A stretch of DNA of 60,785 bases, the filler included, from Dimorphilus gyrociliatus (taxonomy: Eukaryota > Animalia > Annelida): assembly GCA_904063045.1 (NCBI GenBank). It is 3 parts of 3 records of this genome, joined end to end, with 100 filler letters (N's around TTAATTAATTAA, not from the genome) between each part and the next. Parts side by side here need not be neighbours in the genome. Positions count along the whole stretch, not along the records: positions 31,035 to 60,785 come from CAJFCJ010000139.1; 2 more parts are not named here. One strand, written 5' to 3'. Shown here in pieces: positions 1 through 60,785 of the stretch; the first letter of the stretch is position 1, and every line of letters starts with the position of its first letter. The position numbers and the translations under genes are program-made. Below the pieces are notes generated by a model. The model was not told where the DNA came from. It saw only the letters and a list, made by a program, of their open reading frames with translations, and ran no database searches.

Positions 1-916
1 GAAAAACAGATGATCAGATGGTATTCTTTCAAAAGGAAAGTTTCGTCTGTAAAAGGAAGAGTATGATTTTTTGCATACTGGTTCTGGTTTTTGTGGTTTT
101 TGTGCATTTGATAAGAAATTCTTTGGCTTTTTTGACATTGTGATTTCTTCAACTCGAATTTGCACTATGTTCATTGATGATATTCTGGATTTGAATTGAG
201 GATTATTGAAAGCATCTTTCATATATTCTATCATTTCATCCTTTTTAATGAGTTTGTTGGTTAAAGTAGGAAAATTAAGGTTGAAAAAGGCGTCTATGCT
301 GCCGTTTTTAAATTTGAATTGATCAATATGATTAATGGAACGATATTCTTTCTTTTTCGATGAATTCAATATATCAACCATAAATTGTGTAATTTGTCGT
401 TCATATATTGAAAATGTTGCAGATTTTTCATTCGATAATTCAGCGGGAAAGCTTTTATTTATCTTCATTTCCATGGAAACAACAGCTAATAAAATCAACA
501 TTTTTTTATTGTGAATACATTTTAAAGATAACAATAAACAACTAACTTATGGATGTTGTATCGTCTATTTTAATTTTCTCTTTATCATCTGTTGGAAAAC
601 GAAAATGGAAATTGGACAGTGTGAAAACTATAGTATTTGTTTTATGTAATATTTCTAGGTCATAACCTGTGTTTCTAAGACCAAATCCAAGGGCAATACT
701 AATTCCAACGGCGAAAACGATTATTAGCAAAATTATCCTTACTATTTTTTTATCGAAAAAGGCCTCAACTTTACTTGGCTCTGATATTATCAGATCGGTA
801 GAAGTCTCTGTAACAGTTGTTTGATGTATAGTTTTCCGCGAAGTAGAGGCCTCAGGTTGGGCTTGGTTGTGTCTGCTTTCCTGTAATAGATTGTATGATA
901 AATTCACTACATGCAT
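1..916 (-). CDS. Type II transmembrane protein with SEA domain (partial, runs off the left edge of the window)
   Basis: ORF 542-916 gives a cytoplasmic N-tail plus a hydrophobic anchor (IVRIILLIIVFAVGISIALGFG). A 61-nt GT-AG phase-1 intron (486-546) joins it to an open exon 485->1 reading TVVSMEMKINKSFPAELSNEKSATF...QFKFKNGSIDAFFNLNF, which has the SEA pattern including the F-x-x-G-S-I/V autoproteolysis motif. Confidence 0.75.
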
Positions 917-1955
917 TTATTTAAAAAAATATAGGACTTTTTTTAAAAACTACGTTCTTAGGTTTAATAGGCTTTTTAATATTTTTGCAATAATATTCTA
1001 TGATAGAATCTAGTTTTATAGATACTGTCTATATTGTATAAATTTTATATAAAGTAAGTATCCCAGCTTTTTCGGCACGATGAAAGGCCTAGAGACATCG
1101 AATTGTTTTTAATATATAATCCTTATTATACTTTAAAAGACAGTCGCTGTTAACATATTTTATTGGTATCTACAAGTATTAGTATACGGAAGGTGTATTC
1201 CTGCATGTTATTGTTAAATACCGTTATAATAAGCATCATTAATTATTATACCTGATTGTTGTCCATATCAGCGATCACGTCTTGAATGGGACTGATAGAA
1301 TCGTGAAAATGTGGTATATTTAATATTACGCTGTTTGAATAATAGTCCTAAGCATACGACTTTTTTTTACCCTTTTCATTTTATTTATTCTGCTATATTT
1401 GGAAAGAATGAATCATAAATATAGAATATTTAATATAGGCTTGTTCTTTTCCCTTGATGCATTGAACGTATTATCTAACTGTCTAGTACTTTAACGTTAT
1501 AATTATCATTTAAAATCATTTATTCATAATATAGAATGATACATTTCGGTCGTCTCTTTTTCAATGTTTGCTCTTTATAAATTTTTATTATGTACTCTGA
1601 TTCATCGTTCAATTTGTTTGAATGCCTAACTGGCACTTAATGAATAATTTTACACGACTTTTGGGCAGGCGGTAAATGATTCAAATCATCTTTATCGTGA
1701 TAAATAAAGTTGTTCATCTATTTCTTATACTTAGAAAGTAGTGTTTTCTTATTATTACTAAATACCGATAATGGACTAATTTACAAAAATAATTCATTAG
1801 TTTAAAAGTTTTTTGTTAATACTACTCTGTTACATAGTATTGAATTTTGTTGGGTAGACATTTAGTCCATGAATATCGTTTGAAAAGTATATACAGTACT
1901 CAAACTTACGATACTGATAAGTGAAGGATTAGTTATATATTTCTAATAAAGAATT

Positions 1956-4900
1956 ATGAAATATTTACTAATTTACTACCTCTTTCTTATGTTAAAAGTT
2001 TGTCAGTATAATTTCTATATGTTTTTCTCTTCTCCGTTCCTCTTTCCTTAATAATTTAGTTTATATATTCTTTTTAAAGATAATTGTTATTCCGATGAAT
2101 TTATTGGTGTGTTTGATATCTTATCTAAAATTTATGATACTAGTATCTCCGGAGAATTCTTAGCTATTCAAGGAGAAGCTAAATGCAAGTAAGTTTTGAA
2201 CAATGTTTTCCGGTTGTAATTTATGCTTAAAACGTCTGTTTTTGTTTAAAGATTATCAGCTGTTGATCCTGAAGATAAAATAACATACATTACAGATTTA
2301 GGGAATGAATTTGATATGAGCGTAATACAGAATAATGAAAAACAAAGATTTCGCATAGAAATAATTGATTTAGAAGAAAGAGAAGAATATGATATTGATT
2401 TAATTATTATATGTAGAACAGCTAATAAGGAGAAAACATTTAAGAAAACTGTGTCGTTTTTCGGTAATAAAAACGGTAAATATAGTCCAGATTTTTCAAA
2501 AAATTTGATGTTTAATTATGAATAATCAACTACTATAGAATATAGAAGAGATATATTTAAGTTTAAAGTTAGGTATTATGCCTTAGTCAATCATGGTAAA
2601 AATATAACTTTTGCATTTGACTACACTTCAGGCTATGCTAATTGCAGGTAAAGCGTTTTAAATAAGGGTAAAGAGAATCTTTTTATATATGTATGCATAC
2701 TTTCTCTTTAGTATGACGGCCGATGATAGTAAACTATCATTTTTCTATGAAGATTACATAATATTTCGGAATATATCGGAAAATTACTTCTTTAATATAG
2801 ACACATCTGAATTTGTACTCTTGAATGATACTAACATTCTATTTAAGCTAAACTGTAAAGATTTGAATTTTGATGTTGTTAAAGAATATCAATTTCCAGT
2901 TTGGTTTATAAAAGGTTTATAGTGAAAAGATATAACTGTATAAAAGTTAAGATAAGATATGTCATTTTATAGATGAAGAATCTTCAAAGGCTGAAAGAGA
3001 CTTAATTGTAAATTATGATCCTAGAATGACTTCTGAAGAAGATCAAATAATTGAAATATATCAACGTCATTGTAGATGTCAGTGAGTAGTTTTCAATTTA
3101 TACGTTCAATATCATATTTTGAATTTGAACACTATTTAATACAGAGCATCTGTTTCGCCCACAATCACCTTATTAGGGAACAAACCACGTACAATTGACA
3201 GAAGTTTGTATCTGTGTCTTATATTTTCTTTATTAAATAAAACAACTATTAAAATTTACTTTCAGCCAATGGAATCCTTTTAAGGAGTGATAAAATGTTG
3301 GATAAAGATCAGTTGGTAATGCTAAGCCTTAAATGTATTGAAGTAGATACAGAAAGAGAGTTTGAGGTAGAGATTATACTATCATTTGTTTATGAAGCTC
3401 CTACAGGTATATTATATACAGTCCCAATAAAAAATCTTGAGCAGGGTTGTGCTTAAAGTGGAAAGAGGGAAATATTTACCTAAAAGGACTTGCTTAATTA
3501 TTATTTTTTGTTTAGAATGAAGGATAAGACATTTATACAACTGAATTTAAAGATAAAATTCATTTAAACATTTTTTTTACTTTCCAGTAGTTTTTATTGA
3601 CAAATTTTTGCAAAAATGAAGGAGGTAAAATTTCTGGCAGGATGCCTGTTCCTGGCAAAAAGTTACATGTTAATTAGATAGAAACCCACTTTTTTTATTT
3701 TTATGACATTCCTGAGTACTGTCAGACTATTCTTCGGAACAAATCATTACAAAACTTTTAAAATGGGTAAAATAAGCCTAGAAATGCGTGAAAAAATTGT
3801 CAAACTGGACAGAAGAGGGTTAAGCCAAGTAAAGATTTCCAAAGAGTTAAAAATTGCTCGCAGTACTATTCAGTACAATCTAAACAAGAAAGCAGAACAT
3901 CTTACTATGGAGGACAGACCCAGGTCTGGCCGCCCCAAAAAGATTTCAGAAGTAGACAAGAGAAATCTTATTGTGATTCAAAACAAGAATCCTTTTTATA
4001 CTGCCAGACAAGCTTATAGCCAATGGGCCATAGCAGATAAGGTGAGTTTATCTTCTGCTAAGAAGATATTAATTAATAACGAATTAAAAAGCTATGTGGC
4101 AAAAGTAAAACCTTTGACAAAATTGGGGCATCGAAAAAAGAGAATTGTCTTTGCTAAAAAAACACTTAAAAAAGAGGAGGATGAGCTTAATAGTTACATT
4201 TTTTCCAATGAAACAACATTTGACCTGTTTCCTAAACAGAAAGTCAGAGTCAGATGTAAACGGGAGGATAAAGACAAGCCAAGAAACACCAGGAGCAGTT
4301 TTAAGACCCAAGACTGTAAGCTGATGATCTGGGGAGCCATCAAATATGATAGTTCCAGAGCTCTGGCATATTGCTCTGAATCAATGGACTCAGAGAAATA
4401 TATCTCAACCTTAAAAGAGCATCTACTTCCTGTTTATAAGATGGAGAACATCTTTCAACAGGACGGAGCATGATGCCACACCTTCAAAATATCTAAATCT
4501 TTTTAAGACGAAACAAGATAAAGTATCTAAAATACTGGCCTGCCCAGAGTCCAGACTTGAATATCATTGAGAATCTCTGGTCAGTGCTCAAACAAATTCC
4601 AAAAATCTGGAGGATTTGAAAGCAATTATAGAAGAGGAATATTTTTTTATTTCTGAAGACTATATAAAACATTTATATAGCTCCATAAAAAAGAGATGCC
4701 GTCTTGTCATCCAAAATAAAGGGTATGCAATAAATTATTAAGTGAAGTTGAAATTTTTACATTATTTTAAATACCTGCCAGAAATTTTACCTCCTTAATT
4801 TTTGCAAAAATTTGTCAATAAAAACTACTGGAAAGTAAAAAAAATGTTTAAATGAATTTTATCTTTAAATTCAGTTGTATAAATGTCTTATCCTTCATTC

Positions 4901-5457
4901 TAAACAAAAAATAATAATTAAGCAAGTCCTTTTAGGTAAATATTTCCCTCTTTCCACTTTAAGCACAACCGTGCCCAAAGTTTGTCCAATTTAATGAAAG
5001 GCTTAATATTTCATATAAAAAAGATGACTTTGTTGGTGGTTTTTTCGTACCAATGAGAAGTTCAGAAGAGTATATTGATGGTAATTTCGTATCAATTAAA
5101 GGAAGAGCCTATTGCAAGTGAGAGAAGATAGAGATTTTTCTCTTTCTTTATCAATATATCAGTAATATTTAATAATTTGTTTATAAAGACTTTCTACAAG
5201 TTTACATAATGGTATAAAAGAATTAAGAGGAATGAATAAAAATTATCTAATAGACGCCGACAATATAAATGGAATAAAATTTAGTTTCGATCGAAAGAAT
5301 ATTACAAATATGGATTTTAATTTCATATTAAATCTAACAGCAAATTGCCAATTAGATAATAAGACGATGATATATGAAAAAACAATTAATTTCTATAGGA
5401 AAGAAGGTTAAACTATCAATTTTGTTTTTATTTTATTATTATTTAAATTATCTCTTT

Positions 5458-5495
<38 letters not shown>

Positions 5496-6463
5496 ATCAA
5501 ATATTCAAATTCAGTTTGAAATATCCTTTAGTAGTTTATCAAAGTGATATTATACATTTTGAAATTATTCAGAAGGAAGGAGACGGAAAATGCAGGTAAT
5601 TGTTTTACTTTTGTCTAAAAACCAACAAGTTTTATTGAAATGATAACTTTAAATAGATTATTATTAAATGAAGAGAAATTATTAATAACTATTGAAACTG
5701 TTCCAACTGAATTTCCTTATTTATATCATTTTATTGCAAATTTAACAAATGTTGAAAAATTGAATGGAAAAAATGTTGAATTTACTCTAACATGCAAAGA
5801 TTTATATAATGGAGATGTTAAAGATTATCATCTATTTGTACAAATATTTAATAACAATGGTATAAAGGAATAATATTGTATTTTAAATTTAACATTGTTT
5901 TCTTACCCAAAGAATACGATTTATCGACTAACGAAATATTATTTTCAACGATTTTTGATCCAAATATGATATTGGATGAAGATCATATTATAGAGATATC
6001 TCGATTTGGCAATCAATTCTCCCAATGCAAGTAAACATTTTACTTAACCTTTGCTAAAATTTTCTCAAGTTCTATATTATATTTAATATATAATGTATTT
6101 ATCAAAATTTAGAACAAGTGTTTCACCCGCAATACTACTCCGTGGAAATGATACAAACTACAAAATAGGTTAATAGATAAATAGATACAAACGTCTTTTG
6201 CATAAATTATTAATTTTTTATATTAAATAGAACGTAATTTTCTCCTATTGAAGAATGATAACGTATTAGATAGCGACAAAGTTGTCACTCTAACAACATC
6301 TTGTACGGAAGCGGAAACGAGCAAGAAAATTAAAACATTTATTAAACTGTTGACGAATGGTCGTCAGTTAGAATTTCCTAGTTGCGCAAACTCTAATTAT
6401 TTATTGCTAAAACAAGCATTTATATGGTTTTCAATGATCTTAGTATATATTAGCATTTTATAA
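1956..6463 (+). CDS. Secreted, probably GPI-anchored protein (about 681 aa, 15 exons) of six degenerate cadherin-like two-Cys modules arranged as a duplicated triplet
   Basis: Exons 1956-2005, 2060-2188, 2252-2475, 2539-2647, 2712-2914, 2973-3081, 3145-3203, 3266-3406, 5024-5117, 5189-5406, 5496-5595, 5657-5859, 5913-6030, 6113-6168 and 6231-6463 join in consistent phase through GT-AG introns (the exon-1 donor is the least certain). Signal-like start MKYLLIYYLFL; hydrophobic end AFIWFSMILVYISIL*. Paralogous exons: GEFLAIQGEAKC vs GNFVSIKGRAYC, LNCKDLNFDVVKEY vs LTCKDLYNGDVKDY, ASVSPTITLLGN vs TSVSPAILLRGN, LDKDQLVMLSLKC vs LDSDKVVTLTTSC. The cadherin resemblance is inference. Confidence 0.75.
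3419..4970 (+). mobile_element. Tc1/mariner DNA transposon inserted in intron 3407-5023
   Basis: Left end TA|CAGT at 3417-3422. 197-bp inverted repeats at 3445-3641 and 4774-4970 with one mismatch seen. The right terminal tip and the TA duplication are missing or degenerate. Confidence 0.9.
3763..4741 (+). pseudogene. Tc1 transposase, disrupted
   Basis: MGKISLEMREKIV...RSGRPKK HTH/NLS, Tc1 motifs MIWGAI, FQQDGA and DLNIIENLW. The first catalytic Asp is replaced (FSNET), there is a TGA stop right after QQDGA (4471-4473), and frameshifts follow. Confidence 0.88.
5462..5489. repeat. (CT)n microsatellite
   Basis: Direct reading; lies in the polypyrimidine tract just before the AG acceptor at 5494-5495. 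Confidence 0.95.
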
Positions 6464-7987
6464 TTGTTAAAATATACTTCTATATACCTATTTGTAGATA
6501 TATCTTGTAAACACTATCAGAAATGAATAGAAAAGAGTAAAGCATATTTGGTTCAATAGAACTTTTGAATCTATCACAAGTGTTGTACTCAATCAATTTT
6601 TAATTGAATTAATTCCATTCTAAAGTATAATTTATATTATAATGATAGAAATTATGAAAAGAAAAATCACCTTTCTCTTCTCTTCTTTATAGATATCTAT
6701 AGATTTATTTTAACTTGTTATCGCTCACCTAATAAAATCGATTCAAAAGAAATTGAATCTATTCCAACGTTTGAACAAAAACAACAAATTATTAATTAAA
6801 AATATTAATATTTTAGATGAAAAAAAAAAGCTTTAAAAGTTTACTAATTACACTTCTACAGTCAACGTTAAGCATATTTATACTATTATTAACGTTAGAA
6901 GAGAATTAGTACTAAAGTATATATGGAATGCAACGAAACTGAATAAAATGGACTCTTAGTATAGAAATTTTTATGGTTTATTGACTTAACTAAATGTAAA
7001 ATATCTTTGTTCAAAAAAGAAAATACGTTCAACGATTGAAATGGATACAATAATTTTTATTATATTTTAACATATCATTTTCATTTTATATACTACAAGT
7101 CTAGATAGTTTAAAGGTAAGCCGTTTTTAAAAAAAAACATCTGTTAAGTGCACTGAACCTTGAGAATGTGAACTTGACATAAAAACTAAATTTTGTCAGT
7201 TAGGCCTAATAATAAATATAGAAGTATTTCAATTTACTATAAGTCATATATCATATATACAGTATTGTATATAATTTAAGCAGCTTGTATAATTTTTCAA
7301 CTATTCTCTTGTAGAAAGTTGAAAAACTGTGTTACTTTTAGGAACTATATAAATCGGATATAGACTTCCTTCTTTCACTTTTATACAATACATTATATGT
7401 TGTTACTAAGCAATTAAATTACCTTACGAAAAGAAAGGAATTTTTATGTTTATTTTCTTTTAAAAAACTAAACGCAAGTTGTCCTTTCTTCATACTTTTT
7501 AGAAGTAAGAAAAAGCAGTCTATAGTAAGGTTTTATTATAGTAATAATATACTGTACTTTTACAAACTTTGATACAATATTACAAAAATCAATTAGAGAC
7601 TTTTTTCTTTTATAAAAATTCATCATATTTGCAAAATAGGATATTAGATTATGGATCATTAAGTTTATTTTATAGGTCAAAGGAAAATAAATATTATCGG
7701 TTTGATAATAATTAATTATTTATTAATAAATAGTTGTGTTGTTCTTGCTTTGAAACTTTATACATCTTTTATTGAATATAACTATTTATTAAGACTATTT
7801 TCCAAGTATGAAAAACAGATTATATACGTAATTTTTCATATTAATCTTATTGAAAATAAATAAAGAAGAAGGCAATTTTTAGACAACTTTTGATTTATAA
7901 TCGATAATTGTTACCTTGGTTATTAATAAATATTAAGGAAATTATTATAAATAGCTAAAGTTTTAGTCTTCAAACACACTTTCTAAA

Positions 7988-8968
7988 ATGATTCTCTTTA
8001 CTATTTTACTTAATATCCTTTTGTATCATGTACAATGCGAAAAAGTTTATAAAGCTTGTAATATGGCTTTATTCTTTAATCAAGGCTTATCAGGTAACTA
8101 TAAGATACAACCAATACCTGATGGTTCAATTTCCGACGTTTATTGCGAACTACTTAATAATACCATTGGTATGACGAAGTTAGATCATAACGCCGAAATT
8201 TCAAATAAGATAACTGGATTTGAACTTGAAGATGCTTTCACTAAAACAATTCAATATGAGAATTTTAACAAACAAGAACTAAAAAAGTTCTTAGAGGGAA
8301 CAACGACGTGTTCGCAAGGTATGAAATATAAAAATAAAGGAGCGAGCGTCTATTATCAAAGATTTAAATTTTTCGACGGTACTTTAATGAAAATAAATGA
8401 AGCTCCCGACAAAATTTGCAAATGTTTCATTAGACAAAATTGCGATGATACGTCCAATTCAAATTCCTTGTGTAAAGTCGACGGTCAAACTGACGAAAAG
8501 ATTGACGAAGGAGAATTTTCAGTTAAACCAAAAAGATTACCGGTTGATACAATCTACGTTGGCGATACGGGAAGTTCAACAGAATATGTTGTAATAGAAA
8601 TTTGGAAATTAACTTGTTATTTTAATATGCCATCTTATAATCTAATCAGGCCTACATACAACTATTGTAACGTAAATTTGAAAGTACTACACGATAATAA
8701 TTCTAGTTCGTGTATTAACGTCGATAAACATTCTATTCATTTTAAACTTAATGCTGAAGTATTCAATCAAGATATACAACTAATTACATCGGATGTGGAA
8801 TTATGCGTACGCGGTGACGTAATGGTATATGGAAAAGTTGGTAATGGAATTTTATCTTGTACAAGAAAAATTGATTGTACATTTCATTGTAAAAATCTTA
8901 ACGAAGTTATATTCAGTATATTCAACAATGAAAAACTCTTTCAAGTATGCGAAGTTTTATTTATATAA
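7988..8968 (+). CDS. Secreted single-exon protein with a Caspr/neurexin-IV-type fibrinogen-like domain plus a degenerate C-terminal beta domain
   Basis: 326-aa ORF with signal peptide. Motifs SGNYKIQP..DVYCEL, CSQGMKYK, CKCFIRQNC...LCKVDG, DEGEF and RLPVDTIYVGDTG match the Caspr/axotactin fibrinogen-like module. Confidence 0.72.
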   Translation: MILFTILLNILLYHVQCEKVYKACNMALFFNQGLSGNYKIQPIPDGSISDVYCELLNNTIGMTKLDHNAEISNKITGFELEDAFTKTIQYENFNKQELKKFLEGTTTCSQGMKYKNKGASVYYQRFKFFDGTLMKINEAPDKICKCFIRQNCDDTSNSNSLCKVDGQTDEKIDEGEFSVKPKRLPVDTIYVGDTGSSTEYVVIEIWKLTCYFNMPSYNLIRPTYNYCNVNLKVLHDNNSSSCINVDKHSIHFKLNAEVFNQDIQLITSDVELCVRGDVMVYGKVGNGILSCTRKIDCTFHCKNLNEVIFSIFNNEKLFQVCEVLFI

Positions 8969-9291
8969 ATAAAATTCGTTTATTGCATAATATAAGCCTA
9001 CTTAATTTAAATAATTTATCGAGTTAAATAGTAGTCAACAATATTCTAGTACTTTTCCTCAGTTTCTAGAACCTTTGCCTCATCATACTACTTCTTAATA
9101 TTGAAAAAACATCACACATACACCCACTCTACAGTAGCTATTTACAAAAAAGTATTCTTCAAACATTTCTACTTTCGATACTTATGATTCATTATGTCAA
9201 TTATCACTATATATATATATACGACATAGCAATCGGCATTTATTCTCGAGAAGCCAGAAACGCTGCTAAATCATAGAATTATATTAATAAT

Positions 9292-9465
9292 ATGAATCCC
9301 AACAATCTTTTAAATCCGAATCAGAATGCTGATAATACCGATTTATTATGTATGTCAACTTTGCAGTTGAAATGGAAATGCGTTCATTGTCTTAAAGAGA
9401 AAATTTCCAGTCTTGAACAGAGTATAACAGAGAATTATGAAAAAAATGAACAAATGGTAAAATGA
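9292..9465 (+). CDS. Short ORF or exon similar to part of the 10326-10802 ORF (W-x-C-x-H-C plus amphipathic helix); unknown product
   Basis: MNPNNLL...KWKCVHCLKEKISSLEQSITENYEKNEQM aligns by eye with TKWACIHCLTITVNNLQESLAEYFYLNQRL; both are followed by a GTAA donor-like site. Confidence 0.35.
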   Translation: MNPNNLLNPNQNADNTDLLCMSTLQLKWKCVHCLKEKISSLEQSITENYEKNEQMVK

Positions 9466-10325
9466 TATTAATAATTAATTTTTAATGAAGAAAATTGGAA
9501 TATTTTTTACTTTTAACTTTCTTTTGCTATTTCTTTCAAATGTAGAAAGATGAATTGAAATTTTGGAGGGAAAAAACACCAAAAGAGGTAAATTATAATA
9601 GATTACATATAATTTACTATATTTAAAAATATTAATTAACAGGAATTTATGATTGCTTGTCCAGAAATACTGCAAAATGGTAACACCAACGAAAACTTAA
9701 AGTAATATTACTTTTGTCATTTTAATATATATTGTATATTGTTTGCGGAAGACAAATGTACATTTACCCAGCAAACATTAGATATAGTTTTCTAACGGAA
9801 CGCAGTTCTTCCATATTTAGATAATTGTATGTAATCTCCTCTCAATAATTTAATATTATCAATTATACTAAGGTTTATCAAATATGCTTGTATTCTATTT
9901 AAATTTTCTATATGGAAAGGTGTTTAATCTCTTTATAAGCTGTCAGTACTATTAGGTATTTCATGCTAATTCAACTTATCATTGTTAACAAATACATTAT
10001 AAACTTTCCAAATATTTTATGATATCAAAAGTCGACATCTTTTTCTTTAGCCTTGAAGGTAAACTTAACTCTCGGAATAGAAGCAACGTATTGATATTAA
10101 CAACTATTATTATTTAAAACTGTTTACAACCATCAATAACGAATGAAAAAGTGTGGCAAATTTGGGGCAAACCGTCTAAAAAGCATATTCTGTCTAATGT
10201 GTGTTGGACACATGAACCCTATACGAACTTTATCGTAACGAATTGTTCGAAAGTTAAGTGTATGAGATGAGTTCACTAAACTTTAACAGTACGCTATAGT
10301 CGAACCATACTCTTTTATTACCAGA

Positions 10326-10802
10326 GTGGTTGGCTTTCATTTGCTATTTTTTATTAGGTTTGAGGAATGTCATTCAACTGGAATAACAGATAAAGAACTT
10401 AGGGACAAAATCGTAAAAGTTAGTTCGTTAGTAAATGATCGAAAGGCAGGCGTAAATCAGAGTTGGTCAAAGCCACCAACCGGTTGGGATTTATCAATAC
10501 TTTACTTTGATCCTAACAATCCACCACCAAGTATACAAAAAGAACACAAAGTGCAAATGTACAATGGTCTTGTGCGTCTTCTCAACAAAAAGAAACATCG
10601 AAATGTAGTTGAAGATAGAGAGATAATATGCCAGGAAAATAAAAAAACCAAATGGGCTTGTATTCACTGTTTGACTATAACAGTCAATAATCTTCAAGAA
10701 AGCTTAGCAGAATATTTCTATTTAAATCAGAGACTTGTAATATGTACATTTTATGAGCAAACTAAGCTAATTTTAATCTTTCTTTCTCTTTTCATCAACT
10801 AA
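10326..10802 (+). CDS. Internal exon of an uncharacterised multi-exon gene
   Basis: Long open frame with an acceptor-like TTATTAG near 10357 and a donor-like GTAAT near 10737; a further phase-compatible candidate exon lies near 10807-10899. No start codon defined and no family recognised. Confidence 0.4.
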   Translation: MVGFHLLFFIRFEECHSTGITDKELRDKIVKVSSLVNDRKAGVNQSWSKPPTGWDLSILYFDPNNPPPSIQKEHKVQMYNGLVRLLNKKKHRNVVEDREIICQENKKTKWACIHCLTITVNNLQESLAEYFYLNQRLVICTFYEQTKLILIFLSLFIN

Positions 10803-11467
10803 TTAGGAACAGGAATTAAAACTTCGTAAAGACTGGCTACTACTGGATACTGAGACATTTTTGAATGAATTCGCCAAAGAGAACCCTGACATTGAGAAGG
10901 TAAGAAAATGGTAATAAAATATATTTAGTTTTTGCTCTCAATTCTAGACATTTGTTATTTAGTAGCCTGCAAGCCAAAGTTTATGACTACTTCCAGTCAG
11001 TGAGTACAATTCGCAACTAACGATTGATCATTAAAAAAACGTATCATAATAAAGAATTTTTCTCTCTGAAGATGATATTTGGAAGATTATGGAAGTTTGA
11101 ATTGAAATCAATGTAGAATCATCAACAGAAAATGAATGTCAAAATTTTGTGATAAAGTTTCACACGACACAGATAAACATAGCTTTTCATTTCTAAAAAA
11201 ATCTTCCCTTTTAACGCTTTTATCTTTTTATAATACGAAAATTATATTAATAATATGCAGTATACTCTATATATATACAGTATATATATATATATTTATA
11301 TATTAGTATATACCATTGTATACATATATAGATAATAAAGGTTCTATGAAGTAGAGCAATCAAAAATAAAGATTTCCACAGGAAAATTTACTTTAAGGAC
11401 TACAGTTTATTGTATATATTTTTATTGAAAAACTTTATTAATTTCATACTTTACTAACATAGATACA

Positions 11468-12145
11468 GTAACTATATTCAATAAACAAATAATTCATTGA
11501 ATTTAACTTGAAACAAACAATAATTTAATAGAGAAGTAGTTGAAGTTACGCCAAACATTCCTCTACCACGAACTCTTAATATGACTTCATTTCAAGACGT
11601 CTAGTTCTTTTCGTAACCAAAAATTGCATCTGAGAAATATCATTTTCAATTCTCCATGGTAAAAACTCAAAAGAGAAAATCAACACCACAATTGCCTGGT
11701 GAGCTACATCTTCTGGATCTCAATACAAACAAGAAATCACTTCCAAATATGGGATGAACTACACTAGTGATTGTACAAGTTAATTCAACAGGAGAAGTGT
11801 ATTTATAAAGTTATTGAATTTGATCAGTTATTTCTCTGCTCTTGATTCTGACCTCCAAAATTTATTTGTACTGCTGAGTCATGATGTTGATGATTATTGA
11901 ATATAACTGGAGTGTCACCTGGACATTTTGATTGACTTGAATCTACTCAGATTGAGTATCGACAACCTTTTAGTTTAACAGTAAAGAATAATCCTGGGGG
12001 ACATTGTTGAGAGAAAGGATTTTCATTCACACAGTGATAGTATAAATTACAAAAAAGTAGGATTAGAGAATGTACCATGGGTTGTGGATACTCATTGAGC
12101 GGATATTGAAATTAATTTCAATAAGGAAGTGGCATTATTGGGCTG
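11468..12145 (-). pseudogene. Deletion-collapsed copy of the CBM14-TSP1-C1q gene at 13448-15374
   Basis: Blocks match 13410-13540, about 13965-14020, about 14180-14375 and about 15003-15280 in the same order and orientation, with stops and the intervening segments missing. Confidence 0.85.
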
Positions 12146-13447
12146 TTTGATTGAGGGAAATTAATTACTGAAGTTACTGCTGCTATCAGCGTAATATTTA
12201 CTTCAAATGTTATCTCGCCAACTAGATATAATACTTATCAATGTAGTCACATTCATCAAGTGAATAGTAGTTAAATTCTGAACCTTAGCTGGGGTTACGT
12301 AACGTAATATATAATATTGTTACAGTTTAAAAGCATTTGAAAAACATTGTATTAAAAAGTTACAAAATAAAAAATATTAATAGTGACATTATTCCTAATA
12401 TTCCTAATTCTTCATTGAAGTCTATGATAATATATTTTCAGACAAATAAAGACAATTTTGCATGAAAGATAATATATTTTCACTGATAAAATTGTCACAA
12501 AAGCCCGAGTTTTTGACACAAAACTTTGGCCTACTAAACACTTTCAATAATTTTCCATTTGGTTGAATATTCTTGGCTTTTTTTATCTTAAGGTTGTTTC
12601 AATACTTGTTATATCAGGTCTTTGAATTCATTCATTAACTTTTTCAGTCTATTTAGAAGCATAAGAATATGCAAAAAAACAATATTCTATTCAGATAGAC
12701 ATAATAAATTGTTAGACTGCGGCTATTGAGAATATTGCCGAATTGCAAATATTAAAGTTTTATCCTTTGTCAAGTAAGACTAAAGAGGTTAAAGTTCAAT
12801 ATTGAATTTTTCATCTTCGCTTTAAAAGTCTCTTTTAAAATATCTTAGGACAAAAAATTTGCATTCAGAATCTTTCTGAATAATTGCTCTATCAAAATGT
12901 CCTTACAAATCATATTTTCACAGATTTTCATAGAAATTCAACTGGTCTTCGACAGCCTAGACATGAAAAATTAACTTTACTTCATTCTGTTTAAGACTAT
13001 CTACTGCAAAAAGAATGTCTTCCTAACTGGTTTCTCTGGATAATAGCAATGTCTGTGGAAATGTAACAATGACACTGCAATGTTTTTTTTTGAAATATTC
13101 ACCTATTTAAATATTTTACCTTGCTAATTGGATAAAGTAAAAAAATCGCTTTGCTCTTATTCATTGATATATTCAAATGATTCAATAATGTTCTTATTAT
13201 AATATTTGAAATTAATAAATTTATTAGAGATACAACAATGTCATTAAACTGGCTATTTAAGAAATATATTAGTATAATTCGTATAATAAACCACGTGTTA
13301 TTTCTCTTCAATTCATTTTATAAAAAACTATGCAGATTCAATATTAATTTGGAAAAATTCATGAATTCAACATAAGTTGAACAGTATTATATCATTCGCT
13401 ATCTTAGAAAAAGTAACAATATTCAATGATCAAATAATTCATTGAAT

Positions 13448-15374
13448 TTAACTTGAAACATAGAATACATTGAATAGAGAAGTAGTTGAAGTCACTCCAA
13501 ATGTTCCTCTACCTCGAACTCTTAAAACATCATTTTCATTCATTTTTACTAACAGTGACCTTGAAACGTATTTCTCAAGTGAATTTGAATTCAAATTTAA
13601 CAATCTTCCTTGAACTTCGTTATTAACTGTAATTTCTGCTATCAATTGATTCAAAGGTTTTCCTCCTACAGTCAATGAAACCATGTAAATGCCTGGTACA
13701 TGACAACGATAGTTATGATTATCAGGATCCCAACCATTTCCGACATTGTGAATAACATTGTCAAAAGATACAGTGCTTAAGGCGGTTGAATTAAACTCTG
13801 TTGTTCTTTCAACTGATATTAAAGGAGAATCATTTGTGCCATTTATCCTAAAAGCGACAAGTCCAATTTGCCTATCGCCATCGGCGAATATCGATCCACT
13901 TCTTCTCGCAATATTGAAAGTATCGCCAGCATTAAAATGTAAAATGGCCGATTTTGACTTCATATCGAGACGGGTATTTGTTCTTGTAACCAAAAATTGC
14001 ATCTGAGGAACATCATTTCCATTTTTCCTTAGCAAGAAGTTAGAAGAGGCACGAACGCCATAGTTAAAAGTGATGTAGTAATAGCCTGCCGTACTAACAG
14101 TGAAAAGAGAACTTCCTGTTATTCCTTCTCGAGCAAATGTTCGTGTAAAAGGCACTGTGACAGCTGAGCTAGAGCTACTTCTCAATACAAACAAGAAATT
14201 GTCGGTTTCATAGCGAAATCCCAACCATGAACTTTCTAATCCATCTTCACTTCCATATATTGAACCAGAACGGTCATTGATTGTTCGAGTTATTTGAATA
14301 GGCGAAGTGTATTTATAAAGTGATTGAATTTGATCAGTTGTTTCGCCTACATTTGATCCTGATCTCCAAAATTCAGTATGAAGAGAATTCAGCCTTCCTC
14401 TTCCCCTATAAGTATTTTTACTTGTGTAAACAAATGAAGCGAAATATACACCCGGTGTAGTTATATTCATTGCTGAGTCGGAAGAGTCATACAGGTTTTC
14501 ACTATTTATCATTACTTTGTCAAAAGGATGTCGACGAGTTGGTCTAATTAACCTTCTGTTACCAACGTAAAAAGCGGGAGAAGGTGAGCCCAACACCGGA
14601 CAGTCATCTTGATTACACTCCACTGCGTCAACACTATTACCCAAACATCCTGTACCACCATTCGATGGAGGAGGGTTGTTACATTCTCGTGTTCTCACTC
14701 TTAGACCGTTTCCACACGATGGAAAACAGTTTCCGAATTGGCCCCATTCGGACCACCCTCCATCTATTGCGCAAAATGCTTCTGAAGTAGGAACGCATAC
14801 TTGAATGTTACAGTTTCGAACATTCAGTTTCGGATTGAAAGCGAAATCGGAAGGACACTGTTGTGGCCAAGAAACGCCATTGACACAATGATAGTATTGA
14901 CGGCAATCTTTTGGATTTGGGAATGTACCATCAATTGCTGGATCGCATTCAAATTCATTTCTATTCTCTTGCTTCTTTTCAGGAGATTTTGCGTAATCAT
15001 TTCTTTGTTCTGCTGACTCATGATGCTGATGATTATTGAATATAACTGGAGTGTCGCCTGGACATTTTGCTTGACTTGGATCTACACAGATTGAGTATCG
15101 ACAACTTTTCAGTTTAACAGTAAAGAATAATCCTGGAGGACATTGTTGCGGGAAAGGATTTCCGTTCACACAGTGATAGTATACATTACAAAAAGTAGGA
15201 TCAGGAAATGTACCATTGATGGGTTGTAGATTCTCATTGAGCGGACATTGAAACTGATTTCCATAAAAGAGTGGAATTATCGTTGCTAGTGGAATAGGGT
15301 AAAGAATGATGAACGATTTAAAAAAATGAAAATTGTCACTCACCTAATATAAATGCTGTTGATGAAGCCTTCAT
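13448..15374 (-). CDS. Secreted protein: 2x chitin-binding peritrophin-A (CBM14) + thrombospondin type 1 repeat + 3 tandem C1q-like domains
   Basis: Exon 1 15374-15344, a 58-nt phase-1 intron and exon 2 15285-13448 give the signal peptide MKASSTAFILATIIPLFYG. Two CBM14 units (GTFPDPTFCNVYYHCVNG..QQCP; GTFPNPKDCRQYYHC), canonical TSP1 (WSEWGQFGNCFPSCGNGLRVRTREC) and three C1q-like units (TPGVYF, TAGYYY, VPGIYM; FDNVIHNVGNGWD). Confidence 0.88.
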
Positions 15375-17518
15375 TTTCAACTTTGTGCAGAAATCATTGC
15401 TGTTATTGTAATATATAACGTAAAACTTATCTATTGAACATTTGATAAAAGTTATCAGTGCAAAGTTATGAATTTCAATGTTTGATTAATATTCCTGAAC
15501 TTTTTTCTTAGGATCGATGTGTAGTAAATTGTCTATTGTAGGTATTTAATGAAAAATGATTATTTTAGGATAAAAGTTAATGGTTTTGTTTGAATTGGTT
15601 GAAGAAAGTTTTGTTGTTTTCGATATACAGCGTTTCTGATGGTTTATTTCGATAAATTGAAAAAAGTAGTCAGATGACTAATTCTTTATAGTTATCTTGA
15701 ATAGAATCATTTCTTTACCTTTAGTCTATAAAGCCACAAATAATTATCGTTTGAAGTATGAGATGTTGCGATCGTCGTAAGATAATAGAAATCTATAATC
15801 GTTTGAGAAATTGTTACGATTGTAACTGTTATCAAAAATTTTTATAGATGAAATTACTGTTTATCATTTCAAGATAACGAGTTCATAATTACGAACATGA
15901 TATTGCATTATATATATTGGCTAAGAAAAAATTAAGTGTCTTTGAGGCAAATGTACGTAACAGTCCGACAACTGTATTTAAGTTTGATATAGGTATAGTA
16001 TACTGTATATTGCTTTAAGAGGAAGCAGAAAATACCAGTATATCTATAAATAACGATGACTATAACATATAACTAAGATCGAAGAATAGTCTTTTGTTTT
16101 TTGTTATCCCTGTTTAGCGGAAGTAAGTTGTTTTTTTTGGTATTTTTCAAATATATAGAAATACCTATTCTACTTAACCATTACATAAAACTGTATAGAG
16201 TGAATTGTAGCAATCCTTATTCGCTGAAAAGAAGGTCAAAGACATTAGCTTAGTTTCATATCTACAATCTGAATATTGTATATTAAGTATACAATATATA
16301 CAGGAGCTCTTTTGAACAGGCCTATTTGACACTTTTTTTGGAAAATTTATGTATTACATTTTACTTAGCCTAGAAATATTTTGAACATTTATTTGTTATT
16401 TTGTTTAAATTGACAATAATGAGTTGTGTCAAGAGCCCAGTTCATGGACGAGAAGAACTTTTCGAAGAAGATTTAACAAAAGCGACGAACGAACCTCTCA
16501 CCGTAATAAAGAGGGAAATAGTCTATAATTTTACTTTTAAATTACATTGCACCTTGTTAACTTTTATACAAAACCATTGATTTCTTTGTATATAAGCGGA
16601 AAGAAACAGGTTTAATAAAGATAACTAAGCATCATTTAATCCATTTCAATTGTTCAAATACTAGGTTTATCTATTCTAGACTTTCTTGAGTTTATTGTAT
16701 TTTAGTAAAGAAACAATCTGGAGTAAAATTATTAAAATGTTTATCTGCCCTCTACCATCTTGAAGAAAAACAAAACAAAACAGCTGAATCTGAAAATAGG
16801 CCTACTAAATCACTTTTACTATAAATATCTTAAGAGAACGAATGAAAAGTTTATTGAATAGAAAGTTTTAGAAGAGATTAGATTAATCATTACATACTAG
16901 AAACTGATTTAATCCAACGAAAATAGAGAAAGTAAGAAAAAGATTATCTGAATGTTGAAATTAATTTACATAATCCTTATCTATCTATAACTATTGTGCA
17001 CTAAAAATGGGATATATTTTTCTTATTTGAATTGTTTGAATTCCGTGTTTGGTCTTACGAAACCAATTAAAAAATTGCAAGGTTAATACAGTTCAATTAT
17101 TTACTCAGTAGCTGTTCAATTTTTTATTCCTCTTTTAAAAAATCTGTTCAAACGTACGTGTTAAGTTGGTTACATAATAATAAATATACATATATATATA
17201 TAGGATAAATCTGAAGGCAAACTTGATAAAATACAATGTACAAAGTATAATTTCAATATACATATAAAAGAAAGATATACGTATAAACAGTATATAAATG
17301 ATAATATACGATACCTTCAAGATTCAATATGTTTTCGTGCCAGATACTTATTTATGGTATCTGGATATAAAAAAATAGAGTTTTTTATTCTAAAAGACAG
17401 TTTTTTTTGTATATAACTATTAGATGAGTGAATAGTAATATGTATATAAGGCTTGGCTTTGTAGATTTGTTCTATATTGAACGAATGCATTGAAGATTGA
17501 GCAGTTTGAACGGGAGCT

Positions 17519-19240
17519 ATGCAGCCCCTCCAAGAATTAGCCTTTGATTACATAGTCAATAATTTTGAAAGAATATACAGCGACAAGAAACTTCGCAGAA
17601 GATGGATAAAATCAAAAATTCCTACTGTTATTGGACAAGAATTATTGACAGAGCTTAATGATTCATTTTTGGGTATACATCAAAATTATTTGGACATGTT
17701 TCATAGGGACACGTGCTGTATAAGAGAAATAAAATTAAACTGTTCAAATGTCAATATACCTTCGTATATGAGATTTCTTAAAAGCCAGTTAATTGAAAAA
17801 GCCGCCATCTTGAATTTAACAGAACTACAATTAAGAGACTGGATTGTTTTCTTGGAAGGTAAGCGGTTAAGGGAATTATCAATAAAGGGCTGTCTTATAT
17901 CGGACAACAACGACGGTGACGAAGGAGAATGTCTAAGGTCAATTACGTGTCTAAAGCTATTTAAGAATTTAAGAATTTTAGACGTTTCGTGCACAGATCT
18001 ACAAGATATTCATTTAAAATTTCTATCTAAGGAATTAACAAAATTACAAGACTTGAATATATCACGAACAAAAATTACTAATCTACGTCATCTTGAACGA
18101 TTTTCAAAATTACAATCCCTGGATTGTTCATTTCCGCTGGACGACGACGTTTACAATACATATCTTGCACTATTGAATTTGAAATGTTTAAGAAATCTTG
18201 ATATATCGAGGGAAGATAGTTCGGATTGCGATAATCCCGTATTAAGGTATTACAATCCGGAAAAGGTATCTTCCGCAAAGAGAAGAGTATTTAATATATC
18301 TAAACTGTTTTCAAAGAAAAAGGAATGGTCTCTATCAGATTTTCTTAATAATGCTTATTGGAAAGATATGGTTAGCTTTAATCTATCCGGAAGTTGGCGT
18401 CGACCAATAAAAAGTTTAAGTAATTTTATAAATAAACACAAGAAACTAGAATTTTTTGGTCTATTTGGTTACGAATTCGATATGGAAGAATTGGAAATGT
18501 TGGTAACTAATGGTAACAAACTGAAAGAATTAATTAAATGCTCTGATGATACTAGAATATGCGCTTTAAGTAGTATGACTATGATGAAAAAGAATATCGG
18601 ATACGAAACGCCTTATATGGAACTTTTAGAATGGAAAAGTGGTATGGGTAGCGAAGATGAAAGTTTCAAAGATAAGGTTGATGGTATAAATCTAGAAGTT
18701 GCCGAAGTTTTAAACGAACAACTAGATCATATTAAACTTTCGTATAACGATAATAAAAGTCCGGCTGAACACGCTTATCTAGCTCATTCTATATTTTGTA
18801 TGCTAAGATTTATGGATTTGCGAAAATGTCCTCACTATTATAGGATTATTAAATCAGTGGCAAATATATTCTTAAATTTCAGAGATGAGAGCTTTTGGGA
18901 CCATGATTTAACTTACATATTCAGAATTCTTAGTCAGCATTTTAATGCTTTAAAATTCGTTTGCGATAGAAATAAAATTCTAGCAAGAATATTTGAACAT
19001 TCCGATCCAAAATTTGACGAAACTTACGAAGATGTTCTTCTTCATTTCATTCAAAGTTTAGATAAAAAGAAGCTATCTAAGAAAGAGATAACTGGTTTTA
19101 TCGAGAGCTACAAACAATTTGAGAAGAAATTACAATTATTACTTTTAAATTCACCAACGTTTGATTGGCAATTCGATGATATTCAAGAAATTATGTCTGA
19201 ATTTATTCAATTTTCAGAAAATAATATTTCATCTAATTAG
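17519..19240 (+). CDS. ZYG11/ZER1-like leucine-rich-repeat protein (putative Cullin-2 substrate receptor), single exon
   Basis: 573 aa. N-terminal PLQELAFDYIV resembles an Elongin-C-binding BC/VHL box; LRRs LRILDVSCT, LQDLNISRT, LQSLDCS, LRNLDIS; helical C-terminal half. Family call from motif recognition. Confidence 0.75.
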   Translation: MQPLQELAFDYIVNNFERIYSDKKLRRRWIKSKIPTVIGQELLTELNDSFLGIHQNYLDMFHRDTCCIREIKLNCSNVNIPSYMRFLKSQLIEKAAILNLTELQLRDWIVFLEGKRLRELSIKGCLISDNNDGDEGECLRSITCLKLFKNLRILDVSCTDLQDIHLKFLSKELTKLQDLNISRTKITNLRHLERFSKLQSLDCSFPLDDDVYNTYLALLNLKCLRNLDISREDSSDCDNPVLRYYNPEKVSSAKRRVFNISKLFSKKKEWSLSDFLNNAYWKDMVSFNLSGSWRRPIKSLSNFINKHKKLEFFGLFGYEFDMEELEMLVTNGNKLKELIKCSDDTRICALSSMTMMKKNIGYETPYMELLEWKSGMGSEDESFKDKVDGINLEVAEVLNEQLDHIKLSYNDNKSPAEHAYLAHSIFCMLRFMDLRKCPHYYRIIKSVANIFLNFRDESFWDHDLTYIFRILSQHFNALKFVCDRNKILARIFEHSDPKFDETYEDVLLHFIQSLDKKKLSKKEITGFIESYKQFEKKLQLLLLNSPTFDWQFDDIQEIMSEFIQFSENNISSN

Positions 19241-19279
19241 AACAAATAAAATAACAATTAAGAAAAAAAATGATTTATT

Positions 19280-19306
19280 AGAGAGAGAGAGAGAGAGAGA
19301 GAGAGA
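19280..19306. repeat. (AG)n microsatellite
   Basis: Direct reading, just 3' of the ZYG11-like stop. Confidence 0.95.
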
Positions 19307-19854
19307 AATTAGCATTGGAAAAAGATTTCTATTTATGATGAAATTAACAAGTTTAATACAAATATCCCCGTCTCTAACCTATTTATTTTGTACTATTTAG
19401 TTTTTTGTACTTCTTCTTCTTCTTCTCCTTCTTTTGTTTTTATCTTGAAATTTTTTTTTCTTTCTTTGGATTTTTAAACAAGGAAAAAAAAAACTATTAA
19501 CGAAACAAACAAACAAACAAACCAACGTCAAAAAATGAATATGTTAGCAAACAATTAAAAAAGAAATATAACAATTGTCAATTCTGTTTTTTTAGTTTAT
19601 TTCCTTTTTTTTCTCTTCATATTTAATATTTATTTCTGTTTGATAAACAAAAAATACAAACAAATATTCAATACAGAATTTATACAAAAATCTTCCTTTA
19701 AATTGTTGTTTAATACTTGAATTTGTTTGAATTAGTTTATATTAGATTTTTGTGAATTTTGTTCCCTTTTCATTCACTTTTATACAATTAACAGATTCTT
19801 TAAATGTTTCAATAGCTTTACCATTACCTATTAAACTTATCTCTTGGAATAGGA

Positions 19855-19954
19855 NNNNNNNNNNNNNNNNNNNNNNNNNNNNNNNNNNNNNNNNNNNNTT
19901 AATTAATTAANNNNNNNNNNNNNNNNNNNNNNNNNNNNNNNNNNNNNNNNNNNN
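19855..19954. other. Artificial contig-joining spacer
   Basis: Exactly 44 N + TTAATTAATTAA (stops in all six frames) + 44 N = 100 nt; identical to 30935-31034. Confidence 0.97.
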
Positions 19955-20817
19955 CAAAAGTATAAAAAAACAGGAATATTAACGCCAAAAAATAAGGGGG
20001 GTAGAAGAAGCCTACTGTCTGTTGAATGTAGAGTGTATTTAGGAGAGCTATTAAATAACGATAAAATTCTTACTTTAAAAAACTATAAGAGTTGCTTTAC
20101 CAAAAAGTTGAGATTAAAGCATCTTATAGTACTATCCATCGAGTACTTAAAAAACTACATTATTCTATAAAAACTCTTTCTGTAATTCCAGCTTCAAGAA
20201 ACACAGAAAGAACTATAAATATGAGAAAAATATATGAAAATAAGTTCTCTAATCTTTTACATCACATATATTTAGCTCATTTATTTTTATAGACGAAGTG
20301 GGGGTTCTTTATCGATAAGAGTAAAAAGAGGAAGATCTAAAGTAGAAACTTCAGCATATAGTGAAGTAAAATCTGTGAGAAGTGTTAATCATAGTGATAT
20401 TTAAGCAATAACACCAGAAAAAGTTTTTACTTTATGAAGTAAAAAGAGGTTCTATCAATGGAGAGAAATTTAAAAATTCTATGTTATGATTAGTAGAGAT
20501 TTGTGGAGATTCTAGTATAAATCAATATTTATGATGGTCAATTCAAAGAATCTCCATTATACTCCTTTAAAACAGACCATTATAGATAAAAACTCAGAGT
20601 TCTTTATTTACCGCCTTATTCCCCTTTTTAAAACATTATTGAGAATCTTTTCTCAAAGCTGAAAAATTATGTAAAAAGGTCAAGGTTTAGTGATACAAGT
20701 TCTTTATTGAGCTATATAGAACAAGGATTTTCAATAATTACAAATTCAGACTGTAATGGTATTTTTAGAAAGATGTTAGGCTACCTCCATGGTGTAGAGC
20801 AGGAGAAGAAATATTAG
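19955..20817 (+). mobile_element. IS630/Tc1-superfamily (IS630-like) transposase pseudogene
   Basis: Across frameshifts it reads NKGGRRSLLS..., STIHRVLKKLHYSIK, FIDEVG and FLYLPPYSPFLNIIENLFSKLKNYV; multiple stops. Confidence 0.85.
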
Positions 20818-20989
20818 AATAAATCTTTGTCCAATTTTTTATAAAAATATTATTTTTATCTTTCTTTATATTTACAAAAAATCAAAAATTAGCAAAAAAA
20901 ATTAATTATTGAAAAAAATCCCAATTTGATTGCAATAAAAAATATTTTTTTAAATATTTTAACCCCCCTTGGCAATCCCAATTTTATCG

Positions 20990-21380
20990 GAAACTCCTAT
21001 ATTATAGAGTTTAATGAAAGAATTACTCGTGCATTTGCACGGGGAATCCCAAATAAGAGAACCTCTACACTCGTAGCTATTATTTGTATTCAAGTAGTGA
21101 GTGGATCTATCATACACACCGATGAGCACAGTGTTGATTTACGATTAAGTGAATATAATTTTTCACATGACACTATGTGTCAACAATAAATTTTGTTGCC
21201 GAGAATGGCACACATACTCAAGCAATTGAGTCTTTTCACCACTGATTGAAAAGAGAAATTAAATTAAGGAAAGGCGTTCGAACTTACAAACTTCAAGAAT
21301 TTTTAAATGAATTTTATTTTTTTATAATAATAGACTTAGAGCAGGAGATGCAATATTCGATTTAATTGAATTTTTCTAGT
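20990..21380 (+). mobile_element. 5'-truncated Merlin (IS1016/ISXO2-like) transposase fragment
   Basis: SGSIIHTDEH, FSHDT.C, THTQAIESFH; near-identical in DNA to 26330-26720. Confidence 0.85.
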
Positions 21381-21551
21381 ATTATTATTTATTTTCTTTA
21401 ATCTTTATTTTTTTTTGTATTTTTAAATTTTTATTTAAATTTAAATTTTAACTGTAAATTATTGATTTTTAGTTTAGACTTTACTAAAATTTTTTCGCCT
21501 ATTTTTTTGTCTTAGACTTATGATAATATTTTCCCCCAGGGGAAAAGTTTT

Positions 21552-21826
21552 GGATCACTCCCCAAATTTGCACCCATTACCAGTCATTTCCCTAAAATTG
21601 CACCCCTATATTATTTAATTCCCCAGATTTCCCCCCCTGGGGTGCAAATTTGGGGGAGTCCAATTTTGTATATTTATTATATATATCTTATTTTTATTGC
21701 GACAAAAGCTTTGCTATAGGTAGAGATAATTTTTATTAAATTCATTTTATTTCCCCAAATTTGCACCCCTATATTATTTAATTCACCAAATTTCCCCCCT
21801 TGGGGTGCAAATTTGGGGGGTGATCC
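21552..21826. mobile_element. Non-autonomous Merlin-like MITE (275 bp) with internal duplication
   Basis: Ends GGATCACTCCCCAAATTTGCACCC and GGGTGCAAATTTGGGGGGTGATCC are inverted repeats; an internal copy of the right end sits at about 21638-21661. No matching target duplication found. Confidence 0.65.
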
Positions 21827-23879
21827 AAACATTGTACATACCAAGAATCATAGTAATTGCAGATGCAATAAAAAAAACTTTGGATCAGTGTTTAAATTTA
21901 ACCCGGAGGGGGGGGAGGGATTTTGGACTTGATTCAAAACTTTTACCCTTACAAATGAAATTTTCTATCGCCAAATATCATATAAATTGCAAAAAGAAAA
22001 TATAATAGTTACTAGCCCCGTATAATATAATACCGAGAAACGTGCAACTGTACCGCTATAAAAAGTTAATATACCAGAGGAAACCTAAAAGTTGAAAATA
22101 CGGCATATGATTAAGAAGTTCATCTTCAAAAAAATTATAGACAACACTAAGGAGATTATTTAGAAAGACCCCCCACATAAAACTAATAGAAAATCCTTTC
22201 AGGAAGTATACTCATACTTTGCATCAATTCATAAAGAAATCCCCTAAAACTTAAAATGGAAAGACGAAAATTAGGAAAAGATATAACATATGGTCTTTCG
22301 CTTAAACTGAATGTGATAGGTTTAAAAAATAGAGGTATATTCTGGCTATAAAGAGAAAAACATCCTATATCGAAAGATAAATATCGTTCATTACACCTTG
22401 TATACGAGACATTATCAAAGCTTATGAAAACTTAGGTATTTTTATGAATAAGCAAAATATTAAGATATTATATGAAGTTTTTGAATTATATTATGAATTG
22501 CGGATAGAAAATCTGCAAAAAAATATATTTTGTTCTATAAAACAATCATTTTAGAAGGTATTTTAAGAGCCAGAGAAAGAAACAAAACCTAGGAGGTAAG
22601 GTAGTATAAACAAATTTCCAAATAAAACTAAAGTAATGAGCAAAAAATGTCAGAATAAAGGAGATAAGTTCAGGAATTAAAATCATATTATTGAAATTTT
22701 AGATATAAAAAACGTACCAAAATGAATGTATTGAAGATGGTAATGAGTAGAATGATAGTCTAGCTAATATTTCGGATTTCGATGAGACTCTAGAGAGAGA
22801 AGATATTGGCACTCTAACTATAGAAAATCGAAATTATGATAAAGTTACAAATCAAAATCTTTATAAGAATTATACATAGCTACCTTTATTATTAATAAAT
22901 TTCAAACGAATTATATAATAAATAACTTGGTCAAAAAGAAAAATGAAACATCTTCAAAACACAAAAACAATTTCCCAAAGTCTCTAGATTTATCTTTTGT
23001 TGGAAATCTTAGAACCTTAAAAAGTCATAAGTATAAATATATAGCATAAAAATGATAAAAATTGCATTAATAGTAAAACTATGGTATTTAAAATGAACTG
23101 TTCTATTTTAAAAGGTGCGAGGAGCTTTCTTAAGAAATGGGGGGGGGAATGATAATAAATAAAAACAATGATTATTAGAAACAAAGAAAGTTACAAATTC
23201 ATATCTAAAAAAATTAGCATTTACAATAGATCCAAACCAATGCATTATTGAAGAAAATATTTAATTTGAGACAAAAAAACTTAAAAAATGAACAAAACTT
23301 TAAATGCATGATATTTACAGACTTTTTATATCAAAAATATACATATACAAAATTTTCATCAATTCCGGCAAGAACCTTGAGCTTTCCAAATGATCATAGG
23401 CCAAGTCCTGATAAGTGAATAATTTATATAGAATAATTAATCTATCACAAAAAGCAACTTATTTGAAAAAACAATGATTTGGTATGATTTTCCACGATAT
23501 ATAAAAAATTGAATAATAAATAAATAAAATAAAGAATAAACAGTAAAGTAACTTGAGAAGGAAAAATGAGGCCAAAGGATTTCTCGCGTACTTCCCGGGA
23601 ATACTCTTTGATTTTTAAATAAATCTTTTTCTTTATTCAAAAAATGTAAAGAAAAACTAAGAGGATCTTTAAAAATTTAATCCTACTTCCAAAGAACGCA
23701 GACGATAAGTGTTAAATAAAATAATTATAAAATAAAGCAAATCTGTTTTGGCTAAAAAGATTTTGAGGTACAGCTATATTTGTTTCTAAAAAAAATGAAC
23801 ATAATTTTAGCTTTAAATCGTTTTTTTATTTATTTTTATCCGAGCCAAAATTTTAAAAAAGGATCTCCCGTTTTTAGAA

Positions 23880-24320
23880 ATCAATAGTCTTTGAAATACG
23901 ATTTTATATTTTCTTCTAATCACTCCCTCCTGTTTTTAAGAAGTATTTGAGCCATATCCATTGATTATCTATGTTCTGAATATGCTTTTCTTTGTTTTTA
24001 GGATCTACAAATACTTCTTTGTGTTTAATAGTAAAATGTCCATATTCAAGTAATTTCACTTCATTATGGGCTTTCCACTCGTTAGTTATAATAACTAAAT
24101 ATTCTTTTACATTCTTTATTATTATTTTGGATAGTGTTTCTCAATCTTTTTTTGTGACAGGCTCAAAGAAGCACTTTTATGTAGCTTTACAGAAACCACC
24201 TACTACACATATATGCTCTATTAGTCTTCCTTTGTTATTTTGCGTTTTACTGACAGAACTCTTATCAATCTCAACGATTCTACCGCCGCCGCTAATTTCT
24301 TTCTCAAAAGTCATCATGCC
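23880..24320 (-). mobile_element. Second, divergent Merlin/ISXO2 transposase pseudogene
   Basis: Minus strand reads ISGGGRIVEIDKS...KGR...VVGG...CFFEPV...TLSKII...IITNEWKAH...GHFTIKHKEVFVDP...HIQNIDNQW with in-frame stops. Confidence 0.82.
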
Positions 24321-24499
24321 GTATGCGAATGATTTTTTACCTATTATTATATAATGTTTTGACTATAGTAATTCTTGGACACAATTTTTAATTTTTTTTT
24401 CTCTCCTTTTATGAAAAATAAAAAATAATCTTAAGTTTATTATAAGCTTTTGACTTTTTTGGTGATAATAGTACTGAAAATCCATTTTTTTATTCATTA

Positions 24500-25322
24500 G
24501 AATGGCTTGAAAGCATAAGAAGAAATAATGACCAACAGTTTTAGGAGGTATTCGATTGTCTAAAAACTGTTTCTCATCTCTTATAAATAAGCTTCAAAGA
24601 GACCAAGAATGTCCAGTGAATGTAGAAAATAAATGTTTATATTTTTATTCTTTATTTCACATAGGAACACTTATAGAAAGTTGCGTGAGGTTGGACTGCC
24701 ATAAATCAACGAATTTTATAATTATATCCGAGATATGTCTATTTGTCTCGAGAAAAGCACAAGAAACCATTGTTTTTCCCTTTCAAAGTGAATATGAGGA
24801 ACTAGCAAGGGGGTCTATGATATAAGTGGGGGGAGGGGACCAATTTTAGCAATAGTGGCACACATCCCCATTTTAAAACCAAAAAACAGCGGATTCGATT
24901 ATTATAACCGTAAGAGTTCTTTTCGATCAACTTTATATGTGTTTTTGATCACAAAAAGAGATTTAGATGTGTGTGTTATGGGGGGGTCAACACATGATGC
25001 AATAATTTATCTGAATTCACATCTAAAAAGAATGGTTGATCAAATCAATGATGATTCTTTTTTCGTAGTAGGAGACCAAGGCTTTAGGGGATTTGAGAAA
25101 ATAAAGCTTTGTCAATCAACAGTAAGACATCGATTAACGGCCGATGAAGAATATGGGCTTAAAAAATGCAGAATAATCTCTGAAAATGCCTTTTGTTTAT
25201 TTAAATCAAAGTTTAAAAGGTATACCATGAAAGTTTCGAATGGAGAAAATGATAAAAATATTAAAATTGTGATTGCTGCGATGTATATACACAATTTTAT
25301 AATAGATTTTGAAAGTCAATAA
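24500..25322 (+). mobile_element. PIF/Harbinger (DDE_Tnp_4, HARBI1-like) transposase pseudogene
   Basis: AHIPILKP...DYYNRK, GSTHDAII, VVGDQGF and RIISENAFCLFKSKF motifs; the N-terminal part lies in shifted frames (24556-24825). Confidence 0.82.
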
Positions 25323-25442
25323 AAGTAGTTTTATAAAATTTATTTATTTTTAACGAAAACACTCATTCCTTCTTTTAAAGTTTGGGATCAACCCCAAAAT
25401 TTTGGATCACCCTTGAAATTTTCCCCCCGGGGGGGAAATTTC

Positions 25443-27103
25443 GGATCATGACTAAAATTCCCCCCCTATTTTTTTGTTTCGGACTCTTGCTTAAAATCCC
25501 CCCCTATGTTTTGGTTTCAAACTCTTGCTTAAAACTTTCCCCCTTATGAGATTTTCACATCCCCCTAATTTATATATAATCTTACAGAATAATCTTTAAG
25601 AATGATATCCCCTTTACATAAAGACAATATCATGAAATAAAAAATATTTTTTTTTCCTCCAATTCATTATCATGTTAGGATTTACCTCCAATTTTTATAG
25701 ATGTTTTTGTTACGAAATTGAAAAAATATGAAACAAAATGTATTTCTAAGGGGTTCTCAAGGGAAAATTTCACTCTAAAATCCCCATAAAAAGTATAAAT
25801 ATTGAAAAAGATCGTACCCCTTTTATGGTTAGTCCTGAATCGTTTTTAGATTTATAATGAATTCCTCAGCTCCTAGTTTCATTACTTTTCTATTTGAAAA
25901 CAGATTCCTAAAAGCCGAAGTTAGCTGTTCATTATGCCTTTCGCATATGAATTTGGCTATTTACAAAAGGTCGCCCGAGAAGAGAGCCTGGAAGTGTTAT
26001 AAAAACTCTTGCACCAGGACTAAAAAATATATTTCCGTTCGTGTAGGTAGTTTTTTTGAAGGCTTTAGTATGCCGATCAGGACTATCTTGCAAATAGTAT
26101 TGAAATACGCAACAAGGGGTCCTGTTTACAGTATTAAAGGGATCTTCGATTTTAGTCGAAGTAGTATTGAAAAGGTATTACTGAGACTAAGATCGCTAAT
26201 ACCTACGATAGACTTCTCTAGTAATAAACTAGGAGGACCTGGAAAGGTCGTTCAAATTGATAAACTAGGTTAAAGCATAGTATTAAAGCACATAGAGGGC
26301 GTGCTCCTAGTAATAGGACAGAATCTCTATGTATAATAGAGTTTAATGAAAGAATTACCCGTGCAAATGCACGGGTAATTCCAAATAAAAGAGCCATTAT
26401 ATTCGTGTTTATATTTGTAGTCAAATAATGAGTGGTTCTATCATACACACAGATGAGCACGGTGCTTATTCACGTCTTGGTGAATATAATTTTTCACATG
26501 ACACTGTGTGTCATAAGTATAATTTTGTTGCCGAGAATGGCACTCATACACAAGCAGTTGAGTCTTTTCACAACTGCTTGAAAAGAGAAATTAAGTTAAG
26601 AAAAGGCGTTCGAACTAATAAACGTCAAGAGTTTTTGAATGAATTTTGCTTTTTTTATAATAATAGACATAGAGTAGGAGATGCAGTATTTGATTTAATA
26701 AAATTTTTTACATATTATTTATTAATTATTATTTATTATTTATTTGAATTTAAAGTTTTTAGTTTTTTTTTAATTTTTGTTTAATTTTTTTGATTATTTA
26801 TTATTTTTTTAAATATTTGATATTTTTTATTATTTATTATTTTTAATTATTATTTATTTGAATTTAAAGTTTTCAGTTTTTAATTTTCATTCTAATTCAA
26901 ATTTTTTCTTAATTTTTATTTTTTTCTAGATTTTTAATTTAGACTCTTGCTTAAAATTTCCCCCTATTTTTTTAATTTTAAGCAAGAGTTAAAATTAAAA
27001 AAATAGGGGAAAATCTGGAGAAGTAAATAATATAGGGGGGCGCAAATTTCGGGAAATGACTGGCAAAGGGGTGTAAATCTGGGGGGGATTTAAACACTGA
27101 TCC
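25443..27103 (+). mobile_element. Full-length Merlin transposon with 8-bp target-site duplication; transposase frameshifted
   Basis: Imperfect TIRs GGATCATGACTAAAATTCCCCCC and (revcomp) GGATCAGTGTTTAAATCCCCCCC; GAAATTTC at both 25435-25442 and 27104-27111. ORFs 25857-26273 (CSLC..WKC zinc-finger-like, KLGGPGKVVQID) and 26428-26784 (IIHTDEHGAY, HTQAVESFH). Confidence 0.92.
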
Positions 27104-27169
27104 GAAATTTCTGATTTGCATACGCTATGTCGTATCTTCAAATTAATAAACTTCCTATTATCAGTCCCT

Positions 27170-27836
27170 GTCTGGAGTATAGGTACCCCGAGTAGGTCAT
27201 TGTGTGCTTTGATTTGATTTCTTTTCTTTTTATTTCAATTACAACGTCCTTTGCAGCTACTATTTCTGTTTTATCAAAATTAATTTCCATTTTAATACTT
27301 TCTTATATTTAATTATTTTATCAGTTAGTTTTTTAGCTAAACATTTCGTTGTAGTATATGATTATCACATCATCAGCATATTGTGGGACTTCTTTGCGTT
27401 CTTCTAGTTCTAATTGTTGTATGAGATCGTCAATATAAATGTTAAACAGGAATGGGCTAAAGATTGCAACTTGGTCCTCGTTAGGTGTTGTTTCTATTTG
27501 TTTTCCTGTATCAGTGTCAAATACTAATCTCAGGTTCTCAATACTTAATTTCACTTCTTCAATTCTATTTTCAGTATAGTTCTTTTCTATCATTATGGCA
27601 TATAGGAGTGTTCTATTTACAGATTCATACGCCTTCTTAATGTCTAGTGATATTAATATGAGATTTCCTTTACTTTTAGAGGCAATATTTTGTATTAACA
27701 AAATGAGATCCATAGTACAAGCATTTAGGATATATAATATTTGATAATGTTGAATCTTGTTACGCTTGTCTATTCCATTCCATGTAATTTGATCATAGAT
27801 CATCTTAAGAGGCACTGTCCCTGCGATTGGTCTTAA
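27170..27836 (-). mobile_element. Non-LTR retrotransposon reverse transcriptase fragment
   Basis: ISLDIKKAYESV, FSPFLFNIYID, QYADDVII and downstream MEINFDKTE; truncated on its 5' side by the Tc1 element at 27841. Confidence 0.82.
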
Positions 27837-27840
27837 GATA

Positions 27841-29249
27841 CACTGGCGGAAAAAAAACCGGACACCTTAAAAAAGACTCAATTTGAACATTACACATAAC
27901 ATAATTAATTAAAATTAATTAAATACCATGTAATCTTTCGTATACGTTTTACTTTTTTTTAATCTCTTATTAATTAAATTTTTTATAATATTTGATGAAA
28001 TTTGTGGGAACCCGGGCTCTTTTAAAAATACTGTTTAATAGTCAACTGGGCAACCTCTGTTAGCTATTACAGCTTTATATCTATTATTCATTGATTTTAT
28101 AATTTTGTTATAAATTCTTTGGGATATTGTTCATATTTGATATTTTCTCATTTAGTTAATCATTGATTTAAATGATTTTTTCGCTAGTTTATTTTTAATG
28201 TCCAAATATCCTCTATAGGGTTAAAATCTGGAAATTGTGCAGGCAATCCATTACAAAATTTTGTTTTCTTCAAAAAATTGGTAGTTATTTTAGAAACGTG
28301 GCAAGATACGCATCTTGCTGAAAAATAAAGCTATTTAATGACAATTTATTGGCGGATTGTTGTAGATTTTGTGAAATAAAATCAATGTAACCAATAGAAT
28401 GTAGATTGTTTTCTATTTTAACTAGGTTCCCAAACATTTTGATGACATACATCCCAATACATCAAACTTCCATCTCCAAATTTTATAGTTGAATTAAAGT
28501 TTTTCTTTTAGCCTTTCACCAGACTTTTCCATACTAGACCTTTTCTATCACATCCACTCAATGACAATCTCGACTCATCGCTCCATATCACACTGTTCCA
28601 TTGATCTTCAGTTTTGAAATGTTTTTGAGTGCCCATGTTAATCTATTTTTTTTGTGTAACCTAGACAAGAAAGGCTTTTTAACTGCAACTCTTGAATAAA
28701 TTGGAGCTTTTTAGATGTTTCTTATTGTGCGAGTACACACATTTATCGACATATTTTTTGTATTTCCATTGATGATAAAAAGGGATCTATTAACAATACC
28801 ATTAAATTGTTCAAATCTTTCCCATCAAAGAGCTTTTTCTCCCAAGCCTTGTAATCTTTCAACAGTCCTATACTATTATAGTTCTTAATGATATCTTGGA
28901 CTGTAGATCTCGGAAAAGTCGTTTTCTCTGATATTTTCCAATTGAGCCCCTCTGATTGTAACTTTAATATAATTGCTTCATGTCATCTGACCAATGCTTA
29001 CTCATAAAAGGGGACCTGCATCTTTATTTATAGTAATATGGATGGGAACTTAATTTTCAATCAATTTTTCAGGTGTCCAGTTTTTTTTCCAAAATTTCAT
29101 CAAATGTTATAAAAAGATTAATTAATGAAGATTAAAAAAAATAAGAATTCTAAGAAAAACTACATAATATTTAATAAATTTTAATTGATTATGTTATGTG
29201 TTAATATTTAAAATTGAGTCTTTTTTAGGGCGTCCGGGGGCCACCAGTG
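27841..29249 (-). mobile_element. Degenerate Tc1/mariner element
   Basis: TA|CACTGG left end and CCAGTG right end with about 85-bp imperfect TIRs (shared GACTCAATTT..ACACATAACATAAT). Minus strand has GDESRLSL, KFGDGSLMYW and FIFQQDA remnants with many stops. Confidence 0.85.
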
Positions 29250-29402
29250 AAATATAAAATTAATAAAATATAGAATAGTCGATTTTATATCTATCAAAAA
29301 AACACCTTTTTCTAATAGATATATACTTCAGAAAAAAGTTACAATTTTTTTTATAACATCTAAATGATGATTTATTCACGTCCCTTTTATATTTTACTAA
29401 TC

Positions 29403-30809
29403 TTAAAACCGAATTACAATGTTCAGAATAAGTAAANNNNNNNNNNNNNNNNNNNNNNNNNNNNNNNNNNNNNNNNNNNNNNNNNNNNNNNNNNNNNNNN
29501 NNNNNNNNNNNNNNNNNNNNNNNNNNNAATCATTATTAGGGATTTCTATATTTTTACCTGCAAAGGTCTGAATAATTCTATATCTTGTTCTTTCCTCTTC
29601 CTTGCAAATAAGCTCATGAAACCTTGCAATATTTGGATGAGCTATTATCGATTCCTGGTTTAGTCCTCTATGCCAAGCTTCGATGATATTGGTTGTACGT
29701 GGTAGATTTTTTATAATTCTTTCATAACATGACCAGAATTCTATATCATATCGTGGATAGATATATTCTCGCTCCAGAAAAGTACCAACAAAGTTTTTTT
29801 CAAAATAACTAAAAAGCAATTCAAGTTTTGTATACTTTTCCGAGATTAATGCAAGATTTTTTATTCCTATAAAAACCTCTACGACTTCTTCTATTGGATA
29901 AAATACAAGGTTGAGTAATTTTCTAATAAAACCTCTTACTTCTTTATCATTTTTATAATCTTTGGTAAGTCCTAACTTTTGTACATGTTTCCAAACGGCT
30001 TGACTAAAGTGGAAACTGCAACCATATAATTTAGAAGTATCAAATATAAAGCTTAGTGAATTAATTAAAGCCTTTTCAAAGTCTATTATAATAAACTTAG
30101 GCTTGAAAGAGCATTCTTCTTTAATATATTTAAAACATATCTTGTAAGCTTCTTCTGTTTTGTTTTCCATTAGAATAAAACAAAGAGGGAAAAATTTCCC
30201 CATTACCTGTCCTTGAACAGTGATCAGTTGATAGAACCCATGTGGAACAGATTTGAATGTTCCATCGATCAAAGCCACATCTACTTTTTCTGTTACCTCT
30301 TTCTGAAAGCTTGTTTGAAAAATTACAAATCGGTAATTTTTACCTATTCCTGAATCGTGCTGAAGGAATCCATCACCTCTGAAATTAATACGAAGACTTT
30401 CAGGGAAGTCAGGAATTGCTGGCTTTATATTACCAAATTTACTATTTTTTATTCTATTAACATAATTCTTCAATGACCTTTCTATAGGCATTGATGGTAT
30501 TAATTCAGGCTTAACATCTGACATAGCTCTCACTACTATATCAGAGGTTCTCTCATTTGTTTTTAAGGTTTTTTCTTTTATTTGTTGTCTTTTTAGATGA
30601 ATATCAATTTTTTTATTATCAAAGTCGTGATTGTGTTCGACTATAACCTTACAAACACCTTCTTCCTCCAAAAGTCTGCCTCTACAACTTCTACTTTGAC
30701 ATCTCCAGTATTTTTTTTTAGTTTTTTCGTTTAAAAAATTGTACATATAGCCATTATATATCGCAATTGGTTTGCCTCTTTGACTTAAACTATAAATAAT
30801 ACCTGACAT
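29403..30809 (-). mobile_element. Mutator-like (MULE) transposase with N-terminal FLYWCH zinc finger, apparently intact
   Basis: 468-aa ORF: YMY...YWRCQSRSCRG...HNH (FLYWCH), IDGTFK, IIIDFEKAL, GCSFHFSQ, PRTTNIIEAWH (D-D-C(2)H-E all present). The 3' end is interrupted by an assembly gap. Confidence 0.92.
29437..29527. other. Assembly gap (91 N) inside the MULE ORF
   Basis: Direct reading; no linker sequence, unlike the two 100-nt spacers. Confidence 0.95.
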
Positions 30810-30934
30810 TATAGGTCAAAAATAAAATTTAATTTTTTAATTTTAATTTTTAAAATTTTTAAAATTTTTTCCCTTCTTATTCTACCAACTCGCCATGTGG
30901 CGAGTTGGTGCATTTTAACCCCTAAGGAGAGCTG

Positions 30935-31034
30935 NNNNNNNNNNNNNNNNNNNNNNNNNNNNNNNNNNNNNNNNNNNNTTAATTAATTAANNNNNNNNNN
31001 NNNNNNNNNNNNNNNNNNNNNNNNNNNNNNNNNN
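30935..31034. other. Artificial contig-joining spacer
   Basis: 44 N + TTAATTAATTAA + 44 N. Confidence 0.97.
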
Positions 31035-31400
31035 GGAGGAGTGTGAATGACACAATCTCAACAGGAGGCAGATTGGTGGGAGACATCCCTCTAACGCTGA
31101 CAGAGAGGGAGATACTATGTAATAGAGGACATAAAGGCTATGTTCCACCAAGTGAACCTGAAAGACTCACATAGACAATACTTTGGCCTATTGTATTAGC
31201 CCCCAGGCAAGTTGAAATCAAGAGGGAACATAGCCGAATATGTGATGACAAGGCATGTGTTCAGAGAAAAAGATAGCCTGTTTAGAAGAAGCAGAAATTC
31301 CTACAATTACAATAAAACAAAGTACAGCATCCCTTTTTTTATTGCTGTGCAATGTATATGCACTGCCCTACACGAAACTAAGTCAATACCACTTATCTCT
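31035..31400 (+). mobile_element. BEL/Pao LTR-retrotransposon RT fragment
   Basis: SVNDTISTG.RL, DIKAMFHQV and EYVMTRHVF are Pao-type RT motifs; stop and frameshifts present. Confidence 0.75.
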
Positions 31401-31560
31401 ATCAGTGCTATCTGCATAGTACAATACTGGTTCAATACTACTTCTCTATTGTAGAATATAGCTGACGAATGTATGTGTACAAAAAGTATAGAAAAATTTT
31501 TTCAGAGTTCTGAATGCTTACTCAGCATAAATAAATAACTGAAATTAATCATTTTTGTAA

Positions 31561-34500
31561 ATGGAACAACTCTTAGAGTCTCTCAAAGAAGAAGTATTCG
31601 AAAATCAAACTCTTGAAAACCTTTTTTTAGAAAATGGTGTCAAAAGAGAGAATATTTTCATTGAAGACCTTACTTCGCTGTGTAAAATTTTGGACAAATC
31701 TGATGAAATCCGTCATACTAAACCTTTATTAGTGAGAATTTGTGATTGTTTCTCTAAAACTATAAAAACAGAGACACTTAATGAGACACTTAATGATGTA
31801 GATCATTGCGCCTTTCAACATCATTCGTACTTTACCAACGACCTTCAGATTGATCATAATCTAACAAATAATACTCTAATGTTAATGACTGGTGATACTA
31901 TGGAACCTATCTCATATTTGGAATTTGAAGATAATACCTACAATAATTCTTCAGATTTGATCTTCAAGATAAATCTTCTTTCAACTGAAGTTAGTATGAA
32001 TAAAAAAGATTTTTTTATTGAAGAACTAAAAAATCAATTAAAAGTTCAATGGATCACTAATGAATTTCTTAGTTGGATTTTTGACTATTTTAGAAAGAAT
32101 GAAAGAAAAGTAATTTTCATTCTTGAAAATTTTGATGAGTTGGAAGATATGGAAAATAAAAATTTTATAGAGACTTTTCTAAGAGATAATCCACAAGGTT
32201 ATTATTTCATTATTTGGTCAAGTAGGAGTTTACAGGAGAATGAAAAAAAATTAAAGAAAAGAACTAACTCAATGACTCCAATTTTCAAAGTTACTGTGAG
32301 TATTATCAAGATATAGACCTATATTAATTATCTTGTTCTCTATCTCAATATTTTTTTTTAATATTTACCAGAAGAAGGATAATTTCATTGATAAGAAAAA
32401 AAATGTTCCAAAAGATGAAGAAGATTTTTCCCTCCAAAAATATTTTTTATGTAGATGGTGCATGTATTTGAAACAATTATACAATCATCAAATATTTGTA
32501 TCATGTAAAACACATATGTGTCAAAGTCATGATCTTTTCAGAGATCCTGATTTACTGGTGTTAGTGAATATGATGGGAAATATGAAGGAAAATTTAGCAA
32601 TGGATCGTAAAGATTTAGACTCTTATTTAGATGGAAATTATCAAAACATATATTTCTTGCTCAATCACACAGATATCAATAAAACCTGGATGGATATATT
32701 TTCATCAGTAAAAAGAACTTCAATAAACTTATGGACTATTGGTGATAAAGGATCAAAATATTTAGGTGACTCACCTTTCACTTCTCTGGAACCGATTGAT
32801 AAACCACTGAGGGTAAGATTAATTAGTTTTATCCAACCAATAGAACTTTTACATTTTAAATTGTGTTTCAAAATAGTTGGCACCATTACAAAAATTAAAT
32901 AGCGAGTTCAAGGCAACTCTCTTCAAATGTGTCTATGAAAAGAGCCAAAAAACTAAAAATTGGCCTCAATCTTTATTTAAAATTTTGGGAAATTTAAAAG
33001 AAGATGAGAAGAATACTGAAGTTGAACGTCTCTTAAATGAATTATGTGAATATTTCATTCAAGAAACAAAAGTAAAATCAAAAAAACTCATTGAACAAGT
33101 ATTTTGTGAAAATATTAATGAGATTGAACAGAATTTAGGGATTTCCCAGACAGAAGACAACAATTTTCAAAATTTTTATCAAAACTTAAATATTGAATTC
33201 AAATTTTCAAATATAAATTTTGAAGGTGCTGGTCATTCTTGGAATAGAACCACTTTTGGTTATTTCAATAGAGAGAAAAATTTTGAAATAAATATCATAG
33301 GAAAAGTAGGAATGGGAAAAACTTTTCATAGTTTACACCTTTTAAATGAGTGGTTAGAAGATTCCAAATTTTGCTTTGGTTCACAAGTTGTTTTTAGGAT
33401 AGACTTGGAGAGAATAAAGTCTGGAATGAATGAATGTAGCAAAACAATAAGAAATCAAATATTCAGCAATCATGAATGGCTTTGTGAACAATGTATTGAA
33501 TGGTTTCTCCATTATTTTCAGGAGAAAAAAAAGAGGATTGTCTATATTTTAGACGAATGCAATAAATCAACAAATTCTGAAAATTACTTTCATCGAGTTA
33601 AAGAGGGAGAAATTTCATGTAAATTTCCTCGCATTATATTTCAAAGAAATTGGCCTAATGACAAAGCCTATTGTCTAGAAATTCAAGGATACCCACCAGT
33701 TCAACACATAGGAGAGGAATCAGATCTATGCCAAGGATCTTGTGTAAAGGAGTGGTTACCATATTGTCATATTCCTCTAGTATCGCATTATGTAAAATAT
33801 CACAAAATGATTTCTTGTAAAGATATTCATAAAAAGTTATTGGAGTATTTGAAGAAGGATGACATCAATAAAGAAGAATTTTCTCATTTAGTTTTCTTAA
33901 CTGAATTACCAGTTACTCTTAATTTTTTAAAGCATAGTTTGTACAATATTTCATTTTCTTTTAAAAATTTTGCTTAAATTTCAGAAAATGAAAAATTTTT
34001 ACCATTTGAGGGAAAAACACGCGAATTTACAAACAATTTAAATTTTCAATTACAAATAGGAAAGGTTAGATTTATAATTTTTGTTTGTTTTCTTATTATT
34101 TGCATAAATAGTAAATATAATAAAATCATTTCAGCTAATTTATGACATCAGGGCTAAGACTGTTCATGTTGTGATACTAAATATTGAAAAAGGCAGGGAA
34201 GGGAGTGATATCGATGTTCGAAATTTAAAATTAATGTTTAAAGTTCTTCAAGAGACTTCAGGTAAAAAAAATTTTATCTATACAAAGTTTTTCAAGTAAT
34301 GTAACTAATTTAACAGATTCAAAAACAAAATATGAATTTCATATTTGGAAAGATATAAATTATAAGAAGTATAAAAAGAAAATTTCTAATTTAAAGAAAA
34401 AGAAAATTAATGATGATTGTGGAGGATTATTGTTTTTCATCTTGTCACATGGGGATCAAAGTGGCTTTGATTTGATAGAAGATTCTGATGAAGCATTGTC

Positions 34501-35111
34501 AAATAAAATTAAATATTCTAATTTGGTCAAAGAATTTGATTATGTTCATTGTCCATATCTACGACATAAGCCGAAATTGTTCTTTTTTAACTGCTGCTTA
34601 GGAGGTAAATAGTCAAATCTTTAATAAAAAAAATAGCCATTTTTTGACAATTATTTTATTTTTCTCTAACAATTTCAGAAGAGAAAGTGATTAAAAGTAC
34701 AATCATTGAAAAGGAAACTCAGAGCCCTGATGGAGGTTCATCAAATGAAGAGGACGCTATACCAGTTAATACAGAAACTTTATTCTGTCCTGAAGATATA
34801 CTATGTGGTATCGACATGTTGCAAGTTTATTCAACTCTACCAGGTTTCTTTTCATTCTCTTCGTTAAGACTTGAAAAAATAAATGATTGTTAATCTCAGG
34901 TTTTAGAAGTGGACGCAATAAATCAATAGGATCACCATTCATTAGAGCATTCATCTCTGTAATGGCAGAAATGGCTCATAAAGAAACATTAAATACAATT
35001 CTGGAACATGTATTTTACATTATGGAAAACTTCTCCTATCAATTGAATGAAGAAAATCGTGTACAATTTCCATCATATAATGGAAATTTTAAAAGATTTT
35101 ATTTTTTTTAA
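31561..35111 (+). CDS. Tandem NACHT-like NTPase - caspase (peptidase C14A) fusion protein, about 1035 aa, 8 exons
   Basis: Exons 31561-32295, 32372-32812, 32877-33936, 33985-34064, 34135-34261, 34317-34604, 34679-34843, 34900-35111; phases 0,0,1,0,1,1,1 are all compatible and total 3108 nt. Walker A GKVGMGKT (33300-33323), Walker B IVYILDE, second Walker-B-like VIFILENFDE; caspase motifs REGSDID, ILSHG, KPKLFFFNCCLG, VYSTLPG, RNKSIGSPFI. The 33937-33984 intron is the weakest junction. Confidence 0.8.
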
Positions 35112-35234
35112 TAAAACATTCAACTTTGAAGGATGAAAATTTGACAAAATAAAATTTTAAAATATTCAATTTGTCAATTTCTTTTAGAATTTTCATCAAA
35201 GTCAATCAGTAATGCATGTGGAAGGCACATTATT

Positions 35235-35969
35235 TTGTCATTCCACTTTGTTCTTCTTGATATCATTTTTCAGACATTGAACACAATAACTATTTTGTTT
35301 TCAATTGATCCAGTCCTACACCATACTTACCACATAAAAAACGAAGATATAAGATATGGGGAATGTGACCAAACACAGTATCTTTTTAAAATAAAAAAAA
35401 ACCCTTTGGATGCTGAAAGGAATCAAAATATAATATCTTCTGGGAAGAAAGCTTTTATCTATTATACAAAGTATAGTTGTAAATTTCAAACAGCTGCGGC
35501 TTATATTACCTGTGTTGATGAGCAAAATGCTAATTGTCCTGGTGGAAAATAATCACTCATACAACAAAAATGAATAATGGTGCAGCAGTTGAATGCTCAG
35601 ATGACAACTAATTTAATTGTTGCAAATAAAATAAGAATATGTTATGCTAAGATTGTTATTGATTCAACATTGTCATGGAATTCAAATAAAGATATTTATA
35701 GAGCACACCTTTCAGGAATATATTATGTTGATATATCTGTAGCTGTATATATGAAGCAGCAGGCATCTGTTAGTGTGATTGTTAATAGTTTAGAGCCATT
35801 CTCTATGAAAAGATTTACTGCTGCCAATCATAAATCTCATGATACAATGAGTAGGGGAGGTATAGTTAGGCTATCCCATGGCGATGTACTCTCAGTTGAA
35901 ACAGCTAATAGCCCTTATAGTGGTGATTGGAAATTAACATCTTTGGCAATATTTTTTGTTTCATACTAG
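35235..35969 (+). pseudogene. C1q-domain gene, frameshifted (pseudogene or sequence error)
   Basis: ORF 35577-35969 is a clear C1q-like domain (WNSN..YRAHLSGIYYVDIS, TMSRGGIVRLSHGDVLSV, LTSLAIFFV). The upstream ORF 35235-35552 does not join in frame and no intron fixes this. Confidence 0.65.
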
Positions 35970-36283
35970 AATTTTAGAGTATCAGGTTTTTTTGTCTTGA
36001 TGAAGAGTTTGATGAGTGAGAAACAACAAAAGTTTCATTTTCCACTAAATCCTCTCTTCTTCTCATTTTTCAAAATTATTCCAGTTGATTATTTTTTCAG
36101 TGAATTCATAGGCATTTGATTATTTCTAGAAATAGAAAGTAGATGTCTAAATTTTAATTCAAAATACCAAAAATAATAAACTTTATTGGAATATACCTTT
36201 CTTACATGAACAAACATTTGGCAGAACTACCTGACTGATTCCTACAAGAGGCTTGGGGAAAGATAATCCAAACCATAAAGGTT

Positions 36284-36425
36284 GATGAGCCTTCAAGCTG
36301 ACTAATCAAACCAGCATTTGGCCAATGTTGTAGCATTTTCTTGCATGGGTTTTAAGAGGTACATGTATAAGTTGCATAAAATAATAAAGTTCAACCATGT
36401 AAAATATAACCAAAGTTGTACAATA
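36284..36425 (+). repeat. Dispersed repeat family A, partial copy
   Basis: Matches 59391-59531 directly and 50072-50208 inverted. Confidence 0.88.
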
Positions 36426-36519
36426 TGTAAAGCAGAAGCCATGACCTAAACTTAAATTCAGAGAATGATATGAAAATTGAGAAAAACCACTTCCTGAATA
36501 TTCAGTATCACATTTGCAC

Positions 36520-37937
36520 TCATTTTCGGGAAATACAATGACATCCTCCCACACTGTTATTAGTCCTTATGGATAATCCATATATAGACCAATTCTCTGG
36601 TTTCCATATCGAGTTCATAATCCAAGTTGCTTCAAAATATTCCAACAAATCTGCAAATTTGTCTTTTTCTGTAAGTTGAGATTTCAATCTGTAAAATGTT
36701 GGAGCAATGATATGAGCAGGCAGAAAAGGTAAAGCCATAAGCTTTCTCATGTCTCTCCAATCCTCTCCTTTCTCCATATACTTTCCACAGTATCCAAGAG
36801 ACTTGAAGGATAATTAATTGTAAAGGCAAACCTTAAAGGTTAAATTAAAAATGAATGTTTTAGAGGTAGCTTTCTATATATTGCTTGAGTAAAATGGAAT
36901 ACTCATCCATGAATTTGTGATTCTGAATAAATTTTGGCTACAGATCTTCACAGACGCATCTCAAAGTCAATTGTTATCTTCTCAGGCTGTGACATGCCAG
37001 TCAGGTTTCTGATACTCTGAAGAATAAAACAGTGAGCTGAAAGTAGTTACAGAATGAATTTCTCAAAATAATACTTTAAAGCCTCTTTTATAACTTTTTC
37101 TTTTCTTTAATGTCACAAAAATAAATGCGAATTGAACATGTTTCATTTTACCATCTTTTTTGACATAGTTGTGTATAGATAAGAGCTGATAAAAAGGATC
37201 CTTTACAATTTTAAATGTCTCATCAATGAACCAGTGTTTTGACTGACCAAGCAAATTAAGTTGATGGCTGCTACCAAAAATAAGAATTCTCTCTTTATTT
37301 TCACAGATGTCATCTTTCAAAAAATCACCTGGGATGAAATCTGTATCTAAATAAAAGTCTACTTCTTTTGGTTCACTTGGCCTTAGTTTTTGCCTTGTAA
37401 AATTAGCCACTCTTTTCAAATAATCAACATTTGGCAAAGAACCTGTTTTGTTTTTTGTGTTTTAAGAGAATTGTTTCTGCTAGTCTTTTCCCACTGGAAC
37501 TTGTGTTAATATATAAATATCTTTCAAATCTTTTCTGATTCCGATGTCACTGGTTAGGTGGTTATTTTTACCATGAATATGTTCTAAACTTCCCTGGATG
37601 AATGTTTTCCTTGCTGGTGAATTCTTGCATGGCATCTTTGTTTTTTGGTCCTCTTACTGCACACCCAAATGATACTTTTTGAAGTTTTAGCTAATAGAGT
37701 GAATGAAAATCCATCATTGATTAGAATATTCAGTTTCTTCATTTCTAAAATGGCTGTCATTTTATTTTTCAACATTGTTTTTATTTTTGTAGGTTCCATT
37801 ACTATAATTCAAAAAAAATAAAATAAAAAAAACTTATGTTTTTATGGGTACAATTTCACTCAGGTATGGTTTCACCCAGTATGGGTACAGTTTCACTTGG
37901 GTATGGTTTCAACCGGGTACAGTTTCACCCGATACCG
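36520..37937 (-). mobile_element. Fragmented MULE transposon (FLYWCH + MULE domain) with one repeat-rich end
   Basis: 37584-37799 FLYWCH-like (DGFSF...WVCSKR..RCHARI), 37063-37437 WFIDETFKIVKDPFYQL, 36520-36777 MALPFLP...YFEATW...W....RTNN; frameshifted. Confidence 0.88.
37846..37930. repeat. Five about 16-nt GGTAYRRTTTCAMY tandem units (MULE subterminal array)
   Basis: gggtacaatttcact / ggtatggtttcaccc / gggtacagtttcact / gggtatggtttcaac / gggtacagtttcacc, just upstream of the transposase start. Confidence 0.85.
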
Positions 37938-38280
37938 AGTTCATGACCTAAGCTTTTAATAATTATCCTACAAATTATTCAAATAGAATCAAAAATGATT
38001 ATTTATGTCTATAAGTTTTATTTCAACTCTCTGGTCATCATAACCTTGGTTACAATTTACTTGAACATGAAACTTAACGATTCATTTTAAAAAAAAAAAG
38101 AAAAGTAATGTCGAATATTATCAGTTGGAAAGAGGAGAGTAACAATAAAGTGCTTGAAACAGTTTCCAGGGCTGTGGGCGTTTTCAACAACTACCCAGGG
38201 AACAATGCTATTGTTATATTGATGATTTTGGAATAGAGATTAATCAACAAAAACCAGTATTTAGCTTTAAGAATATGTAT

Positions 38281-38310
38281 TGAGTAAATGAGTTTCTAGT
38301 TCTAAACAAG
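38281..38310 (+). repeat. Dispersed repeat family B core (possibly a LINE 3' end)
   Basis: TGAGTAAATGAGTTTCTAGTTCTAAACAAG recurs as an exact reverse complement at 48811-48840 and with 2 mismatches at 50868-50897; similarity extends into the flanks. Confidence 0.75.
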
Positions 38311-38570
38311 TAAGTTTAAACAACCAGTTAACTGTTAAAGAACTGAACTGACAAGCAGAGGAAATGCATTTTCTTTTATACATTCAACAAAGCTTAGGTT
38401 CAATTTGTCAAAGGATTACAAAGTTGAAATCTGACAGTCTTATAATTCTCATGTAATAAAAATATGAAAGACTTGTTATATCACACATACAAAATATAAT
38501 CCTAAGATTAGAGCCACATGCCAAACATGCACCACTGCAAATATCTATCTTATCTTAGTATTTTTAGATA

Positions 38571-39125
38571 GTGGATCACCAATATGCATTTGTAGTGGAT
38601 TATTCAGGTCTGATGACTAAGTCTATATGTTATGATGTCACTGGCTCAAGTGGAGAATATTTATACATTGCTAGCTTTAGTTTAAGTGGAATACAAGTTT
38701 TTGGACAGCTTAGTGATAATTATTACATGCATAAGATTATTATAAAATTTGATTCTGGAAGAATAACTGCTTTAACTAATTATATCATTCTTGACAATGC
38801 ACAACAAATAAACTGGAATCGTCATATGCAAACAATCACTTTTAAATCAAAAAAATTTGAATATTTGATCACTGGAAATCATATCTTTAGAGAATCTGTA
38901 GAACATCCAGAAAAAATAATTCAAATACAGAAATCTATCCATTCTTTATCAGAAATTCACTTGGATACAAGTTTTAAACTATCACCAAGAGATTATGAGA
39001 AAATGGATGGACTTATTGGTGATATTGGGAAAAAGACATCTAAATGCTGTAGTCCAAGGAGTGTTTTGTTTATGGGCCTCTCTATCCAGGGGTGTTTTGT
39101 CCAGGTGCCTGAAAATTCTTATTAA
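38571..39125 (+). CDS. Inter-alpha-trypsin inhibitor heavy chain C-terminal-like domain (orphan exon or pseudogene)
   Basis: VDHQYAFVV...ICYDVTG..G..L...GIQVFGQL...YMHKIII...MDGLIG resembles the ITIH C-terminal domain; no upstream VIT/vWA exons found. Confidence 0.55.
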   Translation: MDHQYAFVVDYSGLMTKSICYDVTGSSGEYLYIASFSLSGIQVFGQLSDNYYMHKIIIKFDSGRITALTNYIILDNAQQINWNRHMQTITFKSKKFEYLITGNHIFRESVEHPEKIIQIQKSIHSLSEIHLDTSFKLSPRDYEKMDGLIGDIGKKTSKCCSPRSVLFMGLSIQGCFVQVPENSY

Positions 39126-39691
39126 TATTTTTGTAATATCTTTATTGTCTCTATCTGATAGATGAATAATTGATTAAAATAGAAAAAGGGACAAATGCAA
39201 TACAAGTAAAACAACAATCCCACAATAGTGAAAAAAAGTAATAAAAAAATATTTTTTGAATTATAAATTTATCTATAGCAGAAAATATCAATTTTATTCA
39301 ATACTTCCAATGTTTTTAAATGCCAATATATCATTATAAACAAATTTGTCAATGATAAAAATTCTGATAGTATTGTTAAAGTTGAATAATCTTTTTCAAA
39401 AATGCAATACAATAAAGATATTAAACACCATACCAGAATAGGGTTTACAAAAAGTACTGTTTCATTTTTTATTAACTGAAATACTGTTTATAGAAATGGC
39501 AAAAGGTTAGTGTATATTTTTAGAATGCAAATGTATCAATTCTCTCTTTTCTTATTAATGAAAAGTCAAAAATATATAACAAGTTTGAATATTATGTTAT
39601 TATATATATCGTGTTGTTTAAATTATGATTGATGATTGAAAGCCTATGCAAAAAATATTGCAAGTTGTTTAAATAATTGAATTTCTCATAC

Positions 39692-40395
39692 CTTTAATGT
39701 AGAATAGATTATTTGAGTAATCAGTATAGCCTGAGTATGTAGATTTCAAAATACATTGATTAGTATTTACAGAATAATCAATAACCCTGAAAAAAAAATA
39801 GTTTACTGTGGTAAATATTAAATAATAAAATTTTCCATTGCATCTACATCTATACTAACCTACAATCATTGTATTTTGTACAAACTTTCAAGCAAGTTTG
39901 AATATCAACAACATTATTACTAGAGAATTCAGGTACACTAAGTGCAACACCTCCACTAGATTGTTTCTTTTCCAAAATGATCCATTGAAATTGACTATTA
40001 TTTGAATTAAACATAGCTCCTTTCATATACAAATGACTTATTTGACTGTCAACTAAATTCGAAAATTGAGATAAAGGATGACATTCTCCATGTAAGTGAT
40101 TGTAGATGAATCCTCTAGAGAAAAAAAAACAAAAAAATATAAAAAAATTTCTTTTTAAAGATACAACTAAAAAGATATTTTTATAATCATCTTACTTGCA
40201 ATTATCATATTCATTACAAACATTCATGCATTCTTCAACTGTTAGTAGTTTTGTGTTTGCATTCCAGCTTGGAACAGAATATCTTTTATATGTTCCAACA
40301 TCTTTATTTAAAAGTTTTTGATAACCATTAAAATCCTCAGATATACAATAATTTAAAACTTCAATACAATATAAAACCATTAATAAGAATTTCAT
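39692..40395 (-). CDS. Secreted protein with two PAN/apple domains (3' end not determined)
   Basis: Exons 40395-40196, 40114-39860 and 39786-39692 join in phase 2,2. Signal MKFLLMVLYCIEVLNYCIS; EECMNVCNEYDNCKGFIYN....EC and TCLKVCTKYNDCRVIDYS....QC. Confidence 0.75.
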
Positions 40396-41929
40396 TTTGT
40401 CTTTTTTCTTTTATTGTAGTTGATGGGAAAAAAGTGTTGAAAATAATTCAAAATCTACTTTTTTCCCTTATAAATAAAAGATTATTAATATTTTAAAAAA
40501 TAGCAAATAAAAAATTTATGTATTTTTTTTCATTCATAAATATCAATCATTTTTAATTTGTTGGCAATAATTTGTTGTAGTACGATTGTTAAACAGATGC
40601 AATTCTAACAAGTAATTGATAAAACAAGACCAAAATTGAGGTAATGGTGTTTTCTTAAGAGTTAGTTTTAGCTTATTTATTGAATTTTTAGCTTTCTTTT
40701 AAAAATATTGCTTATGTTTATGGAAATTATTTGTCAACTTCTTTTTAAAATCAATACCAGGGCCTTCATTCCTATGGTAAATGACAACAAGTTGTTGTAG
40801 AATACATTGTAAAGAATGGCTTACTTATAATTCATAAATTTGCTTATCTTCATTTTCAAAAAGACAAAATATTTCTTATCTTATCATTACTTTTGGCAGT
40901 TACTAAGCTATCTAGTAACAGGACGTTACAAGATCAAATATTTGAATAATTGAATTTTTATTTATGTGACACTGATAAATTAAAGTTGAACCTTTAGAAT
41001 GACAAATTGAAAGATATTTTAGCCATATATTATTCTATGTTGTTTTCTTATCATAAAGTTTAATTTCTTATTTCTTGTTAAACATTAACTGATAGATTAT
41101 ATTCTTAAAAATCAATAAACCCATTTGTTATTCTATTACAAATAAATGTTTTATAAGAGTAATATTAAACTGTTTTTCTACTACTAAAACTGAAAATAGA
41201 AAATAATACAGTCAGTTGATTGGAAAAACCAAGTATTCTTATTTTTCTTTTCTGTTTTCTAGGCCTAAAAAAATTCCACAGTATATTAGATATTTTAAAA
41301 AGTATATAATGAAATGGCATAGTGGCTTCTGATATATATCAATTAAACCACTTTTTTATAAAAAATTTAACTTCAATGCAGTAAAATGAAGAATTTTTTT
41401 GAATTAATAAAAAATAATATATATTAAATAGTAAACACTACACCAACATGGCCTTACACAAAGGTAGACAAAATGGCTATAGTGTGAAAACTAGTCTATA
41501 ACAATATCTTCTTTGTACATGTAGATTTTACACTAATTTTTAAAAAATTGCACTAATATCTTACACTTTTTTATAGGAGATTTTTAAGAAAGAAAAATAT
41601 CTGATAAAAATTTACGATTTTTACAACTTTTGCTCAGTATTTTTTCTCATTTTCTAAATAATTAGAGATGTTAAAGTCTCATATTTTGTACACTTTGACA
41701 AAATAGCTATTAAATGCGTTGTGTGTGTGTGGTGTATGTTTGTGTTTATTTATAGAAAATATAGAGTAGATTTAGAGTTTTTATAGAAAAGAGTCAGCAT
41801 CAGCTATGTTCAAAAAATTTACACTAAACTTCGAGTAGTGTCACTTTTAGCCAGATTTTAAGTTAATGTATGTATGTGAGCATGTGTAATGTAATAGTTC
41901 ACAAATTTAAAATAAAATTGGAAAGCCAT

Positions 41930-42420
41930 CAGAAGCAACAAGAATTTCTATTATAAACTGTCTTCTAGGACCTGAAATGTCCATTCAAAAAATGGCCAAG
42001 ATTTTTAAATGTGACCCAACTACTCTTTGAAATAAATAAAGAAGTTTAAAGAGCTAAAACCGATAAAAGATAAGCCAAAAAGTGGCAAACCAAAAAAAGT
42101 GACACAAAATATGGAAAGACAAACTGACAGAACAAACAAATCAAGCCCTAAATGGACAGTCATCATCTGTTATTATATAACTATACCATACCTATATCTC
42201 TTTGTCTGACAACAGTGAAGCAAATACTGAGAAAAAATAATTTAAATGAGAGGATTAGTGGGAGAACCTGCCTTCCCAAAAGGTAAATATTATGTAGAAA
42301 AGACTTCTGTAGAAAGACAGGAAAGATGGGGATTTTTTTCTTATGAAAGACCATTTTTTCTTATGATTAAAAGGTTGAGCTTCACTCCAGGAGGAGGGAG
42401 TTTGTTAGAAGACCATGTGA
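41930..42420 (+). mobile_element. Highly degenerate Tc1 transposase remnant
   Basis: MSIQKMAKIFKC.PTT...KDKPKSGKPKKVTQNMER.. HTH/GRP-like region, then GGGSL; many stops. Confidence 0.6.
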
Positions 42421-44554
42421 AAAATGGAATGATCTCAAATATACAACAAAAAAAGTGATATTTAGGGGATTGAAGTATCCTGGTTTTTTTTAGCTATATT
42501 AAATTTAGTGGTAGCTTTTCTTGGTATCCAATCACATGACAGCTTTAAACTTTACTACACCAAATTTCTGGAATAAAAAATCAATCAGAGTTTTAAATGG
42601 TTAAAATTTAAGAGATTGTTACTATGTTCGATAGGAAGGGAAATGGATATCCAACAATTGGTCCAGTTGTTTCTCCTGAATGACCTTGACAATAGAAAAA
42701 ATTTGCAAAGGCAAATGGTATTGTTTTGCTAATGATTATTCCTCTAAAACCAAATCTTGTGTGCATATATGAGTGATACAAAATGACTGAATGTAATTTT
42801 TAAATTCTCTGATAACATCTAGTGTTTTTCAAACATTTCTATTTCTGTTTTAATTTATTTATTGAGTAAATTTCTTTATTAAAAAGTAGAAGAATAATAA
42901 AAAAGTTAAAAATCATAGTTTTATTATTTTTGCCTAAATGATTAATTAATTAATATGAAATTATTTTTTATGTGTTTTATATCCATTTTCTTGCTTTTTT
43001 TTTACTTTTAATTTGTGTTAAATTACATGTTTTTAATGGATAAAGAGAGGTGTCTAGACAGCTAAAGTATAGATTCTCTATTTACTTAATTATCATTTTA
43101 AAAAGTCCATTAACTGCCTTAACATTAGGGAAGTGATTTAGATGATGATTTTAAATTGTTACAGATACTCTCAAAACCTTCTTTTAAAAATATTTAAGAT
43201 TAGAAATGTATAGCCATAATGGTATGAAGAAAAATGGGGAAAAATTTCTTCTCTGGCCATTGGTGATATGATTACATGATAGATAAATCATGTTTTTGCT
43301 TTGTTCTAGAGAAACAAAAGTAGTTTGCATTTATAGCGAAAAAAAATCCAATACTTTGAATTTTTATAGTCTAAACACAGAAAACTTACTTTAACAACAT
43401 CTTGAACAGTAAAACAACAATATGGCCTTAGCATTTACCTTTTCACTATTTAGAGATTATTTGTCCACTTCGAAAAAATCACCAAATCCTCTTAGTGACA
43501 AATGTAAAAGTTATTTTAGACCAGTCTAGATTATTGTTGATTGTTTTAAGACAATTGCTGTCTTTCTTTTGAATGAGATCTATTTTCTTGTTCTGGGAGG
43601 CTTATAGCCTAATCCTCAATTCATTAGATCAGGAATTGCCCTGGTTTGCAGACGTTCATTCAACCACCGCCCATCTACTCATGAATACAAAATGTCATTT
43701 TTGATATATGATATTGTCTTTAATACATCCTTCAATGTCTTGTAGGATATTGAAAGATTTACTAACTAGGATATTTTTAACCCAAGCCTAATTTTTTAAA
43801 TGTTCCAACTCAAATTTCGATAAGTGCACATCTGTAATATAAGATTCCTTTAGAATTTTCACCTGAAGGCTTGCCATATTTAATCAGCAGAATTAGACAT
43901 AGAAAATTGAAATTAAGAGATGATTAAGAATTATTTTATTATCATTTATTTGAAGATATTTGAAAGTTTGTCGCTAAAGACTGGAAGAGTACATTACGAA
44001 GATACAAGATACTTTTCATTAGAGATGTTAGCCGTAAATGGACATTCAATTAGAGCTCGAGTCTTACTCTCCATTCCATGGATTGCAGTTAAAAAACCCA
44101 TAAAGTATGTTCAATGTATGCAAAAGGATTATTGGCAAATGTGTATAAACTTTGGCTATGATACTATACTAGTAGATGCTGAACCTTGTTCAAATTCCAT
44201 AAATTCAACTTACTTTAATCTTCATAAAACAGAAACAAGAATTTAGATAAGGGACAGTGAAATAATAACTATAAAGTATCCACAGAACAGTTTTAGAACA
44301 AAGATAACCCTTCAAATTGGACAAAATCTCCATAATTAGCATAAAATCAACCATAATTGCGTATAAAAACATTTCTATTATGTTTAGGTTATGAAAGATG
44401 GAATAAAACAAGTAAAAATGTTGAATTGAGAACACCAGAGAACATACCAAAGAAGATGTCGTCATATTTTCTAGAAGAAAGAGTAAGTGTTGTTTTTGGG
44501 ACAGAAAACACTCTTTCGGTTGAAGATTGACCACTGTGGCCACACCTTTATTCT

Positions 44555-44557
<3 letters not shown>

Positions 44558-44586
<29 letters not shown>
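44558..44586. repeat. (TC)n microsatellite
   Basis: Direct reading. Confidence 0.95.
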
Positions 44587-44589
<3 letters not shown>

Positions 44590-44724
44590 CACCAATCAGA
44601 GTATGATTGAGAATAGAAATGTTTTCTGTCAAAATATTCAAAAATCATATAGTTTTGATTTTAAAAAAATAGTATAAAAGTATTTTAAATCTTTTTTTCT
44701 TTTCTTTAAAAACATAAAAAAAAG

Positions 44725-47700
44725 GAAAATACTTTTCACCGAAGAAGCAATTTCGACCTTGAACTATTCAGCTCTTTTCACAACGTATCCGACAATAGTT
44801 TCTTCCTTAATGAAGAATGCGACTCTATAAAGAGATACACCAATAGTAAAGAAAGTTTTTCAATTCATTTCTATAAAAGAGGAGGCGTGTCTTGTTTTAT
44901 TAAATTAGGTCAAACAGTTTTTTGTCAAAAATCTTTAGGTAAAAACATTTATTAATGAACTTTTTTTCGTAACCTTCAAAAAATTTTTCAAGGTTAAAAA
45001 TTGCATTCAAATCTCTCTTTTTTAGACTCTAAACTGTTTGATTTAATAAATTGGAAATCATTTTTAAATATGGGTTTAGACTGCCCTAGAAATTCTTTTC
45101 ACTGTACTGGGGAAAATATTTGTATTAGTCATTTAGATGTTTGCAATGGACAAGACGATTGCATGTCCGGTGAAGATGAAATGAATTGTCCTAAATTGAT
45201 TACATATTATTATTGTTCCCTTCCAAATGAGAAAATTCCTATTCAATCTGTTTGTAATTTCAATGCAGACTGTAAAGATAAATCCGATGAGTTATTTTGT
45301 TGTGAGTTAATAATATAAAAAAGGATTTATAGAAAACTATACTCTTCCTTTCATTCAACAGACAACAAACTTTGTTCATATCACGAAAAGTAACAAAATC
45401 AATATGTCAATGATTTGTTATCTTTTTATTTATTTAAGTATTTTTTCAAATTACAGATCATGTAAAAATAGTCAGTGCATAGATCGTTCCAAAGTTTGCG
45501 ACAACGAGATCAACTGCTTCGATTCGAGTGATGAAGATTGTTTAAATTACGAAAAAAGTAACGAAAATGGTAAAATATCTTTTGAAAGTAAGATATAAAT
45601 ATATAATTTTGTATTTTTGAGTGATGTAAATCCTATTAGAATGTAATCCAAAAACTCAAGTAGATGTAATTTAGTTTATTATTCAAATGAATATATAAAA
45701 AGTCTTGTTAGAAAACCTTATTCGTCGTTAACGCACTGTAATAAAAGTCAATGCAACAAAGGTGAATTCTTATGTAAATCGACAAAGTATTGCATATCTA
45801 TTGAACAAGTCTGCGATGGAGTCAATCATTGTTGGGGTAATGAAGATGAGGCGTACTGCGGTATTTGTATACATAAATGTATAATATTTCGGATACATCT
45901 CTCTCTCTCTCTCTCTCAGATGATTTTCATCCACAAGGATATTTCAAGTGTAAAAATCAACAATTCTATATAAATGTCAGTAAAATTTGCGATGGTATTA
46001 TCAATTGCAAATATGGTAATGATGAATCATTTTGCCCAACTAATAGGGAAGATAAAAAGATAATTAATTGTTCATCTACGCCATCCTATAACTATTCATG
46101 CTCTGGAACGTATAAAGAAAATTCAATAATGAATCTTTCGTCAATTAATCAATTAACAATTAAGAAATTGTTCCTTTTGAATTATAGACATTTCAATGGA
46201 ATGTTTACTTCAGAATTCTTGTCATTTCTTCATATAGAAAATTCAAATATTGGAAAGAGATTTTCAAGTAGTTTTTCAATACCAAATATCGTTTATCTCA
46301 GTTTAAAAAACGTTGACATAACTCATTTGAATGAAATAATAAATTCTTCAACACCCTTAATACAGTATATTGATGTATCCCATAATCCTTTGAAAGAGAC
46401 AATTGATTACGAAATGATACCAAATATCAGATATTTAGATTTATCATTTACGAAAATTGAAATATTTTCAAGAAAATTTTTATTAAAATTAACTAAATTA
46501 ACAATTTTAAAAGTTCAAGGTTGCCGAATAAAATTGATTGAAAATAATATTTTAAGAGAGAATTCACTGAAATTATTGGATTTATCAAAAACAAAATTTC
46601 CGAGTCAAAAGTTTCAGAATTTAACAAATTATTTAGATAAGGTTGAAACTGTAAAAAGCGATTATTATATTTTGTGCTGTTACGCTTGGAAATATAGTTC
46701 AAATATTAAATTATGCTATCCAAAGAAATCATTATTCAATACATGTTCGGATTTATTGCACTCAAATTTCCTTAAAATTCTACTCTGGTTTATGGGAATA
46801 TTTGGAATAATTGGAAATATCTCTTCATTTATCTTTAGATTTCATTCGTTTAAGAGATCAACGCATGTATTTTACCTTTGTTTAGCATTGTCGGATTTCT
46901 TAACAGGAGTCTATTTGATTTTAATTGGTTGTGTTGATATATACTATAGAGGAATGTTTTACGAATACGCTTCCGATTGGATGAATGGAAACTTTTGTAG
47001 AACAATTAGTTTTCTTTTGAATTTTTCATTGTTATTTTCAAATTTAAATTTAGTTTTGATCAGTTGCGATAGATTTTACGCTACGTATTTCCCGTTCAAA
47101 CATTCGGAAACGTCAATGAAGAGAGTAACTCTATTGATTGGTTTCACACTAATCTTGTGTATATTGATAACGTCATTTCCTTTATATAACAATAAAGTTT
47201 AATTTTTTATTTCAATTATTTTAAAAGGGGATAATGAAATTTAAAAGACTTGAGAAAGAAAAAAGAAAAGAAAAGGAAAGGGCAGAATTGCCTCATAAAA
47301 CCTAACATTTTTTCATAGTTTTTTATCTTATCATTCTCCCTCTATATTCTCTCTTACTTCATCGATAACCGATAATTTCTTTTCAAAGGATACTTTTCAA
47401 GACTCTCCAATATGTTTTGAATTGCATATCAGGACTTTAAACAATGGAAATTCAATTTTCTCATTTCTAGTTTATGGAATATTTATATTTTTAATATCAA
47501 TTTTTAATTTAGTTATTTACGCTTTAATTGTTCGAAAAATAAATGACAGTAATCAAAATTTTAACAAGTCAAAAACGTCAAAAGTATCATTATCATTTTC
47601 AAATTATTTGATAGTATCATCAAATATAATATGTTGGCTGCCAGTATCATTTATGGGTAAGAAATTCCAGTTTCTTTTGCCATCCAATTATAGAATTATA

Positions 47701-48048
47701 TATCATAAATCAGGAATATATTGTAAAATATGGAATTTACAAATGAGTAATGATGCTTATACTTGGATTGTTATTTTAATTGTTCCTTTCAATAGTTTAT
47801 TAAATCCTGTTTATCATAATACCGACGAAATCATTCATTTTAGGAAACAATTGAAAAAACAAAAAGCTAAGAAAGAGTTGTTTAATATAATATTTTTCCT
47901 TACTTCCGGTTTATTCTTTTTCTCTTATTTAATATTTAGACAAGAGAAGACGAAAGATATTATATCAATAACAAAAGAGAAAGGTACAGTCAAAATGAAT
48001 TTCTTTTTTTTTGGATTAGATATATTTGAGGAAACTGGTAGAGAGTAG
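44725..48048 (+). CDS. GRL101/RXFP-type LDLa-LRR G-protein-coupled receptor (start and end uncertain; one apparent frameshift)
   Basis: About five LDLa repeats (CI....VC.G..DC..G.DE), LRRs (YIDVSHN, YLDLSFT, LLDLSKT), hinge CSDLL and 7TM motifs LALSDFLTGVYL, SCDRFYATYFPF, ICWLPV, PFNSLLNP. Multiple short introns; the A5 run at 45650-45654 needs one more base to keep frame. Confidence 0.88.
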
Positions 48049-50071
48049 ATTAAGATTCAATTTTTTACCCTCTTTCTTTATAGATATCAATTTTATAAGT
48101 TACTTTGTAGAAAATCATTTGGCAACCTATACTTTTGTCAGTTGCTTTAAAAAGTTTTCAATATCTGGAAAACTATATAGAAAACTTGAATACTTCAAGT
48201 TAACTGTCCATTGTTTAAAAGCTTTAACGTATTGCCATGAAAATGGATTCTCTTTAAATGTAACCTAACCCTAACAGAAAATATTTTCTTATACCTAAAT
48301 TTATTACATTGTTAAAAAATCAAGTTGAAAAAGCCGATATTCAAGCTGTTGGACTCTTAATTCGTAATTTATTACAGAGACGAAGAGCTTATATAGACAC
48401 TTGAAAAGTAAACATTACAAACAATTACAAACTGAAAATTCTCTTAAAATATAATAAATTGATTTTTCATTTATATATACTTTTTTATATTCATTTCAAG
48501 TTTGTAAAAGTGATTTGAGAGACAGCAAAACTATTTACAGATGCAGAGAAAACTGTATGAAAGAACCTGACACTAGCAGTCGGAATCTGTATATAACAGT
48601 TTATAAAATAATATATTATCTACAACCAATTTCATTTTTAGGTCAAGGTCATTTCAATAATTTAATCTGTTAGTTGAAAAGTTGAAATGAGTTATAGTAC
48701 ATATGCTTTGATTGCCACTTTCCTGTCACCTGTTGGAATGGTATATAAACCCTGTGAATTTAACGGTAGATAGTTCAGTCTTCTAAAAATCAGCTTGTTG
48801 CTTAAACTGGCTTGTTTAGAACTAGAAACTCATTTACTCAAATATTATTGAATTAAAAACAGTTGACCTTGACCTTCTTCTATTAATAATTTTCTTTCCT
48901 TATTACATAACGAAAACGGAGGAATATATATATTTTGGATAATTCCAGAAAACTTTACAGTTGCTGATGACAAAAGTAAGAAGAATGACATTTAAAAATC
49001 TCTCTCTTTGTCAGAAAAACAGAATTTCACATCCATTAAATAAACTGTCAGAGAAATTTACTTCAAAGAATACTTATTGAGTTCCTAGTTGTAAACAAAC
49101 AATCACATTTAAGCTGATGATTGGCCAACTGAACTGTGAACTGTTGAAATAAAAAAAGGGAATCTTCAGTGAAGAAGGAAGTAATGTTTATTTTCTTTTT
49201 TAATATCATTACAAAAATACAATTGAAAAGTGCCATATAATTAGAATAATTATTAGATCCAACTGTAAAAGTTTTTTTACTTAAAAGCATACATTGAATA
49301 GATTCCATAGGAAAAAAAAGAGAGAGAAAGATAGGACTGAAGGATAAATTGTTGTTGATTTATTACAACTGTTTCCTTCGCATATACATATTGTTGATAT
49401 TGAAGTTGTTTTACAGCCTATCTGTAAATCCATTTCTTTCGAACAAAATCTTCTAACCAAATTTCCAACTGTAAAAATTCAATAAAAACAATTTTTTTTT
49501 TAATATATAGTTTACTACCAAGAATTAAACCCAACCAACTGTTGGGTACAAAGTTTCCATCAAGTTTTATAGGGATTATTGTTACCCCTCTTTTAGCAGC
49601 GTATTCAGCTTCTGGATAAAGGAAAACAGAGTTAGATTAGTTAGGAGGAGATGAAACCATATCTGAGTTAAACCCATGTATGGTTTCACCAACAATTGGT
49701 TTATAGGCCCATTGATAGCTTATCATGATATGATTGGAATTTGATTTTTCTTAATTTGTTGCCTTTTCTTTCGACTCAATTGCCATATTATTCCTTTGAA
49801 TCAATTTTGTTTTATCATACAAAATATGTGTTTGAGTATGGTAGTTTCAAAGGTATGTATCATCATTTTCAACTATATTACCAGAAGAAGTAAACAAAGA
49901 GAAGAAACTGCTACCCCAAGTGAGGGCACAGATAACTCTCCTCAAAACCTAAAACTAATGAAACAAAGTTGTAGCTCTACTCAACATCAAACTAATGAAG
50001 AAGAACAACCACATGTAATTCTCATTAATTCAAGATGAAGGGACTCATCTTCACAAAGAAGGGGGAAGATA

Positions 50072-50674
50072 TACAACTTTGGTTTTTTTTTACATGCTTG
50101 AACTCTATTATTTGATGCAACTTATACATGTACATCTTAAAACCTATGCAAGAGAATGCTATAACATTAGCCAAACATAAGTCTGATTAGTCAGCTTGAA
50201 GGCTCATCTTTAATTACCAATAAAGGTTTGGCCAAGTTATAATTCAATTAACTTTCCTAAATTTTCAACCTTGTAACATCCTGTTACTAAACATAAATAT
50301 GAAAAATATGAACTACACATTCCCGCAACTGTAAAGTGATGATTGGATATCAGAGGAAAACCTCAAAGTATATCAATCCTCGCTATTTTCATTCTAAGCA
50401 TTCCTATCTCGACTCAACACGCTGGGAAGATAACCTGGAAACAACCTCTACTGGAAGCATCCATCTACCCCTCAACATTGGAAGACAGTTTGGTAATTTG
50501 GCAACCTGCTATTACAAACTATCTATTCTGCTATTGAACTCTCATATTGTTACTTGCTTAAGTATTATTATTGCAAATGAACTGTTTGATTTTAAACATT
50601 TGTTTAAAGGTTCAAGTGGAACCAGTATTGTTGTAACTTGCAAAAGCATAAATTTGCCAAGCAAGAGCAGTACA
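50072..50674 (-). repeat. Dispersed repeat family A, about 600-bp copy (possible DNA-transposon remnant)
   Basis: Reverse complement of 58893-59530; the ORF track shows the shared translation (50336-50683 vs 58977-59264). Confidence 0.9.
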
Positions 50675-52933
50675 ACATGTTAGCCCTAAGTCATGTAATA
50701 GTTTTTTATGTTTTAATTATATGTGCATAATGATACCATTATATTTCAACTTCGTAATCCTTTGACCAAGTCAACCCAAGTTTTGGTAAATGGATAAAAG
50801 GAAATACATTTCCCCAGTTTGGCAGATCAGTTCTGTAACTGTCAGCTGATTTTAAACAATCAGCTTGCTTATTTAGAACTAGAAACACATTTACTCAATA
50901 CATATTCTTTAAACGAAATACTGCCATTTTGTTGATTAGTTTCCACCGAAATTACATTTATTGAGACTACTTGTGTAGGAACTTGAAAGGTTCTATGTGG
51001 TGTGAGTACTTTGGTGCATTGATAAATGATTGGAAAGGACGAATACTGTTCAGAAAAAGCAGAAGTTCGTATAATTACAATACAACAAAGTACAAAGTAT
51101 AATGATTTGATTTCCAAAAACTCATTTTTAATTAGTTGATTGAATAGTGTGAGAAATATTTCATTTGAAGATAGATATTTTATAAGGCAAGACCATAATA
51201 CTTTATTTTTGTTATTTGAATATGTAATGGTAAGAAAGCTGCTTCCCTCTACTTTTAGAGCAATTTTATCTTTTAAAAACTGTCCATTAAGTCCTTTTTC
51301 TTCTAAAGTTGAGTGAAAATTTTGATTTGACAATTATTTATGATGATTTGATAAGAAATCATGATCTACATTCATAATTTCACAATTTATTTGCAATAAC
51401 CAATTTTCTTAAATGAATTAAACTGGTAATAAATTTAATTTTTTTTCTGTAAAATAGTTTTTAAAATTGAGTGATTCATCAATAAATTCTGTGATATACT
51501 TGGAGGAATAAACTATTGCTATTTGAGAAAAATACTGAAACAAATTGCCAGTAATGTTTGCTCTGCAACTAAATTTTGGAAAAATAGCATCACTTTTTAC
51601 AGATATTAATTTGTTTTCAATCTGTATTTTCTTTATATCTGTTGAAATTGATAAATTTAAAACATCCTCCAATAAAAAGTCTTTTTTTAGTAATATCCAA
51701 TTATTATCAATATTTTCTTGATCCAAAGTTTTCAATTTTGTAGAATATTGAGAACAGTAATCAAATAAAATATTAAAATCAACAGATGTCTCTACTAGTA
51801 TAATATTTTCCAAAGTTTTGATATCAAACACTCAAGAATATAAAAATTCAAACTCTTCTGTTATTAAAGTTATATTTTAAAACAAAAGAGTGAAATTCTA
51901 AATATAGATTTTAAAAACAGATGTACATTGTTCTTTTCAATTTTCTTGTTAAATCTAAAGTAAGCTACTTAAATCATTTTAAAATGTCTCAATTTTTATG
52001 ATTGTTGTGTCAAGGTGAAATCTTTGAAGCTGCATACAACTTCTCTTAGTCTTTACAAACTCTTTCTTTTGAATATAGGCTGAAAGATGCTAAATCAAAA
52101 ATGTGTTTTTAGGTATTTCTTCTAGAAATATTTCTTTCTTAGAATTGTTTTCAAGTTTTATAGAATTTGAATACTTTGTCATATTCTGTTCAAGAATATG
52201 GCCATTTATGACTATTTGAATGGGTGTGTTCAGTATATTAAAGAATTTTTAGCTAATTTAAAAAACCTGTGAAACATTCTTGTAAAATTTTAATGAAAGA
52301 TTGATCACACCAAATCTATCTTCTTTTCTAATTGATAGTCTATCTATCTGACAGGATAATGAAATAATGATTTTATCAAATCAAGAATAGTTGTGATAGT
52401 TACTAAACTGCAATACGGTCAAAGAGAAAATTTGCTTCAGATCTCTGTATAATTCAACCAAATGTAATTCAACCTTATCCAATCTGGATGTACAGTTAAT
52501 TTGGACTTACAGCCAAATAAAGAAAAAAACAATGAAAATTAATAAAAAAAATTTTCACAAATATGATAATTTTCCATAATTTTTTTCAGTATTATAAAAA
52601 TACTTTGAGGCAGCCATTTTGTTATAGTCTATTTGTGTTTTGAAAAATGATTAGGCATGCTCCAACTTGAGTTTTGCCCTATTCAAAGCTTTTATAGCAA
52701 CTATAAACATTAACAGCAATAATTTGCTTTGATTTTTTTATTGGCAAATTTGATACCAACACTGAACACTCACAACTACAAGTATTGTGAAAACAGCCCA
52801 TTTTTTAATACATCACAAAATTATTTCATATTTATACTTCATTAACCTCAGCCCAGACCTACATGAACTGAAAATATTAAAACTAAAATTTTCCTAATTA
52901 TAGTTACTCTCTCATTGCTTTCTATGTTTTGTT

Positions 52934-53108
52934 TCAATGATCAAGTTGGCAAAAAGGTATTTTGATGTTTTTCCTGCATACTAGACAGGAAATATGTCGA
53001 TTTCTAACTTTTAATTGCTGTATACATTTAAAACAAAATGTATGTTGACAAGGAAAAATTCTTGGATCATTTCCTATCTTGCTTAATAAAATATCCCGAA
53101 TCAGCCAT
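52934..53108 (-). pseudogene. TRIM-type RING finger pseudogene (may extend to about 51418)
   Basis: Minus strand: ATG at 53108, a frameshift, then DPRIFPCQHTFCFKCIQQLKVRNRHISCLVCRKNIKIP and a stop. The first CxxC is lost; downstream Cys-rich and helical remnants carry stops. Confidence 0.75.
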
Positions 53109-54751
53109 TTTGATTATGTGTATTGATTTTTTATTCTTACTTTCACATTCAAATGTAATAAAAGTTACTTGAATTTTCTTGTTAAATGAGTGATATTTCA
53201 TGAAAGTATGAATATTTAAAATTTTAAAATTAATGAAATTTGAGTGTGTTTAATAAATATTTTAAATGATTTTTTGCTACAAATGTAAGTATTTCTGCTA
53301 TTTTGTTTGATGACAACCCTTAACATGCTTTATTTCAAATTGATAGTGTAAAAGGCTGAATTTTGGCCTTGACAAGAAGAAAGGAGTTAATAATTATGAA
53401 TTTCCCTGAACAGAGTTAAAAGAGAGCTATAAATAAATTGTCATTGTTGATTTTTGGCTATACCTTCTTTATAAAATTTTGTTTTTCGCTTATAGCACGA
53501 AATTCCTAAGAATTTCGTATAAATTTTATTTGATATTCTTTTGGTCTCTCACACCGTTCTATTACATTCACTCCCTTTTATACTTTGTTAGTGTCGCTTA
53601 ATTGGGTGTTTGACTGTGCTCATCTGTATTGCCACATTCATGCCACGTTCATGCCACGTCATTATTAACAATGTGGCATAACATCAAGTTGGACTGTCCT
53701 GACTCTGGGCTAAGTCAAACTCCCTTCTTAAGTGATACTCAGACACTGATGCTCGCACACTAACACACATTCACTCATATCATGTAATGTGAACGGAACG
53801 TTAGTATATAATGTTCTGTTTACCTTCAATAGTGACTGTTTCCAAACAGAAAATTTAAAATTAATGCTCAACAAGAAAAAAACCTCATTCAATAAATAAT
53901 TTATTAACTCTATTGATTTGTAATATTGTCAAAAGTTTGACAAAAATATCTGACTTTGAGAGAGGCACAAAGTTGTTGAACAATAAAGAGGCTTTATTTT
54001 TTGACAGATTTTCTTTTAAGAAAATACTGGTAATTCAATTTCAGAACAAGAAGTTTTATAACACTCCTCAACACCTGCTCTAGATATCACTATCTAGTGT
54101 AGAAACTTTTATGAAAGAATAACTGGTATAAAACCAATGTTTAATTATGTTTTTAGAAAGTGCCATTTTACCTAGCTGATTCAGATATTTATGACTATGA
54201 ATATGAAACTAAAACAGTAGAGAGTTCTCTAGTCTAAAATGACCTTGTTCTCTCAATGACATTGTCATTTGTTCAGAGAAAACAAAAGCTTAGTGTTAAG
54301 TGAATTCAGTAAAAGATGACAGACAATTGTTTCCTATTGAAATTTTGTTCTAAAAAGCCAATAACCTTTTGAAATGGATTGTTTATATAAAAGATGATAT
54401 AAAACTTTTAAATTATGAAATTTTTTTTAACTTATAAATATTTAATAAGAAAAAGTAATGACTGTAATTTTACTTTTGCAACCTATGCCCTTTTAAAGTC
54501 TATGACTGTCTGACATTTTGTTGAACAATTGAATAATATCAATAAATTTTGTATATAAAATATTTCTTTGAAATTGTTTTTGTGGCTAAAAAAAAAGAAA
54601 CTATAGATCCATAATTCAAAATTTAATAATTTAGTCAAAGAGAAATTTTAGCAGTTATATATTTTGTTCTAATTTTTAAGTAGAGCTCCACATTTCCTTA
54701 ACAGTTTTTGATGAGAAATAGTCAGTCATTTGTATCTTCCTCCTTTATGCA

Positions 54752-54815
54752 ATGAAATTAAGAACTTTTAATATATTAATACTATTATTCATTCAAAATT
54801 GTTCAGTTTTTTGTG

Positions 54816-54847
<32 letters not shown>

Positions 54848-57800
54848 TTTTGTATTTTTAAAAATAATCTATTTATAGATAAGAAATGTGGGAGTGAAGA
54901 TGATTGTGAAGTTTATGAAAATTGCCAAACAGATATTTGCAGTTGTGATCCAGAATATGGTTTAACATTTTGTACTGATGGTAATAATTCTATTTGTAGT
55001 TTATTTCTATATTTCATTGCTATTATAATTATTTTCAAGCTGAAAATTTTATTGTTAAACTGGGAAAAAGACCATTGAGCAATTGGAGTCAACATTTCAA
55101 ATTCGTTAATCTGGAAACGTGTTACAATAATTGTAAATCTGCTGTTGGTTTTGAATGTGTTGCCTTTACTGTAAATGGTGTTGAATGTTATTTATACCAG
55201 AAGGTTGATTATCCACTGGTGTCTATTACAGATAGTATACTAATTATACAAAAAGGTATGTAATAGTGTTATGGTTGTTATTTCTTTTACACATACAAAG
55301 AGACAATGTTTTTGATAATAGATAAAAGAAAAGGAGTTTGTGGCGGAATTGATACTATAACAGCACCAACTTACGAATGCTTCATCGTCTTATTGAATGA
55401 AAACGGATGTGCTACAAAAACATTTACACCCTATCCTTACCATTATCAATATACAATTGCAGGTTTTATTTCACTAGTGGAAAATGCTTATATATTATCA
55501 ACAAGATACAAATTCATAAAAACTTCACATAGTGAATTTATGCGACGAGCTTGTTTTGGCTATTCAGCAATTAACAATGAAAATGTAGCCCTATATAAAC
55601 AAGTTACATATATTGGAAATTATACTGATCCTCTATACCATCCTATTCATGTTGTGGATGGTTTTCGTCAAAGTAATGCCAGCTATGGAATTTGTGTATT
55701 TTTACAAAAGTTGGGAAATGTTCAGCCTACTCTACGTATAATGTTGATAGCAAGCCATGCAGTAGGAAAAGTTGTAATTTGGCCTACAAATAAAGATAGT
55801 AAGAATGAAAAGATGATAGATAATCATAATTTTTCATTTGTTGTTGTTTTTTCTTTTTGTAGTTTATCAATTATTCATAATCTACATGGAAGTTAAAAGT
55901 AATCTATGCAAGGATGATATTCTTATCAATAACAATACTGAAACAGAAGTTTATTGTTCAATCAAAATGTATAGCTTTAATATTTTAAGTGTTGAACAAA
56001 AGTTAAACTCTCCTCTTTCTATATGTGAAATAGAGGTTTTTGCAGGTAAGAACAAAGAAAAAAAGAAAGAAAGAAAGAGAGAGAGAGAATGTTTATATCA
56101 GTGTTTTTATAACTTATTCTCTTAACTTACAGAAAATCTTGCCATAGACAAACCATTACTTGCAACATTTTCTTCATCCATTAAAGAAACTAATGATGGA
56201 GATCTTAATCATTATACACCTATAACACTAAATAACCAACATTGGATTATTATTAACTTATTAGCATACTACAATGTCTATGGATTTGATGCAAAAGTCG
56301 CACAAAATTTTGACTCCTTTAATAATTTCTATGTAGAAATTACAAATGATAAACGTTCTTTATTTGAAAAATCTATCAATTCAACAAAATGTATTGAAAT
56401 TAATAACTCACCTATACAAAATGAAAATTTTTACACATTTCCTTGTATTAAGGGAGGGGTTAAAGGTCAATTTTTCAAAATTCTTTCCAACAGTAATGAA
56501 AATATTGTCTTTTTTCTAAATGAAATTGAAATTTTTGGATTATTTTTAAGACCTTCCGATCAGAAGAATACTAATTTACTGTTCGAAAAACCATGTTGGT
56601 CTTCATCTGAAACGCATTGGTTTTATTCAAGTTTTAGGTTAACAGATGGACAGTATAACAGTGTATTCTATTCAACCCATGAAAGATATCCATGGAGTAG
56701 AATGGATCTAATAGGAATATTTCAAATTTACTCAATGGGTATTTTAAGCTATTTACATTATTGTAAGATTTAATAAAGAAAATTTGTTTTTTTAATTGAA
56801 ATCATTGATGAATTTTTACATATATATTTTTTCTTAGATCACAACTTAATTTACCTGAAAGGTTTAGTGTCATACAAACATGATTTTCAACTGCAATATT
56901 CCAGTCCTGATTATCAAATTTGCTTTACAAATTCAATAACATTTTCAAAGAGGGAATATAGAATGTGGAATTGTACTTATCCTTATCCAATTGGTCGTTA
57001 CGTTACTTTTTATTTAGATCATGAAAGTCAGTTTTTTATTCAAGAGGCTGAAGTTTATGGTGAAGAAATTATAGATAAAAATTTCTATAATTTACCAATA
57101 ACCATGGCTGATAGAAATTCAAATAACACTGGCTATCCATCAATACCTCATCATGAACAATATCCTTTTAAAGCTATCGATCGGAGATCAATCAATATTT
57201 ATGATTCTAGAGTTGATTACTCCTGTTCAAGTAATTATGTAGATAATGGTGAAGAAGGAAGATTTACATTCTATTTGGATAATCATTATCTAATTCATCA
57301 AATTGTTCTTCTATTCCGACTTGATTCGAGTAGTAAGAAAAGATGGGTAAAATGTGGAAAATGGCCATTATGAGATGATAACATTTTAGGGGTTTTTCGG
57401 GTTTAACTGTGGTCATTTTCAACAATTTTCCTTTCCAACAAACGCCATTTTCATTAATAATTTAATATATTTTGTTTTTGTTTTTCATTATCAAAAGATA
57501 ATATTCAAGATGTTCAACTTGTAGTTGAAAATAATCTGTTTAACACAACTCAAAGGCAAATATGTGATTTGGAGAGTAGGAATACAGGAAAAAATGTCTA
57601 TCAAGTATTTAACTGTTCACTTGTAGGTGATAGAGTATCATTCTATAAAATTGATGGTAATAATAGATTTGTTATTTGCGAAATTTATATTTTTGGAAGG
57701 AAACAGCCATATAGTTTACAAGGTTTTCTTCTTCTCTTTAAAACAAAAAATATTAGTTAACAGTTTATATATAGAATTTTTTCCCCTTCTTAAAAATAGA

Positions 57801-58518
57801 ATATGGTACTATGATTATGGCTGAAAGAGGATTTTCTTCCTTTTCATCAAATATTATCTTGAATACTGATTGTGATTTTCAAATGAAAGATATTTACATT
57901 CAATTTCCAAATAATTACAGATTTAATGCAGTTGGTTTTACATTAATGAATTCTGTAAATCTTCTTGGTGGTCTATTTATTTATGGAATAGAATTAAATA
58001 GTCATAATCTATGTGCAAAAGTTAATTATAATATTAAAATTACAAAACCAACAATTTTTACATTCAATTGTAAAAGTCAGTTGATTGCGAAATATATTAG
58101 AATCAATTCGTTAAATATGAATTTTATTGTTTGTAATTTTTTTATTATAAGTCAAGGAATAAGTCATAAAAATCAAAAAGGTTTTAATTTAAAAATTTTC
58201 TTTGATAAAAAAATTGAAAAAATTTTTTGTCTTTTTTTTTCAGATTATTTTAGATTACAGAATAAAAGATTATTAAAACCTGTTTACAGTTTTTATAAAC
58301 AATTAACAACAAGCTTTTTGAAATGTTATCAAAGTTGTTCACAAAATTCACAATGCGCAGATTTTTCATATTCGCTAACAAAAAGAGAATGCTTGTTTAG
58401 TATATTTCATATATTGCCATATTTTGGGAATATGTTGACAATAACTTCAAATAGTGATTATGACTCTATTTCACAAAAACAAAGTGTTGATACAAAACAA
58501 CTATGTACAATAATTTAA
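54752..58518 (+). CDS. Large secreted multi-exon lectin-like protein: EGF/EB-like + PAN + about 5 F-type-lectin (F5/8C-like) domains + C-terminal PAN
   Basis: Signal MKLRTFNILILLFIQNCSVFC; C-x5-C..C..C-x-C module; PAN ETCYNNCKSAVGFECVAF....CYLY; repeated FTP signatures NVALYKQ..VVDG..CEIEVF, NLAIDKP..LNEIEIFG, NLLFEKPCWSSS..TDG..YPWSRMDL..IQEAEVYG, KAID..ICEIYIFG; final KCYQSCSQNSQCADFSY....CLF. First junctions checked in phase. Confidence 0.82.
54816..54841. repeat. (GT)n microsatellite at the first splice donor of the lectin gene
   Basis: Direct reading; intron 54816-54878 begins with the repeat. Confidence 0.95.
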
Positions 58519-58892
58519 TGTTTAGTTAAAAAAATAAAAATGTCAAGTGTGTTTAATGATGTCAGATTTGGAATGGTAGAGAGAAAATATTTTATTATTT
58601 CAAAGGTCAAGGTCAGTTTTTTTAAAGTTAGTTTTTAATGATGGGAATGCTAAATGTTGTTTTATTAATTAATTAAGATATTTTCTTAAATACAACTCAT
58701 TACAATACACTTGTAGTTGTTTTAGGAAATTAGTAATGAAACTGATTTACAGACTTTGCTTGTTTGGAGAAACAAATTTGAAAGTTAGGATCAAACATTT
58801 TCTTGAAACCAATAACAAATGGTCCATTATCACAAAAATCTTCTTAAAAATCATAAGAATTTTCATATAAAAATTATTATAGTTATTTATAA

Positions 58893-59530
58893 TGTACTGC
58901 TCTTGCTGGCAAAATCTATGCGTTTGCAAGTTATAACAATACTGGTTCTACTCGAACCTTTAAACAAATGTTTAAATTAAAACGGTTTATTCGCAATAAT
59001 AATACTTAAGCAAGTAACAATATGAGAGTTCGATAGCAGAGTAGATAGTTCGTAAAAGCAGGTTGCCAAATTACCAAACTGTCTTCCAATGTTGAGGAGT
59101 AGATGGATGGTTCCAGTGGAGGTTGTTTCCAGATGATTCTCCCAGGTCCTTGGGTCCAGATGGAAGCTGCATGCCAAATGAGAATAGTGAGGATTTATAT
59201 ACTTTGAGGTTTGCCTCTGACATCCAATCATCACTTTACAGTTTTGCCAAAATGTGTAGTTCATATTTATGTTTAGTAAGAGGATGTTACAAGGTTGAAC
59301 ATTTAGGAAGGTTAATTGAATGATAACTTGGCCACACCCTAGGTAAGTTAATTAAATTATAACTTGGCCAAACCTTTATTGGTAATTAAAGATGAGCCTT
59401 CAAGCTGACTAATCAGACTTATGTTTGGCCAATGTTATAGCATTTTCTTGCGTAGGTTTTAAGATGTACATGTATATGTTGCATAAAATAATAGAGTTCA
59501 AGCATGTAAAATATAACCAAAGTTGTACAA
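58893..59530 (+). repeat. Dispersed repeat family A, about 640-bp copy
   Basis: Inverted match to 50072-50674; direct match to 36284-36425. Confidence 0.9.
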
Positions 59531-59536
59531 TAAATT

Positions 59537-59800
59537 GGTTCAGAGAGAAAACGTCCACAACAGAAAACGTCCACAAAATTAAAACGATGAAAAAATAGGT
59601 GAAAAAATCAAAAAAAAACCTTTTTCTTTTGAAAACTTTATAGAAAAGTGTTAATTTTATATGTATAATTAATTACATTTTCAAAAAAAGGTGACTTTGA
59701 TAGTTAAACTAACCCTGACAGAAAACGTCCACAAAGAGACAGAAAACGTCCACAAAGGGACAGAAAACGCCCACAAAGGGACAGAAAACGCCCACAAAAA
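59537..59800. mobile_element. Probable left end of a MULE-like element with subterminal tandem repeats
   Basis: GGTTCAGAGAGAAAACGTCCACAA start, two AGAAAACGTCCACAA units (59546-59576) and four 21-nt GACAGAAAACGYCCACAAAGR units (59717-59800). Same layout as the MULE end at 37846-37937; element identity is inference. Confidence 0.6.
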
Positions 59801-60289
59801 AACAAAATATTTACAAAGTGATAAAAAGCTTTTAGATATCTCTTCATAGTAGTAAAAAGATTTTTAATTCACTCTTTTGATAAAATAAAAAAATTTGTGA
59901 TCCCCAGCAAAAACAGGTATTGTTGGAAATCTTCTGCTGTGAAAATAGAAAAGATCAACTTCCTTTTCTATTTTCACTCAGCAGAGGTAAGAAGGAATTT
60001 TAATAAAAAGTGTTTTTTTAAAGTTAAAATGGAGTATATGTTCAAAAGCAGTCAATGATTTATTTAACATAAATTTATACTACCTTTTTTGCCTAATGTG
60101 GTGTATTTAAATTTTTTTTTTGACTATTGTACCAACCTTTAATTACAAAGCATGATTTGTCAATAAAATTGACTCTTTGATTTCTCTTATTGAATAATGT
60201 ATATACTATAGATAATTGCTAATTTCTGGTATTTTGTTAATATAAATTATTTTCCAAGTTTTCTAGAAAACTATCCCAAGTTTAAAAAC

Positions 60290-60785
60290 ATGGATAATAC
60301 ATGTTATATATGTCAAGATGAATTCATTGAAAACCAAATCAAAGGCAAATGTTGTCTTTGCTTTAAAAACTGTCATATTAAGTGTTTTAAAGGTATGAAA
60401 TATCCAAAGTTTGATTTTGTCAGTTATTAATTTTTTTTCAGATGCAACCAGCACTTCGCCATTATGTTTGATGTGTTATCAAATATCAAACAGAAACTGT
60501 ATTGTGTTGCTAACAAGAATTGATAATGAAAAAGAAAAGAAATTCATTGAACCTACAGAAGAGCTGAGGTTGTCTTTCTCTTTTAGTAGTTCAGAGGGTT
60601 TTGTTGACTGTCCATTGGAAAATGGAAATGTGATTAATGACAATGAAATTACATACAACAATGAAATTGAAGTAACCACAATGGATACATCAACTACAGA
60701 AGTTCAAGATTTTCGAGAGGATTCATTTGAAAGTAATACTAGTCAAAGAGATAATTGTACTGATGATTTACATTTCAAAATTTTA
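60290..60785 (+). CDS. PHD-finger protein (partial, runs off the right edge; missed by the ORF track)
   Basis: Exon 60290-60392, a 49-nt phase-1 intron and exon 60442-60785 read MDNTCYICQDEF...CCLCFKNCHIKCFKDATSTSPLCLMC (C4HC3), followed by an acidic open frame to the window end. Confidence 0.78.

Follow-up and report, generated by a model that had tools for sequence, protein, structure and literature searches.

In animals, STAND NTPases (Apaf-1/CED-4, NLRs) activate caspases in trans through death-fold adaptors. The animal caspase platforms studied to date are, to our knowledge, always made of separate proteins, in which the ATPase recruits the caspase by death-fold domains. In the apoptosome (Apaf-1/CED-4/Dark with caspase-9/CED-3/Dronc), the ATPase that oligomerises to bring caspases into induced proximity is of the NB-ARC type, and the NLR scaffolds recruit their separate caspase by N-terminal death-fold domains.

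STAND-caspase fusions are better known from prokaryotes, as the preliminary description of the locus reported here had stated, and the bacterial metacaspase-NACHT proteins are a case in point (PMC3501461). Our search of the literature found the NACHT-caspase architecture described for bacteria and no description of it for animals. The bacterial metacaspase (orthocaspase)-NACHT-WD40 and STAND-caspase/CHAT proteins place a STAND ATPase and a C14-fold protease on one chain, with the orthocaspase or CHAT part usually N-terminal and followed by repeat sensors; in the NACHT-HEAT-metacaspase of Trichodesmium the protease is located at the C-terminus (PMC3501461). Amphioxus has “shortcut” caspases of the TNFR-caspase, LRR-caspase and DD-caspase types (PMC2575513). 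Annelids are reported to have lost APAF-1 and possess caspases with unusual prodomains, including TIR, ROC, kinase, ankyrin and Z-binding domains (bioRxiv 10.1101/2023.12.11.571055). NACHT is listed as a caspase partner in neither of these two studies; in the supplement of PMC2575513, caspase appears only in the files of RT-PCR-verified models and of the active-site alignment, and not in a table of NACHT partners. The annelid study surveyed Dimorphilus caspases by ScanProsite (bioRxiv 10.1101/2023.12.11.571055), which would miss the divergent NACHT described below.

The window analysed here is a stretch of 60,785 nucleotides, filler included, from the miniature annelid Dimorphilus gyrociliatus. 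It contains a genuine transcribed animal gene encoding a 1035-aa protein with the following features.

31561–32295, + strand: exon 1 (aa 1–245), with the start codon, a helical N-terminus and predicted pseudo-NACHT module 1 (Smith-Waterman, hhalign, HMM)
32372–32812, + strand: exon 2 (aa 246–392), possible second, more decayed NACHT remnant (hhalign, HMM match of the paralogue)
32877–33936, + strand: exon 3 (aa 393–745), helical lead-in, predicted NACHT nucleotide-binding domain and short helical/winged-helix part (Pfam, phmmer, HMM, AlphaFold2)
33300–33323, + strand: Walker A/P-loop GKVGMGKT (sequence; G, G, G and K invariant in alignments A1 and A6)
33537–33557, + strand: Walker B IVYILDE (sequence; Asp invariant in alignments A1 and A6)
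33645–33647, + strand: sensor-1 Arg in FQRNW (invariant in alignments A1 and A6)
33985–34064, + strand: exon 4 (aa 746–772), short NACHT-to-caspase bridge (both flanking introns spliced in the X2 contig)
34135–34261, + strand: exon 5, first caspase strand and S1-pocket Arg in GREGSD, Arg codon 34195–34197 (alignments)
34317–34604, + strand: exon 6, p20 core with SHG at 34445–34453 (His) and NCCLG at 34589–34603, Cys codon 34595–34597 (Pfam, PDB)
34679–34843, + strand: exon 7, Asp-rich intersubunit linker and start of p10, YSTLPG (sequence; flanking introns spliced in X2 and X3)
34900–35111, + strand: exon 8, p10 with the second S1 Arg in FRSGRN (codon 34914–34916), GSPFI and the stop codon (Pfam, X3 contig)
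35110–35115, + strand: AATAAA, putative polyadenylation signal overlapping the stop codon (read from sequence)

The eight exons join into a single frame of 3108 nt (1035 codons) that contains no internal stop, and all seven introns are of the GT..AG type and 48–76 nt long. With about 8% of random codons expected to be stops at the ~28% G+C of this locus, chance does not account for 1035 open codons in a row (about 1e-39 by our own estimate). An in-frame TAA is found immediately 5′ of the ATG. Downstream of exon 3, the spliced frame has no Met ahead of the first caspase strand; the first one falls inside p20, in agreement with the earlier observation that the caspase has no in-frame ATG of its own. 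The piece of the window that carries the gene begins 526 nt upstream of it, and a C1q open reading frame neighbours the gene.

Contigs from public runs follow this model. A genomic contig from run X1 was collinear with the fusion locus and free of mismatches. In the spliced contigs from two runs (X2 and X3), all seven introns were gone exactly as modelled. The X2 contig (3003 nt, no mismatches) is collinear with the genome from 31454, in the 5′ UTR, crosses the ATPase part and ends within the caspase, in exon 7. Both junctions proposed for verification, 33936/33985 and 34064/34135, are spliced within this one contig, and the TAA at 33975–33977 lies in an intron that X2 has removed. The X3 contig covers exons 5–8, is spliced from 34843 to 34900 (intron 7) and reaches 35074. 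The preliminary description's reading of one gene and one mRNA, with a 3108-nt frame, is thus upheld by the open frame together with the X2 and X3 contigs.

We consider it very improbable that the locus is non-functional, either as a decaying duplicate or as a read-through or misassembly artefact of a NACHT gene and an adjacent caspase gene. The transcript comparison used assembled contigs rather than raw reads, and a contig that spans two genes is no proof that one molecule does. The product of the window gene was also absent from the public protein sets searched, and some annotated isoforms of its paralogue retain introns and terminate ahead of the caspase or within it. These points are countered by a frame kept open for 1035 codons over seven introns, by the lack of a Met from which a complete caspase could start independently, by the collinear, mismatch-free X1 contig and by a second locus with the same fusion, the same intron positions and catalytic motifs conserved at 30% identity. 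A model of two adjacent genes was rejected because the contig is spliced across both parts, the caspase has no start codon that it could use and the paralogue is conserved.

This paralogue, D. gyrociliatus DgyrCDS14893 (CAD5126865.1; UniProt A0A7I8WF87; P0005), is a protein of 1146 aa that aligns with the window protein from end to end at 30% identity overall. The NACHT-caspase part aligns at 31% identity (E 4e-67) and the caspase exons at 42–44%. All seven intron positions of the window gene are common to the paralogue, which has one more. Like the window protein, it is composed of pseudo-NACHT modules followed by a NACHT with a P-loop and a caspase, and it retains Walker A, Walker B, the sensor-1 Arg and the catalytic His and Cys; unlike the window protein, it carries the pentapeptide NTCLG, has a clearer second pseudo-module and has no Arg where the second S1 Arg of the window protein aligns. 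Pfam Peptidase_C14 matches the paralogue over profile positions 4–225 of 233 (E 8e-22, 78.6 bits), with Pfam NACHT at 24.7 bits (cut-off 26.7) and NB-ARC at E 0.007, below its cut-off. Since the window gene agrees with a paralogue of only 30% identity in its architecture and at all seven intron positions, we conclude that the NACHT-caspase fusion is old and maintained. The architecture had been put forward as one not recognised from animals, and indeed we found no description of it, but the paralogue had already been deposited, as a predicted D. gyrociliatus protein without a name. A gene 6 kb upstream of the paralogue encodes a RING/B-box protein whose LRRs are of the ribonuclease-inhibitor type.

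Exon 3 had been proposed to encode a P-loop NTPase of the NACHT type, with the motifs GKVGMGKT and IVYILDE. For the remote searches and for folding, the window protein was represented by its pieces and by the full-length paralogue. The suggested Pfam search (NACHT, PF05729) did match this exon, with E 3.5e-4, but its score of 20.9 bits was below the gathering cut-off of 26.7. In a phmmer search of 1.84 billion representatives, exon 3 matched only the paralogue (E 2e-17) and NACHT proteins (E 7e-8 and 7e-5); the NACHT relatives P0002 and P0003 exceed the Pfam cut-off with 41.5 and 58.5 bits, respectively. An independent family HMM, built from nine NACHT proteins with the window gene and its paralogue left out, matched aa 515–664 with 63.4 bits (E 9e-22). 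Searched against the PDB, the family profile (A6) identified NLRC4 (2e-30), NAIP (3e-29) and NLRP3 (8e-29), with ORC1 only at 6e-11. An AlphaFold2 model of exon 3 reached a pLDDT of 71.9 and a pTM of 0.75, with confidence below 50 beyond residue 330; this usable model rests on a 13-sequence alignment of NACHT relatives, a 5-sequence alignment having given a pLDDT of 36.5. Its best PDB matches by Foldseek were NOD2 (1.6e-6), NAIP, NLRC4 and NLRP3 (TM 0.43–0.52 by query). The STAND/NACHT-like fold on which the preliminary description depended for 32877–33936 is accordingly found in the model, the ATPase assignment is sustained by the independent HMM and the PDB profile matches, and the quoted motifs (GKVGMGKT, IVYILDE, SHG, NCCLG, YSTLPG and GSPFI) are all present. 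As judged from sequence and model, exon 3 is predicted to encode a real but divergent, minimal NACHT of the NLR type whose Walker A, Walker B and sensor-1 motifs are intact.

This NACHT is shortened. Compared with its relatives, it is ~40 residues shorter ahead of the C-x-x-P-L motif and lacks the greater part of the winged-helix/HD2 region. In this shortened region the winged-helix His (FxHxSFQE) has two alternative, alignment-dependent placements, ‘FSHLVF’ in exon 3 and ‘NLNFQLQ’ in exon 4. With the module truncated and this His unplaced, NLRC4-like ATP-driven assembly is therefore not assured. Exon 4 itself may be a remnant of the winged-helix hairpin, based on a tentative alignment of its ‘LPFEGK’ with ‘LLIPF’ of the family.

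The region upstream of exon 3 shows traces of related modules. Exon 1 contains a Walker-B-like FILENFDE and no Walker A. Its Smith-Waterman score against exon 3 is 106, compared with 44.7 ± 7.2 in 2000 shuffles, and hhalign of the exon 1 module (A2) against A1 gave a probability of 97% (E 3e-11). The independent NACHT HMM matched aa 124–238 (E 1e-5) at HMM positions 88–195 only, and exon 1 is predicted to be a degenerate NACHT-derived copy limited to the stretch after the P-loop. The initial designation NACHT-NACHT was thus half right, because the second module (exon 3) is a NACHT and the first is a decayed, NACHT-derived copy without Walker A. A further and weaker remnant may be present in exon 2: hhalign of this region (A4) against A1 gave a probability of 76% (E 2e-5), and its counterpart in the paralogue matches the independent NACHT HMM (E 8e-6). 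The pairwise score of exon 2 within the window gene was at chance (z 1.4, not significant), and exon 2 was rejected as a clear third NACHT copy, the profile evidence being suggestive only. Pfam matched no LRR, WD40, NB-ARC or CARD in the window exons; for exons 1–3 it also showed no death-fold domain with a threshold as loose as E 1. The lack of LRR and WD40 agrees with the preliminary description.

Exons 5–8 are predicted to encode a complete animal-type caspase with p20, p10 and the catalytic His and Cys. In alignments, exon 5 pairs with the beginning of the paralogue's Peptidase_C14 domain (43% identity) and with the ‘SRSGTDVD’ region of caspase-3. Pfam Peptidase_C14 (PF00656; cut-off 21.4 bits) matched exon 6 with 32.4 bits (E 1e-7) and exon 8 with 23.2 bits (E 6e-5), both above the gathering score, which corroborates the earlier assignment of a complete caspase with its catalytic dyad. 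In the PDB, exon 6 matches drICE (3sip/3sir; E 3e-7) as well as caspase-2 (E 7e-5), and its catalytic His and Cys align with theirs. At the active site, the pentapeptide reads NCCLG instead of QACxG, with Gln replaced by Asn and Ala by Cys. Of the two Arg and the Gln that make up a caspase S1 pocket for Asp, both Arg residues (GREGSD and FRSGRN) are kept. The intersubunit linker contains four Asp sites (QSPD, NEED, CPED and GID), and p10 (YSTLPG...GSPFIRAF) aligns with caspase-3 p10 via the paralogue. The caspase starts ~30 residues after the NACHT, at the place occupied by HD2 and LRRs in NLRs.

It is unlikely, in our estimation, that the NACHT region is merely a long and largely inert prodomain, serving localisation or inhibition, with the caspase switched on in trans and no ATP-driven assembly. 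Such a role would fit the loss of the P-loop from one or two modules, the truncation of the active module after the nucleotide-binding domain and the many odd prodomains (TIR, ROC, kinase, ankyrin) of annelid caspases. It would also fit the resemblance of the caspase, among PDB structures, to effector caspases-3/7 and drICE, which are activated by cleavage in trans. Set against this, neither paralogue has lost Walker A, Walker B or the sensor-1 Arg, although their overall identity is only 30%, which is an argument for selection on nucleotide binding.

The window protein can be compared with each of the systems introduced above. Its ATPase is of the same NACHT type as that of NLRC4, NAIP, NLRP3 and NOD2 by profile and Foldseek, and it shares with these NLR scaffolds a presumed role as a platform for caspase oligomerisation. 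Unlike them, it has no LRR, HD2, CARD, PYD or BIR, carries P-loop-less NACHT remnants ahead of the active module and has its caspase on the same chain, C-terminal to the NACHT. It falls outside a strict definition of NLRs (NACHT plus LRR), with no LRR in any exon, and outside the initiator caspases, with no CARD, DED or other death-fold prodomain detected by Pfam in exons 1–3. The concept of a STAND ATPase oligomer and caspase induced proximity is that of the apoptosome, whereas the window ATPase is a NACHT rather than an NB-ARC, is devoid of CARD and WD40 and forms one polypeptide with the caspase. As in the amphioxus and annelid shortcut caspases, a lineage-specific fusion puts an upstream signalling domain straight onto a caspase.

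The bacterial proteins share the combination of STAND ATPase and C14-fold protease on one chain, and in the ESM Atlas the bacterial metacaspase-NACHT/STAND proteins were the nearest clusters by language-model features. In contrast to the usual bacterial order, the window protease follows the ATPase, and repeats are lacking. This protease is a genuine animal caspase that includes a p10 (GSxFI), and its gene has seven spliceosomal introns. Horizontal transfer from bacteria, considered in view of the Atlas neighbours, was rejected on the introns, the animal-type caspase and the annotated NACHT relatives in D. gyrociliatus. The nearest of these relatives form a small family of proteins of about 500–730 aa, from D. 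gyrociliatus records or unlabelled Logan assemblies; some carry LRR-like tails, and their identity to the window NACHT is 19–25%. Neither phmmer against the 1.84 billion representatives nor word-indexed searches found relatives outside D. gyrociliatus, and a word-indexed search with the caspase domain of the paralogue returned only the paralogue's own cluster when the domain was queried as a region of the full protein, and nothing when it was queried alone. Because the NACHT relatives include annotated D. gyrociliatus proteins, the gene looks like an independent animal fusion and not a transfer.

Based on this architecture, we propose, at roughly even odds, that a gene of decayed modules, NACHT and caspase produces a protein whose caspase is activated by NACHT self-association or by seeded recruitment. 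Nucleotide-dependent self-association of the NACHT, or its entry into an oligomer that a related NACHT protein has seeded, would gather the C-terminal caspases. The caspase domains would then dimerise and cleave the Asp-rich intersubunit linker to give the active protease, with no need for a CARD, DED, DD or PYD adaptor step, and the N-terminal modules without P-loop could act as an autoinhibitory or sensing region. Activation of the caspase in cis by NACHT oligomerisation is plausible on the domain arrangement; ATP binding, oligomerisation and a role in cell death or immunity are what we infer for the fusion protein from its motifs. A caspase C-terminal to the ATPase is the reverse of the order in NLRs, Apaf-1 and most bacterial fusions, and the geometry of CARD clustering cannot simply be assumed.

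Two narrower versions of how such assembly might work differ in what starts it. The protein may be a single-chain apoptosome or inflammasome in a lineage from which Apaf-1 is reportedly lost, in which NACHT assembly alone would suffice, the remnants would serve as inhibitor or decoy sensor and no adaptor would take part; we regard this as possible, if somewhat doubtful. Alternatively, the protein might sense nothing itself, and its NACHT would join a disc or filament seeded by a ligand-bound NACHT(-LRR) family member, as NAIP seeds NLRC4, with the fused caspase standing in for the CARD-caspase-1 step. This adaptor-like role appears improbable to us. It is favoured by the small family of nearest NACHT relatives, some with LRR-like tails, by the family profile, which matches NLRC4 and NAIP best in the PDB, by the lack of a recognisable sensor domain in the fusion protein and by the RING/B-box and LRR protein near the paralogue. 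That neighbour may, however, be coincidental, and the identity to the candidate NACHT partners is only 19–25%.

The searches detected the fusion family in a single meiofaunal species, D. gyrociliatus, where an ATPase and a protease lie on one chain with almost no linker, expressed and present in two old paralogues. Whatever the mechanism, NACHT joins the list of “shortcut” caspase partners, and D. gyrociliatus gains a gene whose product was absent from the searched public protein sets. If the single-chain version is true, animals would have independently reinvented the STAND-caspase design of bacteria. If the ATPase does control the protease, the fusion would offer a minimal and genetically simple system for induced proximity on a single polypeptide and would show how a NACHT oligomer presents a C-terminal effector, and animals, as bacteria, would have wired STAND sensors directly to caspases.

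The window gene occupies the plus strand of an AT-rich piece (approximately 24–34% G+C in 1-kb windows), where eight segments join into a single 3108-nt frame (1035 codons) that closes with a TAA stop at 35109–35111. The preliminary description had proposed this single spliced frame, and every motif that it cited was found in the sequence.

Exons of the window gene, as defined by frame joining
31561–32295, plus strand, exon 1
32372–32812, plus strand, exon 2
32877–33936, plus strand, exon 3
33985–34064, plus strand, exon 4
34135–34261, plus strand, exon 5
34317–34604, plus strand, exon 6
34679–34843, plus strand, exon 7
34900–35111, plus strand, exon 8

All seven introns are bounded by GT..AG and measure 48–76 nt (median 64), in agreement with the intron median of 66 bp reported for the D. 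gyrociliatus genome (PMC7854359). An in-frame TAA lies immediately 5′ of the ATG at 31561, and an AATAAA overlaps the stop codon.

Contigs from four public sequencing runs were aligned to 31100–35600. In the genomic run X1 we identified a contig (31455–34854) collinear with the window and with 0 mismatches. The transcript run X2 contained a single 3003-nt contig, also with 0 mismatches, which starts at 31454, 107 nt 5′ of the ATG, and runs to 34843. This contig omits 32296–32371, 32813–32876 and 33937–33984 (exactly introns 1–3) as well as 34065–34134, 34262–34316 and 34605–34678 (exactly introns 4–6), confirming the splicing predicted earlier across 33936/33985 and 34064/34135. Because it spans introns 1–6, the ATPase and caspase parts are located on one assembled transcript, and the fusion is encoded by one mRNA with an open frame. 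The X2 depth is consistent with zero coverage of intron 3 (bin 33818–33968, 48.6 versus 61.7); contigs lose rare variants, and minor intron-retaining isoforms are compatible with these data. In a third run, X3, an 833-nt contig lacks introns 5, 6 and 7 and extends to 35074. Although labelled as probable DNA, X3 yields contigs with splicing at introns 1, 2, 4, 5, 6 and 7 and so evidently includes cDNA or RNA-derived sequence. The region immediately 5′ of the gene (31251–31552) is a very high-copy repeat with a summed contig depth of approximately 1e5 in X1 compared with 104 across the gene, many variant letters and many loose ends. The X2 contig start falls inside this repeat, which is probably the reason that the contig begins there.

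The C-terminal part is a complete caspase, as originally described. Exons 6 and 8, corresponding to the p20 and p10 subunits, both pass the Pfam cut-off for Peptidase_C14 (E 1e-7 and 6e-5, respectively), and the nearest solved structures to exon 6 are drICE (3sip/3sir, E 3e-7) and caspase-2. The histidine of SHG and the second cysteine of NCCLG align with the catalytic dyad of these two enzymes. The glutamine of the QACxG pentapeptide is replaced by asparagine. The two S1-pocket arginines of caspase-3 correspond to the arginines of GREGSD and FRSGRN. The intersubunit linker (residues 911–960) features four aspartate sites (QSPD, NEED, CPED and GID). From the 3′ end of exon 3 to the first strand of the caspase, the spliced frame encodes no methionine; therefore, this complete caspase has no independent AUG start, as had been noted. 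The domain search of the window exons detected no death-fold domain, LRR or WD40, in line with the earlier claim that an LRR or WD40 sensor is lacking. It is conceivable, but in our judgement improbable, that the fusion acts as an adaptor, with other NLRs upstream of it as the sensors.

For exon 3 alone, the match to Pfam NACHT fell below the cut-off (E 3.5e-4, 20.9 versus 26.7 bits). An exhaustive phmmer search of 1.84 billion cluster representatives with this exon matched only three proteins: a 931-aa protein (E 2e-17) and two NACHT proteins (E 7e-8 and 7e-5) that exceed the same cut-off (41.5 and 58.5 bits). The first and third originate from D. gyrociliatus. A profile search added further members of a small NACHT family from D. 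gyrociliatus, Logan assemblies and ENA records. An independent HMM built from nine family members, with the window protein and its paralogue excluded, matched residues 515–664 from Walker A to sensor 1 (63.4 bits, E 9e-22). When exon 3 headed a 13-sequence profile, the solved structures matched were NLRC4 (E 2e-30), NAIP (E 3e-29), NLRP3 (E 8e-29), NOD2 (E 1e-17) and ORC1 (E 6e-11). The AlphaFold2 model of exon 3 from this 13-sequence alignment has a pLDDT of 71.9 and a pTM of 0.75, with 84–92 in the nucleotide-binding core, and Foldseek placed NOD2, NAIP, NAIP5, NLRC4 and NLRP3 at the top (E 1.6e-6 to 1e-4, TM 0.43–0.52). Because NLR structures rank first, exon 3 is predicted to adopt the NACHT-like fold on which the original reading depended.

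In comparison with its NACHT relatives the module is minimal, missing approximately 40 residues before the C-x-x-P-L motif and lacking both HD2 and LRR; only approximately 80 residues separate this motif from the first caspase strand. A NACHT with its nucleotide-binding residues and a caspase with its dyad are joined by a near-absent linker. An inert NACHT prodomain, with the caspase activated in trans, appears rather doubtful to us. The related NACHT proteins P0002, P0003 and P0007–P0011 are approximately 500–730 aa in length, with LRR-like C-termini in some; their sources are D. gyrociliatus records or Logan assemblies without a species label. Billions of sequences contained no other close relatives of the NACHT in the fusion, and the family is apparently lineage-restricted.

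The composition of the N-terminal part differs from the NACHT-NACHT-caspase architecture originally proposed. Similarity between exon 1 and the exon-3 module begins at the post-P-loop strand and continues past Walker B into the sensor-1 region, with a Smith–Waterman score of 106 (shuffles 44.7 +/- 7.2, 0/2000 reaching 106). Comparison with NACHT by hhalign gave a probability of 97% (E 3e-11), and the independent HMM matched residues 124–238 over HMM positions 88–195 only. The expected P-loop site is occupied by LMTGDTMEP, and the Walker B equivalent is FILENFDE. An ESM Atlas feature search with exon 1 returned NACHT, STAND and AAA clusters at the level of a lead only (score 0.89). For exon 2, the hhalign probability was 76%; the equivalent region of the paralogue matched the independent HMM (E 8e-6), and within the window gene its pairwise score was at chance level. 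Exon 2 may be a further NACHT remnant. Judged by sequence, the N-terminal part is NACHT-derived and holds no second ATPase. With exon 1 lacking a P-loop and exon 2 only a possible remnant, we describe the protein as pseudo-NACHT (one to two copies)-NACHT-caspase: the exon-3 NACHT and the caspase of the preliminary description stand, its first NACHT becomes a pseudo-NACHT, and its mechanism is one that we likewise infer.

A paralogue was identified on CAJFCJ010000096.1 (GCA_904063045.1), where proteins of 879, 897, 931 and 1146 aa share one N-terminal sequence and, being encoded on one contig, are read as isoforms of a single D. gyrociliatus gene. The 1146-aa isoform, P0005 (CAD5126865.1, A0A7I8WF87), combines a NACHT-like module with a full Peptidase_C14 (E 8e-22) and aligns with the window protein end to end. 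Window residues 441–1034 match its residues 529–1145 (E 4e-67, 31% identity), the N-terminal module matches with E 4e-9, and the caspase exons are 42–44% identical. Its nine exons preserve all seven window intron positions and add one extra intron. The independent HMM finds three NACHT-type modules in P0005, the first two beginning past the P-loop. Both paralogues retain Walker A, Walker B and the caspase histidine and cysteine, the pentapeptide being NTCLG in P0005. Based on the common architecture, introns and motifs, the fusion and the loss of the first P-loop are older than an ancient duplication and have persisted since; the fusion is conserved across this deep duplication. A non-functional window locus is unlikely.

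In the shorter isoforms at this locus (L001:10001–14159, plus strand), the frame enters a retained intron and stops ahead of the caspase domain or part-way through it, leaving products with NACHT alone. These isoforms may be regulators of that NACHT-only kind or may represent unspliced RNA. A single-exon gene 6 kb 5′ of the paralogue (L001:1667–3805, plus strand) encodes 712 aa with a RING finger, a B-box and approximately 12 ribonuclease-inhibitor/NLR-type LRRs, without NACHT. This neighbour may encode a separate sensor arm or may lie there by coincidence.

Several other features were observed in the window.

35577–35969, plus strand, C1q-domain ORF (Pfam E 3e-5, narrowly above the cut-off), approximately 470 nt 3′ of the caspase stop
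36306–37799, minus strand, run of 71–124-aa ORFs separating the C1q gene from the genes that follow
45001–48048, plus strand, receptor gene of several exons, encoding LDL-receptor class A modules (E 3e-14), LRRs and a 7TM domain of the rhodopsin type (E 1e-9)
50336–50683, plus strand, and 58977–59264, minus strand, opposite ORFs with closely similar peptides sharing TSKYINP and LNIGRQFGNLATC
52487–52579, 80% identical to L001:20110–20187 of the stretch carrying the paralogue

The C1q ORF is covered by its own lower-depth X2 contig (35131–35600) and therefore belongs to a transcript distinct from the fusion. Pfam gave no match for the minus-strand ORF tested, 37063–37437. By its predicted domains the receptor gene is of relaxin/LGR-type architecture, and the similar ORF pair probably represents a dispersed repeat or a piece of a transposon.

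The window gene product was absent from both protein libraries searched, with no match above 28% identity by phmmer and none by profile search, and seems absent from public protein sets; the nearest labelled relatives are from D. gyrociliatus. In bacteria, metacaspase-NACHT-WD40 proteins occur widely, and a NACHT-HEAT-metacaspase has been described from Trichodesmium (PMC3501461). The clusters nearest to the paralogue in Atlas language-model features are all bacterial NACHT with Peptidase_C14 or CHAT. Amphioxus has "shortcut" TNFR-caspase, LRR-caspase and DD-caspase proteins (PMC2575513); the supplementary files of that study name caspase only in RT-PCR-verified models and active-site alignment files, and its NACHT-partner table does not name it. 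Annelids are reported to lack APAF-1, and their caspase prodomains include TIR, ROC, kinase, ankyrin and Z-binding; this survey, which includes Dimorphilus, does not mention a NACHT prodomain (bioRxiv 10.1101/2023.12.11.571055). We found no description of an animal NACHT and Peptidase_C14 architecture in the full-text literature, a coverage that leaves out most subscription journals, which agrees with the initial impression that it is unfamiliar from animals. STAND-caspase fusions and shortcut caspases are already known; as far as we found, no animal protein that unites a true caspase with an NLR-type NACHT has been described, and this combination would be new.

In contrast to NLRC4 or Apaf-1, the caspase sits in the position of the HD2-LRR arm and not in the N-terminal effector position; therefore, the geometry must differ from both. 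In the working that we propose, the NACHT module would bind nucleotide and oligomerise, either by itself or on a seed supplied by a related NACHT protein, and the oligomer would bring the caspase domains into proximity. These would dimerise and cleave the intersubunit linker, with the P-loop-less modules possibly acting as inhibitors or sensors, and the active protease would lead to death or defence.
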